Source of the DNA: Haliotis cracherodii
Taxonomy: Eukaryota
Direction: 5' to 3'
Assembly: GCF_022045235.1 (NCBI RefSeq)
Contig: NW_027266267.1
Coordinates: 14,942,001 to 15,006,000 of the forward strand
DNA length: 64,000 nucleotides
Part shown: positions 1 through 64,000 of the stretch, piece after piece
Layout: the number at the start of each line of letters is the position of its first letter
How positions within the stretch are numbered: the stretch's first letter is position 1
The notes under the pieces: model-generated
What the model was told of the DNA's origin: nothing
The model's database searches: none
What the model saw: the letters and a program-made list of their open reading frames with translations, nothing else
Position numbers and translations under genes: made by a program

Positions 1-2274
1 GTTTTCCTCTGCAACACTTGAACTATCGCAGTCTCAGCATTCTTCAGCTCCAATATACTGAGCACACTATCCAGCATTTTAGATTGAGTTTTCTTGTGAA
101 GTCTTATTATAGAGAATTCCTTTTAATCTCAGGATCCATGCTACAGCTCGTTTTAGGCTGTGCCACGTGGAGTATTTTCCAAACAAGTCAAACAACAGAT
201 CTCTACAGCCATTCGTCACAGTTGTGTAAGTTGTTGCAGCTTTTTTCACTTCCTTGTCACCATCAGGAATTTCTAGACTGAGATTGGTACTTGTGGGCCT
301 TTCAGAATCTGCTTGAAACAGAAACTCAGGACCATGTTTCCATCTGTCAGAGGACACCATTTTGTCTGCATCCAGCCCCCGTGACATGTCATCAGCAGGG
401 TTCTCTGTACTGCCCACATGTCTCCATTGGTTTGGCTCTGAACTCTCATGGATAAGAGCTATCCTGTGTGCTATGAACACATGAAAGCGTTTGTTTTCAT
501 TCCTGATATACTGTATCACAATTGTACTGTCTGTGCAGAATACTGATCTACTAATTTCCAGTTTCAGCTCCTGACGAAGCATCATGTCCCGCTTTACTGA
601 AATGACTGCAGCTGATAGTTCCAAACGCAGTATGGTCATTTGCTTCAATGGTGCCAGCCTGGACTTGCTGATGAGTAAAAAACATTGAACTGGCCCATCG
701 TTATTTACCACTCTAAGGTAGGATACTGCACCATATCCCTCACACGAAGCATCTCAGAAGTGATGCAGTTCATAGCTTCCATCTTCTGAAGCTTGAGTGA
801 TCACGCATTTGGACAACTTAAAGTTCTCCAGTTTTGGCAAGTCTTCTACCCACTTTGTCCATTTTACACTGTTTGTTTGATTCAACAGTTCATCCCAGCC
901 TTTCCGCAGTCTTGTTTCACTTTGGAATACCTTCTTTGCTTGCAGAATGTACGGACTAACAAATCCCAGTGGGTCATACACCGACGCAATCACACTCATT
1001 AATCCTCTTCCTCTGACACAATCTTCACCATGCGTATCTGATTGTCCACTTCATTCACTTTGCCCATTGCCTTTAGTGTTAGCATACCACTCCTGAGACC
1101 ATCTGCATAGTTACGCAAGACTTCAACGTCAGTAGGTCACAACCATGGACCTTCGCTAATCTTCTTCCCCACGCATTTGCTATCACATGCTGACTTCCGA
1201 ATCGTGTCTTGAGAAGGCTCAGGGCTTCCATATATCCTTCTTCAGGATCCATGACTGAACAGCATTCAATCACTGACAAAGGCTTGCCTGTACAAAAGTT
1301 CAGCAATCGATTCAGCTTTGCACCACTACTAACTGATGTTTGAGCAACATTGGTTTCAAATGACCTTATGAACATCCAGTATCCCAATGGGTCACCATCG
1401 AATTTGATCAACTCACTTTTGGTAACTGCACTACCTCTAGCATCTTCTGTTGCATAAGCCAGACATTTGATTCAGACTGATGTGACTGAAAGTTTTCATC
1501 ATTGGTGTGCACAGGTCCTGATATACCCGAGCTATGATGCATATTATCTGCTGGAGCTTTGTTAATCCATGTTCCAGCTAATGGATTAAGAGATGTATGT
1601 CTTTGGTCGAAAGTCTTATTCTGAAATCCCTTCCCATCAATTCTCTTTAGAGGCCCTTCTCGCTTGTGAATATGTGACCCTTGAGTAAGTTCAGCTTCAA
1701 AATCTTCATATACCTTTCCTTCAGCCTCTGTTGCATGTATTTCACACTCTAGTTCTAGTTTCTCTTGTGCTAGCTGTATCTCAGCTTGCTGTCTCTTGAG
1801 TGATTGTTGTCTCTCTAACATATCAGCTTTCGCTAGTAAAGCAGCCTTCTTGGCTTTCAGTTTCATTTTGGAACTTGAAGTTAACACAGAACTTTTACCT
1901 GTTTGGCTTACTGAATCACCTGGTTGAATGTCATCTAGCTTTCATACTTGTGTATCCAACCAGACTTTTACATCATTTTTCAGCTCATCATAATTAGCCT
2001 GAACTTTAGCTATATATCTTTTAGCATCAACAATCTCATCTGGATTATTTACCACAGATTCAAGCAATTCAGTGTTCTTAATCCATAATTTATTTAAAGT
2101 GTGCTTTATGATGCTCAATGTAGATTCAACTTCACCAACATTCTCAGAGTTCATCAAGTCTCTAATCTTTTTCATTTTGCATGTAAGAGCAGCTTTAATA
2201 CCACCTCTTTCCTGTCGGTAATGCCTTATTGCTTCAGCTATAGCACCATCTCCATCATTGCCTTTAAATGCCAT
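1..2274 (-). mobile_element. Degenerate BEL/Pao LTR retrotransposon, internal region (gag plus Pao 'peptidase A17'/RNase H part), with frameshifts and a large internal deletion
   Basis: Minus-strand ORF pieces: gag-like coiled coil (1408-2274); 'KFDGDPLGYWMFIRSF...KLNRL' DUF1759-type gag (1079-1411); 'SVYDPLGFVSPYILQAK...WDE' and 'KSRLAPLKQMTILRLEL...TDS...WRHVGSTENPADDMSRG...WKHGPEFL' typical of BEL/Pao pol. Gag joins directly to the post-RT region near 1020-1080, so protease and RT are missing. Runs off the window start. Confidence 0.9.
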
Positions 2275-2413
2275 TATTCACAGATTCCATAGCTATTTCC
2301 CTTTAATCACAATCGTGGAAATTTCTTGAACTAAATGTGGGTTTCAAAAGTCAATAAACATCAGATACTGCATTTTCTCACACACTGCTTTATTCTGTGA
2401 TCCAAACAGTCAA

Positions 2414-2913
2414 TGTTCAACGTATACCATACGAAGCAGGTTCAAGAAATTTCGTGGCAGAATCATAGCGTTGACAACGGCCGTACATCAGGTTATCACT
2501 CACAGCGATGCACACTTTCAAATTTCACGCCACCCCGCATGCTTTTTCTCCTATACCCTCCACCCGCAGTTACCACCCCTGTCCAAGCCAAGCCATTCAA
2601 CCGCATACTGCTAAATATAGTATACAAAGTATATACTCGAGTCTAGACCATACAAACCAGTGATTGATAGTGTGAGATACAGATACATAAAGATAACCAT
2701 AATATATTCGTTTGTTGTTATCGCCGCGATCAGATGTCCTCCAGTCATGTGGCGGCAGCCTGTTAATAATCGAGTTCCGACAATTCACTGATTGACATTG
2801 TGAGTAACGATTCACGCCGTCGATACACGATGACATGCAATCAATCCAGTCATCGAACCTGTACATGGGTTACACGACCAGGACTCTAACCCGGGACCCA
2901 AAGTGTATAAACA
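2414..2913 (-). repeat. Candidate 5' LTR of the BEL/Pao element (~500 bp)
   Basis: Block just upstream of gag bounded by TGTT...AACA termini; the second LTR would lie outside the window, so it cannot be confirmed. Confidence 0.4.
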
Positions 2914-4443
2914 TATATGAACACAGTTCAAGCGGTACAAAGGTCATGACATGTGCAGACTTCTTCCAATGCCATTACTAATTTTTCCAACAATACCCTA
3001 ATAGCCAGTGACTGAGCAGGGGTTAGAATTATTCCATGGCATATTTAAGATAAAGCAGATCAGCGTACTCCAAGTCGATGTCAAAACGCCTATCACGTCA
3101 TTTCTTCACTGCATTCATTATTACTTTACTCTAAAAGTTGTCTTTGAATGCACAGATGAACCTTTGGTCTAAAATAACATAAAACGCCAACACCGGAGAA
3201 TAACTTCTATCGATTATGTGATTGAACAGACTCCATTGGCCGTAAAAAGCAAAATATGATTTATAGCGACACATTGACACTATTAAGTTTATCTGACTAG
3301 TGCAGATTTAACATTATTTGTAATCAATGTTTTTAATCGGAAGTGGCTTTGTGTGTAGGCGTTCAGTTCGTGAGGCCAGACAGCATACCAGGTATGCGTG
3401 AGGTGCGCTATGTAAAACTATAACCATATCTTTGAAATGTAATGTTCATGATATTAATTGTTATGTTAATAATGTGATATGAAAACAAATGGATTATCAT
3501 TAATATTATCGCTCGCAGGTATACTGACAGGAAATGCCTTGTCCTAACACATGTAAGCTAAAATACATGCCACATTCACTCGCATACAGACGGTATATAG
3601 GTAGTTGTTTATATGAGGCATCAGAAAATGGTAATATATAGCAGAACATCGTGTCATACAGATATTAAGGATGTAGTATTTCTCTCTTGACACTGGGATT
3701 AGAGTGTCTGATAAGAAGTTCACATGACATATGTCTTTTATATCGAACGAACGGCAAATTTTGACCATCCTGCGCTTTTGATGTAAACATATTTATTTCC
3801 ATAAAGTGGAGGGATTGGCAAACAAGCAAATTTTGCTTATCTGAATGCCTCTCCCAAACATGATACATATACAAATAGCAATGTATTAAAAGTGACATGA
3901 GAAATAGCATACATTGTACATCATGCGCTTTTCACGTCATTGCATTCTAGAAATGACGTAAACACTGACGGACAACTTCCACGTTCCTGGGAGTCAGTGT
4001 GTTTATGATCATCTAGATATCTGGTCAGATGTTACTTTTACTTGTTTGGCTTTGGAAACATTGAATAAGATTACTGACTGCATGATCTATGAATTAACTT
4101 CATTAGCAACTCATCACTGTGACGTCTTAATCGTCTTTAAATGACGATTAACGCATCAGCTACATGTTCAGTAATAACACTTCGGAAACGTCTCCAATCA
4201 ACTGTGTCAAGGTTTGAGCTAAAGTTGATAGTTTCCTTGGAAAACCATGAACCTTATTCTAAGCAACTCAACTGAGAAGGACAAAGTTGTATCACATATT
4301 CACTGTAAAGTAATCCAGGATATCTCCTTATTTAATGTTTCATAAACAACATCCTAAAACAATTCAGCGTAGAGAATGTGCCTCTATTGTCACTGAATGT
4401 TAATAAATAATCATAACCGTTTTTCACCTTATTTTAAAGGTGT

Positions 4444-5485
4444 CTGTCATTGCCGGCACTACTAACACCAAGAGGACAGAATGAGTAAACGGCATCACAC
4501 ACCTCACTGCAAGTTGCACCCCATCTCCCCGACTGTTTAAAGCACCCTGCTACACTGAGCTACAGAGATGCATAACCAAAGTTACCAGTCTTTCCTGCTC
4601 ACGACATGAAGAGGTTTGTTAATGACATGTCTGCAGATACATTTGCAATTCTTTCTAGGGTAATATTGCAGGGTCAATATCATTATTTTTGTAGTTTACT
4701 GTTTAAAAATAATCTACCGTTCCTCTTTCGTTATTTAAACGTCTTCATAGGTTTTTCAGAAGAAAACCTTGTCTTCCCAAAATATAAGATCCCTTTCATA
4801 TACACGCCTCCAAATTATCCTGTTTTTATAAGAAACAGATATTTCATGATACAATAAATTGTATGACTGCAAATGCGTCCTGCGACACCATGCGTGCCGA
4901 ATTGAACACTGTCTGTTTGATTTTCTATTTTCTTTTCTTTCAGATCAAATTCATGTTTCATCAAAGCTTTAATGACACAGCAGGAGCATGGGCCGTTAAA
5001 CCAGGTCCATCTATGTTCGAAATATTATCAGTTCATCCAATCAAATACTTTGTACCAGCTTAAATTACGCAAAGTATTGCTATTTCGTAAACTATAAACA
5101 GAAAGAAAACACATGGATCTTTTAGAAAGAGAAATCCTCAATTATTACAACTGTTTTTGTCAAGGAATGTGACTCCACCCTATGTGACGTCGACAATAGA
5201 GAGGCATGGACATGCATCAATGCATCTGATGTTCATACAATGGCATCTGTCCATCTCAAAGACTCAACATTACATCGTGGAAGGCACTTAGGTTTAGAGG
5301 CTATTCAACCTGCATTGAAGCCATTTGTGAAGAAAGCTAAACTCCGACGTTAACAAATAGCTTATCAGAGAGTATCTGCACTCAACGGTCTAGACACATA
5401 GTGGTCACGAGACATGGGGAAAATTACTATAAGAACCCGGCAAAAGTTTCATCCGATTTATTTTCGCGAACTACCACCTAGAAGC
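4444..5485 (+). pseudogene. CHSY-like glycosyltransferase pseudogene copy 1
   Basis: Nucleotide similarity to 11292-14029: same 5' leader and ATGAGTAAACG at 4481, then a jump to the exon-1 end (GCAAGTTGCACC...), i.e. a ~0.6-kb deletion removing the TM and catalytic core. Exon-2 homolog starts at 4944 after ttttctttcag and has in-frame stops and frameshifts. Confidence 0.88.
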
Positions 5486-5929
5486 GAGAAAGGGTCAGAA
5501 GATTATGGAAGATGATTTTCTCACAGTAGGATTTGTCCGATACCACAGCAGTAAATAGTCGTCATCAACTATAGTGAACATTGGAAATAGAAGCACGGAT
5601 CATGCAATGGTGGTTTTATCATTCAAGTGGGTTTTGTATGACCTATGGTCCATAGACATGTACAAGCAGGCGACCCGAGGACATACAAACAGTTGTTCAG
5701 AATTGCCATGGCAGTGACTTCTTGGCTAGGAATCAGCTGCAACAATAGCGTGACGTCATCATCATGGTTTAGTTAGTTGTCATTTTGAAGTAGACAAAGC
5801 ATGCGGTACCTACGCAGTGTCTGATTGGTTGTAAGCGACAACAATTTACACGTTAAATTGCCAAAATATTGGTGACAAGAAAGATCGATTCTCAAATTTG
5901 ACCAGTTTGCAAACTGCAATGTTTATACA

Positions 5930-6000
5930 AACACTCACACACACTTGGACATACATACGCTCACACGCACGCACGCACGCACGAACGCACACACACACAC
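5930..6000. repeat. (CA)n/(CGCA)n microsatellite
   Basis: Direct reading of the sequence. Confidence 0.9.
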
Positions 6001-7229
6001 AATGTATTTGAAAACATATACCGATAAACTAAAATAGTTTCTCATGTGAAGCCAAGTAACACGCATTTGACTGAAATCATTTGTATCCTCAGGTGAACAA
6101 ACAATGTACTGTATGCCTGTATTCTATTATCCTTCCTCTGCTGTTGCTGCATTCACATTGTATCTGTACAAATTGCATCGCAGATAACTCATAAACAGAT
6201 CTGCTGACACTAACTGGTACGCTGCTTAACGGCACTTGGTCAAAACAGCCCATGAAACATGATGGCAAGCGCAGATATGCAAACCATACATGAACTTTGT
6301 CATGGCTAGAACAGTCAAACCTCTTTCACATGCTGGCGTGAAATGTCGTGAATTCACGAAATATCAAGTAACCACAAAACTGAGCTTTCAGGTCAGGCCG
6401 ACTGGTGTTTAGCTGTATACAACCATACTTTAGGGTTGTTCCTTTGACAATGGGATGTGCCAGCCCAGGCTCATTTCCACCAAGAAATCATTGGGTTATT
6501 GTTCAACATAACTACAGATCAGGTTTTGGGTGGAGAGATAGTCATTCTGACTATGTATTACTGTTACTGGGGACGTAATTCAAAATATACAACTGATGCA
6601 TAACTTTAAGTTTAAAATCGCTAAAATACTCTTACAGCTTGTTGAGAGATATATTCGTTATACGCTTATGTCACTATTTCCAACTTGTAAGCCCAACAAT
6701 GAAATTAAAGATGTCAAGCTAATTTTCAAGCAATGCACTATATGCAACAGATTTGGATGAAATTAAATATTATATCTCTGATGGGTAATATGTATTTTGT
6801 AATCATCATGTTATAACGGTAAAAGAATTAGTAATATTTGGTACTTTTTCCAAGGGAACATTCGCCTTGAATAGACAAACGACTGCTGATGCGGCGTTAA
6901 ACAATAATCACACAATCACTGCAAAGAAATAGATATGTTTAATTTTGTAACATCTGAATCAATGCAAACATAAAACATGTTATAATTACAGGTTATATTT
7001 TTTGCAGTGTATATATTATACAACACAAAAAAAAAGGAAAACATGTAATTTGGTATGATTTATGTGGTGGTCATTGTGAATTCTGCTATCAGCGTAATTC
7101 GTTGTTGTTATGTTTTTATATAACTTTCCATAAAGTTGTCATTTGTTGTAACTTTAAAATGAAGTCGACTATTAACTCCTGATGTAGGGTGGCGTGCAGA
7201 TAGTTGGAACGGTCAGAGTGTTTGGTATA

Positions 7230-7554
7230 TGAGGTGAGGTTTATCATAGCGTCCAAGGTCATGGCGTATATAGCCACGTGTGTGTTGGTAGCTGCTTGTA
7301 CAATTCCGGACTAGTGTCGATTTTAAAGTGCTAGCCCACTGAGATATCATGCCTCAGTTTAACATGAATACCCTACTCAGACACAGTTTACTGACACCGA
7401 GCCGACCAGTCCTTGTTTTAGTTCATTAATGCCGAGCGCCATGCAGGTTGACAGCAAGTCTTTTAACGTCTTCTGGTATGACGCGGCCGGGGATCGAAAC
7501 CAAGACCTTCCGCTCTCCGGGCTGACGCTCTACCACTCGACCACAGAGGTGGCC
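7230..7554 (-). mobile_element. tRNA-derived SINE, family A
   Basis: Minus strand has an A-box (TGGTCGAGTGG) and a B-box-like GTTTCGATCCC; body is shared with 33587-33899 and 35149-35375. Confidence 0.85.
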
Positions 7555-8989
7555 TTTGATTGATGAAGCATTATCTATATATCAGTATTTTTAAGGAGAC
7601 AGATGTTATATTTAATGTATAAAACAACAGGTTCGAAAGCATTTGGAACTCTGATAATTAGTTTTACATATGATTTACACATGGGTGTGCGTAAACAAAA
7701 TCTTTTCCCTGTTTGCAAAAAGGTGAGTGTATCCTGCACCACCGGTGGAACAGGTCACAAACACATGCAAAGGTAAAAAAAGCGACAAATCTCTTTCCAT
7801 ATTCATCAGAAATCAAGTGTTAAACCGAAAAACCCATTGACCATGTGGTACAAGTCTCAATAGGGAATAGGGAATTGCATTTGACATCATTCCATTCGCT
7901 ATTTCTGTGTTAGTCACAAATCAATTCATTTATAGTGCTTAAAATAGCTTCTATCATTCATGTAATATTGTTAATATTCACGTAAGTGTACATGTTCTTA
8001 GTGCGTGTGAAATGGATGCATATTTAGAAGTAACAAATGTATAACTATCAAGATTCATTTGCATCCCATTAGCACATCTAGTCCTGACATCTTTTTTGGC
8101 ATATTTTACACGTTAAACGTCTTGCTTGTTGAATGGCATTTTTTAAGATGCACCAAGATAAGGCGAAATATATATATTCTTATCATTAAATTTTCGTTGT
8201 GTTCATTGAAATTCCTGCATTCTGATTAGCTGAATTGGTCACGTGTTATTGCATTAATAATGAATGTAAACAATTAAGCCACTCCCACCGAGGCAGACTA
8301 CTTTTATTACTACGGATGTCGGGGAATCCCAATATTACAGTCGAGGGAAACCTTTCTGCTCACGTGTATCGTCATGCACAGGACATTTAGAGAAATTCGT
8401 GCACATTCATGTCCAAACAACACTTTGAGACCGAAGGCCGAGAAGGAAGGAAACAGCAAACTTTTTCCCTTCTTGCCTCCGTTCCACAACTTTCATGTCT
8501 TCGGGTTTCATTTCTAACTAGCATATTTCCAACTGTGTCTTCCCCTTCTCAGGGAACTAATGTTTGAATCCGGCGGTAACTGACCATGTCATTTGAAACA
8601 GCCGCCTTCTCCCGGACATATTTGTTCCGGTTCGTTACGATCTGACTGTTTCAGTTCTTCTCGCCTCTTGCCTTGATTGACGGGTCCTACGAACTTTGTT
8701 TTTATCATACTCTCCATGAATAGGCTACTGACTTTGTAGGCGTGTCAAATTATGTGCATAAATTAAACAATCACCTGATTTCATGTCACGCCACAGTATG
8801 TAATCCTACACACGGAATGTTTATCATTCTGGGCATTTTTGTCTGCTTCGATATATACAACTGTTTTTGGTTAAACTATTGTAGATAAAACATGTATTCG
8901 TTGTCGAATTGAATTATAAGCATTGACTGTGTATTTTTCTCTGTTCATTGAGGTATGAATCGAAAAACCGATGTGCAATCTTTTGTAAG

Positions 8990-9560
8990 AATCCGCTATA
9001 TATGGACATATTGGGTAATTACTACAGAAAACATAAAATTGACAAACAGAGTATTGCAGACATTGCATCAGAAACAATATGGTTTAATCACCAATTTAAA
9101 AATAATTGGTTTAATAATGGTATTCATAGTTCCAAAGATTTATGTAGCAACAACAGATTTTTAATATTTGAAGAATTCCAAAACAAATTTCAAAGTAAAG
9201 GTAATTTATGAACGTCAATTTCGCGGTCATGTGACCGACCTATCGTCCAATGGAAAAGCCGTGTAAACTTCAAATTAAAAAATTATTAGAAATTGAAATG
9301 TACCTAAACTCGAAACTTGCATATGATATTCATATTACAATTCTGGCTAAGTTATTTTGCCACAACAAAAACAACTATCTTTTCAACCATATAATTCTTC
9401 TTGCAAAATAATACATTCACAAGTCAAGCATTAAGAAAACTCCATTGTGCTTTCCTTTCTTACTAAAAATATTGAAAGAGGTATGGAAAATAGAAGCAAA
9501 TATCACAATGAAAAATAGTAGTATTATTAAATTCGACAGAAAATGGAAGGAATTATCAGC
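8990..9560 (+). mobile_element. Tx1/L1-like non-LTR retrotransposon ORF2 3' fragment
   Basis: 'ETIWFN...WFNNGI..KDL...FLIFEEFQNKF' and downstream 'FNHIILLAK' motifs resemble the C-terminus of Tx1-clade ORF2; degenerate. Confidence 0.55.
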
Positions 9561-9594
9561 CTACTTAATATAATTTATCAGTCAATCCAATATA

Positions 9595-11043
9595 TACTCA
9601 ACAACAAAGGTTCCTGTGACACCAATATTTTAGTGTATTTTTCAAACAAGTAAAGTTTGGTTTTCAATATTGTAGTACATGTATGGAATCAATTCACAAG
9701 AACGCAACTGCTACAGAAAAGCATGCATTCCATGCAAAAGTTGACTTTTATGCAAGCCCCATGCATTTCACTTCCCAAGAATGGGTATAAAAACATTCAT
9801 TGATAAGCATCGTGCTGACAACAACCACTCAGAAAAACAACCAAATTACGCAATTATTCAACATTACGAAATACCACGCCTGAATCAGCGTCTGAGAGCC
9901 ATTGGTATGCTTGAAGCAGGATCGAGTCAAGACAATTTAACGTCCACGGAAACACCATTTTGTGTTTATGGCAACGTTGGCAACAGACGAATTTAGTCAG
10001 AGACCACTCTCGGAGTGGCAGGCCACGCGTAACCAATAAACGACAAGCCAACTTGATTCGAACAACACACCTACGAAATCGATTCCAACCAGAAACAGTG
10101 ACTGCAAGAAGCATCCATAGCCTTCGACGAATATCTTCACAAACCGTACGTCGTCGCCTAGATGTTCAGGGATTGTCGCCAGAAGACCCGCCAGACGTCC
10201 CATTTTGACAGGAAACCACCGTCAAGCATGTCTACAATGGTGCAGACAGCGTCTACGCTGGACGGCCATGCAGTGGGGACAAGTTCTATTCACTGACGAG
10301 TCTCGTTTTCACCTCAGCTACAGCGATGGACAGATTCGAGTGTACCGACGTCGAGGTGAACGTTACGTCAATCATTGTGTCATGGAAGAAGATCGGTTCG
10401 GGGCGGCAGCGTTATGGTATGGGGTGGGATTACAGCAACACAGAGGACCTGTTTGATAGTGGTAGAGGGAAATCTCAAAGGACAGAACTACCGCGACGAG
10501 ATCATCGGCCCTGTTGTGTTACCGTTTTTGCGTCGTCATGGCCCAGGCATTACCTTTCAACATGACAACGCCCAGCCTCATATTGCTCGACTTGTTCAAG
10601 ATTCAACAAAACAACGTGAATGTCATCTCCTGGCCCGCACGCTCCCCTGATCTCTCACCAATCGAGCACATGTGGGATGAGATGGATCGGTGCCTACGAC
10701 GTCAACCACGTGTTTCACAGACACTTCGAAACATGCTCCAGCCTATATGGACAGATATCCCACAGGACTTTATGAGACGCCTGGTCCATTCCATGAGACG
10801 AAGGTGTGTTGCTTGCCAGAGGTGGACACACACGCTATTGATTTGTAAATTGACATTTTGGCATGTTCATGGTTTCTTTTATGAAATCACGCATTTTCTG
10901 AAGTCAATATGGCAAATCAAACCATTTGAACACTAACAGGGATCTTTTATCTGTTGCAAACCGAAATTGTTTCAGATTTGGGTAAAAAACATAACTTTGC
11001 ATTATATCTTATTCAATGTCACAGGAACTTTTGTTGTTCAGTA
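9595..11043 (+). mobile_element. Full-length but inactivated Tc1/mariner (DD34E-type) DNA transposon
   Basis: ~27-bp TIRs (TACTCAACAACAAAGGTTCCTGTGACA / TGTCACAGGAACTTTTGTTGTTCAGTA) flanked by TA. Frameshifted transposase: 'RSGRPRVT', 'VLFTDESRF', 'GGSVMVWG', 'FQHDNA', 'WPARSPDLSPIEHMW'. Confidence 0.93.
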
Positions 11044-11327
11044 TATGTACATACCCATATCTGATCATGTTTTACGATTCTATGAATTGCTACACTTTTA
11101 TACCTCATGAACCAATGTTACATTTATGTCTACTGAATTGAAATAAAAATATTTGTAAAAAAAATGAAAATAAAACAATATGTTATCTGAACACCACCTG
11201 TTGTATTTTTTGTAAATCCTTTATATTGATCTTATTGAAGACGGCATACATTTAGCTTCACACAAAACAATTTTTCACCTTACTTTTCAAACTGTCATTA
11301 CCGGCACTACTATCACAAGAGGAAAGA

Positions 11328-12086
11328 ATGAGTAAACGGGCATCACGCACGATAGGCCATTGCGTTCTTTTGCAGCTTATCCTTGGAATACTGATCGGCT
11401 TCTTCACCAGTCAGGCACTCTTCAAAGTGTTACGGTTGCGTCGGGGATCCGTATGCATGCTTCCAAGAGGCGGCAGTGGGTACGATTCAACGAAAGTACA
11501 CTTACAAGGGGAGTCAAGGAGACATATATTTGCTGGTGTCATGACCTCGCGGAAATTTCTGAAAACACGCGCTAAAGCTATCTATGAGACCTGGGGTAAA
11601 GATTTCCCAGGTGAGCTAGTGTTTTTCATTGGGACCGGTGAAGCTTTCAACACATCACTACCAGTGGTAGTGTTGAAAAATGTCAGTGATTATGCCTACC
11701 CTCCACAACGAAAGTGCTTTGAGATGCTCCGCTACATGTCTGGCCACCATGGACACGACTTCCTCTGGTTTATGCGTCTTGATGACGACGTCTATTTAAA
11801 TACTGACCTTCTGAAAAAATTCCTAACTTCTATAAACAGTTCTCAGCATGAGTACATGGGGCATCCAGGCGTTGGGACTCAAAAAGAAAAAGGACATTTA
11901 GGTCTGGATGCAAAGAAACCTTACTGTTTGGGAGGTCCTGGTGTAATACTGAGTGGTCCCACCCTCCGGCAAGTTGCACCTCATCTCCCCAACTGTTTGA
12001 AGCACCCCGCGACGCCTCACGAGGACACTGAGCTAGGGAGATGCATTACCAACGTGACCAGTCTTTCCTGCTCAAATGGCAAACAG
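11328..12086 (+). CDS. CHSY1-like glycosyltransferase (GT31/Fringe-like domain), coding exon 1
   Basis: Type II TM anchor, then 'GVMTSRKFLKTRAKAIYETWG', 'YPPQRK', DxD motif 'MRLDDDVY', 'YCLGGPGVILS', 'HEDTELGRC', matching the N-terminal GT31 domain of chondroitin sulfate synthases. Phase-0 donor CAG|GTTGGT at 12087. Confidence 0.9.
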
Positions 12087-13474
12087 GTTGGTCTCGTGGG
12101 ATATTTGTAAACTTCAGGGTAATGTTTTTATTTACTTTGCAGGACACCGAGAGTGTAACATGCCTTCTGCCAGTCATCTCATTCGACAATCACATGACCC
12201 TAAATACAGGTACAATATTAATTATAATATTGTAAAAAACATATATAATCACGGCATATACATGCATCACTGAAATACAACTTCAGTCCTTCATTCATAC
12301 AACTATCAATAAATACATGCATACATCTAGAGAGATATGTACAAAGTCTAGAAATACACCAGGTTTACTAAATAATAGTAAATATGCATCAAATACCAAA
12401 ATACACAAAATACCAAATAACCATTGCATTGAAATATAAAATATATGTATAGATAAGCAATACTCATGAATCAGACCCTAACCTCATCACACTCACCTCA
12501 TTCACTCAACCTCAAGTTATTTAAAACGTATTTTATTATTTATGTACTTGATTTAAACTAATGATTGAAATTATAATGTTTAGATTGATACAGATTAATT
12601 ATGATTACTAACCTTGATTACTTGATGCTCAATCCATTGCTGTGCTGTGCAGGTGTGTATGTGCAGCATAAGATTAGCAAGGGCAGTTGAGAAAGGGATT
12701 TGAATTGAAAGGTATACTAATTGGCTAACAACAGGTAACCCTAATGACGAGCAAACAATAGAACAAAACACCCTTGGAAGTAAAATAGACTGGACCATTG
12801 ACCTTTGACCCAGTAGAAAGTTATCAGTAGCAAATACTGATAAGGACACAAGTAATGATAGATGGAAACCAGGAAATGACACAACCATCCGTTGAATCAA
12901 CAAGCTGAAATAGAAAAGACATGATACTTTATCTACACTAAAAATACTAACATATTAACAGAATTAACACCTACTACAATATCAGCAGGGACATTGTAGT
13001 TAATATGTACAATACTATCATGCATTAAATTTGATGATAGTTGTATAAGAAGGTACCTTGAAAGCAGATGTTTTATAAATATCCATATTTACCCATTTAC
13101 TTAGGTTTTAACATACAACATTTGGAAACATTATCCTCCAACGCTCACCAAAAGCTAGTTGGAAGGGATACATAAAAACTTTATCCGATATTTGATCATG
13201 TTATATATGACGTTGTTAGAGCACAGATTGAACACAAACGATTCATGGCTGCTGCACAGTAGATATCACTTGGGGCTAAGGGAAAGGAGGCTAAAGTAGT
13301 GCCTTTCACTGGTCTGAATTCATTTGATTACTCATCTTCATAGAGTGTCCTCTACCTATGTTTGAAAGTAACCTCTTTCGAGTGTTTCTCTCGATATAGA
13401 TGACGGTGAAGTTACATTCTTTAAATTGGACGTATAAAATACGACGATCAAAGATTCTCTTCTTTCTTTTTCAG

Positions 13475-14029
13475 TTTCCTTACATGTTTTTCCAAAACTA
13501 CAAAGATGCAACCGGAGAATGGGCCGTTAATCTGTTACCACGATATCTTCACAAAATGATATCATTTCATCCAGTAAAACAACCAAAGTATCAGTTCATT
13601 TTGCACAAAAAGATGCTTTTCAGCAAACTACAAACGAAATTGAAAGACATGGATTGTTTAGAAAAAGAAAAATCCTTTCTTCACACATTTGTCAAGGAGT
13701 GTAACGCCATTCCATGTGACGACGGTGGAGAGGTCTGGACATTCATCAATGCGTCTTATGCTTATTCAATGGAACCTGCCCATCTCAAAGACTCAACATT
13801 ACATCGTGGAAGGCACTTAGGTTTAGAGGCTATTCAACCTGCATTGAAGCCATTTTTTAAAGAAGGTAACCTCCGACGTTCCCAAATAGCCTATCAGAAA
13901 GCATCTGCCCTGAACGGTCTGGAGCATGTGGTGGTCACGAGAGACAGGAAGAAAAACTATCGGCTCTTCAGAGCCCGGCAAACATTCCGTCCGATGTGTT
14001 TTCGTGAACTACCACCTAAACGAACGTAG
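13475..14029 (+). CDS. CHSY1-like glycosyltransferase, coding exon 2 (joined product 437 aa; no GT7 domain)
   Basis: Acceptor tttctttttcag|TTT keeps frame. 'ISFHPVKQPKYQFILH', 'WTFI', 'AYQKASALNGLEH', 'RQTFRPMCFRE' align by eye to CHSY1 'ITLHPNKNPPYQYRLH...WEFL...GYRRVNPMYGAEY...QQTFSKIQFVE'. Ends at TAG 14027-14029. Confidence 0.82.
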   Translation, partial: FPYMFFQNYKDATGEWAVNLLPRYLHKMISFHPVKQPKYQFILHKKMLFSKLQTKLKDMDCLEKEKSFLHTFVKECNAIPCDDGGEVWTFINASYAYSMEPAHLKDSTLHRGRHLGLEAIQPALKPFFKEGNLRRSQIAYQKASALNGLEHVVVTRDRKKNYRLFRARQTFRPMCFRELPPKRT

Positions 14030-14744
14030 GGCCAAATGTTTAAGTTGCTAATGCGAACAAAAGTTCATTGTCTTGAAGTAACAGTGTAGTAAAATCACAA
14101 AAGGAATTTTATATGAAGATAGCAGACCCCTGCCACTGCGGAAGTTGGTTTATTTCTATTAAATATGTCAGAATAGTTTTGATGTTTATGCATTAAAATA
14201 TGACCATTCTATTTTTTGCAGGGTAATAAACATGTTGCATGTTCTCGATTTACATATGGCTTTGTGTTCAAACTATTAGACTATTCCATATTTAATATTG
14301 ATATGAAAAAGAAAAACTTTGAACACTCACTCACACCGATTCTTTCTCAAGAAAATGTTATTTTCAGTCATCAAAAGTGTTCGCATTATCCCCAGTTAAC
14401 AGGGATTATCGAAGATCTTGATAATTCAATGTGTTTTGATGCTTGTGTACAAACAGAAGCTGCACAGCGAAATATTCCAGATAAGGCTACTTGGTCACGC
14501 ACATATGATGCCTAAATGGATACAAAACAACATCTTAGTCCCCCAGATATGTTCTGTTTCATTACTTGTCTTTAGGTTTCATATTAAGGAATGTGTCCAC
14601 ACCAGGAAAGTAAATGTAACTATTTCAGTCTCTGTTCTTGATTAGGAAACCTTTTAGTGAAATAAATATCTTATAGTTGTGGCTGTTCCTTGGATCTCGA
14701 GACCTGGGTTTTGTACCTTCAGATGTACATCATGCATTCAAGGA

Positions 14745-15577
14745 CCATTGATCCTGGTTCTTTGGTGTTGCCCGGAGTGAATGTTCCTTGTTGGTTCCGG
14801 TTCTTTAAGGTTCCCAGAGTGAATGTTCCTGGTTGATTCCGGTTCTTTAAGGTTCCCAGAGTGAATGTTCCTTGTTGATCCTGATTCTTTAAGGTTCCCA
14901 GAGTGAATGTTCCTTGTTGATCCTGATTCTTTAAGGTTCCCAGAGTGAATGTTCCTTGTTGATCCTAGTTCTTTAAGGTTCCCAGAGTGAATGTTCCTTG
15001 TTGATCCTGATTTTTTAAGGTTCCCAGAGTGAATGTTCCTTGTTGGTCCTGATTCTTTAAGGTTCCCAGAGTGAATATTTCTTGTTGATCCTAGTTCTTT
15101 AATGGTTCCCAGAGTGAATATTCCTTGTTGATCCTGATTCTTTAAGGTTCCCAGAGTGAATATTTCTTGTAGATCCTAGTTCTTTAATGGTTCCCAGAGT
15201 GAATTTTTCTTGTAGATCCTAGTTCTTTAAGGTTCCCAGGGTGAATGTTCCTTGTTGATCCTGATGCTTTAAGGTTCCCAGAGTGAATATTTCTTGTAGA
15301 TCCTAGTTCTTTAAGGTTCCCAGAGTGAATGTTCCTTGTTGGTCCTGGTTCTTTATAGTTCCCAGAGTGAATGTTCCTTGTTTATCCTGGTTTTTTAAGA
15401 TTCTAAGAGTGAATGTTTCTTGTGAATCATGGTTCTTTAAGGTTCTAAGAATGAATGTTTCTTGTGAATCATGGTTCTTTAAGGTTCTAAGAGTGAATGT
15501 TCCTTGTTGATCCTGGTTCTTTAAGGTTCTAAGAGTGAATGTTTTTTGTGAATCATGGTTCTTTAAGGTCCTCGGTG
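14745..15577. repeat. 42-bp minisatellite (~19 copies)
   Basis: Unit GGTTCCCAGAGTGAATGTTCCTTGTTGATCCTGATTCTTTAA; period measured at 14821 vs 14863. Confidence 0.95.
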
Positions 15578-16189
15578 AATCTCAAGTCCCATTCCGTCCC
15601 TAAGAGGGTATTTTTGCACTTTGCTGAGGACAAAATCATTCCCAGGAAGAGGCATGTGTAAGGACATATAATGAGGAGCAAAAAGGAATATACCTCTCAG
15701 TTGATTATGTCTTCTGTTTGTTTTCAATTTAAAATATCAAAGTAACGATATTTTATAAAAGAATGAACTGTACTGGCGCTTAGTCAGCACTCTAAGAATT
15801 CTTTCTAAAACTATTTAGATCAAATAAAATACACAACTGCTGAAGGGTTACTTATCTTTGAAATCAATGATTTTTTCGGCACAAGTTTACATCATTTCAA
15901 AATGATAGGGGTCAAGTGGTTTCACACCCCAGTCTACACCGAAGCAATTTATTTTTACACAAAATAACCAAACCCCAGATTAGGTTTTACAAAATGTCGC
16001 AGGAATGAGTGATGGTTAGAGGGACACAATCAAATTTAACGATAGTTCTTCTTTCATTTTTCAATTAAAAAAAAAACTCGACATACTTTCTTCTGCCCCT
16101 CAGTTTATATCATTTGAGCCCATTGCTCATTTGGCTTGAGATGCGCTTTCTTTGACCGCCCATGTGTATTAGGCCCAACTCATTCCCCG

Positions 16190-16405
16190 GCTCAAATCAC
16201 TCTGGAGTGATTTAGGCCTAGGCTGAGATCACTCTGGAGTGATTTAGGCCTAGGCTGAGATCACACTAGTGTGATTTAGGCCTAGGCTGAGAGCACTCTG
16301 GTGTGATTTAGGCCTAGACTGGGATCACTCTTGTGTGATTTAGGCCTAGGCTGAGAGCACTCCACCCTCACAGGCTCAAATGACTCCTCGAGCTCAAATC
16401 ATTCC
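16190..16405. repeat. 32-bp tandem repeat with internal palindromes; related units at 17100-17210
   Basis: Unit ATCACTCTGGAGTGATTTAGGCCTAGGCTGAG (~5.5 copies); a similar TGATTTGAACCTAGGCTGAAAGCRCTCTAGCG occurs about 3 times at 17104-17210. Confidence 0.85.
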
Positions 16406-17239
16406 CCTTACTATTTCAAATGTCAACGTTTGATTGTATGTTCTGGTATGTTTGTGTATAACATTTATAAGTTAATTGGGGGCGTATGTGGTTGGTGGCT
16501 TCTTTGAAATAATGAACATGCATAAGGCGAGACATTTCAAGACATAATGCAATACACAATGTTTACGATCTTCTTTAGTTGACTACAAAACATAGTTTTG
16601 ACACGTGTATATACCTTCAGCTACATCAGAAATTATATACATGTATTTCGCATTATTTTTTTATATTCAAATACACATATCGAAAATCAATTAAGAGGCA
16701 CTAGGACACATACCAATCACTTCATAAGGAACTTCACTTGGATTGCTTCATTTGAAACATGAATACGTTTGACAGATGATATGTAACTGTGTTGAAAACA
16801 GGTGGAACGGGGATCAGCAGAAAGTTAAAAATTCAGGCGGTTCCGGGTAACGGGTAAACATAACACAAGTGTAGGGTTCACATGTATGTATTATGTAAGG
16901 CACATACAGAACTGAACAGAAATAATAGAGTATGTCGACAATTGAACATCCAGCTACGACCCTTTCAGGTGAAAAAGACATATGAGCAACTGAATGTTGT
17001 ATGTCAAAACTGTACAGGAGAAGTAGAACACTGTTACATTGTAGGGGACAGATTTGGAGTGATCAGAGCCTTGGGTGGGTGTTTTGGTCCTAGCAGATGG
17101 GAATGATTTGAACCTAGGCTGAAAGCGCTCTAGCGTGATTTGAACCTAGGCTGAAAGCACTCTAGCGTGATTTGAACCTAGGCTCATGCAAATCACTCTA
17201 GGGTGAATTTTAAGTGATTGATTTGACCCTGCTACACTG

Positions 17240-18318
17240 GCAGCACTATCAAGCTGAGAAATGACGCCTGGTGCTTGCAGATCCAGGACAACGTCAAGAT
17301 GTAAGATCCCATCACGATAACGAACACACTTTGAGTTGCCTTGGATATGAACAAGCTTCGTTCTTCGCCCATAAGTGATGGCTACCCACATCATGACATT
17401 TCCTCCTCTGTCGACTTCTTGTACGCAAGATATGGTATGACGTTCATTCCGTCGGCCATGGATAATGTAATCGACATATCTGCAGCCATGAATACACAAT
17501 GCCATTTAGAAAGTGGTCAAATGTAACAAATGTTATATTTGGGATAACACTTTCTTAGTAAAGTACAGATTCTTGTACTTTTTGGGGTTGAGTTCCGTCC
17601 AGGATTCGAACCCACACCTGCCAGGGTTAGGCACCTAATCGCCAGCACACAAAGTCAGCGATCTAACCCACTCTAACTACACTTGTCAGGGGGGTACTCA
17701 AAGTACGTGATCTAGACTACCAGTTGTCGGACTTTCATTTTTGTTGAAGCCTCGGTGGCTGAGTGGGTTAGATCGCTGACTTTGTGTGCTGGCGATTAGG
17801 TGCCTCACCCTGGCAGGTGTGTGTTCGAATCCCGGATTGGACTCAACCCAAAAAAAGTACAAGAATCTGTACTTTACTAAGAAAGTGTTATCCCATATAT
17901 AACATTTGTTATATCTGCAGCCGCTGAAGTCGATTACGTCATGTTGGCAATATCGTGCCCAAAGTCAGGAAATACTGCTCTGGGCAAGGTTGAAATGTCT
18001 TGCCATAGATGCAAATGATCCACCAGCTTCAAGTCTATTGTTTACATTGTTAAATGAATGGCTTGTGAAAATAACAGATATTATAAACCTGCAATAGCAA
18101 AGGACAGATTCCATGACATGAACGTAAACATTACTGTTACATTTCCCAAGAAAACGAATCATGCAAATGTCAAAGGTAATCGATAACCCCTATCAAAGTA
18201 AATGATAAAGGGTTGTGATACACTTTGCCAGTAAAACAACGGTTTCATTTTCGTGTAGCAGTGGAACATGGAACAAAATATTGTTACCACGTATACGTTT
18301 CTTTTGGGGGAAAGTATA
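17240..18318 (-). mobile_element. Decayed Tc1/mariner element, interrupted by a fold-back element
   Basis: 'VQEVDRGGNVMMWVAITYGRRTKLVHIQGN...RYRD.IL' catalytic fragment and HTH fragment 'RLEAGGSFASMARHFNLAQSSIS'; Tc1-like terminus TATACTTTCCCCCAAAAGAAACGTATAC at ~18318. Confidence 0.75.
17524..17911. mobile_element. Fold-back/MITE-like element with ~150-bp inverted arms, each containing a tRNA-like Pol III unit
   Basis: Left arm 17524-17673 is the near reverse complement of right arm 17761-17911; 87-bp spacer. Right arm reads GGTGGCTGAGTGGGTTAG (A box) ... GTTCGAATCCC (B box). Confidence 0.85.
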
Positions 18319-18339
18319 ATAATGATAACACTTTTTCAG

Positions 18340-19100
18340 GTTGTTTAAACCAACCACCACCACAACAACTGCAAACAACAAAAACGGGTAGGTTTCCACC
18401 ACCACCACCACAACAACAACAACTGCAAACAACAAAAACGGGTAGGTTTCCAACATCACCACCACAACAACTGCAAACAACAAAACCGGTAGGTTTCCAC
18501 CACCACCACAACAACAACAACAACAACTGCAAACAACAAAACCGAGTAGGTTTCCACCACCACCACAACAACAACAACAACTGCAAACAACAAAACCGGG
18601 TAGGTTTCCACCACCACCACAACAACAACAACAACTGAAAACAACAAAACCGGGTAGGTTTCCACCACCACCACCACAACAACAACAACTGCAAACAACA
18701 AAAACGGGTAGGTTTCCACCACCACCACCACAACAACAACAACAACTGCAAACAACAAAACCGGGTAGGTTTCCAACACCACCACCACCACAACAACAAC
18801 AACTGCAAACAACAAAACCGGGTAGGTTTCCACCACCACAACAACAACTGCAAACAACAAAAACGGGTAGGTTTCCACCACCACCACCACCACCACAACA
18901 ACAACTGCAAACAACAAAACCGGGTAGGTTTCCACTACCACCACAACATCAACTGCAAACAACAAAACCGGGAGGTTTCCACCACCACCACCACAACAAC
19001 AACTGCAAACAACAAAACCGGGTAGGTTTCCACTACCACCACCACAACAACTGCAAACAACAAAACCGGGTAGGTTTCCACTACCACCACCACAACAACA
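18340..19100. repeat. Compound minisatellite: constant CTGCAAACAACAAAACCGGGTAGGTTTCCA core plus variable (CCA)n(CAA)n, about 14 units
   Basis: Direct reading; it produces the spurious poly-Val/Trp/His ORFs. Confidence 0.95.
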
Positions 19101-19334
19101 ATAACAGCCATTACGTACATCACCACAACACCTGATTCAGGGCCCACAAAACATCGAATCCTGTGGCGCCACATAGTCGAATATTCAATACGTAACTTAC
19201 TCTGACAATTAGATAAATCCTCACCGTTCAAATAGTGGATTTATTCAATCGATAGTGTTTGCTTTAAGCCTGCATGAGCCCAGGTAATCACTACACCGAG
19301 CGTTGGTACGACCTGCTTCCAAGCTGTGACACAT

Positions 19335-20790
19335 CAACATCGTGGAAGGCACTTGGGTCTAGCAGCTACTCAATCTGCATAAAACTACCTTTATTAGTTT
19401 GTTCGTTCTTTTTTAGGATATATATATATATTTGTGATGACAGTAAATGCGTCCTGCATTTTGATACCATGCGTACTGAATTGAACACTGAAAATATACT
19501 TTATCATGTTATTTTCAATCTTTTTCCCTTTTGTTTTGTCAAAGTTTTACTGAGACGACAGGAGTTTGGGTCGTTAAACCAAGCCCATGTAAATTTCAAA
19601 TACTATCCATCCAATGAAAAACGACTTTGTACCAGTTGAAATTACACAAAGTATTCTTATTCTGTAAATTACAAACGGAAAATAAAATACATTTGTCTTT
19701 TAGAAAATAAAAGAAGAAGAAAATCTCAATTTCTACAACAGGCTTCGGAATGTGACTCCACCCCAGCGGTCTGGACACACATCAGTGAGTGATGCTGTCA
19801 TTGGTAGAATGCACAAACTGAAAAAGAGGAAGCAGAAATGGTTCGAACATATTCTGTCCCAGCCAGCTGTCATCCAAAGTCTGGCTTACCTACATGGAAA
19901 GTGTGTGGTTGTTTCCATTGACAAGGCTTCAAATCCGTACAAAGAGGGAGACATTGCTTGGTCCAGCAAATGGACCATCAAATCCCTGTCTCAAAGATTA
20001 ACCATAATCCTACATGTCTAAATTTCAGCAATTTTGAGGTACAGTCGAGCATGCTCTTTCAACCAAGATTTCAAAGCGCCTCTCTAACTCTTGCTCAGAA
20101 GTTGTTTGATCAAGGTTACAACATTCAAGGCCTCAGTAAAGCTTTCAAAAAGTTTTATGGGAGACATGTAGAGGACATTTCCAAAATTGATGTCCCATGT
20201 AATTCCCTATTTTCACTTGTACCATGTTTCCGTGGGTTTATTTTTCAGGTGAACAGTTGACTTACCTTTGCATGCCTTTGTGTCGGGTGCCACAGACGGG
20301 GCAGGATACGATCACCTATTCACGAACACCTGGTGTCATCACTATTTGATAGTGATTCAATAACACATGCTTACGATCTAGTCGGAATCGTACAAGCGAC
20401 TCTGTTTTTGGCAGAGGTTTCTTATGAATATGGAAAGGGTTTTGTCGCTTTTATTTGTATTTTTTTCCATTGGAATCTGCCCATCTAAAAGGCTCACTAT
20501 CAAATATCGTGGACGACGCTTAGGTCTCGCTGCTCTTCAACCTGCATTGAAGCCATGTTTGAAGAGAGCAGATTCCAAACATCGCTGATGCCATCTGCGT
20601 CTGCCGCTAACGGCCTGCAGCTTGTGGTGGTGCACGAGGGAAAAAGATTTCACCAATGAGTTCAACAATTTCCGTTAACTACCACCTCAACGAAGTATGG
20701 GTCAACTTCTTTAATTTTTAAATAAACATAAAAATGTGAAAGTTGGTTTATTTCTATTAAAGATGCAAACAATCTTTCATTGTTTATGCC
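19335..20790 (+). pseudogene. CHSY-like pseudogene copy 3 (exon-2 relic plus 3' flank), split by a retroelement insertion
   Basis: 19436-19787 matches the copy-1 intron end/exon 2 (4863-5220); 20470-20700 matches gene 13770-14030; 20740-20790 matches the gene's 3' flank (GTTGGTTTATTTCTATTAAA). An extra short fragment sits at 19335-19385. Confidence 0.85.
19790..20465 (+). mobile_element. Penelope-like retroelement fragment (internally deleted)
   Basis: 'LAYLHGKCVVVSIDKASN' and 'LAQKLFDQGYNIQGLSKAFKKFYGRH' resemble the N- and C-terminal motifs flanking PLE reverse transcriptase; it interrupts pseudogene copy 3. Confidence 0.6.
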
Positions 20791-21640
20791 AAAGATTCAA
20801 AATAGTGCACTTACAAATATGAAGAATGATAAATCATGAAAACTCTTCCTCAGGATGTGTTACACATTTGAAGCATCAGTGTCATACAGCTATTGTAATA
20901 AACAACTTGAATACTTAGTGTCTGTATATACTAGTAAACGCATCTCCGTCCTAAGCTCATAGTATTGGTACACCACAAGTGTGATAATGGACGTGGGAGT
21001 GCAATTTTCCTGTGTCTCTGTGGGTAACACACATTGTAGTGAAACGTTTACAGCTTTTAATTAGAGGGGTGTACTTTTCGAAATTATCAAAACATACGGA
21101 GCATCTTTTGCAGCGTGAATCATTCATCTCTAGAAAATATATTGAGGTCTTTAAACTCTGATCACACTCCAAAATTATAGTGTTCTTTTTTTCTAACACC
21201 ACAGAAAAATCACCTAAACACGTCTGACAGACATATGTCGAACTGACTTCTATATGCAATCGATTCACTTTATCCTGCATAAGTCCAGATGATCACTGTA
21301 TTGGGCGTTCATTCAGTCTGTTCCCCAGCTGTGACACCATATGTCTTTTAATATCAAAACGAGTCGATCCTCCGCCAGATTGCCCATACAGACTAATTCT
21401 GGTTGTTTATAGGTCATCGGTGTACAAACACATCAGTGTTCAAACATCAGCGTTCAGTCATCTATAATTAGCTTTCACAACTTTTTGTTCATTACATTTG
21501 TGTATTTTGTTCACTTCGGTTTACACAAAGAGTTGGCAAAAAAACATGTACATAAATCGTGTCTTGTTTCGTTTTAACTGCGTTTGTTCTTTTCCTACTT
21601 CACATTTCTAATTATAGTAGCAACCATCTAAAACGTGAAG

Positions 21641-21693
21641 ATGGCGTCGCTTACCACGGAGAAGTTAAAAGAAATGGAGGCGGAAATGAACCG
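21641..21693 (+). CDS. RBM42: RNA-binding motif protein 42, coding exon 1
   Basis: MASLTTEKLKEMEAEMN(R) carries the conserved 'EMEAEM' motif; good Kozak context (AAGATGG); phase-2 donor CG|GTATTT. Confidence 0.88.
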
Positions 21694-21938
21694 GTATTTA
21701 CATATAGATCACTTGAAAGTCGTCACATATAGCCGCAATACATTATGTTAACCGTTTGGGCCTCGCGCTTCTCAAAACATGCTGTTTCCTCGGCGGATTT
21801 GCATCCGTGTCACCTATTTTCGTTATAGACACACGTCTCTTTATTTCGTGATGTCAACATTTGTACATCCCTCAGGTGATGTATGCAGTTTGTCTTTTGC
21901 AAATCTTTTGTTTTGAAAGACTAACTGTTTAAAATTCC

Positions 21939-22118
21939 TAACACTAATATAACACTGCAAATATCTCTAACACTAACATGACACTACAAAAATCTCCAAC
22001 ACTAATATAACACTGCAAAAATCTCTAACACTAATATAACACTTCAAAAATCTCTAACACTAATATAACACTACAAAAATCTCCAACACTAACATGGCAT
22101 ACTATAACCGTAACACTG
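21939..22118. repeat. 29-bp minisatellite (~6 copies)
   Basis: Unit approximately TAACACTAATATAACACTGCAAAAATCTC. Confidence 0.85.
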
Positions 22119-23999
22119 AAAGGGCCCTAAACCTGATATTCCCAATATTCCTCCACCTTGTCAACAACTTGATGAAGGGACAAGAAGTTGATGCATTGTG
22201 TAAAAATAAAGACCTTGTTATCCATACTAATATTCATTGTCATGCCTGATATAACTGTAAAAATACATAAAATACTTTGCAGCATCAGATGCTGTATGTC
22301 GTTGTGATTACCATAATTACAGTCTGGGGCAATCACTGTGAAGGTATTGTTGGTATACTCGGACCCCGTGGTACTGTGGCATTCTTCGTATCGCGGCATT
22401 TGTGATTTCCAGTGGTTCACGCAGGTCATGCATCCTAGCGTTTGTTTACTCGTGGAAACCAGTAACTAGGAAGTACTCGCTTCGGAATGTTCCGTCTTCT
22501 GTAAGGAAGTATTTATTTACATGTTGATACTTACTTCTGGTATCTTTTAAATGTTACCTTACCCCATCTATCAATATACGATATAACCCACAGTTTCGCA
22601 AGTGAATTTTCCATAATGACCTGAACTAGGCGGTCTGCTTATTCATGATGACAAATTAGGTAACGGAAGTGACGTAGTCCACACAGGTTTCCCGCAGTGT
22701 GGACAGAATTGTTTCGGAGATAATAAGGGCCACAATGCCATACTTAGCAATATGTTGTTCACTAGAAACCACATGACAAATACACACTGTTATTATTAAA
22801 GATATTTTATCTCTACAATAATAAATATGGGTGGTTGTCACTTTGTCATACAGACATATTTTTAAAATCAGGGTGGTGAACGTTTTTTCTTTGGTTGTCA
22901 CCTACAGTGTTTACCATGTTTGCCAAGTCAAGCTGCTTATCAACTTTTTGGATTACTCACACCTTACCATGCTTACTGCACAGCATAACAATACAATAAG
23001 TTCCTATTTAACTAACAACAAGATCCAACACAATAATAATACCAGTTAATAAATGTTGAATAAAAGTCTGTCGAGTACAAACTAGATAACGTGATAACTC
23101 AATATGAACTAATGTAGAAATATCAAAACATTCAAATAGAAATAATATTTTCTTGTGTTTTTTTATTCTTTTGATTAGTATTGATCCTTGTATATATATG
23201 ACCCCAACAGAAATTGACAAATATTTGATCACATCAGCCACAAGCTTCTTGTAAGCAGGTCTTTATCTTTATGCATCAATTTGTGTTAACCAACCAATTA
23301 GATTTGAATATTCTCCAGATTTGGTGTGAGTGACATACACAACAAAAACTCAAACCTATGTGCAATATTGAAAAAAATCTGATTGTTCATGGTCATGCTG
23401 TTTGGAAAAAAAAGGGACATTTCTGCCATAAAAACATGATGACCTGAAATGAGTTCCTTAGGGCTAGACGGCCAATTGGATCACAGAAGCAAAGTCTTTA
23501 TGAAATTCATGCAGTCTTTCCCTATAAAGTTGAGGGTTATGACATTTTGAAAATCATGCCTCAAAGATAACGTTTGTTTACTAAGGGAGGGCTGTGGCAT
23601 CAGTTAGCCAGGGCTTGATTTAACTATATAAAAAATGCACCAGTGCAACCTGTTATTGAAAAGTGCAACCCATTAAGTGTATATGCACCAAGCATGCCAA
23701 GTGCATTTCAAAACATTTTAAATTTGTGTTTGACAAACCCTTACTTTTCCACACAACATCGATCTTTGAACACACTCAATACCTCTAACTTGTCTAAGCT
23801 TTATGTAACCTAATTCATCACTAATCCCTGTGTTATGTGTAATTTGTCATCTTTTCTTGACCTCATCAAACTGTGTACTGCAAGATTATGTATGTATGTT
23901 AATTTATGTAAAATCATAGCACAGTCATCAGAGATTTTAGATTTTATTTATTTGGCCTTGTTTATACATCTATGTTTTGACTTTGATAAATTGATCACC

Positions 24000-24480
24000 A
24001 GGATGCATGGTGTCCAGGTAAACATTTTGTTGATGCTAACGGCAGAGAAAGGCTCAAGTTTGGAGGTGGATCAGTGATGATGTGGGGCGGATTCAGCTTC
24101 AACGACAGAACTCACTGTTCTATGTTCAGGTTAATTTGAAATCTCTGCGCTACAGAGGCGACATTTTACAGTCTCTGGAGATTCCAGCTGTTTCAGCTAT
24201 TGGCCCAAGGCGCTAATGCACATCCACATCTCACTGTTGTTGTCAGGAACTTGCTGCAGCAGAATCAGATTGACAGAATGGACTGGCCAGCCTATTCTCC
24301 TGATTTGACACCAATTGAACATATGTGGGACATGTTGGGATGAGACGATCGGTATAACCACCTCAGCCTGCAAACAAGAATGGTTAGCCATTCCACAGAT
24401 AACCCTCAGAAACTTGTTTAGGTCGATGCATCAACGTTGTCTCGAATGCATCAATTACAGAGGTGGTCACACCCAATATT
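24000..24480 (+). mobile_element. Tc1/mariner transposase fragment
   Basis: 'GGGSVMMWGG', 'MDWPAYSPDLTPIEHMW', and C-terminal 'RGGHTQY'; degenerate. Confidence 0.8.
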
Positions 24481-24483
24481 TAT

Positions 24484-24751
24484 GAGTGAGTGAGTTGGTT
24501 TTAACGCCTCTTTTAACATTATATTATATATGTCAGCTTAATGTGGGAGGAAAGCCCGAAGTGATGCAGGTCTAAGACGTTGACCACTTCGGTGAAACCC
24601 ACGAGCACTGGTGTGGTGCTGACAAACCTAGAAACATAATCGGGGCGAACCGGGATTCGAACCTACAATCATAGGTTTCCGGCGTGCCCAAGGGACGCAA
24701 CTCTGCGCAGCGAATCACGGCGCCTTAGACTACTGGGCCACCCATGCCCCC
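24484..24751 (-). mobile_element. tRNA-derived SINE, family B
   Basis: Head GGGGGCATGGGTGGCCCAGTAGTCTAAGG...GGTTCGAATCCC, (CACT)n tail; other copies at 55696-55954 (-) and 58541-58845 (+). Confidence 0.88.
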
Positions 24752-25049
24752 TATTAACCAGTGAACCAGTGTTTCTGCCCTTTTGTGACTTTGACAAATG
24801 ATAACTGTCATCTTCAATGCAGCTTATTGACTTTACCACTAGATCTTTCTTTGTTCTGACATGTTTTTTTGTCTGGTAATGACATGTCTAAAAAATGCAT
24901 TAAAGATTATAACTCACATGCCAGCTGTTAAAATCTGCTCAAAGATTCCAGCGTTCCTTGGATTCTTTTGAGTATTATATTTCACCAGAACTCAAAATGT
25001 ATGGGTTTTTTATATTGCTTGTAAAATGGCATAAGAAACTGTGTTTCAG

Positions 25050-25195
25050 CTTCGAGCTGGAGATCCTGGCTCCAGGCATGGGGCCCAAGGGTGGCCCGCC
25101 CCGTATGATCATCGGTTCCAACACCTTCAACAAGGTACAGGCCCAGTTGTCAGGCTCCGGACCAGGCGAGGGGGATCCCTCCATACCTCTAGCAA
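25050..25195 (+). CDS. RBM42: RBM42 coding exon 2
   Basis: Acceptor tttcag|C; FELEILAPG...RMIIGSNTFNKVQAQL (cf. the RBM42 'FEQEVL...IIATNTYQQVQ' motif); donor A|GTAAGT; frame consistent with neighbours. Confidence 0.9.
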
Positions 25196-27010
25196 GTAAG
25201 TCTGGAGATCACTCTTCTCATCCAAGATCAAACTTAGTTAGCAGTTTGTCAAGAAACACTGATTAAATGCTCTTGCTATTCAGAACACTAGAAGCGGTTG
25301 TTGCAACTTGCATGAAGGTCTATGACTGAACTGGCATTATTACCTACGAGGGCAAACACATCGGGGTTCATAAAAATCATATGTGCCCTAAGGTCATATC
25401 ACGTCATGAGACAACAGTGAATTGTTTCCGTCATCCGGATGGCATTGTTGATGTCATTCGAATCTTATTGTAACATGGGGTCGGAATGTCACACAAGAAA
25501 CAACATTGTAGCTCAGATTGTTGACGTTAATCGACAAATTGTGGTTTTTGCGACTTGCTGTCCTTGAAGGTAAACACTACAATTCATCTCTGTTTGAAGA
25601 CATCTACTTCGGTAATAAAAAAACATTATTCATGTCATGGCACTCGTGCCTATATACCGGAATTTGTGTCGTAAACATAGTATGACATGAACATTCACAC
25701 TTTCCTCTATTTAATGAGACACACTTACCAGGAGGTAATTACTGGTTTTATGTGCACCTTATATGGAACTGATGACCGGTTTACCATGTTTACCACGATG
25801 TTTGGATATTGATAATTGCTTTTACTTTCTTTATTTTTTAACATATCATACAGTTTTATTCATGTTAGATGAGAAGTTCACATAACTAAAGCATTTTCCA
25901 ATGACAAGATGCCGTTCAAACGGCCATGATACTGACATTCATAACCTTATAAGTTTGAACAGACACATTTTGAGATTCATATATTTTTCGCGAGCTGTTT
26001 TCATGAAATGGTGTAGACTACTTACACCTTCTTGGGAAATCCTGGGAATTCCCTAGCATGAATATATACAGTAGTGCTGTTTTTGATCATTTAGAGCCAT
26101 TAATATGAAATTCAGAGATTTAGCATACATTGGGAATAGTCAAAACGCTTCATAGACATCACATGATTTGTAACTTATGTCTACAACAAAACGGAATCAG
26201 CATTTGAGACAAATGAAGATGAACTAAAAAACAATAACATATACCTGTGAAAAAAAAGTTGGCAAATATTTTTGAAAACTTATGGTGCCCTTTTGAAGAT
26301 GACTCCACCACTCTCACACATAGATCATGAGGCTCATGATATCAATGACTGAATTGTCTGGTCCAGACTTTATTATTTTTACAGTCTACCTTCATATAGC
26401 TGGAATATTGCTGAGTGTGGAACTAAGCCTTCCTGAACATAAAACAAACAACAACATTATATGGTAGCATAAAACTGTTGTTATACTTTAGACAGATTGG
26501 TTCATAATAAGATAAACTATTGACCTTCATGTCATAACATTTATTGTGACCACTGACCAGTTCTTTTAGATACATTTCTTATCTTGTCAAAAAAATCTAT
26601 CGTTCTATCAGAATCTAATTTTTATACTATTGCACTATCCTGTACAGTAACATGCAAGTCTGACACTGATTTGGTCCAAGAACTATAATACATGTATTTT
26701 TATCATACAGTACATTCAGTGCGGCCAACCAACATTCAGTAATTATGTGTAAATAATAACAAAATGGACCAGTCCAGGGGAAATAATCAGTGGTGATTGT
26801 CTCCCCTTGACTAGTGGAACAGCACAAATCTCAGGCTAGAAATGTTTCTGTAAGTCAAGTGGGCACTCATACTAGATGAGGGGTAGGTGAACGATGACAC
26901 TTTACAGTTATGTTCATAATCCTATACAAAACCAGCTGATAAACCTATTCATGATTCTCCAACAGTCCCGATGACTGTAAATGTATATAATGGGATATTT
27001 TCTTTTGCAG

Positions 27011-27679
27011 TGTTACAAGCTCCTCCCCCTCCTCCACCCACAGGAAACTCAGGGTCATCAGACTCCAGCCTCTTCCTCCCACCACCCCCTCCTCCCCCAC
27101 TCCCAAATGTCTCTCCAGCATTTGTACCCCCACAGCTGAGAAGCCGCCCCCCAGGTCCCCCTGGCCCGCCCGGAAACAGACCCCCTCTCCCACACAGACC
27201 ACCCATGCCTTCCAACTACGGACACCCACCGATGATGATGAAGGGACCTCCCATGAGACACCCGATGCATGGACCGCCGATGGGTCCTGGTCCATACGGC
27301 TACCCTGGTCACGGACCGCCAATGATGAGACCGCCAGGGTCAGAGGCAACGATAGAAAGACCTAAAGTTGTGTATTCAGCTCCTCCAGTGAGGAAGTTCC
27401 CCAAACCTGAAAAGAAGAATGAGAGCTCTGTGACTGAGAGTAACACTGTTGTAGGCGAAAGCGGGCCCGTGATGCCGGCAGTTGACGGACTTGCAGAAAG
27501 GATCCACATGGAGTATGAGGAGGCGTCGATGATGGGCATGCAAGGCATGGAGCTGATGGAGCAGGAGGCTGACATGATGCAAGGCTCCAAGAAGGAGAAG
27601 AAGGAGAAGAAGAAGAAGTTTATTCGGACGGCAGCAGGAACAGTATGGGAAGATCCTACCCTATCAGAGTGGGATCAAG
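27011..27679 (+). CDS. RBM42: RBM42 coding exon 3 (Pro-rich region)
   Basis: Acceptor ttttgcag|; 'AFVPPQLR' and 'KKFIRTAAGTVWEDPTLSEWD'; donor G|GTAGGT. Confidence 0.93.
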
Positions 27680-27880
27680 GTAGGTTGAGTTCATATGAGG
27701 TTTACAGGAGGAGTTACACTGGTATGGCCTATTGCAGTTTCAAAGGGTTGTTCTACTTTCTGGTCACATTTCAGTTGGTAGAATATATTTAACAAGTTAT
27801 AAATAAATTGCTGATTGCATCTGATTGGCTAACCTTTGCGTGTGTGTTCACATAAATAAAGAGAACATTATAGATAATTT

Positions 27881-30800
27881 TATTTTACCTTATCCTGACT
27901 CCTACTAATTGCCTATCTCTCTCTATTTCCGAAAGGTAGTAAAAACTTCCTGAACTGTGCTCCCGGAGAACAAACACAGCTCATTCGAACACACCTATGT
28001 CCTGCGTATCTGCACCAGAAACATGTGATGAAGTTGGTATACTTTTTACTCCCAATCATTTTCACGCCAACTGAGTGGTCAGGGAAAATCTCCTGAGCTT
28101 TGTAATCCAAGCCGTTCTATCAAAATGAACCCTTTTCATGAAAAGAATTCGGCTCGGATTACATTCTTCTAGCCTTTTTTCATCATATGTAATGTTGTTT
28201 TTAAATTTTTACTTAAAATGTTACTTCTGTTTTCACTATGAAATCATGTATTGTATGTAGTGTGCATGTTTGAGATCGAAATCCTCACCCCATTTGCTTG
28301 TCCTTTGTCCCTCAATGCTGCACAACAGAGGATAGATGTAGTTTCTGTGTCCCTTTGGGGGGAGAAGAATTTTCACAGCACCTGTTTGCAGTACAGATGA
28401 AGGAGAAGGACTGTAGGATGAGGGAATCATCTAGTTCTATATCATCTTCATCAGAGATTACTTCAGTGAAGAAGAAGAGGATGACACTACTCCTACACTT
28501 TCTTCAGAGGAAGACAGGGATCTGACAGTTTCTTCCCTGGGCAGCAGAAGTCTTGACAACCTTCTCAAGGACTCAACTAAATTAAAGAAGAAGTCAACTG
28601 CTGTTCTGCTGAGCCTAAGAAAAATCTTCAATCCCTGGCAAGGAGGAAGAGTTCTTCTGCTACATCAAAGTTGTCTCCAGCCAAGAAAGAACATGTCTAC
28701 GCTGATGTGATCACCACCATGAAGCCATTTGCTATATCATTGGTGAAGGGGTCTACAATGTTGTAATCAAAGACACAAAAAGAAGGATAGCTGCACACAG
28801 CCGACCACTTCAATGCTGCTTCAGACAGTAGTTTCACCACTATTATCAGAAGCAGTCACACTTGTTTGACCAGTCCTTCTTGCAGCCGCACACCTTCACA
28901 CAGGCGTCAGCTTTTACTCAGCCCCAGACCGTCACACAGCTTCAGGGGTTCACGCAGAAGCCAACCTCCTCGCAACCCCAGATGTTCACACAGCAGCCAA
29001 CCTACACACAGCCTCAAGGGTTCGTGCAGCTTCCAATGTTCACACAGCCTACATCATTACAACAAGGTGCAATACCAGCTATTACTACAAGCTCAGACTT
29101 AGTAGAAAGCATTACCCAGCAATTTTTACTTGCTATGCAGCAGCACCAGACGACTCAACACATCATACCCTGTCAACGTCTTTCTCTAAGGATATGTGGC
29201 AGACTTCACGCCGTTCGTCCACAAGTCCGAAACCCTATCGCCTTGTTCCTTTCACAGGAAGAGGATGTGTTCGAGCCTACTGTTGAAGAGACATCAACCC
29301 GATTGGAAGATATCCTTCCATCTATGACGATTATGAACTACTAACCTGGATCGTCCTGTAATGGCCCCATCACTACATTCTCAAGAGACTGTTCCCCCTC
29401 TGATACTTCCTGTATGGAAGGGGAGACATCAACATTTTGACTATTCCAAAATCAGAACTCAAGCACTGCCAACACCGGGGTTTAACCCCAAGAAATGGCA
29501 TTGCCACGGCATGACGCCCTTCCTCCGGGCTTCGAAAGTAGTACGCTCTTATGTGAAGACATTAAGAATAGAGGGGAAGACAAGAAGTTGGCACAATTGG
29601 CACAATTAGATCAGACTACTAGATGTTCCTTCTTCGGCCTAATGATGTCACATTTTATCAACGAGGCGATGTTAAACGATCTCAAGAATCCACTCACTGA
29701 CAGAAATATTGTTCTTGTCAGCAGTGGTTGGTCAAAGGAAGACTTTATAAGTTACATGTCAGCAGGACTTACACTTTGATATCTACATTGGTGGACAATC
29801 AAGTGGAATGTCTGAGGTGGAACCTTTTTGAACGAGCTGGAATACACCAAGCATCTTTTCATGGACGCATCCCTTCAAGGATGGTGCGCTCACTTCAATT
29901 CAGATGTAGCATAGGGTCATCAGAAGAAAAGCTTCGCCACATCAATCATCTAGACTTTGGGGCAGTCATCCGAACTATAGCTCATTGGGCCCCACAGCTG
30001 AAGAACACATTCTTAATTATAAAAACAGACAACTCAACTGTGGCGTTCTACATAAATCTCCAAGGAACGATAAGATCTGCCACCCTTCTGACATTAACAT
30101 TTCAACTGTACAATCTCACAGACAGCCTCAACTTAAGGATAAAGGCAAGATACATCCAGGAGTATCAAGCATACTAGCGGACGCCCTATCAAGATCATCC
30201 AAGCCATCACAAGCAGAATGGATGTTACATGCAGAAGCATTCTGATTGGTGACAAGGAAAGGAGGTTGCCCATCAGGGGATCTCTTTGCAACCAGATTCT
30301 ATAGGCAGATAACAATCTTCATTTTACCAGTAGCGGACCCTCAAGCTTGGGCATTCGACACGCAATATGTTTGAAGGGACTACACCAGCACTGATGCCTC
30401 TGATATTACAGAAGATCACTCACACCAAGAATCCATTACTGCTTTTGATCGCGCCTTATTGGCCAGCCAGAACCTGGTTACCAGAGCTGGAGCTGACTTT
30501 GAACATGTGACTAAAAAGACCCTATTCCTTCTGGCACTAGCCATGGCAGCCAGAATGTCTGAGATACATGCAATCGACTTCAGTCGTACCAGATTTGACA
30601 GCGGTGAACATGCATCATCCCCTCTCAGCTTGAGATGGGATTTCATCGCAAAGAATCAGTTGCCTGGACAACGTGATAGACAGTTGATGTCCCAGGGCAG
30701 AAGACCCTGAAGACTTGCCCTTGTGCCCAGTTGGAGCATTACACATCTGTCTTCATCCTGTAATCAGGGAATGCTACTTCAGAAGTCTCCAGAACAACGG

Positions 30801-31460
30801 TCTCCTTCTGAACGAAAACACTTATGCTCAGAGCATACAGGGCATCAGGGTGAGACACACCCTATAGCATCCAACCCACATGAGGTCAGAGCTATAGCTT
30901 CTACACTGACCCATCATGGATACTGCTCTATCCCGACTATTGTGAAGGTTTGTTTCTGGAGATCCAACATCGTCTTCGCGAATCATTATCTCAGATATAT
31001 CGCCACAGAAGATGTAGCTGGCATCCATCAAATTGAACCTTAGTAGCTACACAGCAACTGACAGTGCCTACTAGAAGATAGACTAACTACACTCACCCAG
31101 GATCACAGAGACTTGTTGATGTCAGGTGGCTGCCCCATAACCACTGACCGAGAGTCCATGCTCCCCTGTTTTACTTTCATGATTATACTAAGTGTGGGAC
31201 CTTCTCTTAACATTATAATCATTTCAAGTAAGCTGTAAAATATTTTCTATGCACACTTTATCAAATCCATCGACTCAAAGAGGAGGTGGTACCCCACAGA
31301 GATTTAAGAAAAACAAGAAGTTTGTAACATTCTCATGAGGTTGTATGAACAGATTTGAATCATGCCTACAGATGGATTCTAGCAATAAGTATGAGTCAGG
31401 ATAAGGTAAAATATGTAATTTTTAGAGTAAAAATATCATTTATACTTATCCTTAAACATA
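27881..31460 (+). mobile_element. Decayed DIRS-type tyrosine-recombinase retrotransposon in RBM42 intron 3
   Basis: RNase H 'HINHL...TDNSTVAFYINLQG...HPGVSSILADALSR'; 'EWML...DLFAT'; YR 'KTLFLLALAMAARMSEIHAI...HEVRAIAS...FWRSNIVFANHYLR'. Complementary terminal blocks 27881-27912 and 31382-31413. RT core appears deleted. Confidence 0.88.
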
Positions 31461-33274
31461 CCCTATAGTGCTCATCGTTTTGATGTGGATACCTCCGCCT
31501 GTGCACATATGCACCACATGCATCTCCATAAAAAAAAGTTTTCAGAGTAAATTCTTAAATACGAGAAAGCCATGTTTTAGGAAGGGGCACCCTGGAAATG
31601 TGAAATTTTTAAGTTACAGGAAATGTATGTTTATATGTAATTTAATCAGCCATGTTTAAACTGGCTTCTTTTGTCATTCTTACACTTGTAAGTTTTGGCC
31701 TTCTTACATGAATAGCATATGTATTGTTAAATGTAGGAAAAAGGTTGATTGCTCAAACTTTTAGTGAAAATCTTAACTATCATCATGTATGTGATCCAAG
31801 ACGATTTTTTACACATGCTTATACTTTGTGATGTTATATGTGACATCACGTTCATATGGACTAGAACCAAATACCAAGACCTCTCTCTACTTGTCCCTAA
31901 AACATAAAGTACACTCTCATTGTCGATTTCTATAATGTTTTCTGCGCAAAATGTGTAGCCACATATATTTTGAAAATTGTAGCAAATGCAATTCTGCTTG
32001 GTGTAGCCTATATTTGAGAAGGAAGAACTTTGCTATGAATGTTAGCTTCCTCAGTGATGCAGCCGTCAAGTCATCTGTTTCAACCAGAGGTGCTTGATAC
32101 TTCAGGGATATGCTATGGTCTCTCTGTTTTGGAGTCCAGGTGCTTCTCAGTTATGTAAACTTATAGAATCCAAGGCATGAACAGGCTGGTCTGATGGCCC
32201 GAGCGGCTTGAGCGTAAACAAAGTTCTGTTCAAGTTCAGTTCATCCTACATTCAAATTCACCCCAGCCAGAGTTCCAGTATGTGCATTATTTCATCACAG
32301 TGTTGGAATAACATTTCATGAAAATCTGTTTCTGTTTTAAAGTCTGAAATAAAATGGAATCACTTTGGCTAGATAATGCTTGTGTCAATCCATCAGTTTC
32401 TGACTAGGATGGCAGGAGACTTGTTTTCATATTACACAGCTGCCATGATCGAATAAGGAATGTCTGTCAGGCTAATTAGGTGAAGCTATCATATACATCT
32501 GGTATGTAACTGGAACTTTTGTTTATTTCATTTCATTTTCATGATCATCTGTGTTTCTGATTACTGTCCCATGTGTATGGTATAGGTGGTTTAGTTCTCC
32601 TGCTATGGTCTACTGGTCGAGGCTTCAACTTCCAGATTCACCCTATAATCATGTTTGGGCAGTCAGTGGGTGACCTGTGCCTCTTGTCTTCCCCAAAGTG
32701 GAATTGTCACTGACTTGTGCCACTGTTGCCGGCTTCATTGTTACCATTTCCGATGCAGAACGGTGTCAAGTGTTTTCAGTGTTTCTAACTGCTGGTGACT
32801 ATCAGTGGTAAAATAGAACTAGATGCTGTGAGTCCCTGGGACTGACTAAAGTATAGCAATTAGATAAGTGATGACTGGTAAAAGGTCATCTAAGTAGTGG
32901 TTTCACCGATTTTCATCACTTTATGAAGACCTGCTAAAATGCTGTTATTTGGTCCAAAGTCTGAAGTAATTATCAGTAAAAATGACCAAATGTGGAATTA
33001 TCAGTGAAAATTCCCAAGTTGGATAAGACTTTCCCAATTCAGGTCCATATATTATTCATTTTAGTTCTTCTCAGAAAAGAAATGTCAGATAAACATTAGT
33101 TACACAGCTAGATATATGTATCTTCTTATTAGAACAGAACTATATATTTAGTTGTGACTAATGTTTATCTGACATTTCTGTTCTGAGAAGAAAAGAAATC
33201 AATGTTAGAACTGTCCATGTCAGATTTTCTTCTCTCAGTCACCAAGTTCCCCAATGAAATTCCATAACCATGTG

Positions 33275-33625
33275 GACGGCCTCCGTGGTCTAGAGGTAGA
33301 GCATCCGCCCGGAGACGGCCTCCGTGGTGTAGTGGTAGAGCATCCGCCCGGAGACAGCCTCTGTGGTCTAGAGGTAGAGCGTATGCCCAGAGACCGCCTC
33401 CGTGATGTAGTGGTAGAGCATCCGCCCTTAGACGGCCTCCGTGGTGTAGTGGTAGAGCATCCACCATGAGACGGCCTCTGTGGTCCAGAGGTAGAGCGTC
33501 CGCCCGGAGACTGTCTCCATTGTCTATTGGTAGAGCGTCCATCTGCAGACCGCCTCTGTGGTCTAGAGGTAGAGCGTCCACCTGGAGACTGCCTCTGTGG
33601 TCTAGTGGTAGATCGTCCACCGGGA
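33275..33625 (+). repeat. Nine tandem 39-bp copies of the SINE-A tRNA-like 5' half
   Basis: Unit GACGGCCTCYGTGGTCTAGWGGTAGAGCRTCCGCCCGGA x9, continuing directly into the SINE-A body. Confidence 0.9.
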
Positions 33626-33899
33626 CCAAAAGAGGTTAAAAGATGGTACTTGTTGTTACCCTGTCTGACGCCCGGCATTAAGGAAATAAGACAAGGACTG
33701 GTCTGCTCGGAGTCAGTTTACTTTGTCTGAGTAGGGTATTCATGTTAAACTGAGACATGGTGTTTCAGTGGGCTAGCACTATAAAATTGGCATTTGTGCG
33801 GACTAGTACAAGCAGCCACACACGCATACTTAGTGCATGAACATCACTATATGAGAGAAATAATCTTGAACGCGACGTTAAACCCAATTTCACCTCACC
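33587..33899 (+). mobile_element. tRNA-derived SINE family A (B-box segment deleted)
   Basis: Body matches the reverse complement of 7230-7554 and 35149-35375. Confidence 0.85.
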
Positions 33900-33977
33900 C
33901 CATAACCATGCCTATACACATAAGGCATCAGACATATTTGTTGCTAGAACAGTGGCACCCTGGAACCCAGTTTGGAT

Positions 33978-34158
33978 GCCTAGGACCCCCATAATATCTA
34001 GGACCCCCAAAATGCCTCGGACCCTCAAAATGCCTCGGACCCTCAAAATGCCTTGGACCCCCAAAATGCTTAGGACCCTCAAAATGTCAAGGACCCTCAA
34101 AATGCCTCGGACCCCTAAAATGCCTAGGACCCCCAAAATGCCTCGGACCCCCAAAATG
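33978..34158. repeat. 18-bp minisatellite (~10 copies)
   Basis: Unit AAAATGCCTCGGACCCYC. Confidence 0.9.
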
Positions 34159-34301
34159 TATTAGCAAGAGTCCCCAGGATGATCCAATATATAGACCATG
34201 GTAAACCGCTCATATCTTAACAGTATTTCAGTCATTTTGCTCTTAAAGTAATCCAGTCTTTGGAGAACCTGGTTTTCATGATGAGTTCTTTGTTTTTTCA
34301 G

Positions 34302-34496
34302 ATGACTTCCGAATGTTTTGTGGTGATCTAGGGAATGAAGTGACAGACGAACATTTGGCCCGTGCCTTCTCCAAGTATCCCACATTTGTGAAGGCCAAAG
34401 TTGTTCGAGATCGTCGCAGCAACAAGACCAAAGGATATGGATTTGTCAGTTTCAAGGATCCCAATGATTTTGCCAGGGCAATGAGAGAGATGAATG
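34302..34496 (+). CDS. RBM42: RBM42 coding exon 4 (RRM)
   Basis: DDFRMFCGDLGNEVTDEHLARAFSKYPTFVKAKVVRDRRSNKTKGYGFVSFKDPNDFARAMREMN with RNP2/RNP1; acceptor ttttttcag|, donor G|GTAAGT. Confidence 0.96.
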
Positions 34497-35148
34497 GTAA
34501 GTGTGATGTTGTGTTTTTCTATGTTTGTTTACCTTGAATCACTACACATAATATATGGTTTATCTTTATATGCTTGCTCGAAATGACAGGTGAGAATTGG
34601 AAATTGAGTGGCCGCAGCATCCTTGCTTGTCCTTTTTGTGATAAATACCCAGGATCCATTCTCAAGAATAGCCTGGGTTGAGTCTGAATCAAATGTCACA
34701 ATGCTCAAAAGAGCTGTCAAATTACACTCATGTCATATATGTATTAGAGAAACTTTGTGTGGAATTACTGATCCTCGAGATGGGATGGTGGCATCCCTTC
34801 CAAAACGAAACTATTGATAATCAATAGCATGAAGATATACCCTCATTGTCAGATGACGCTATTCCCAGGATAACATCAGGTTGATGCAGTGTTGAGATTT
34901 AACATAAATGTCAAGGAGTACTTGTCGTAACCCTTGCGTTAAAAGTTCAAAGTTTAAGGAGTCACCAGATAAATTTACCATACAAGCCAACCACGAGGAC
35001 CCTGGGACCTCCTTGATGCTCAAACCCTCAATGTTGTGGATCATTCACTGGATTACCTCCTTCAGACTTGATAATTTACAGGCTGTGGTGATATGGCTGG
35101 AATAGTGTTGAGTGCAGCTGTAAGCAACACTCACTCACTCCACCGGAA

Positions 35149-35375
35149 GACTGCCTCTAGTGGTAGAGCGTCCGCCCGGAGAGCGGAAGGTCCAGGGTTT
35201 GATCCCCGGCCGCGTCTTACCAATAGACGTTAAAAGATGGGACTTGTTGTTACCCTGTCTGGCGCTCAAACAAGGGCAGGTCGGCTCAGAGTCAGTATAC
35301 TGTGTCTTAGTAGGGTATTTATGTTAAATCTCAGTGAGCTAGCACTATAAATTGGCATTAGTCCGGACTAGTACC
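35149..35375 (+). mobile_element. SINE family A copy (3'-truncated)
   Basis: TAGTGGTAGAGCGTCCGCCCGG...GGTTTGATCCCC head plus the shared body. Confidence 0.8.
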
Positions 35376-35492
35376 AGCCATGACATCAAACCCACAGATC
35401 CCCCCACAGATCAGGAATGACCACAACTGTCATGTTCTCTTCTACTTCTGTCTCTTTTATCTCTTCTGCTCGCATGACCTCACTTGAACTTG
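35369..35492 (+). pseudogene. Inverted relic of the nested gene's intron-1/first-coding-exon boundary
   Basis: Near-identical to the reverse complement of 39088-39255 (…CAGATCCCCCACAGATCAGGAATGACCACAACTGTCATGTTCTCTTCT…); acceptor AG and start context are degraded. Confidence 0.8.
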
Positions 35493-35834
35493 AGTCCATC
35501 AACATGATCAAGGTGGACTGAGTGATGTGATTACTGTACCTGACAGTGATGAGGAACATTTCCACCAGGGTACACCAGCTTCCCTGGTCCTGGCTGTCAT
35601 GTAGTTTGCATGCCATGTGTATACTCTTGGCCACTCACAAACCAATGTCATTACCTTGGAACCCTTTCTGTGTGCCCTGGTAACAGTTGTCCCGAGGAAT
35701 AGAAGGAATAACAGCTGAGAAGAATATGTTCCCACAATGAAAAACTAAGGCGTCACATCATACAGATTATTTATTGTCCGATGTGAGTTTACAGATACAG
35801 TGGTCATATGTGTTACATTGAGAAGCAGGCCGGC

Positions 35835-36030
35835 AGGCAGACAGACATGATGTACAGAGACATGACGGTGTAAGGCAGGAGACACATCGAGGGGCTGTAG
35901 AGTATGTGGGTGCCCACGCCAGGAAGGCTGGACTGTGACTGACTGTCTACAGTGCTGGTACAACCTGCAGGTGCTACCTGTGGTGGCCTCACCTGGGGAG
36001 GTAGGTGTGGGCGTTACCGTCACCGCTGCA
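35835..36030 (-). pseudogene. Degenerate same-orientation relic of the nested gene's coding exons A and B
   Basis: Plus-strand CTGCAGGTGCTACCTGTGGTGGCCTCACCTG..GAGGTAGG (~35964-36005) resembles 38843-38885. TGTAAGGCAGGAG and GCCAGGAAGGCTGGAC resemble exon B; residual 'PSW' and 'LLPY' lie in different frames. Confidence 0.6.
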
Positions 36031-36640
36031 CAGAACCAGGTGGAATCGGTCAGTGGATCAATGCGTGAGACAGTGGTTAACTTACAGGTTATCTTGACAG
36101 TGTAGAAGAGGACCATCTATCTTACATGAGCAGTTTTTCCTAGCAGTATGAAATGAAGTACACAGATTTACAATTATATCCTTATGTTCAATAACTGATA
36201 GACTTCTGATATCAGGTTTCATAAAGAACACTACACCAACATACAGAGAAATACTCATGTTTTGTTTCGTTTTGAACTGATATCTCGGTTCACATTATAC
36301 ACTGGTGCACATGTTAGAATCATTCTGAATACAAACAAAACTTGAAGTAAATGTGGTTTTCTAGGGAAAAGTTCAAATTTAGCCATAGCGATTTTGGTGA
36401 ATTAATGAACACTTCCTAAGGGTCAACTTCACATGACTTCATTCCATCATGTTGTCAACAGCAACAGAGACATCTGTGTGTTACTGAATGCTGAGAGATT
36501 GCCCAAGGAAGAGCCTTGATCCAGGAGTGTGGGGTGAAACGGGGTGATACTATATATAGGTCGAGTTGGAGGGACGGCAGGGTGTCTCATGTGACTGTCT
36601 CCACTGTGAGCGGTGTGTGTCTCGACACTTGTTGCCATGG

Positions 36641-36756
36641 TTACTGTGTCCCTGCATTTCGCTTCTGTTTGCTGGCCCTGACACTGGCGGACCGGCCAAA
36701 CTGCTGTTTGAAGGCCAGGTACTCGTCAGGGAAGTAGTGTCGCACCCACACATTGT
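36641..36756 (-). CDS. Nested neuropeptide-like precursor, last coding exon (C)
   Basis: Acceptor tatctatctccgcag|AC continues phase 1: NNVWVRHYFPDEYLAFKQQFGRSASVRASKQKRNAGTQ*; first canonical AATAAA downstream at 35775-35770. Confidence 0.65.
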
Positions 36757-37396
36757 CTGCGGAGATAGATACAAGTTAAACTTGAAAAGGAGGGATACTT
36801 TTGAGTAGTTTAGTAAGTCAGTGGGTCTCTATTCTGTGGCAGATTGTCTTAGGTTTGGAAGAATATATTATGATTGTTCTATGCTGCAGGAGATGTCATC
36901 ATGTGGATATCATGTCATCAACAATTGATGCTTTCTGTTTTATTGTGGTCCCTCCTTGCGCCCCGCTTCATTACCTGAACACTGATACAGAGAATGATAT
37001 GAAGATGCTCTTCACTTCTTTTACTATGCTCTTGAAATGAAATGTATTTTTACCAACATGGTTATTCTTTACAAACAGTGCTATGCGGAAATTCGGATTT
37101 CAGTAAGGAAGAGCAAATGCTAATATTAGATTCTATTCAACACTTTATATTAAAAACTGGCAGATTTTCAGTTAAATGATTGTTTAAAATAAACTTAAAA
37201 TGGATGTATTATATGTACACATCTAGCTTGGCATGTACAATTTATTTGTAACATGTAACCTTCATTGATGTATTCATTGTAATATGTCCTATGTGTAATG
37301 GAACGTATTAACATAAGCGCTTCGCTTGTTCACCAATCCATTTCACACTCTGGTGAAAATAAATATGTTTAAACCAGAATGATACATTATGACAAA

Positions 37397-38208
37397 CATG
37401 TATAGAGTATGGTATCTGTGTTGTACATGGGTATACTCACTGTTGGCAGACATGTATAGAGTGTGGTGTCTGTGTTGTACATGGGTATACTGACTGTTGG
37501 CAGACATGTATAGAGTATGGTGTCTGTGTTGTACATGGTTATACTCACTGTTGGCAGACATGTATAGAGTATGGTGTCTGTGTTGTACATGGGTATACTC
37601 ACTGTTGGCAGACATGTATAGAGTATGGTGTCTGTGTTGTACATGGGTATACTCACTGTTGGCAGACATGTATAGAGTATGGTGTCTGTGTTGTACATGG
37701 GTATACTGACTGTTGGCAGACATGTATAGAGTATGGTGTCTGTGTTGTACATGGGTGTACTCACTGTTGGCAGACATGTATAGAGTATGGTGTCTGTGTT
37801 GTACATGGGTATTCTGACTGTTGGCAGACATGTTTAGAGTATGGTGTCTGTGTTGTACATGGGTGTACTCACTGTTGGCAGACATGTATAGAGTATGGTG
37901 TCTGTGTTGTACATGGGTGTACTCACTGTTGGCAGACATGTATAGAGTATGATGTCTGTGTTGTACATGGGTATACTCACTGTTGGCAGACATGTATAGA
38001 GTATGATGTCTGTGTTGTACATGGATGTACTGACTGTTGGCAGACATGTATAGAGTATGGTGTCTGTGTTGTACATGGTTATACTGACTGTTGGCAGACA
38101 TGTATAGAGTATGGTGTCTGTGTTGTACATGGGTATACTGACTGTTGGCAGACATGTATAGAGTATGGTGTCTGTGTTGTACATGGGTATACTCACTGTT
38201 GGCAGACA
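37397..38208. repeat. 54-bp minisatellite, 15 copies, derived from the nested gene's exon-B/intron junction
   Basis: Minus-strand unit TCTGCCAACAGTGAGTATACCCATGTACAACACAGACACCATACTCTATACATG; the terminal unit overlaps the exon-B donor. Confidence 0.95.
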
Positions 38209-38298
38209 GCATGTAAGGGAGGAGGATGCGCCTCAGGTAGGGGTCGGAGTGCCAGCTGGCTGGACCCCAGCGTTTACCTATAGCACCCCAGGACCGAC
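38197..38298 (-). CDS. Nested neuropeptide-like precursor, coding exon B
   Basis: Acceptor ggtgttgcag|GT; 102 nt, phase 1-1: (G)RSWGAIGKRWGPASWHSDPYLRRILLPYMLSAN; donor ACA|GTGAGT. Contains the GKR amidation/cleavage signal. Confidence 0.78.
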
Positions 38299-38689
38299 CT
38301 GCAACACCAGTAGACTGATGACAAGGCTGCAATACTCCCATCAGTCTTTATGTTCTATAATCAGATAACTTTAGCCCACATTGTGCAAGTAAAAATGCAT
38401 TACCCTTTACATGTATTTTGATCACAGCTGAAACTGAAATAGTTGAAACAGACATAAAATATTCTCAAAAATACTTTACAAAAAGAAAATAGGTTCATGT
38501 TGCTTAATCCTCAGTTTATCCAGGGATTCCATGACTTCATGCCTTTTGTACAATGAATGAAAATAGCTCTGAATACTCTGAATTGCACAATTACTATGAT
38601 TGTACATCTGTGGTAAAAGAAGTGGATGCATCAAATGCAACATCAGTTCACACCACTCTACATTAGTTGAAGCACTATCTCTGATATCG

Positions 38690-38797
38690 GTCGCCATGAT
38701 ATTGCTGGAATATTGCTAAAATGGTTTAAAACCTCACGCACCCACCCTCACACTCACTCACTCACTCACTCACTCACTCACTCACTCACTCACTCAC
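38690..38797 (+). mobile_element. SINE family C 3' fragment with expanded (CACT)n tail
   Basis: GATATTGCTGGAATATTGCTAAAA motif shared with 43801-43972. Confidence 0.75.
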
Positions 38798-38867
38798 TCT
38801 GTGGGCTGGTAACACTGTCCGAGTGCTAGTACTACTGCAGAGCTGCAGGTGTACCGTGTGGCCTCAC

Positions 38868-39108
38868 CTGATGTAAAGAGGTAGGGCATGCTGTAGCTGA
38901 GCTTCTGTCCCTCCTCCCCCTTCTCCCCACTGTCGCTAGCGTCGCTGGTGTCCTCGTCCACCGCCTGGCTGTAGTCCATGTTGGTGCACCCCGCACCCCA
39001 CCCACTGCAGCGGAAGAAACTCTGGCGTGCAGTGCGGGGAAAACCCACGCACAGTGACAACACACAGCACGCTACTGTCACCACAAACAAGTTCAAGGTC
39101 ACGCTCAT
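38868..39108 (-). CDS. Nested neuropeptide-like precursor, first coding exon (A)
   Basis: Acceptor tatctcttcag|G-ATG; signal peptide MSVTLNLFVVTVACCVLSLCVG, then RTAR-QSFFRCSGWGAGC, an acidic spacer and LSYSMPYLFTS; strong phase-1 donor CAG|GTGAGG. Confidence 0.82.
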
Positions 39109-40301
39109 CCTGAAGAGATAGAAGCAGAAGAGAACATGACAGTTGTGGTCATTCCTGATCTGTGGGGGATCTGTGTGTTTGATGCCATGGCTGTTACTAT
39201 GTGGGTTTGATGCCATGGCTGTTACTATGTGGGTTTGATGCCATGGCTGGTACTATAAGGCCTTTGACACGGCATTATTGTTTTACTGATCTGCAGAGAG
39301 GCCATGCTTATCCTTCAGAACATTTAAAACCTATGTTAAGGTGTGCTAATTTCCATAGGTCGTACCTCAGGTCTGACTAGAAACTACAGTTAGCTAAACA
39401 TGTACTCCGTCTTCCACAACGTTACTGATACAAAATTTACATATTCTATCTTGAAGTTGAATCTTTGGGCGTAGAAATCTACCTAGTTTTATTTCGATTG
39501 GCAGAGTGCCACCATGAAACTTTCACTCATAATGCTACACTGAGATCTACTGTGACAAAACTAACATATGATTCAACAGTCAGTATTTCTTTTGACAATC
39601 TATTTGTACGTAATATATTGCCATTTGCTTGGCCATTGTTGTTCCAAAGATTAGTAAACCAGACATAATAATCTAAGGAAAGATAGCACTTATAGTTATA
39701 GCATGTTTAAATTCCTGAAAAGGAAAAATACAAATCAAAAACTGATAATTGAGGCCTGCTGGGCAAGGCAAACACTTCATTACTCCAGGACTTAGGGAAA
39801 TTAATGGACTGTCTGCAAATAGCGCTTAGCATTCTTGATTAATCAGCAGCATAAAGTCTGCACCAACAACGTAATATAATTTAATTGGTTTATGAAGATA
39901 ACCACCCATTTCATATTAACAGCTAAGTTTGGGGTTTAATTGCCAACTGCTAAGAAACGCCTACATGCTCGGTTTTGGACAATACGGCTGAATTCCCTTG
40001 TACCCCAAATAGCTGATCAATAAAATCAGATAGGGTCGACTAGATTTTCATACAAAGTTTTTTATACAATACAAGCAAAACCATCGACTGATTTGAATTT
40101 ACGTATCAAAATACTAGCGCTCTATTTGCAGACTTAGATATTTCTTTAATGGTGAAATTCAAATCGAGATTTTCATGTAACCAGATGCCCAATTATCTAT
40201 GTATACTTTCAACCTGATGACCTGTGACAAACCTTTGTAGTTTTAAGAGATTTGACAAATGAAGGGATTAAGGGAAGTATACCTATCTTGTTTCGTGTTC
40301 A

Positions 40302-40413
40302 GGCAGAAGACCCGTCTTCGATTCCCAACATAAGTACAATGTGTGAAGCACATTTCCGGTGTACCCAGACGTAATATTGCTAAAGGCGGCGTAATACCAA
40401 ACTCACTCACTCA
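40302..40413 (+). mobile_element. SINE family C, 5'-truncated
   Basis: Shared body and (CACT)n tail; CTATCTTGTTTC direct repeat on both sides. Confidence 0.75.
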
Positions 40414-40974
40414 CTATCTTGTTTCATGAATACAATAAATGATTATTTGCTGTTTGCTAGACACACCAATTACACAAATGTAGCTGGGTTAAAGCAGGGG
40501 GTCCAGTCTGTAGTGTTCTTTTTTTGTCATACATTTAAACAACTGATAGGCCATTTGAAAATAAGTAATTCACACAGCCAGTATTTGAATCATGAGTACA
40601 GCATTGTTTCCAAACAATTACATAAAGTATTACTGACCCTTCAGAAACAACAGAATGCAGTGATTTATCTAGTATTTTTAACTTTGTTCCCGTCACAGGT
40701 ATATTTGAAAAGAAATTCTTGAATTGTCCAAATTTGGGGATTCCTACATTCAGAGTTATTCTAACTTTGCATTCAATGCAAAAAGTCCCATGGGCAGAGG
40801 TATAAAGTACTGAGTTTCAACATTTGATAACTGGGACATCTTGAGGTCTGATTTTTGATTTCTTACCAACATTTGCTGCAGACCTGGAGCTGAGGCTTGG
40901 CCTCTGATACATGCCAAGATACACTCGGGGGTTGGGGGGGCTCATTGAAACAGTCAAGTGGGCGACAGGCAGAG

Positions 40975-41650
40975 GATATGTGATTGTATATAGGAGGAAT
41001 GTGACTGTATATCAGAGGAATGTGATTGTATATAGGAGGAATGTGACTGTATATCAGAGGAATGTGATTGTATATAGGAGGAATGTGACTGTATATCAGA
41101 GGAATGTGACTATATCGGAGGAATGTGACTATATATAGGAGGAATGTGACTGTATATCAGAGGAATGTGATTGTATATAGGAGGAATGTGACTGTATATA
41201 GGAGGAATGTGATTGTATATAGGAGGAATGTGACTGTATATCAGAGGAATGTGATTGTATATAGGAGGAATGTGACTGTATATCGGAGGAATGTGATTGT
41301 ATATAGGAGGAATGTGACTGTATATAGGAGGAATGTGACTGTATATAGGAGGAATGTGACTGTATATCAGAGGAATGTGATTGTATATAGGAGGAATGTG
41401 ACTGTATATCGGAGGAATGTGACTATATAGGAGGAATGTGACTGTATATCGGAGGAATGTGACTGTATATCGGAGGAATGTGATTGTATATGGGAGGAAT
41501 GTGACTATATCGGAGGAATGTGATTGTATATCAGAGGAATGTGACTGTATATCGGAGGAATGTGACTATATAGGAGGAATGTGACTGTATATCAGAGGAA
41601 TGTGACAGTATATCAGAGGAATGTGATTGTATATCGGAGGAATGTGACTG
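40975..41650. repeat. ~21-bp minisatellite (~32 copies)
   Basis: Unit AGGAATGTGAYTGTATATMRG. Confidence 0.95.
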
Positions 41651-42399
41651 TAATACTTGAGAGATTGGTTTTCTGGGCGGTGCCAGAGAACCCTGATGAT
41701 GGGTTTCAGTGAAATGTGTGTCCTTCCTGTTGTCTGGGCTATGATGGCAAGAGTCAAGACATCAGTGCACATACTGCATGACTCCTTGTCAGGCAGGCTG
41801 GGTGTGGTGCAACATGCAACGTTTATATACACTGGGAAATCAATTTGTAATTTGTTCTTTTTACGTAATATAAGGAGACATGTCAATACTCTTTGTTTAG
41901 GTAACACAGACTGATTTGACAAAACAAGACTGATAATAGATTTCAATGAAACCTCCAACTGTGTTATTATCATCAGTTCGTAGTCGGCTCTAGTAGCATG
42001 TCCCGGAATGTTTTACACTACACACCCTTGTCTTGTGTGTTGAAAGACAGGTGAATGTGTGACATCTTGTTGCAGCACACAATTCTTCTTGCATATCAAG
42101 TAGTTCAAGTATTTCCATTGTTTTCACTGATTACCATCTGAAAGCTCCATAATAGTGATAAATGGTGGAATAATTAAGGTGATTTCACTTGTCAATCAGT
42201 AAACACGTCATTAATTCTTATTTCAGGTTTTCTGTATTTCTGTGGGGGGCACGGGTTGCCCAGTCGAGGGAACACTGTACTTAAGAATTACATCCTGTAT
42301 TGTAGCATATCGATAAATAGGCCCACGTTTATCGTGTATTGTATCGTGGGTCAAATATCACGATGCATTGGAATATCAGTGTATCGTTTCAACCTTAGT

Positions 42400-43212
42400 C
42401 AGTAATACCCAGACACTGAACACTCACCTCATCGATGGTATACCGTCACCTCGCCTGACCACATCAGTAATACCTAGACACTGAACACACGCCTCATCGA
42501 TGGTATACCGTCACCTCGCCTGACCACATCAGTAACACCTAGACACTGAACACTCACCTCATCGATGGTATAACGTCACCTCGCCTGACCATATCAGTAA
42601 TACCCAGACACTGAACACACGCCTCATCGATGGTATACCGTCACCTCGCCTGACCACATCAGTAATACCCAGACACTGAATACTCACCTCGTCGATGGTA
42701 TACCGTCACCTCGCCTGACCACATCAGTAATACCCAGACACTGAATACTCACCTCATCGATGGTATACCGTCACCTCGCCTGACCACATCAGTAATACCC
42801 AGACACTGAATACACACCGCATCGATGGTATACCGTCACCTCGCCTGACCACATCAGTAATACCCAGACACTGAATACACACCTCATCGATGGTATACCG
42901 TCACCTCGCCTGACCACATCAGTAATACCCAGACACTGAATACACACCGCATCGATGGTATACCGTCGCCTCGCCTGACCACATCAGTAATACCCAGACA
43001 CTGAATACACACCTCATCGATGGTATACCATCACCTCGCCTGACCACATCAGTAATACCCAGACACTGAATACACACCTCATCGATGGTATACCGTCACC
43101 TCGCCTGACCACATCAGTAATACCCAGACACTGAATACTCACCTCGTCGATGGTATACCGTCACCTCGCCTGACCACATCAGTAATACCCAGACACTGAA
43201 TACACGCCTCAT
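42400..43212. repeat. 65-bp minisatellite (~12.5 copies)
   Basis: Unit CAGTAATACCCAGACACTGAAYACWCACCTCATCGATGGTATACCGTCACCTCGCCTGACCACAT. Confidence 0.95.
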
Positions 43213-43800
43213 ACCATCATACCAACTGCACCATGTTCTTCAATAATTTGATTTTTATTTAGAGTAAGCACGATTTCCATTCAGAGCTGCAATGTGCATT
43301 AGTAGTCATACGCAGTTATTGGCAACGACCCAAGAGTGTGTTTGTATTCTCGTTTTTTTTAGGAATTGTGTGAGTTTTGTTGTCACCTTTAAACAGTTAG
43401 AAAACTGTAGTTACTGGAGCCAGTGGGCTTCTGATGGCCTCCCAGCAGGCAGCTAATGAAGCTGCTCTATTTATACCAGTTACACATGGTGGCTGTGTGT
43501 TCAGAGGGGGCGGAAAGACGGGACAACCTTCTGTCAAATAGATAAAATGATGCTCTTCAGTATGGTGTTTGTTTTGCTTAATTAGCTTTTGACTTCTTAC
43601 TCTATCTTTCTCTGTTGCCAATTATATTAAACATTGATCATGTTGTCAAAACTACTTTTTGGAATTGACGCACAGCTTTTTCAGTCATGTGGAATTGGCC
43701 ATTGTCAGATGTTGAACAAAAGCAGCATGCCAACTGAATTTGATTTTTCTCTTGACCCTTGACTTACTGGATGAGGCCTTCATCAGTTCCTTTCATTAGT

Positions 43801-43972
43801 GGGGCGGTCGGGTAGCCTAGTGGTTAAAGCGTTCGCTCGTCACGCCGAAGACCCGGGTTCGATTCCCGACATGGTTAGTATGTGTGAAGCCCATTTCTGG
43901 TGTCCCTCTGCCGTGATATTGCTGGAATATTGCTAAAAGCGGCGTAAAACCATATTCACTCACTAACTCACT
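43801..43972 (+). mobile_element. Full-length tRNA-derived SINE family C with 14-bp TSD
   Basis: A box TAGCCTAGTGG, B box GGTTCGATTCC, (CACT)n tail; TCCTTTCATTAGTG at 43788 and 43972. Confidence 0.93.
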
Positions 43973-44595
43973 CCTTTCATTAGTGAACGAGGACAGCGCA
44001 GAATGGACATCATTCCATACTGACACAATGTAGTCACACCAAGGAAGGTCTTGTTCGCAAACAAAACACTATTGTTACTTAAGGCTTAAAAAGATAAAAG
44101 AATTGGTTCTCGGGCAATGACTGTTGAAAATATAGTGCGGATGGGTGGTGTTTTTTCATTTCCTTTTTTTTGCTTGTTCAAACTAGTTTGTAACCAAATA
44201 AACAGTTGTGTACCATGAACCTGTGAAAGGGCCTCCCTACATAAACAAGCATACAAACTTCTATTGCTGCCATGACCATAACACGAGATGCACAGTAAAG
44301 CAGTGCGCATGTAAAGGGAAGTAACTGTGTGCTAAATTGGACAGCATTGTTTTTAGTATTAGGATTTTTATTTTTTTTGAAAATGGAAATAAAAACAAAA
44401 TGTGCAGTGGACATTATGATGATGCGGGCGGTGCCTGAGAAGCTAGACGATTATTCTTTTAGCCTAAAGTTACAACTATTCATCGTGACATTTTCATTTT
44501 TATTGTTACAATTACTTTGTGTCCATAGGATTCTTAGGTCACACAGCGTTATCAAGTGTTTGCCAGTGGGGATAGGTGTGCAGTTTGCATATAAG

Positions 44596-45050
44596 TATCA
44601 TGGTTAATATTTATACTAAGTTATCCTATAATAATTAGATCCACATCAAGTGCTTTTATGAGTTACCATGGTGTAATATTTATATATGCATTTTACCTGA
44701 TGATAAGTATTACTTGCTAAACTATTATATGAATGAAGTTATCATGGTTAACATTTATACTAAGTTATCCTATAATAATTAGATCCACATCAAGTGCTTT
44801 TCTGAGTTACCATGGTGTAATATTTATATATGCATTTTACCTGATGATAAGTATTACTTGCTAAACTATTATGTGAATGAAATTATCATGGTTAACATTT
44901 ATACTAAGTTATCCTATAATAATTAGATCCACATCAAGTGCTTTTATGAGTTACCATGGTGTAATATTTGTACATCATGGTAACTCATAAAAGCACTTGA
45001 TGTGGATCTAATTATTATAGGATAACTTAGTATAAATGTTAACCATGATA
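44596..45050. repeat. 144-bp tandem repeat (~2.6 copies) ending in an 80-bp-arm palindrome
   Basis: Units start at 44596, 44740 and 44884; 44884-44963 is the reverse complement of 44971-45050 with one mismatch. Confidence 0.92.
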
Positions 45051-45499
45051 TAAGTGTAGTAAGCTGGCCAAACAGTTTCCCTTTGTAGCAGGCATAAGGA
45101 GGGAGAGAAAGCTCATTTCACTGAAAGTGCAAAAACAATCTCCTTTATCAGAACATGAAACTCTTCAATACCTTTTGAGAAATATGTCTTGAAATGGCTT
45201 ACATTGAGATGAGAAGTGGTATTCTTCTTTTGAAAGCCTCAGTTTGATATGGATTTGCTTGAGAAATTAACACTTGTCAGTGATACATAGATTGTCATGT
45301 ATACCTTAGAGATTTCAATGTGCAGTAATTTGGGTGAATGAGCTGGATTTGTGTGGCTTTCAATTATATAACCCATCTGGTCAGTGGGTGAAATGAAGGT
45401 GTGAGCATTTTATCCCATTTTCCAGGTTAGTTGACATAATTAACACCCCAGGCCATTGGGAGCGCTTTGTGGAATATCAAGACTTTACAAATGTTGGTA

Positions 45500-45950
45500 A
45501 TCCACAAGCTGCAACTTAACATACAGAACACTGGTCATAGATTTCCCTTTGAAACTGGTCGATGGCTGAACACTCCCAGGGAAGACCGTCAGTGTCAACT
45601 CTGTAAGTTAATTGCTGTGGGAGATGAGTTTCATTATTTATTACAGTGTGCAGCTTTTCTGCAACATCGATATGAACTCTTAAATATATAATATCTTAAG
45701 GTTAAAATTTGTTTCAGTCTGTTTCAATTTAAGAAACATATGACCATGATGACCCCTAACAGTGTAAGATTCCTAAAAAGTCTCTCTGAATTCTTTAATC
45801 TGTGTATAATACAATCAGTAAAATTAATTAGTATCTACTTGTTTTATTTTCATTACTCTTGTTAAGTGCTGCCCTTTTCACAGGACGAAATTTGTATATA
45901 ATTGAATCTCATGTACCACTGTGGGTGGTTTTTCGAGAAATAAACTAGTT
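45500..45950 (+). mobile_element. Non-LTR retrotransposon ORF2 3' fragment (CCHC zinc knuckle)
   Basis: 'GHRFPFETGRWLNTPREDRQCQLCK..VGDEFHYLLQC' is a typical LINE C-terminal motif. Confidence 0.78.
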
Positions 45951-46265
45951 GAGTCAATTCCGAAATGGCAAACCAATATTTTAACTCTTAACATCAACAC
46001 AGTTGTTTACTTTACATTCCATCCTGTATTTGCTAGGAGGAGACTCTGGTGACTGAACACTCGCAATGTGTGTGTGTCCCTATGGAACTTGTTTCAGTCT
46101 CATCCACTGTGTCTCCAACATCTCTTGCTTCAGTCATTAACTCAATGTAGGGATCGCCCAGAATGGTTAAGATATTAGATTTTTTCTTAAAAAACAATAT
46201 GAAGCAGGAGGCTTTATATTTTTTAGTATGTTAAAAAAACAATAAACTTTTGAAGGCATCTGTGT

Positions 46266-46683
46266 TAAGGCTGGGACGGGTAACTCGTGTACTCGGGTTG
46301 GATGGGTACTGAGTAGGACCCGGGTACCCACAGGACTACCCGAACCCCCACAGGACTACCCGAACCTGTGGTTACTCACGTGATATATTGTTTAATGGCA
46401 AACATTATCTAGAACTTCCATGGTTACACTATAAGTGACTAATGTTTGCATTTCTTCTGACTTTATATGTTTGAATAGAGCTAAAACTTCAGTCAACTTC
46501 AATGTATGCATGACCAGATTGTTTTCTATGAGTGCCTAAAAACATTTTGCCAGGGCTACGGTCAAACTATTCCCAACCGGACATTTGTATCTATCTCTTG
46601 AGACCTACAGCGGGTACCCAGGTAGGGTCGGGTAATAGTGGGGTGGGTAACTAGGTAGTAAATTTGGACTCGTCCCAGCCCCA
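46266..46683. mobile_element. hAT-family MITE
   Basis: TIRs TAAGGCTGGGACG / CGTCCCAGCCCCA; 8-bp TSD ATCTGTGT/ATCTCTGT (1 mismatch); subterminal GGGTA/TACCC motifs. Confidence 0.8.
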
Positions 46684-48091
46684 ATCTCTGTATATTAAAT
46701 ATCAATGGATGTTATTCCCATGAGGCATGATTTATCATGTAGAATTTCACATATATTTATTTCATCAAGTGAAATGAGAAATGAGGCATCACAAATAGAG
46801 ATTTCTTCATGCGTTTTAGGGACAGTAAAATCATGTAAGGGTGGCTTTGCTTGGTAGTGAATGGGCAGAAATAAAAAAAACTAATAATTCATTGATGTAG
46901 GTGAAAGAAATTCTTCCTTTTTCCCTTTTGTTAAAACCGATTGAGTGCAGCGTAGAGAACTATTGGGATCACAGCGGACACATGGCTTTCATCAGGCGGG
47001 GCATGTAATGTTGCCTCCAGCAGGGAAGCTACTGATTGTCTAATGTCTCCTGTCTTGGTTCAGGCAGCATGGACTGAAATATGACTGTAGTGGTATTTAA
47101 CTCCCATCAACCAAACTCAGCCTTCATCCACAATCAATACACATGTTTGTAATATGCCAGTGTAATAATCTCTTGACATGCTTAACTTTTCCCAGGATGA
47201 TAGAGTAATTTACAAATCTGCCAAAATAAATCTAGTGTATCATTGGTAATGAGCATGTTGGGACTGCGAGTTGTTGACAGATGATTATTCAATCTTATAA
47301 CAAGTGTTCTGTTTGCAAGGACAGTGCGATCAATGTGTGGTATCTGGTGGTGGCTGAGGAGGGGTCATGTGGTCAAATTGGTATTTTACACATCTGCACA
47401 GATTAGTTAGGGCCTTTTTACTTGGTTTACAGATTTAAAAAACTAAGGGTCTGTGATTGGAATAAATAATATAACTGTTGAATTGTAAAGTTGGCAGGGT
47501 AAGAAATGCAAAAGAACAAAGCAGTTTTACTGATGTTAAAGCAAAAATTCCTGAACCTGTATGCAACAGTAGCAGACAATGGGCCTTGAAAATTGGCTTT
47601 GGCCTGCCACACGAGTAATTCTTTCAACATTGTCTGAGAATTGTCATGAACACAAAATGACAGCCCTCAAAAATTTTGTTTTGTTCTTGACATGTGAAAT
47701 TCAGGGTTGGCAGACTTGTAAACCTGGAAGTAAGAAACACAGCCCTAGCATGGTGACAGAAGACAGGAGAACATGTCCTTGTGTGGGACCTATGGTAGTG
47801 TGGGAGCTTGGGATAGTTGTGGATGTAAAGGTGGAAGTTCACATTGATGGAGCTCCGAGCTGATTGTCATGAAGTTAGAAACTGAGAACGATGGTGACTT
47901 CCATCTACAGTGATTTCTCTCTGTTAACAATCTTTGGTTTCTCAGTGTGTCAGAGATCTCTTCTGTGCAATACATCAGTGCAGTGTTTTGGGGGACTTCT
48001 TTACGAACTGGTAGTGTAACTAGTGTGGACGAGAGCAAGGTTGGGGTGAGGGAGATGGGTTGTGACCTGTGTGTGTGGCTTTGATGCAGTG

Positions 48092-48316
48092 TGGGGGTGG
48101 GGGGGGGGGGGGGGGGGGGGGGGGGACACACCTCCCATGTAGTTGGGGCACACATGGCCCCATTACCTAAAGCGCCAGATTGTATTCCTTGGTCTCGTCA
48201 GAATCAACCGACCATGGTATTCCTACTGATTAGACCCTCATCCCCACGATCACCAAACACCCCCACCCCTACCCCCACCCCCACCCTCACCCCCACCCAT
48301 CCCACCACACACTCCC
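48092..48316. repeat. Poly-G run (~34 nt) followed by a C-rich (CCCAC)n tract
   Basis: Direct reading of the sequence. Confidence 0.85.
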
Positions 48317-48623
48317 CAAGCTAACACACCATAATGTTACTGAAAAACTGTTCAATGTGGCATCAGACACACCTCCCTTGTGAGACTAGAGTGAGGTTGA
48401 GGTGGGTGTTGGATCCTTGTGTTACCCTGACTCCCTGCAGTAAGTGGCAGAGCAAAAGAAACCATACTTCCCAGGAACGGCAGATAAATGAATGATCTGA
48501 TTCATTGATGAATATTTATGTGAAGTATGACAGTAATATGTACAATTTGACAGGAAGCGATTCCACTGTCCATAGATCAGATAATGCCTTGTACTGTACT
48601 TGTCTTCAGCAACCCCTACTTGA

Positions 48624-48834
48624 CGTAAAAGGCGACTATGCTTGTCGTAAGAAGCGACTAACAGGATTGGGTGGTCAGACTCACTGACTTCATTGATGCA
48701 TCTCATCAATCCAAGTTGCGTGGATTGATGCTCATGATGTCAATCACTGGATTGTCTGGCTTAGACTCGATTATTTACAGACCGCCGTCATATGGCTGGA
48801 ATATTGTTGAGTGCAGTGTTAAACAACAAACAAA
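48624..48834 (+). mobile_element. SINE family D body (GTAAGARGCGACTAA motif, AAAC tail)
   Basis: Shared with the inverted copy at 49079-49290 and a fragment at ~26328-26455. Confidence 0.75.
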
Positions 48835-49078
48835 GCTAAAAAAAATTGTACTTGATCATCAGATGTAAAATGACTTTCTGTATTCACAAGTCAATGCTGA
48901 TGTCCACACAGTTGTAGATCGTGGTTTCCAATACATCTGCATTGCCTACTACTAACTTCAGTGACGCTTTTTGAAATTGATTTCATTATTTACATAATAA
49001 GTATAGTGACACAGCATTCTGTTAGAATATAAAGTCACTGTATTATAGCCTCCCTGCATGATGTTATAGCACCATATG

Positions 49079-49290
49079 ATTGTTTGTTTGGTTGGTTGTT
49101 GTTAAACACCACACTCAGCAGTATTCCAGCTATATGACAGCTGTCTGTAAATAATCAAGTCTGCCCCAGACAATCCAGTGATTGACATCATGAGCATTGA
49201 TATACGCCACTGGGATACAATGACATGCATCATCCAAATCAGTAAGTCCGCCCGATCTCGTTTGTTGCCTCTTACGACAATACAACAAGC
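49079..49290 (-). mobile_element. SINE family D body, inverted copy
   Basis: Diverged reverse complement of 48624-48834. Confidence 0.75.
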
Positions 49291-52200
49291 ATGGATTTTG
49301 CTGCACTGTATGAAGTCAAATGTTTGTAGGTATGATGCAGTTTTATGAACAAATCCAACTTAGTTCCAGATACTTTGATCATTTTGTGAAACATATTTGA
49401 GTTAGAGGGCTTCAATAGTGTTGAATGAAGACTGTTCATAGTTTTTTGTAATGGAACTGAAAATAGGGGGTGATGTTCGACACCATATCTGCAGCAAATG
49501 TCTGTCAGTAAAAATCTCAAAAATTAAAATTAAACAATTTCCAAATTGATGCTACAAGAGTAATGTGTGATATAATGGAGACTTGTGTTTTACATATAAC
49601 AGGACCAATACATAGACAACTGCCTTGTTTTACACTGTTGCATGCAGTGTTCGAATACACTGTGGGATGACTTCTGTAGTCGGGAAAAGAGGAACAAAGT
49701 CTTGATTTTACTCCAATCTAACTGCCAAGGGCAGTTTGAAATCCTTGCTAATCCTGGTACTTACAGATGCTACTGAGCATGTGGTCTCAGTGGAGACTGA
49801 ACACAAGGCTCAGTCAGAAGTTGCAGCTAGGCTGTGTCTACCAATCAAGTACTCATTGAAATTAAAGACAAACTCTTTAGAACATTTCTTTATAAGATTA
49901 AAGATTGTTCCTTCTCTGTAAGTGAACACAGACAGGCACACATGACTTTCCTGTTCTCAACAAAACGTTGTCCTGGGAAAAGGAATGTATCCAAATTTGA
50001 AAAACACATGGCATTTCTGAATCAAAAAGTGTTTATTCAGTTGATTTTTTGCTTACCTGTCTGATTCTGTTGTTTTAGAAGCATACAAAACCCTCCACTG
50101 AATCATGGTGTCATAGCATTCCTGCGTGACTTCATGATGTTTCACAACTGTTAGTGCTACATAGAATTACTTTTAGTATTGAGTGTGCTCATATTGAGAA
50201 GTGCTGTCATGCAGTGTCACTTGGGATATAAACATTATGTGTCTTCAATTTTACCAGTGTTATTGAGTATTTGATGCATGGAAATATTAACCTTTGAAAC
50301 CTCTCTGGTTTACACCATTAGTGCCAAGTATGGTTTCTGTACATCACATAACCAGTATACTTAAGTTCTTGGTATACTCAAACAGTTTCAGCTGTGGGAG
50401 AAATGTCTCAAAACATCTTCGCCCAAGTGCAAGGTAGCAGCTGGTTTCTATGAAAGACATGGCACGTGGTACTTTAACATATCAGCATACATGTGATCTG
50501 TCAGTGACATCCAATACCAGAGCTCCACCTTACAGTATAGCATATGTTTGATGTTTAATGCTGGAGTGGGAACCAGAGGTTTAGAAATGATATCCCACTT
50601 GGTGACAAAAAGCCAATGTAGAATGTGTTTGTTCCATACTGAAGGATTGAAAAGCCTGAGTCTTGTGAAACCGACACGGTGTAACCCCAGTTAAAGGAGA
50701 CTTGAACTTTTGTTGCCTGATTTGTTGTTGAAGATGAGATTACCTTACTGTCTTGCCAGAATCATTTGTTTTTATATTTTGGGGTCCAGACATGAGACAA
50801 GGAGTCAGAGGAGTGATATTTCAGATCAGACAATGTTTACTAGTCCCCAGCTACAGCATGCATAGAAGCTTCATCTGCCAAAGTTCCTCTTTCAATACCC
50901 ACAAGGCTCCACTTAACTACTGATTTGGGTCCAGAGAGGCACAGATAAAAAATCCTAGAAGGGTGAATATTTCAGTGAAAATGTTTGGAGGGTAACTTGC
51001 ATGAAATTTTGATGGCTTTCATTGTAATACTGGTGAGATTAAGAATTATGGTAAAAATTAATTTCCTTAAAGTAAGTTAAAAACAAATACGAAAGATTAT
51101 CCACCTATGTTAGTACTTTTTTGTAAAGATGTATTTAACAAAAGATTAAATGTGAAAAGTCTGGCAATACCTGTCTGTTAAAAAGTCTGTCGTGATAAGT
51201 CAATGATTTTGTTGGGATTAAGCTGTGAATGACAAATGGTCCCAGACTGTATTTATCACATCAATCACATAAACAGATGTGATGGGTAGTTAAAAATGAA
51301 TGAAGGCTTTTTGAAGGTCAAATATTTTAGCTATTATGGTTTGTTTTTTTCTGCCTTACCATTACAACCTATATATACCAAAAACAGTGTCACAAATTCA
51401 AATTGATTCACAGTGATCAAAATAGTTGAATATAAGTGACAAGACCGTTTCCCTGGCCACAAGATATCACTACTGAGAGCAGGGTCTATTGTACAAGTCT
51501 GACTGTGTCATGAGCATGTGGGAGAATTCAGAAGATAAGCTACTCATAATATTTGAAAAATAATAACTTTAGCCTGTTCCCAAATTGCTGAAATTCTGCC
51601 ACTTGTTAAACTGTGAGATTACCTATGCCCACTAGTTCTACTGACACAACACTATAAAAAGGAGGCTTTAACCATGTCTAAGCGTAATTATGAAGAATTT
51701 ACATTAATTTTTGTGTTGTTTTTGTGTATTATTTAATTGATTTGGAAAATAAAAAGATAAAATAAAACTAAATGCAAATCAAATACTATAATATTGTAGT
51801 TTCTCTGGTGGATGAAGAAAACAAACATTTTTCTGAGTCCTCTGATTATTTGTTATGGTTGCAGTGGTAAGCTTCGTGCTTTAAACAATGTAGCTTTATC
51901 AATTTTGACACATGGGTCTGGTATTGTATAACATAATGTACCCGGTATTACTTGATGCCAAATATTCATGATTTGTAAAGTGAACAATTGGAAGTACATT
52001 CCAGATTGTGAAGCCTGGAGGAAGTAATAGTTGATGCATTTTAGATATGATAGATAATAGATTTATTTGTATGTCATGATAGAAAGAAAAATTAAGAAAA
52101 GGAAATTTTGTAGAGAAAGAAACCTAAAATCTGTCAATTCTAGCAAATAAAATCCTGTAAACCATTCTAAAGTACTGAGGGACAAATGAGATTAAATTAA

Positions 52201-52450
52201 ATGCAGTAAGGTCGATTGATGCATCAAAGTTAAAATCAAATAAAATGTTTTAGATATTTTTTATTTTTTTGTAACGTGAATAAAGCTTTATGTTACCTTT
52301 CTTTAACAGTAATCTTAATAAAACAGATGTAATTCATATTTAGTTTAATGATATTTTTACATCCATTTAATTGATCCCCCAAATATAGTTAAATATAAAG
52401 AACTGCCCCACATTATTGTATTAGTAGTAGAAGTTTAGATGAAGTCTTAC

Positions 52451-52532
52451 CTGTGAAATGTCCCTGAATGTAATGAGAGAGCCCCGCTGAAGTGGTCCTA
52501 ATCTACTGGCTGCGAACGGGCTACTCGCAACA
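52451..52532 (-). other. Candidate non-coding exon 1 of the nested neuropeptide-like gene
   Basis: ATG-free ~82 nt from an Inr-like TCTGTT to a strong donor CAG|GTAAGA; splicing to 39109 gives CAGG-ATG with A at -3. Confidence 0.55.
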
Positions 52533-52716
52533 GAGTCCCAGTGTTAGAACCACCAATTTATAGACAATCCAAGTTATTATGTCACTTGCCGACAAGGCAG
52601 GAGATAGGGCCACAAGGCATCCTGAAGCTACATCCACGCCTTGCTGTTAGTGGTGGAGGCTGGTCACGCACGTCACAGCAGCCAGGCCTGGAGGGGAGGG
52701 GAGGGGAGGGGAGGGG
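52530..52716 (-). promoter_or_regulatory. Candidate core promoter of the nested gene (TATA box, CRE-like site, pyrimidine tract)
   Basis: TATAAAT at 52562-52556, 30 nt upstream of the Inr-like site; TGACGT at 52675-52670; (CCCCT)n at 52689-52716. Confidence 0.55.
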
Positions 52717-55695
52717 ATGTGTAGTGGGCAGCCACTGACCACTGCTGGGATGCTCTTGCTGGAACAACAGGATCAATACAGGGTAGCACAAGTGCTTGGC
52801 AATGGTTAGAGTGGTATTTTCAAAGTTGTATATGCCCATGAGTCCCATGTCAGTCTTTGTTTATGGTAATGTATTGTCCTAAGTTGTTTCACCCTTCTCA
52901 GTATCAGCTGAATTAGTGTTAATTTTTATGACAGACATCTTTTTGGGTCTACATTTCAAAAACAACAAGTCCCAAAAGATCAAATCTTTGTTTAGGTTTG
53001 TGCTACAAACCATGGTCAGCACAGAAACTCTTCCATTTAAGAGCGATGTTGAAGATATCTATAAAAAAATTGCAACTTCCTCACAGAAACTAAAAAAACA
53101 ACTGTTCTGCCACACTAATACTTTTTTAGCGGGGGCTTCTGTAACATGTTGATATTCCCAGTAATTTCTACCCGACTTCAAAGGGAAAAGAAAACAAAGA
53201 AGCAATATCTGCTTGTGACAAAGACACAGTGAAGCTTTTATGGCAGTTTCAATAAAGTTTTCCAAAACATTTTTCTTGATCTATCTTTTTTTCTTTTAGA
53301 AAGTTATTTCTGTTGGATTCAGTTGAAGAAGCTACCTGATTTAACTCAAAGTTTAATCTGTGACCGAAAGTACTGGTACTTCTGAAAAATGAATGATCTC
53401 TTGTCATATAATGTACTTCTCATGAGGGAGCTTATTAGGCCAGGTTATCCAATCAATAGTATGATTTGTGAGTGTGTGCGTCCTCTTGACTGGCCTGATA
53501 GCAGCGTGGTGGGAGGTAATTAGCTCCACCGTCTCACATGGCCTTCCCCTCCCACACTCCACCCAACGGACCATACTGTCATTCTTTCCTGGCGGCACAT
53601 TTTTGTCCTTATTAATTTGTCCCTCAAACTGAAAGGTTGAATCTGGTGGACTTTACTAGATCAAGGATGCCTCAGAGTTGATTTTAATTTGCAGACGTGT
53701 ATGGAAAAAAAGAAATGTGTGGTTAAAATAGAGATTTTTATGAAGCTGTTCCTTTCGAAAAAAACTGGTCTTTTGAAAGTCTTGACAGCTGCCTGATTTA
53801 AAGGTTGATTGATCGCAAGTATGGATTGTGGGATAAATATGATTGTCATCTTAATCTATTTCTGAAAAGGAAACATATTTTGAAGTTGTTTACTCAGCTG
53901 AAGAAAGGAATCTTATGGCTATGGCTAACCTTACTTCTGTAGTTAAACATTGTCATATTTTGTCTACTATCAGTCAGTCAGTTATCAATCTGTCAGTTAA
54001 GAAAGGAAATCTTGATCCTTTGAGGGGGTAATGATGGTATTAGTGCTTTGAACATGCTTCAACGGATGGGCTATTGCACATTACAAATATCCATTTATTA
54101 TTATTATTGTTTTTATTATATACAGATTAAAATAAAAACATACAGCAAAAATGGTTAGGGTCATCCTGGTAGCGTCAGGCTGGTTAGGCTCATCATCAGC
54201 CAAGGCCCCTTCTACACACAGCCAAGACAGCGAATTGGACTTCTCCCAGGAAGCACTGCCTGGTCAAACCCACCCAGAATGTTTTGGAGAATGTGAAGAC
54301 TTCCAATCACTGCAGCCTTCTGCATTACCCATATTGTCAGAAGGGTTGTATTCCTGGCAGCAAACCCGGTACTCTCCCGATGTCAGTCAACAGATTGGGA
54401 GGTACTTGGGACAACTTTGTACTTGGGATGCAACGTGACATTTGGAAAGCAGGATCCACATATTTTCCATGCATGCTTCAAGACTCTCAGTCTCTCAAAT
54501 GCTTAGACTGAGAAAGTTGTTAATCTCAATGTAAGGTTTTTTTAATTGTTTCATAACATGATGGTGGTACTGAGATTCAGATAATTAGCGGTCTTGGGAG
54601 ATGTTGCTGATTTATGGTATTGTCCAAATATGGCCGTAGTCACCAGTGGTTTTTCTCATGTCTGCTCGGTAAATTTTATTGACATTGGAAGATATCCTTC
54701 CAAGGTCAAGGTCAGGTGATAGAAACTTGTCACTAAAGTGGTTACGTGTTCTCCAAAATGTCTTAACAGTTTTCATATCAATAAACTTACTATCAACTTT
54801 CTTGAGGATGGAGCAAAACTGTTGAGATTTTCAGTTAGTAGGGTATCACTACGTATACAGGCATTAACTTTGTATTACTAGTTATCCTAACAAATCTTTG
54901 TGCCATTCAGAGTGCCAGTGAACTGTCTATCAAAGGTCAAGGTCATCTTTGAGGTTATTGTGAAAAGTGGTATCTTTCAATGGCAGTTGCATTTTCTCTT
55001 ACTTTTACTTTTACTCATACAATCCTTTGCTTTAATAATTGTTGAGACATGGCCTTGAGAAAGGTCATGATGAGGCAGTAAGGATTCAAACTGGTGGTAT
55101 GTTATTTGAGGAATTACATAAAGAGCGGGCTGCTTCCATTGCAAGTTTGTACAAACACCACTTGGATAGATATTTTGTAGGGAAATGCATTTCCTTAGAA
55201 CCGAAAACAACTACCTACAAATATTGATGTTTCAGTTTGAATGAAAGCACTGAGATTGCAACCCTAAGTTCTGCACCACGGCTGAGGTTTGAATCATGGC
55301 CTGTACAGTAGTTATGACCTCTCTGTCTACCCACCTCCACTCAATATTCAGCACTTTATGTTGTACAATATGTTCAGTACTCATGGAGAACAATATATTC
55401 AGTAGTTAATGCCCTGTCTGACAAGCCAAGACAGGCATGGTGATAGAAAATGACCCCAACTGTTACTAATGATATCGTCAAGCTGATGATTTCTACATTA
55501 TCTGTGGCAGCTTGTCAACATATAGTGGCTGCCATGGCCTCTGGATCTGAGCAGAGATTGTTTGGGACTTTGTTGTGGACACTGGCTCTCCACTGGGATA
55601 TCCATGAAGCAGAGGGAGAGACTCTGACAAGTGTAGATCTTGAAAACAGGTTACTGCCTGCTCCATTGCATTGATAATCTGTATATGTCCAATAA

Positions 55696-55954
55696 TGAGT
55701 GAGTGAGTTGGGTTTAATGCCGCTTTTAACAGTATTCCAGTCATATCACGGCGTGTCAGCTTAATGTAGGAGGTCTCAGACGTTTACCACTTCGGAGAAA
55801 CCCACGAGCACGGGTATGGTGCTGACAAACCTAGAAACATAATCGGGGCGAACCGGTATTCGAACCCACAATCATAGGTTTCTGGCGTGCCTTAGGGACG
55901 CAACTCTGCACAGCGAATCTCGGCGCCTTAGACGACAGGGCCACCTGTGCTCCC
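55696..55954 (-). mobile_element. SINE family B copy
   Basis: Closely matches 24484-24751. Confidence 0.87.
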
Positions 55955-58540
55955 GTATGTATCCAATAAAATCAATATAAGTATAATGGTGTTGACAAGG
56001 CAAACTTGATTCAAAGTCAGACAGTTCACTGAAAGTAGTTTTTATTAAAAATATATCAGTTAGCTTTGACACCATAGATTTGATTAATTCATCAATTAAG
56101 ATTAACTGATCAGAAATGTTACTTAAAAAAACCGAAATGCAGCTTTTCTGATCAATGTTATTTCACATTCAACACAAAGTCGACTTGATCATTTGCAGTT
56201 TGCTTTTTTAGCAACCCTGTGGCATGATCTTTTGAAATATTTTTCTTGCCCTAATGGCCTCAATGTCCTGTTGATAATGCTAGCTGTGTGAGCATGTTCA
56301 GTGGTCTGTGTGCAAGCAGTCCCTGGGCTGAAGAACACCAGGGAAATATCCGTCAGTGAGGTTTGGGGTTGGAACTCAGGAGTGTGAAATTGCTTCTGTT
56401 GCTGGTGTAATGACAAGCTCCCCTCAAGAGGCTGTGTCCCGCTGAGATACTGCTTGGTGCTGTTGATTCCAGTTGCAGTGATATATTGTATCTCTGATTG
56501 TGACTGTTGCCATGTTATTTAAGATGAAAGAAGCCTAGGTCCATGTAATTCCTAGGATATTGTCATAGCATGGTATTTTATTGTAAACTAACAAGTAGTT
56601 GTTTAAGGAAGAATGACATATGAATAATGAACAATTTTGGTTGCGTTTTGCCACACCTATGTGACTAAAAATGAAACTGTGAGATGAAAAGAATTTTATG
56701 GAATGTAACTTTAAACAATATGTTTCCCCAAATGATTGAATATAATGATGTGCTATAGTACATGACTATATCATGATCATACAGATAAATACAAGTTATC
56801 GAGGGAATGAAGACCAGGTGTTTGTAATCTGAATCTGTTTCATGACTTTGATAACAATGTTTCAACATTTAAAGGGTTAAATATGTAAATTCTCAATGTA
56901 TTGCAGCACCAGGAAACCCGATTGTACCCAACTGGCCAACTTTAGACCATATAGCCTATCTGGATGTTAAAAACGTTGTATCCATTCTGTTACACAACAG
57001 AACACTAATGTTAATGAAATTGGATCACAGTGACCTTCACCAGTTTCATGTTAAAGGCACCAGAGATATGGAGCAGGTCAATTATGGTGACATGATTATA
57101 ATCAATAATCAAGTTAATTTTCTACTTTTACACCAGCAATCTACCTCCATAATCCCCCTTGTACATGGGAGGGGCAGTCATAAGGTATGATCAGTGAGTG
57201 CTTGTTAATGGAGGCTGTTTAGCTAGGAAATGGAATCAGTGGGATTGTAGGATGGTCTCTGTATTGGGGCAGTGGTAGGCGGAATGACTCAATGGTTGCC
57301 AACTTTTTACAGGGATAGCTTCCATAGGTATCATTACCAACAAGAGTGCCTCCATAAAGAAGTGGTTAGATTAGGGTGTGAGGGGTTAGAAGATAGGCTT
57401 GTGATGGCCAAATGGCAGCCATCTGTAGGAAGTGTTGTCCTGGCATGTGTATCATTGTGGGTGGGTCTCTCCCCACAGTCCTCCTCATGTTGGGGGGATG
57501 CAGGAAAGTGCTGGGGCCCTTAGTTTGTTTCAAATTACATGTCAGTGTTCCTGGCTACTGGTGCTGTGTTTGAAATGAGGTTAATGGACTTCCGAACATT
57601 CCCTGTTGGTAGGCCACTTTTAACCACCCATTTCAATGACAAAATAGGGATTGCAAGGTTTTGACATTTATTTTTTTTGTCAATCACCACATGCACTATC
57701 TGTGTGAAAAATAGAATACTTTTGAAGAAGGTAGGATTGGCTGACTTGATGTATTACTAGAATGTTGAAGCCATCTAATCTTGGCATGTTCGCTGTGCCC
57801 AGCTGTTTAAAAGTGCAATGTTGGTGTGACTTCATTAATGAAAATTCCTTGTATTTGAGACTCAGAGTGCCAATTAGAAAATCATTATGTATCAGGTTTT
57901 GGAAATCATATGTCTTTTATAACAATCTTCCTGACAATGTTTATTTCATGAAACCATAGATAATTTTACTTTTACACAAATAAATGTGACAAACAAAATT
58001 ATGAACATGTTTAATGCACCGTATGATTCACAAATAACTTTGAGTATGATTAATCTCAATGAAAAGGAAAGTGGAAAACTCTCTGTATTGCAAAACCTTA
58101 TTATCTAGCCTTGCTGAAATGACATTTGCCAAGTTTGAAGATGGATAAAATGTGTTTTCTTGTTGGCATACTTAAATTCCATAGGGCTCACTTAGACATC
58201 TTTATGTCCAGTTGAAAACTTGAAAATAAATGCATTTCTATTCCTGGACTTAGCGCAACCTTGATCCTGGTCATTGAAAGAAATACTATGTTCAGTGCTC
58301 AGGTCTTAGCTGGAATAACACCACTGGGACCTGGTGATGATTAAGTTCAGTAAAATTCTTTTGAAAGCAATGGAGTAAAAATACATGATTATTGTGAAAT
58401 GGTTAGATTGGCAAGATGTTGCTGAGATAGGATCTCATTCACTTATGTATCGACTCATCACAAATATACACCTGACAATACAAGATACTCTCACCCATGT
58501 AGCAATTCATGTTATTTTTTATTTTGTTAACTAATAGTCA

Positions 58541-58845
58541 GGGGGGCATGGGTGGCCCAGTCATCTAAGGTGCTGTGCAGAGATGCGTCCCTTGGGCATG
58601 CCAGAAACCTATGATTGTGGGTTCGAATCCCGGTTCGCCCCGATAATGTTTCTAGGGTTGTCAGCACCATACCCGTGCTCGTGGGTAAAAAGTCTGAGAC
58701 CTGTATTACTTCGGGCTTTCCTCTCACGTTAAGCTGACATGCTGTGATATAACTGGAATAATGTTAAAAGCGGCGTTAAACCCAAACTCACTCACTCACT
58801 CACTCACTCACTCACTCACTCACTCACTCACTCACTCACTCACTC
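58541..58845 (+). mobile_element. SINE family B copy with long (CACT)n tail and TSD
   Basis: tRNA-like head, B box GGTTCGAATCCC; CTAATAGTCAGG repeated on both flanks. Confidence 0.9.
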
Positions 58846-59244
58846 AATAACTCTAATAGTCAGGTCTGCCTATGTTGTGATCTGTAGGTCCGCTGCCAAC
58901 CGTCCTATCAAGATGCCACTTGACCATTGAAGTTGAAGCTTCACCTTCTTGTTCCCACCATTGATGACACCAATATTTATCAAATGTGTTTGACTGCAAG
59001 TTTATGCCTCCATGAACACAAAAAGATATTGAAGTAATGCTTAAGTACACGAAAACTCAAGTAGCGTGTGTAGGAAGGAAATGAATACTGGCCATGACAT
59101 ATAGAAGATTGATTTGTCAATAACACAGAGGCTTTGGACCCGGCAAGCATTTAAAATATGGAGAATATAGCAGTTATAGCCCTTTTGTTGTACTTACTTT
59201 GTGTTTTATTGAAACATGTTACAATACTTGTCCTGGTTCCGTGT

Positions 59245-60005
59245 ATTACATCAGGTCAGTCATTATACCTCTACTGGGGACCTCTGAACATCAGGTCAGT
59301 CATTATACCTCTACTGGGGACCTCTGAACATCAGGTCAGTCATTATACCTCTACTGGGGACCTCTGAACATCAGGTCAGTCATTATACCTCTACTGGGGA
59401 CCCCTGAACATCAGGTCAGTCATTATACCTCTACTGGGGACCTCTGAACATCAGGTCAGTCATTATACCTCTACTGGGGACCTCTGAACATCAGGTCAGT
59501 CATTATACCTCTACTGGGGACCTCCGAACATCAGGTCAGTCATTATACCTCTACTGGGGACCTCTGAACATCAGGTCAGTCATTATACCTCTACTGGGGA
59601 CCTCTGAACATCAGGTCAGTCATTATACCTCTACTGGGGACCTCCGAACATCAGGTCAGTCATTATACCTCTACCAGGGACCTCCGAACATCAGGTCAGT
59701 CATTATACCTCTACTGGGGACCTCTGAACATCAGGTCAGTCATTATACCTCTACTGGGGACCTCCGATCATCAGGTCAGTCATTATACCTCTACTGGGGA
59801 CCTCTGAACATCAGGTCAATCATTATACCTCTACTGGGGACCTCTGAACATCAGGTCAGTCATTATACCTCTACTGGGGACCTCTGAACATCAGGTCAGT
59901 CATTATACCTCTACCGGGGACCTCTGAACATCAGGTCAGTCATTATACCTCTACTGGGGACCTCTGAACATCAGGTCAATCATTATACCTCTACTGGGGA
60001 CCTCC
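59245..60005. repeat. 40-bp minisatellite (~19 highly homogeneous copies)
   Basis: Unit CATCAGGTCAGTCATTATACCTCTACTGGGGACCTCTGAA. Confidence 0.96.
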
Positions 60006-62554
60006 AAACTTTCAGCTTGGAATACGGAAGTGTGCGTCATGAGACGACTTGACACTGTGAGTGACCATGCTCACAACTGACCCCTGGTTTTCATGTCCAC
60101 ATTACTGACCATGAAATAATCTGTTGAAATGATTTGAGATGATGAACTTTCTCAATTTCTCACTTTCTTCAATGACAGAATTACATGGTGAATAGATGTA
60201 GATGGCTTCAGATTGAAAAATGATGGCAATTCATTCCAAACAGAAAAAATACATAAAAAAGCATCTAGTAGTTGGTAAATCAAAGTTTATTTCTGTTTAA
60301 GAAGTTTTTAAACCATAGTTTAGTGTTTGTGACTGCATTTAAAATGTTGTTTTGTTGAGTGCTATAGACGTGTATGTAGCTGCTTGCATGAAGATTTGTG
60401 AGGTCAACAAAGATGGTAAGTTTCTTCTGATGATTGGCAAGGCAATTACATCTCTAGCCATGATAGCTTGTGCCTTATAAGAGTCATCTCTAGTATGTAT
60501 TATTCACTTCAATAAGAAAAAGGCAAGTTTTGTTGAATAAGCCAGCAAGGTTTTCTTCTTAGAAACTGTTCTTTCTTTGAAGCAAATGCATATTTGGGAG
60601 AATCAAACCTTGACATTTAGGGATTTTAGCCCAAACAGCTTTTCTAAGTCCCAAGTGTGTGTTGAGGTTGTGAAGTGGTGTGAGTAATATTGTTGCTAAC
60701 ATCCCACCCACACTTAACAGCCAGAGGGTTTCACACTGGCCATTGTGGCAGTAAATGCATACTCTGGGAGAACCACTTCCTGAGGAAATGGACAGCACTG
60801 GCCGACAACACACACACAATCAGCCCAGTGAGCTATTGTACAATCACCACAGTCAAGCTGTGAGCTTCGTAATTCACTATCAAAGGGCGTGATGGGATAG
60901 CGTGGGGGTTGTGGAGAGAGTATTAGTGAAGGATAAAAGCCTCATAATTTGAAGTAGGTGTGTAGGATAGAATCAAGGGGATACCTACTGCTACTTTTGA
61001 TAAATTGTCCTTCATTTGTTCCACTACATTAGTGTTGATCTTCTGACTAAAACATTGAATCACATGTTGGAATATCTGAAGAACTATTCATTATTCTTAG
61101 TTTCACAGTTGTGATCTATTTAATGAATGTTATTGATGTCATTGAATTTGCTTACCTCTGAAGAATGTTGATAAATTGGACTCTGATGACAGTGTTGCCT
61201 GTCAATGAAACTTTGTACGGGTCATCCTTGAAGCAGGGCAGTGTTCTGAGCTGTGAGGGAAGTTATTCATAAAGCATGGTTGTTATTTTCTTTTTTCTGC
61301 AGAATTTTTAAATGTCTTACTCATGTAGTGTAGGGGAATTACTGTAGGTCAGTGGAACTTGGTACATGTCAGTGCCTACTGTATTCAGTTGGAGGTCTCT
61401 CCGTTTTGTAAAATATTGTATTGTTTGCTTCTATGGCTGTTTTAAGATGTTGACAACATGTCCAGGTGAGCTACTTTTTTTAATTGTAATTGTTTTATTC
61501 ACAAAAAGTGTTACACAGAACTATTTACAGAGAGAGGGAGAAAAAAGAATTACCACTATTTTACAAATATATCCATATCCATACTCATTCATACACATAC
61601 GCATGCATATATACAAATAAATATTTACACTGTATGTAATGACCGAAGTCGAAAAGCTTTGTAAACGTAGACTGCTAGATTTCTTATTTTAAAGTTAGTG
61701 GAGGACATTAAATTTATTTTTAGGACATTTAGAAGGGGTTGTAAAATATTTAGGAGGAATGTATTCAGCATTGAGCTACTTTGCCATGGCAAGGTAACAT
61801 TAAGAATAAATTGCAGATTATTTGGCAAAAGTGAATTATTGTTAAATGTTCCTCATGAAGCCTTTCAACTGAAAATAGGTATTCACTCAGACAGATAATC
61901 AGATATTCCTCGTAGGTCAGTTTCTATATATCCTTCAGAATATTTCGCTTATTTTCATTTTTTGATAATGTCAATATAGTGTCTGAAACATGCACTAAGG
62001 TCACATTTCTCAGGTAGCTTTTCATTGAACTTTCAAACATTTCTTTTAAAACCAACTCAAATCTTGTAGCCTTCTACTGAAGGAAGCCGAACACATTGAC
62101 TTGGACCGATATATGAGTGGTAGCACTTAGTGTGTGATAATTCAACAGAAAGATGGATATTCGTGACCAGCAGTTATCAATTTGCATGTATCACAGTAAA
62201 CTTGATTTTGGTAAAATGGCTAAAATCAACAGCTATTCATGTGGTGGTGTGAGCGAGGGAGGCACATTGATGTGTGGGAGTAGTTTAGCCTCTTTAGACA
62301 GGAAATTGATCAGTAAATGATGAATGAATTGCTGAGTTCTAATCTAATATATATGTGAATAATATGAAGTGCATGTTGGTGACATTGGTTCACATCTCCC
62401 TCTGGTTCTGGTACTTTCAAGGACATACGCTATCACAAACTGTCAATGACAAACTTCAGCCAACATTGTGCTGTCAAGTCAGAATTCTCTACACAGCATG
62501 TTTCCTGGATTCCATTTTGTAGATGCAAAAAACAAATTAAATCTAAATTGATGA

Positions 62555-62975
62555 ATGTTTGAGGTGAACACAGTAGAACATAATTCATTCCAACTGCACA
62601 GTTTCCTGAATGTTTGAGAGATAAAAAGCATAATTCATTCCAGCTGCACAGTTTCCTCAATGTTTGAGAGACGAACACATAATTCATCCCGACTGCACAG
62701 TTTCCTGAATATTTGAGAGACGAACACATAATTCATCCCGACTGCACAGTTTCCTGAATATTTGAGAGATGAACACATAATTCATCCCGACTGCACAGTT
62801 TCCTGAATATTTGAGAGATGAACACATAATTCATCCCTACTGCACAGTTTCCTGAATGTTTGAGAGACGAACACATAATTCATCCCGACTGCACAGTTTC
62901 CTGAATGTTTGAGAGACAAACACATAATTCATCCAGACTGCACAGTTTCCTGAATGTTTGAGAGACGAACACGTA
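62555..62975. repeat. 49-bp minisatellite (~8 copies)
   Basis: Unit GAACACATAATTCATCCCGACTGCACAGTTTCCTGAATRTTTGAGAGAC. Confidence 0.93.
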
Positions 62976-63117
62976 ATAGTTTCGTATTATTGCATACTAA
63001 CCGTATTGTTTTGCCTTTAGTTGCATTCAATGAGATCACATGTATTGAATCACTTGAACTTTGCCTCTTGAGCACTGTACCCTGCCAGTAACATGTGTAT
63101 TTGTGTTGTTCTTGTAG

Positions 63118-63230
63118 GGAAGTATGTGGGGAATCGGCCCATCAAGCTGAGGAAGAGCTCATGGAAGGACAGACAGATCGATGTTGTGAGGAAGAAGGAC
63201 AAGGAGAAGAAGAGGTTAGGACTCAGATGA
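63118..63230 (+). CDS. RBM42: RBM42 coding exon 5 (end of RRM; total CDS 1176 nt, 391 aa)
   Basis: Acceptor gttcttgtag|GG; GKYVGNRPIKLRKSSWKDRQIDVVRKKDKEKKRLGLR* is the characteristic RBM42 C-terminus. Confidence 0.96.
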
Positions 63231-63829
63231 GACGTGCTGGACAGATGTCATTCAGGGTGGACATTTGTGTCACTCAGGGGAAGGGGAGTTTTTAGAGGGA
63301 CGTCACACTTGGGGTGGGGGGGCACAGTCAAGTCAATTAGTGGATGGTATGACCATCTTCAAAGGGAGGGCAGTGAACAGCTTGGCCAGAAGGACATTTG
63401 CCATTCAGTGGAACATAAACATCATTCAGGGCAATGACATGGATGTCCATCAGTGAGGGTCATCATACCATGGAGGATGAGGACTTTGCTGGACGCATTG
63501 TTGTGGACATCATTCACAGGAGATACATTGTCATCATTAAGGTGAACATGGAACTGCTTCTGTACTGTGACGTGAACACCATTCTTGAGAGGTCAGTGTG
63601 CTGTGCATTGCAGCGCCGAAGTTAGCATTGATGAGAATTGTGCAAAGTTAAGATCGATTTTTTCACAGGAATTATGTTGGGATAGTGAGATTTGAAATCA
63701 AGAAACAAGCAAATGTTTAATTTCAACATTAAATAAGTAAATGATTTATATTCATGAAGAGTAGACATTATTATTTCAGAGTGCAAGATGTTTCAAATCA
63801 TGTGACTGCTGATCCAAGGTGCTTTGAGG

Positions 63830-64000
63830 GGCAGTGGGGGTAGCCTAATGGTTAAAGCACTCTCTTGTCATGCCGAAAGACCTGGGTTAGACTCCCCACA
63901 TGGGTACAATGTGTGAAGCCCATTTCTGGTGTCCCCTGCCATGATATTGCTGGAATATTACTAAAAGCGGCTAAAAACCATACTTACTCACTCACTCACT
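63830..64000 (+). mobile_element. SINE family C copy
   Basis: Matches 43801-43972; its (CACT)n tail reaches the window end. Confidence 0.88.

What the first reader, a model, noticed from the sequence alone, without database searches (positions are those of the whole stretch)
36641..39108. Hidden antisense neuropeptide-like precursor gene nested in RBM42 intron 4
Seen: three minus-strand exons (39108-38868, 38298-38197, 36756-36641) with canonical GT-AG sites, all phase 1, join into one 152-aa ORF: MSVTLNLFVVTVACCVLSLCVG-FPRTAR-QSFFRCSGWGAGCTNMDYSQAVDEDTSDASDSGEKGEEGQK-LSYSMPYLFTSGRSWGAI-GKR-WGPASWHSDPYL-RR-ILLPYMLSANNNVWVRHYFPDEYLAFKQQFGRSASVRASKQ-KR-NAGTQ. Established: a signal peptide, an RxxR site followed by Gln (possible pyroGlu), a two-Cys loop, an acidic spacer, Gly-Lys-Arg (amidation plus convertase cleavage) and further dibasic sites are hallmarks of peptide-hormone precursors. 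The key amidated peptide (...YSMPYLFTSGRSWGAI-NH2) only appears across the splice junction, so the ORF track misses it. A WG motif recurs three times (GWGAG, SWGAI, WGPA). Inference: I cannot match it to a named molluscan neuropeptide family. I recall uncharacterised arthropod precursors with paired GWG motifs but cannot verify this, so it may be an undescribed protostome peptide signalling system.
Basis: partly seen in the sequence, partly recalled or inferred. Interest (0 to 1): 0.85.

Follow-up and report, generated by a model that had tools for sequence, protein, structure and literature searches.

The report
Unnamed mollusc peptide-hormone-like precursor gene
A small three-exon gene inside the last intron of the abalone RBM42 gene is real, spliced and transcribed. 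It encodes a secreted precursor with the hallmarks of a neuropeptide or hormone precursor, and it belongs to an unnamed family found in snails, limpets and scallops whose function is untested.

Summary
The three minus-strand exons (39108-38868, 38298-38197, 36756-36641) have GT-AG borders and phase-1 junctions. Both junctions occur in assembled contigs of four public runs from four studies.

Each exon is 100% identical to RefSeq XP_071095052.1, a 152-aa "uncharacterized protein" of Haliotis cracherodii. The gene is therefore already annotated but has no name.

Relatives, all labelled "uncharacterized" or "hypothetical" and without Pfam hits, occur in:
- three Haliotis species;
- Gigantopelta, Patella, Littorina, Nucella and Babylonia;
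- two scallops.

No arthropod or annelid relative was found.

The conserved parts are:
- a hydrophobic leader;
- an invariant Arg-Gln;
- an invariant ring C-x-GWGAG-C;
- LFTSG-x-SW-x-x-[I/N] followed by Gly-Lys-Arg.

The spacer between the ring and LFTSG varies from 31 to 108 residues and from net charge -7 to +14. AlphaFold finds no globular fold.

The best reading is a preprohormone giving a pyroGlu, disulfide-ringed peptide and an amidated peptide. Processing, tissue of expression and receptor are all inferred.

The motifs are absent from the searchable literature and from the supplements of six lophotrochozoan (mostly mollusc) neuropeptide surveys. The family does not meet the defining features of excitatory peptide (EP)/CCHamide or of GnRH/corazonin-type peptides.

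Interest is moderate: a candidate new mollusc peptide family.

The parts
38868..39112 (-). Exon carrying the start codon. The ATG is at 39108-39106 and the coding part is 39108-38868 (residues 1-80 plus the first base of Gly81). An acceptor AG at 39111-39110 joins it to an unlocated 5' UTR exon.
   Evidence: 100% identical to P0014 residues 1-80. In one search the contigs align to 39112 and then carry 47-150 further letters that lie nowhere in 39113-41999.
39043..39108 (-). Predicted signal peptide, residues 1-22 (MSVTLNLFVVTVACCVLSLCVG). The cleavage point was placed by eye only.
   Evidence: the best 12-residue hydrophobic core has mean Kyte-Doolittle 2.7, and a comparable core is present in all 12 family members. 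AF2 helix at residues 2-21. SignalP was not available.
38971..39036 (-). Processing site R25-T-A-R28, followed by conserved block 1 (Q29-Y46, QSFFRCSGWGAGCTNMDY). It carries a putative pyroGlu and a Cys34-Cys41 ring.
   Evidence: R28, Q29, F32, C34, G36-G40, C41 and Y46 are invariant in 12/12 sequences; exactly two Cys follow the leader in all full-length members.
38299..38867 (-). Intron 1 (569 nt, GT...AG, phase 1). It contains a (CTCA)n microsatellite and a piece of a high-copy repeat.
38197..38298 (-). Exon 2 (residues 81-115 in part). It encodes the end of block 2 (G-R-S-W-G-A-I), then G88-K89-R90 (amidation and cleavage signal), then WGPASWHSDPYL, RR, and ILLPYMLSAN.
   Evidence: 100% identical to P0014 residues 82-114; joints occur on both sides. 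L77-G81 and S83 are invariant, and G88 and R90 are present in all full-length members.
36757..38196 (-). Intron 2 (1440 nt, GT...AG, phase 1). It includes a 54-bp x 15 tandem array (37396-38208) that starts in the last bases of exon 2 and copies the splice donor.
   Evidence: 14 donor-like sites, each a multiple of 54 nt downstream of the donor used.
35750..36756 (-). Last exon. The coding part is 36756-36641 (residues 115-152, stop TAA at 36643-36641). The 3' UTR is about 870 nt, with AATAAA at 35775-35770. The exact 3' end was not determined.
   Evidence: 100% identical to P0014 residues 116-152. X5 record 15 and X11 record 8 run past 36000 by 58 and 225 letters. for the poly(A) signal.
34303..34496 (+). 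Context: the RRM exon of the host gene RBM42. It ends in phase 1 with donor GT at 34497.
   Evidence: E 1.9e-29 to human RBM42 residues 383-445 (PDB 6qw6_R). for the sequence.
63118..63229 (+). Context: the last coding exon of RBM42 (G-KYVGNRPIKLRKSSWKDRQIDVVRKKDKEKKRLGLR-stop). The 28.6-kb intron 34497-63117 contains the nested gene.

Best explanation
This is a single-copy, transcribed, three-coding-exon gene of black abalone. It lies antisense inside the last intron of RBM42 and encodes a 152-aa secreted prepropeptide of an unnamed mollusc family.

Proposed mechanism (inferred):
1. The leader is removed in the ER.
2. A furin or prohormone convertase cuts after R25-T-A-R28. Other members have RR or KR at this position.
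3. The exposed Gln29 cyclises to pyroGlu, and Cys34-Cys41 close an eight-residue ring (C-S-G-W-G-A-G-C).
4. Cleavage at Gly88-Lys89-Arg90, followed by amidation, yields a peptide ending ...YLFTSGRSWGAI-NH2.
5. Abalone has no dibasic site between the two blocks. They are therefore either separated at a monobasic site (Lys69) or released together as one 59-residue pGlu...Ile-NH2 peptide.
6. RR103-104 and KR146-147 release further C-terminal peptides.
7. The products most likely act as neuro- or endocrine signals on an unidentified receptor.

Shown here: transcription, splicing, the coding frame, protein-level conservation, and the pattern in which the motifs are conserved.

Inferred: secretion, every processing step, the tissue of expression, and signalling.
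For: Splicing and copy number.
- Spliced contigs occur in four runs from four studies.
- The locus is unique in the genome.

Sequence constraint.
- The three differences seen inside the 459-nt coding sequence among those runs are all synonymous third-position changes.
- At least 15 differences were seen in about 640 nt of 3' UTR.
- All three exons are identical to a 152-aa RefSeq model.

Family.
- Orthologues occur in four gastropod lineages and in two scallops.

Conservation pattern typical of prohormones.
- R28, Q29, the GWGAGC ring and LFTSG.S are invariant.
- GKR is present in every full-length member.
- Exactly two Cys follow the leader.
- The spacer varies from 31 to 108 residues and from net charge -7 to +14.
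- Scallops and neogastropods carry RxxR or RxR just before the second block.

Other support.
- AF2 gives a leader helix, then disorder over residues 23-94, with pTM 0.30.
- The nearest protein-language-model clusters are all neuropeptide precursors: CAPA, NPVF, DH31-type, NPS, PBAN, galanin and CCAP. Scores are at most 0.90, so this is a lead only.
Against: - There are no data on tissue of expression. The runs are coded, without library descriptions, and are only guessed to be RNA.
- No peptide has been detected and no receptor is known.
- The abalone leader lacks a positively charged N-region, and no SignalP or NeuroPred run was possible.
- Abalone has no dibasic site between the two conserved blocks, so the identity of the mature products is uncertain.
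- The C-terminal third (residues 100-149) is predicted helical with pLDDT about 70-80 and is conserved from abalone to scallops. It could have a role other than as a spacer.
- The family was not picked up by six lophotrochozoan (mostly mollusc) neuropeptidome surveys. This could mean low expression in ganglia or expression outside the nervous system.
Confidence: 0.7

Rival explanations
1. It is a secreted peptide or small protein with a role outside neuronal or endocrine signalling, such as defence (antimicrobial), mucus or biomineralisation. It would be processed at the same basic sites but would not act as a hormone.
For: - The tissue of expression is unknown.
- The family is absent from ganglion-based neuropeptide catalogues of abalone, Reishia, scallop and oyster.
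- The same genome holds other amidated secreted-peptide precursors that were read as defence peptides.
Against: - Near-invariance of two short blocks from abalone to scallops, alongside free drift of the spacer, is typical of receptor ligands. Defence peptides usually evolve fast.
- The gene is single-copy, whereas defence families are usually multicopy.
- The conserved blocks are neither cationic nor amphipathic.
Confidence: 0.15
2. It is a strongly diverged paralogue of a known family. One candidate is excitatory peptide (EP)/CCHamide (GGNamide), given the ring C-S-G-W...C and the caenogastropod ending W-G-A-N-NH2. The other is the GnRH/corazonin/AKH superfamily, given pQ-S-F-...-G-W at positions 1-3 and 8-9.
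For: - The resemblance is by eye only, to apEP KCHGRWAIHACFGGN-NH2 and to the described GGN/GAH-amide endings (PMC12969411; PMC6617912).
- The six-residue spacing between the Cys equals what I recall for arthropod CCHamide. That figure is from memory and was not checked.
Against: - The defining features are not met. The ring has 6 residues between the Cys, against 8 in lophotrochozoan EP.
- No amidated G-G/A-N directly follows the second Cys. The amidated end lies 45-120 residues away.
- That amidated end reads WSVI in Patella and WNPI in scallops.
- The peptide does not follow the leader directly.
- No search linked the family to either known family.
Confidence: 0.1
3. It is a non-coding antisense transcript of the RBM42 intron whose open reading frame is a chance feature.
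For: Antisense intronic transcripts are common, and contigs cannot show the strand.
Against: - The GT-AG sites fit only the minus strand.
- The frame is kept through two phase-1 junctions.
- The protein is conserved in scallops at E about 1e-11 and in other gastropods at E down to 1e-67.
- All coding differences among the runs are synonymous.
Confidence: 0.02

Closest known systems
RefSeq/GenBank 'uncharacterized' proteins: XP_071095052.1 (H. cracherodii), XP_046548250.1 (H. rubra), XP_067675436.1 (H. asinina), XP_041372446.1 (Gigantopelta aegis), KAK6173759.1 (Patella caerulea), XP_070183098.1 (Littorina saxatilis), KAL8598371.1 (Nucella lapillus), LOC143277673 (Babylonia areolata), LOC117341295 (Pecten maximus), LOC132565111 (Ylistrum balloti)
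   Same: They belong to the same family. The first is identical to this gene's product exon by exon.
   Different: None carries a name, a domain or a described function.
Excitatory peptide (EP) / CCHamide (GGNG, GGNamide) precursors
   Same: - A small precursor with one two-Cys ring containing an aromatic residue near the N-terminus.
- An amidation signal GKR.
- The caenogastropod ending WGAN-NH2 recalls the described GGN-NH2 ending.
   Different: - The ring has 6 residues between the Cys, not 8.
- The ring is not followed by G-G/A-N-amide.
- The ring and the amidated end are separated by a 31-108 residue spacer.
- The peptide is preceded by a pro-piece and a dibasic site instead of following the leader directly.
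GnRH / corazonin / AKH-type precursors
   Same: An N-terminal Gln (putative pyroGlu), an aromatic residue at position 3 and G-W at positions 8-9 of block 1. The comparison with corazonin and mollusc GnRH is from memory.
   Different: - The peptide is not directly after the leader.
- There is no Gly-basic amidation site after residues 10-12.
- A disulfide ring is present, which those peptides lack.
- The scallop version has a different register.
Calcitonin / adrenomedullin-type hormones
   Same: If it is not cut internally, the 59-residue product would have an N-terminal disulfide ring and a C-terminal amide, like that superfamily.
   Different: - The ring size and ring residues differ.
- The middle part varies from 31 to 108 residues and changes charge.
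- There was no Pfam or PDB sequence match.

Membership tests
Generic neuropeptide / peptide-hormone precursor (a class, not a family) | N-terminal signal peptide | tested here: inconclusive
   All 12 members have a hydrophobic core with mean Kyte-Doolittle 2.1-3.4 over 12 residues. AF2 gives a helix at residues 2-21. No SignalP run was possible, and the abalone N-region is uncharged.
Generic neuropeptide / peptide-hormone precursor (a class, not a family) | Conserved basic cleavage sites flanking short conserved blocks, with variable spacers | tested here: met
   R28 is invariant before Q29. GKR is present in all full-length members. The spacer is 31-108 residues with net charge -7 to +14.
Generic neuropeptide / peptide-hormone precursor (a class, not a family) | Amidation signal (Gly before the basic pair) | tested here: met
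   G88-K89-R90 is conserved in Haliotis, Gigantopelta, Patella, Littorina, Nucella, Babylonia, Pecten and Ylistrum.
Generic neuropeptide / peptide-hormone precursor (a class, not a family) | No globular fold | tested here: met
   AF2 on alignment A3: mean pLDDT 58.7, pTM 0.30, and residues 23-94 below 50.
Generic neuropeptide / peptide-hormone precursor (a class, not a family) | Expression in neurons or endocrine cells, mature peptides detected, and a receptor | not testable with these tools
   Run metadata are coded and carry no tissue. No peptidomics data were available.
Excitatory peptide (EP) / CCHamide | Two Cys with eight residues between them in lophotrochozoans (PMC12969411) | tested here: not met
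   There are six residues between Cys34 and Cys41 in all 12 members.
Excitatory peptide (EP) / CCHamide | An amidated G-G/A-N (or H) C-terminus directly after the second Cys (PMC6617912, PMC12969411) | tested here: not met
   The second Cys is followed by T/S-N-x-D-Y and a long spacer. The amidated end is WGAI, WGAN, WSVI or WNPI.
Excitatory peptide (EP) / CCHamide | A single peptide directly after the signal peptide | tested here: not met
   A pro-piece ending in RxxR, RR or KR precedes Gln29.
GnRH / corazonin / AKH | A pGlu peptide of 8-12 residues directly after the leader, followed by a Gly-basic amidation site | tested here: not met
   Block 1 is preceded by a dibasic site and is not followed by a Gly-basic pair. 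The family definition is from established knowledge and was not re-read here.
Any Pfam family | A score above the gathering threshold | tested here: not met
   P0001, P0002 and P0014 gave no family at E <= 10. Among the 12 members scanned, the only hit was one chance match at E 0.34.

The most novel reading that the evidence does not exclude
The gene represents a previously unnamed peptide-signalling family that is at least as old as the gastropod-bivalve ancestor. Its products would be a pyroGlu, disulfide-ringed 'GWGAGC' peptide and an amidated 'LFTSGxSW..I/N-NH2' peptide, possibly remaining as one long ring-plus-amide hormone. They would act on a still-orphan mollusc receptor.
Probability: 0.5. 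Interest if true: 0.6.

Novelty: new member of a known kind. Interest (0 to 1): 0.45.

Why it matters
Mollusc neuropeptide catalogues are used to reconstruct how bilaterian peptide signalling evolved and to manage reproduction and growth in farmed abalone, oysters and scallops. They are also used to trace the origin of cone-snail toxins that mimic hormones.

This would add a ligand family to those catalogues. The family is well conserved, single-copy and has so far been overlooked, and several mollusc GPCRs still lack ligands.

It also shows that small genes nested antisense in introns can escape transcriptome-based peptide surveys even when genome pipelines model them. The practical value is a concrete pair of synthetic peptides to test. 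The find is an incremental addition to a known kind of system, not a new principle.

Tried and rejected
Steps left out or unavailable.
Each exon was searched by reference. Whole-protein work used the database protein P0014, which a tool returned.
- SignalP and NeuroPred are not available. I used only a hydrophobicity heuristic.

Searches that found nothing.
- Pfam gave nothing useful.
- A PDB profile search gave only a chance 13-residue match to Rab8A at E 1.2.
- The motif strings (GWGAGC, QSFFRC, LFTSG, SWGAIGKR and others) are absent from 8.4 million full texts, apart from irrelevant hits.
- The same strings are absent from the held supplements of De Oliveira 2019, Kim 2019 (abalone ganglia), the Reishia 2023 paper, Zhang 2018 (scallop), the oyster 2021 paper and Thiel 2021. 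The Conus textile preprint has no supplements held.

Hits and ideas rejected.
- The bacterial hits (P0004-6, P0009, P0011) are repeat proteins matching only 'FRC..G..CT'. I rejected them as spurious.
- CCWamide was considered and rejected because it has eight Cys.

Not resolved.
- I could not locate the 5' UTR exon. It is not in 39113-41999, unless it is hidden under the high-copy repeat at 40200-40600.
- Earlier notes of this scan hold nothing at this locus.
Full report
**1. Observation**

On the minus strand the three stretches 39108-38868, 38298-38197 and 36756-36641 are open in the stated frame. Intron 1 is 569 nt (GTGAGG...TTGCAG). Intron 2 is 1440 nt (GTGAGT...CCGCAG). Both interrupt a codon after its first base. 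The stop is TAA at 36643-36641.

Each exon was searched by reference.

The in-frame pieces of the three exons are each 100% identical to residues 1-80, 82-114 and 116-152 of protein P0014. P0014 was returned by the database tools. It is RefSeq XP_071095052.1, "uncharacterized protein [Haliotis cracherodii]", 152 aa. The two missing residues, Gly81 and Asn115, are the split codons. The window is evidently black abalone, or something indistinguishable from it at this locus. Two earlier notes of this scan on other pieces of the genome also call it black abalone.

**2. Transcription and splicing**

The run search returned 17 small runs that hold 15-19% of the sampled words of the 2468-base stretch. 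That share is what the exons alone would give.

Contigs of four of these runs were laid on 36000-41999. The four runs carry four organism labels and come from four studies.

- X5 record 15 (1221 nt) covers 39112..38866, 38296..38197 and 36756..36000, and runs on past 36000.
- X1 record 7 and X9 record 27 join exon 1 to exon 2.
- X11 record 8 joins exon 3 to exon 2 but then continues 108 nt into intron 1. This is retained intron or pre-mRNA.

The 2-nt offsets at the joints are the 'gt' that fits either side.

Exon 1 matches a single place in the 1.18-Gb assembly. There is no processed DNA copy, so the spliced contigs must derive from RNA. Contigs carry no strand, but the GT-AG pairs fit only the minus strand.

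The contigs add two features to the gene.
- They carry 47-150 more letters upstream of an acceptor at about 39110 (tctcttCAG|G ATG). There is therefore at least one 5' non-coding exon, which I could not place. It is not in 39113-41999, unless it lies under the high-copy repeat at 40200-40600.
- The 3' UTR runs about 870 nt to an AATAAA at 35775-35770.

Among the four runs, the only differences inside the 459 coding bases are at 39028, 38276 and 36659. All three are synonymous third-position changes: GCA>GCC, GGT>GGG and CGA>CGG. At least 15 differences are listed in about 640 nt of 3' UTR. The numbers are small, but they point to purifying selection on the protein.

**3. Context**

The + strand ORF at 34313-34537 matches human RBM42 residues 383-445 at E 1.9e-29. 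That exon is 34303-34496, with donor GT at 34497. The last RBM42 coding exon (G-KYVGNRPIKLRKSSWKDR...GLR-stop) is at 63118-63229.

The gene therefore lies antisense in the 28.6-kb last intron of RBM42.

**4. Relatives**

Search with exon 1, scored within the stop-free ORF 38797-39216 so that full-length proteins were eligible:
- Haliotis asinina, 152 aa, 90% identity;
- Gigantopelta aegis, 148 aa, 52% identity.

Full phmmer search of 1.84 billion representatives with exon 1:
- Patella caerulea, Littorina saxatilis and Nucella lapillus;
- unnamed transcript-derived proteins;
- five bacterial repeat proteins that match only an "FRC..G..CT" string, which I discount.

Profile searches:
- Babylonia areolata;
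- the scallops Pecten maximus and Ylistrum balloti, 132 aa, E about 1e-11.

Every named member is "uncharacterized" or "hypothetical". No arthropod, annelid, cephalopod, heterobranch or oyster member was found. For small intron-nested genes that absence is weak evidence.

**5. Anatomy of the family (alignment A3)**

Every member has these features in order.
- A hydrophobic leader.
- A short pro-piece ending in RxxR, RR or KR.
- An invariant Arg-Gln.
- Block 1: Q-x(3-5)-C-x-G-W-G-A-G-C-x-x-x-x-Y. There are exactly two Cys after the leader.
- A spacer of 31-108 residues. Its net charge runs from -7 (abalone, Gigantopelta) to +14 (Babylonia), and neogastropods have poly-Gly inserts.
- Block 2: Y-x-x-x-[YF]-L-F-T-S-G-x-S-W-x-x-[I/N], followed by Gly-Lys-Arg in every full-length member.

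Abalone, Gigantopelta, Patella and scallops also share:
- a third block after GKR, [AS]-W-x-x-[DS]-(x)-P-Y-L;
- abalone, Gigantopelta and scallops (not clearly Patella) also share a fourth, V-[RQ]-x-x-[FY]-P-x-x-Y.

Scallops and neogastropods have RxxR or RxR about five residues before "LFTSG". Abalone has only Lys69 there.

| Detail | Result |
|---|---|
| RxxR followed by Gln | The basic site and Gln are conserved |
| Cys loop | Invariant |
| GKR | Conserved |
| Acidic spacer | Lineage-specific |
| First WG motif | Invariant |
| Second WG motif | Only S-W is kept; it reads WSVI in Patella and WNPI in scallops |
| Third WG motif | Abalone and Gigantopelta only |
| KR146-147 | Abalone only |

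**6. Fold and class**

AlphaFold2 on A3 gives mean pLDDT 58.7 and pTM 0.30. It predicts a leader helix at residues 2-21, disorder from 23 to 94, and helices over 100-149 at pLDDT about 70-80. There is no globular domain.

The ESM Atlas feature search lists only neuropeptide precursor clusters as nearest neighbours: CAPA, NPVF, DH31-type, neuropeptide S, PBAN, FMRFamide-related, galanin and CCAP. The scores are 0.87-0.90, which the tool rates as leads only. This agrees at the level of class and does not place the protein in a family.

Pfam gave nothing useful. A PDB profile search gave nothing.

**7. Most likely mechanism**

This is a preprohormone. The proposed steps are:
1. The leader is removed.
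2. A convertase cuts after R-T-A-R28.
3. Gln29 cyclises to pyroGlu.
4. Cys34-Cys41 form the ring.
5. Cleavage and amidation at G88-K89-R90 give ...YLFTSGRSWGAI-NH2.
6. RR103-104 and KR146-147 release C-terminal peptides.

It is open whether abalone releases two peptides or one. One would be a 59-residue peptide with a ring at one end and an amide at the other.

The free variation of the spacer in length and charge, and the RxxR sites before block 2 in other lineages, favour two separate ligands.

All of these steps are inferred from sequence. Nothing here shows secretion, processing, neuronal expression or a receptor.

**8. Comparison with known families**

*Excitatory peptide (EP)/CCHamide.* The papers read here define this family by four features (PMC6617912; PMC12969411, apEP KCHGRWAIHACFGGN-NH2):
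- two Cys, with eight residues between them in lophotrochozoans;
- an aromatic residue in the ring;
- G-G/A-N (or H)-amide directly after the second Cys;
- a single peptide directly after the leader.

The present family shares the ring with an aromatic residue and, in caenogastropods, an ending W-G-A-N-NH2. It fails on ring size (6 residues), on the position of the amidated end (45-120 residues from the ring, and not conserved as WGA), and on the pro-piece before the peptide.

*GnRH/corazonin/AKH.* The resemblance of block 1 to these peptides (pGlu, aromatic residue at position 3, G-W at 8-9) is from memory. It also fails the defining layout of leader, peptide, then Gly-basic site.

*CCWamide.* This has eight Cys.

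I therefore do not file the gene under any named family.

*Literature.* The motif strings do not occur in the searchable full texts. They also do not occur in the held supplements of six lophotrochozoan (mostly mollusc) neuropeptide surveys, including abalone ganglia and scallop. Non-open papers, such as the 2010 Lottia survey, could not be searched.

**9. Verdict**

It is a neuropeptide-like precursor of an unnamed family. It is not "hidden", since RefSeq models it. It is not shown to be protostome-wide or present in arthropods.

The novelty is a new family within a well-known kind of gene. Interest is moderate, and the main value is a testable pair of conserved candidate ligands for mollusc endocrinology.

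Limits of this work:
- SignalP and NeuroPred were unavailable;
- run metadata are coded, so the tissue is unknown;
- the only read-laying run used assembled contigs, which cannot give strand, transcript ends or expression levels.

Noticed in passing
window 37396-38208 (minus-strand intron 2, overlapping the last 12 nt of exon 2): A 54-bp x 15 tandem array (96% matches) starts inside the end of exon 2 and copies the splice donor. It holds 14 sites of the form CAACAGT[G/C]AGT. Each lies a multiple of 54 nt (18 codons) beyond the donor used, and the frame stays open through the array (a 332-aa ORF at 37343-38341). Use of a downstream copy would add in-frame 18-residue units (SEYTHVQHRHHTLYMSAN). 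Only low-depth unspliced contigs lie in the array (X9 record 26, X11 record 13), and no such isoform was seen.
   Followed up: partly
window 38690-38722 and 40317-40415: Short pieces of a very high-copy transcribed repeat. Summed contig depth is 30,000-76,000 in all four runs, with many chimeric 'joints' between the two places. It is probably a SINE-like element present in both introns. It masks any search for the missing 5' exon at 40200-40600.
   Followed up: no
window 39172-39256 and 38733-38799: A 28-bp x 3 tandem repeat lies just upstream of the ATG exon. A (CTCA)n microsatellite of about 17 units lies in intron 1.
   Followed up: no
window 34303-34496 (+) and 63118-63229 (+): RBM42 RRM exon and last coding exon. 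The intron between them is 28.6 kb and carries the nested antisense gene plus several repeats.
   Followed up: yes
window 29728-31043 (+): Overlapping ORFs with retroelement-like strings (for example ...KTDNSTVAFYINLQGT... and ...LADALSR...). They suggest a decayed retrotransposon fragment in an upstream RBM42 intron.
   Followed up: no
window 33165-34160 and 40911-41430: Two coding-looking minisatellites. All frames are open because of the short repeat units (LPLDHRGGL-type and RRNVTVYQRNVIVY-type). They are probably not genes.
   Followed up: no
P0013, P0010 and P0016 (caenogastropod transcript-derived proteins): These sequences diverge from their full-length relatives right after 'LFTSG.S'. 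That is at or next to the position of intron 1 in abalone (LFTS|G). It suggests retained-intron transcripts and a shared intron position in caenogastropods. This could not be checked without their genomic DNA.
   Followed up: no
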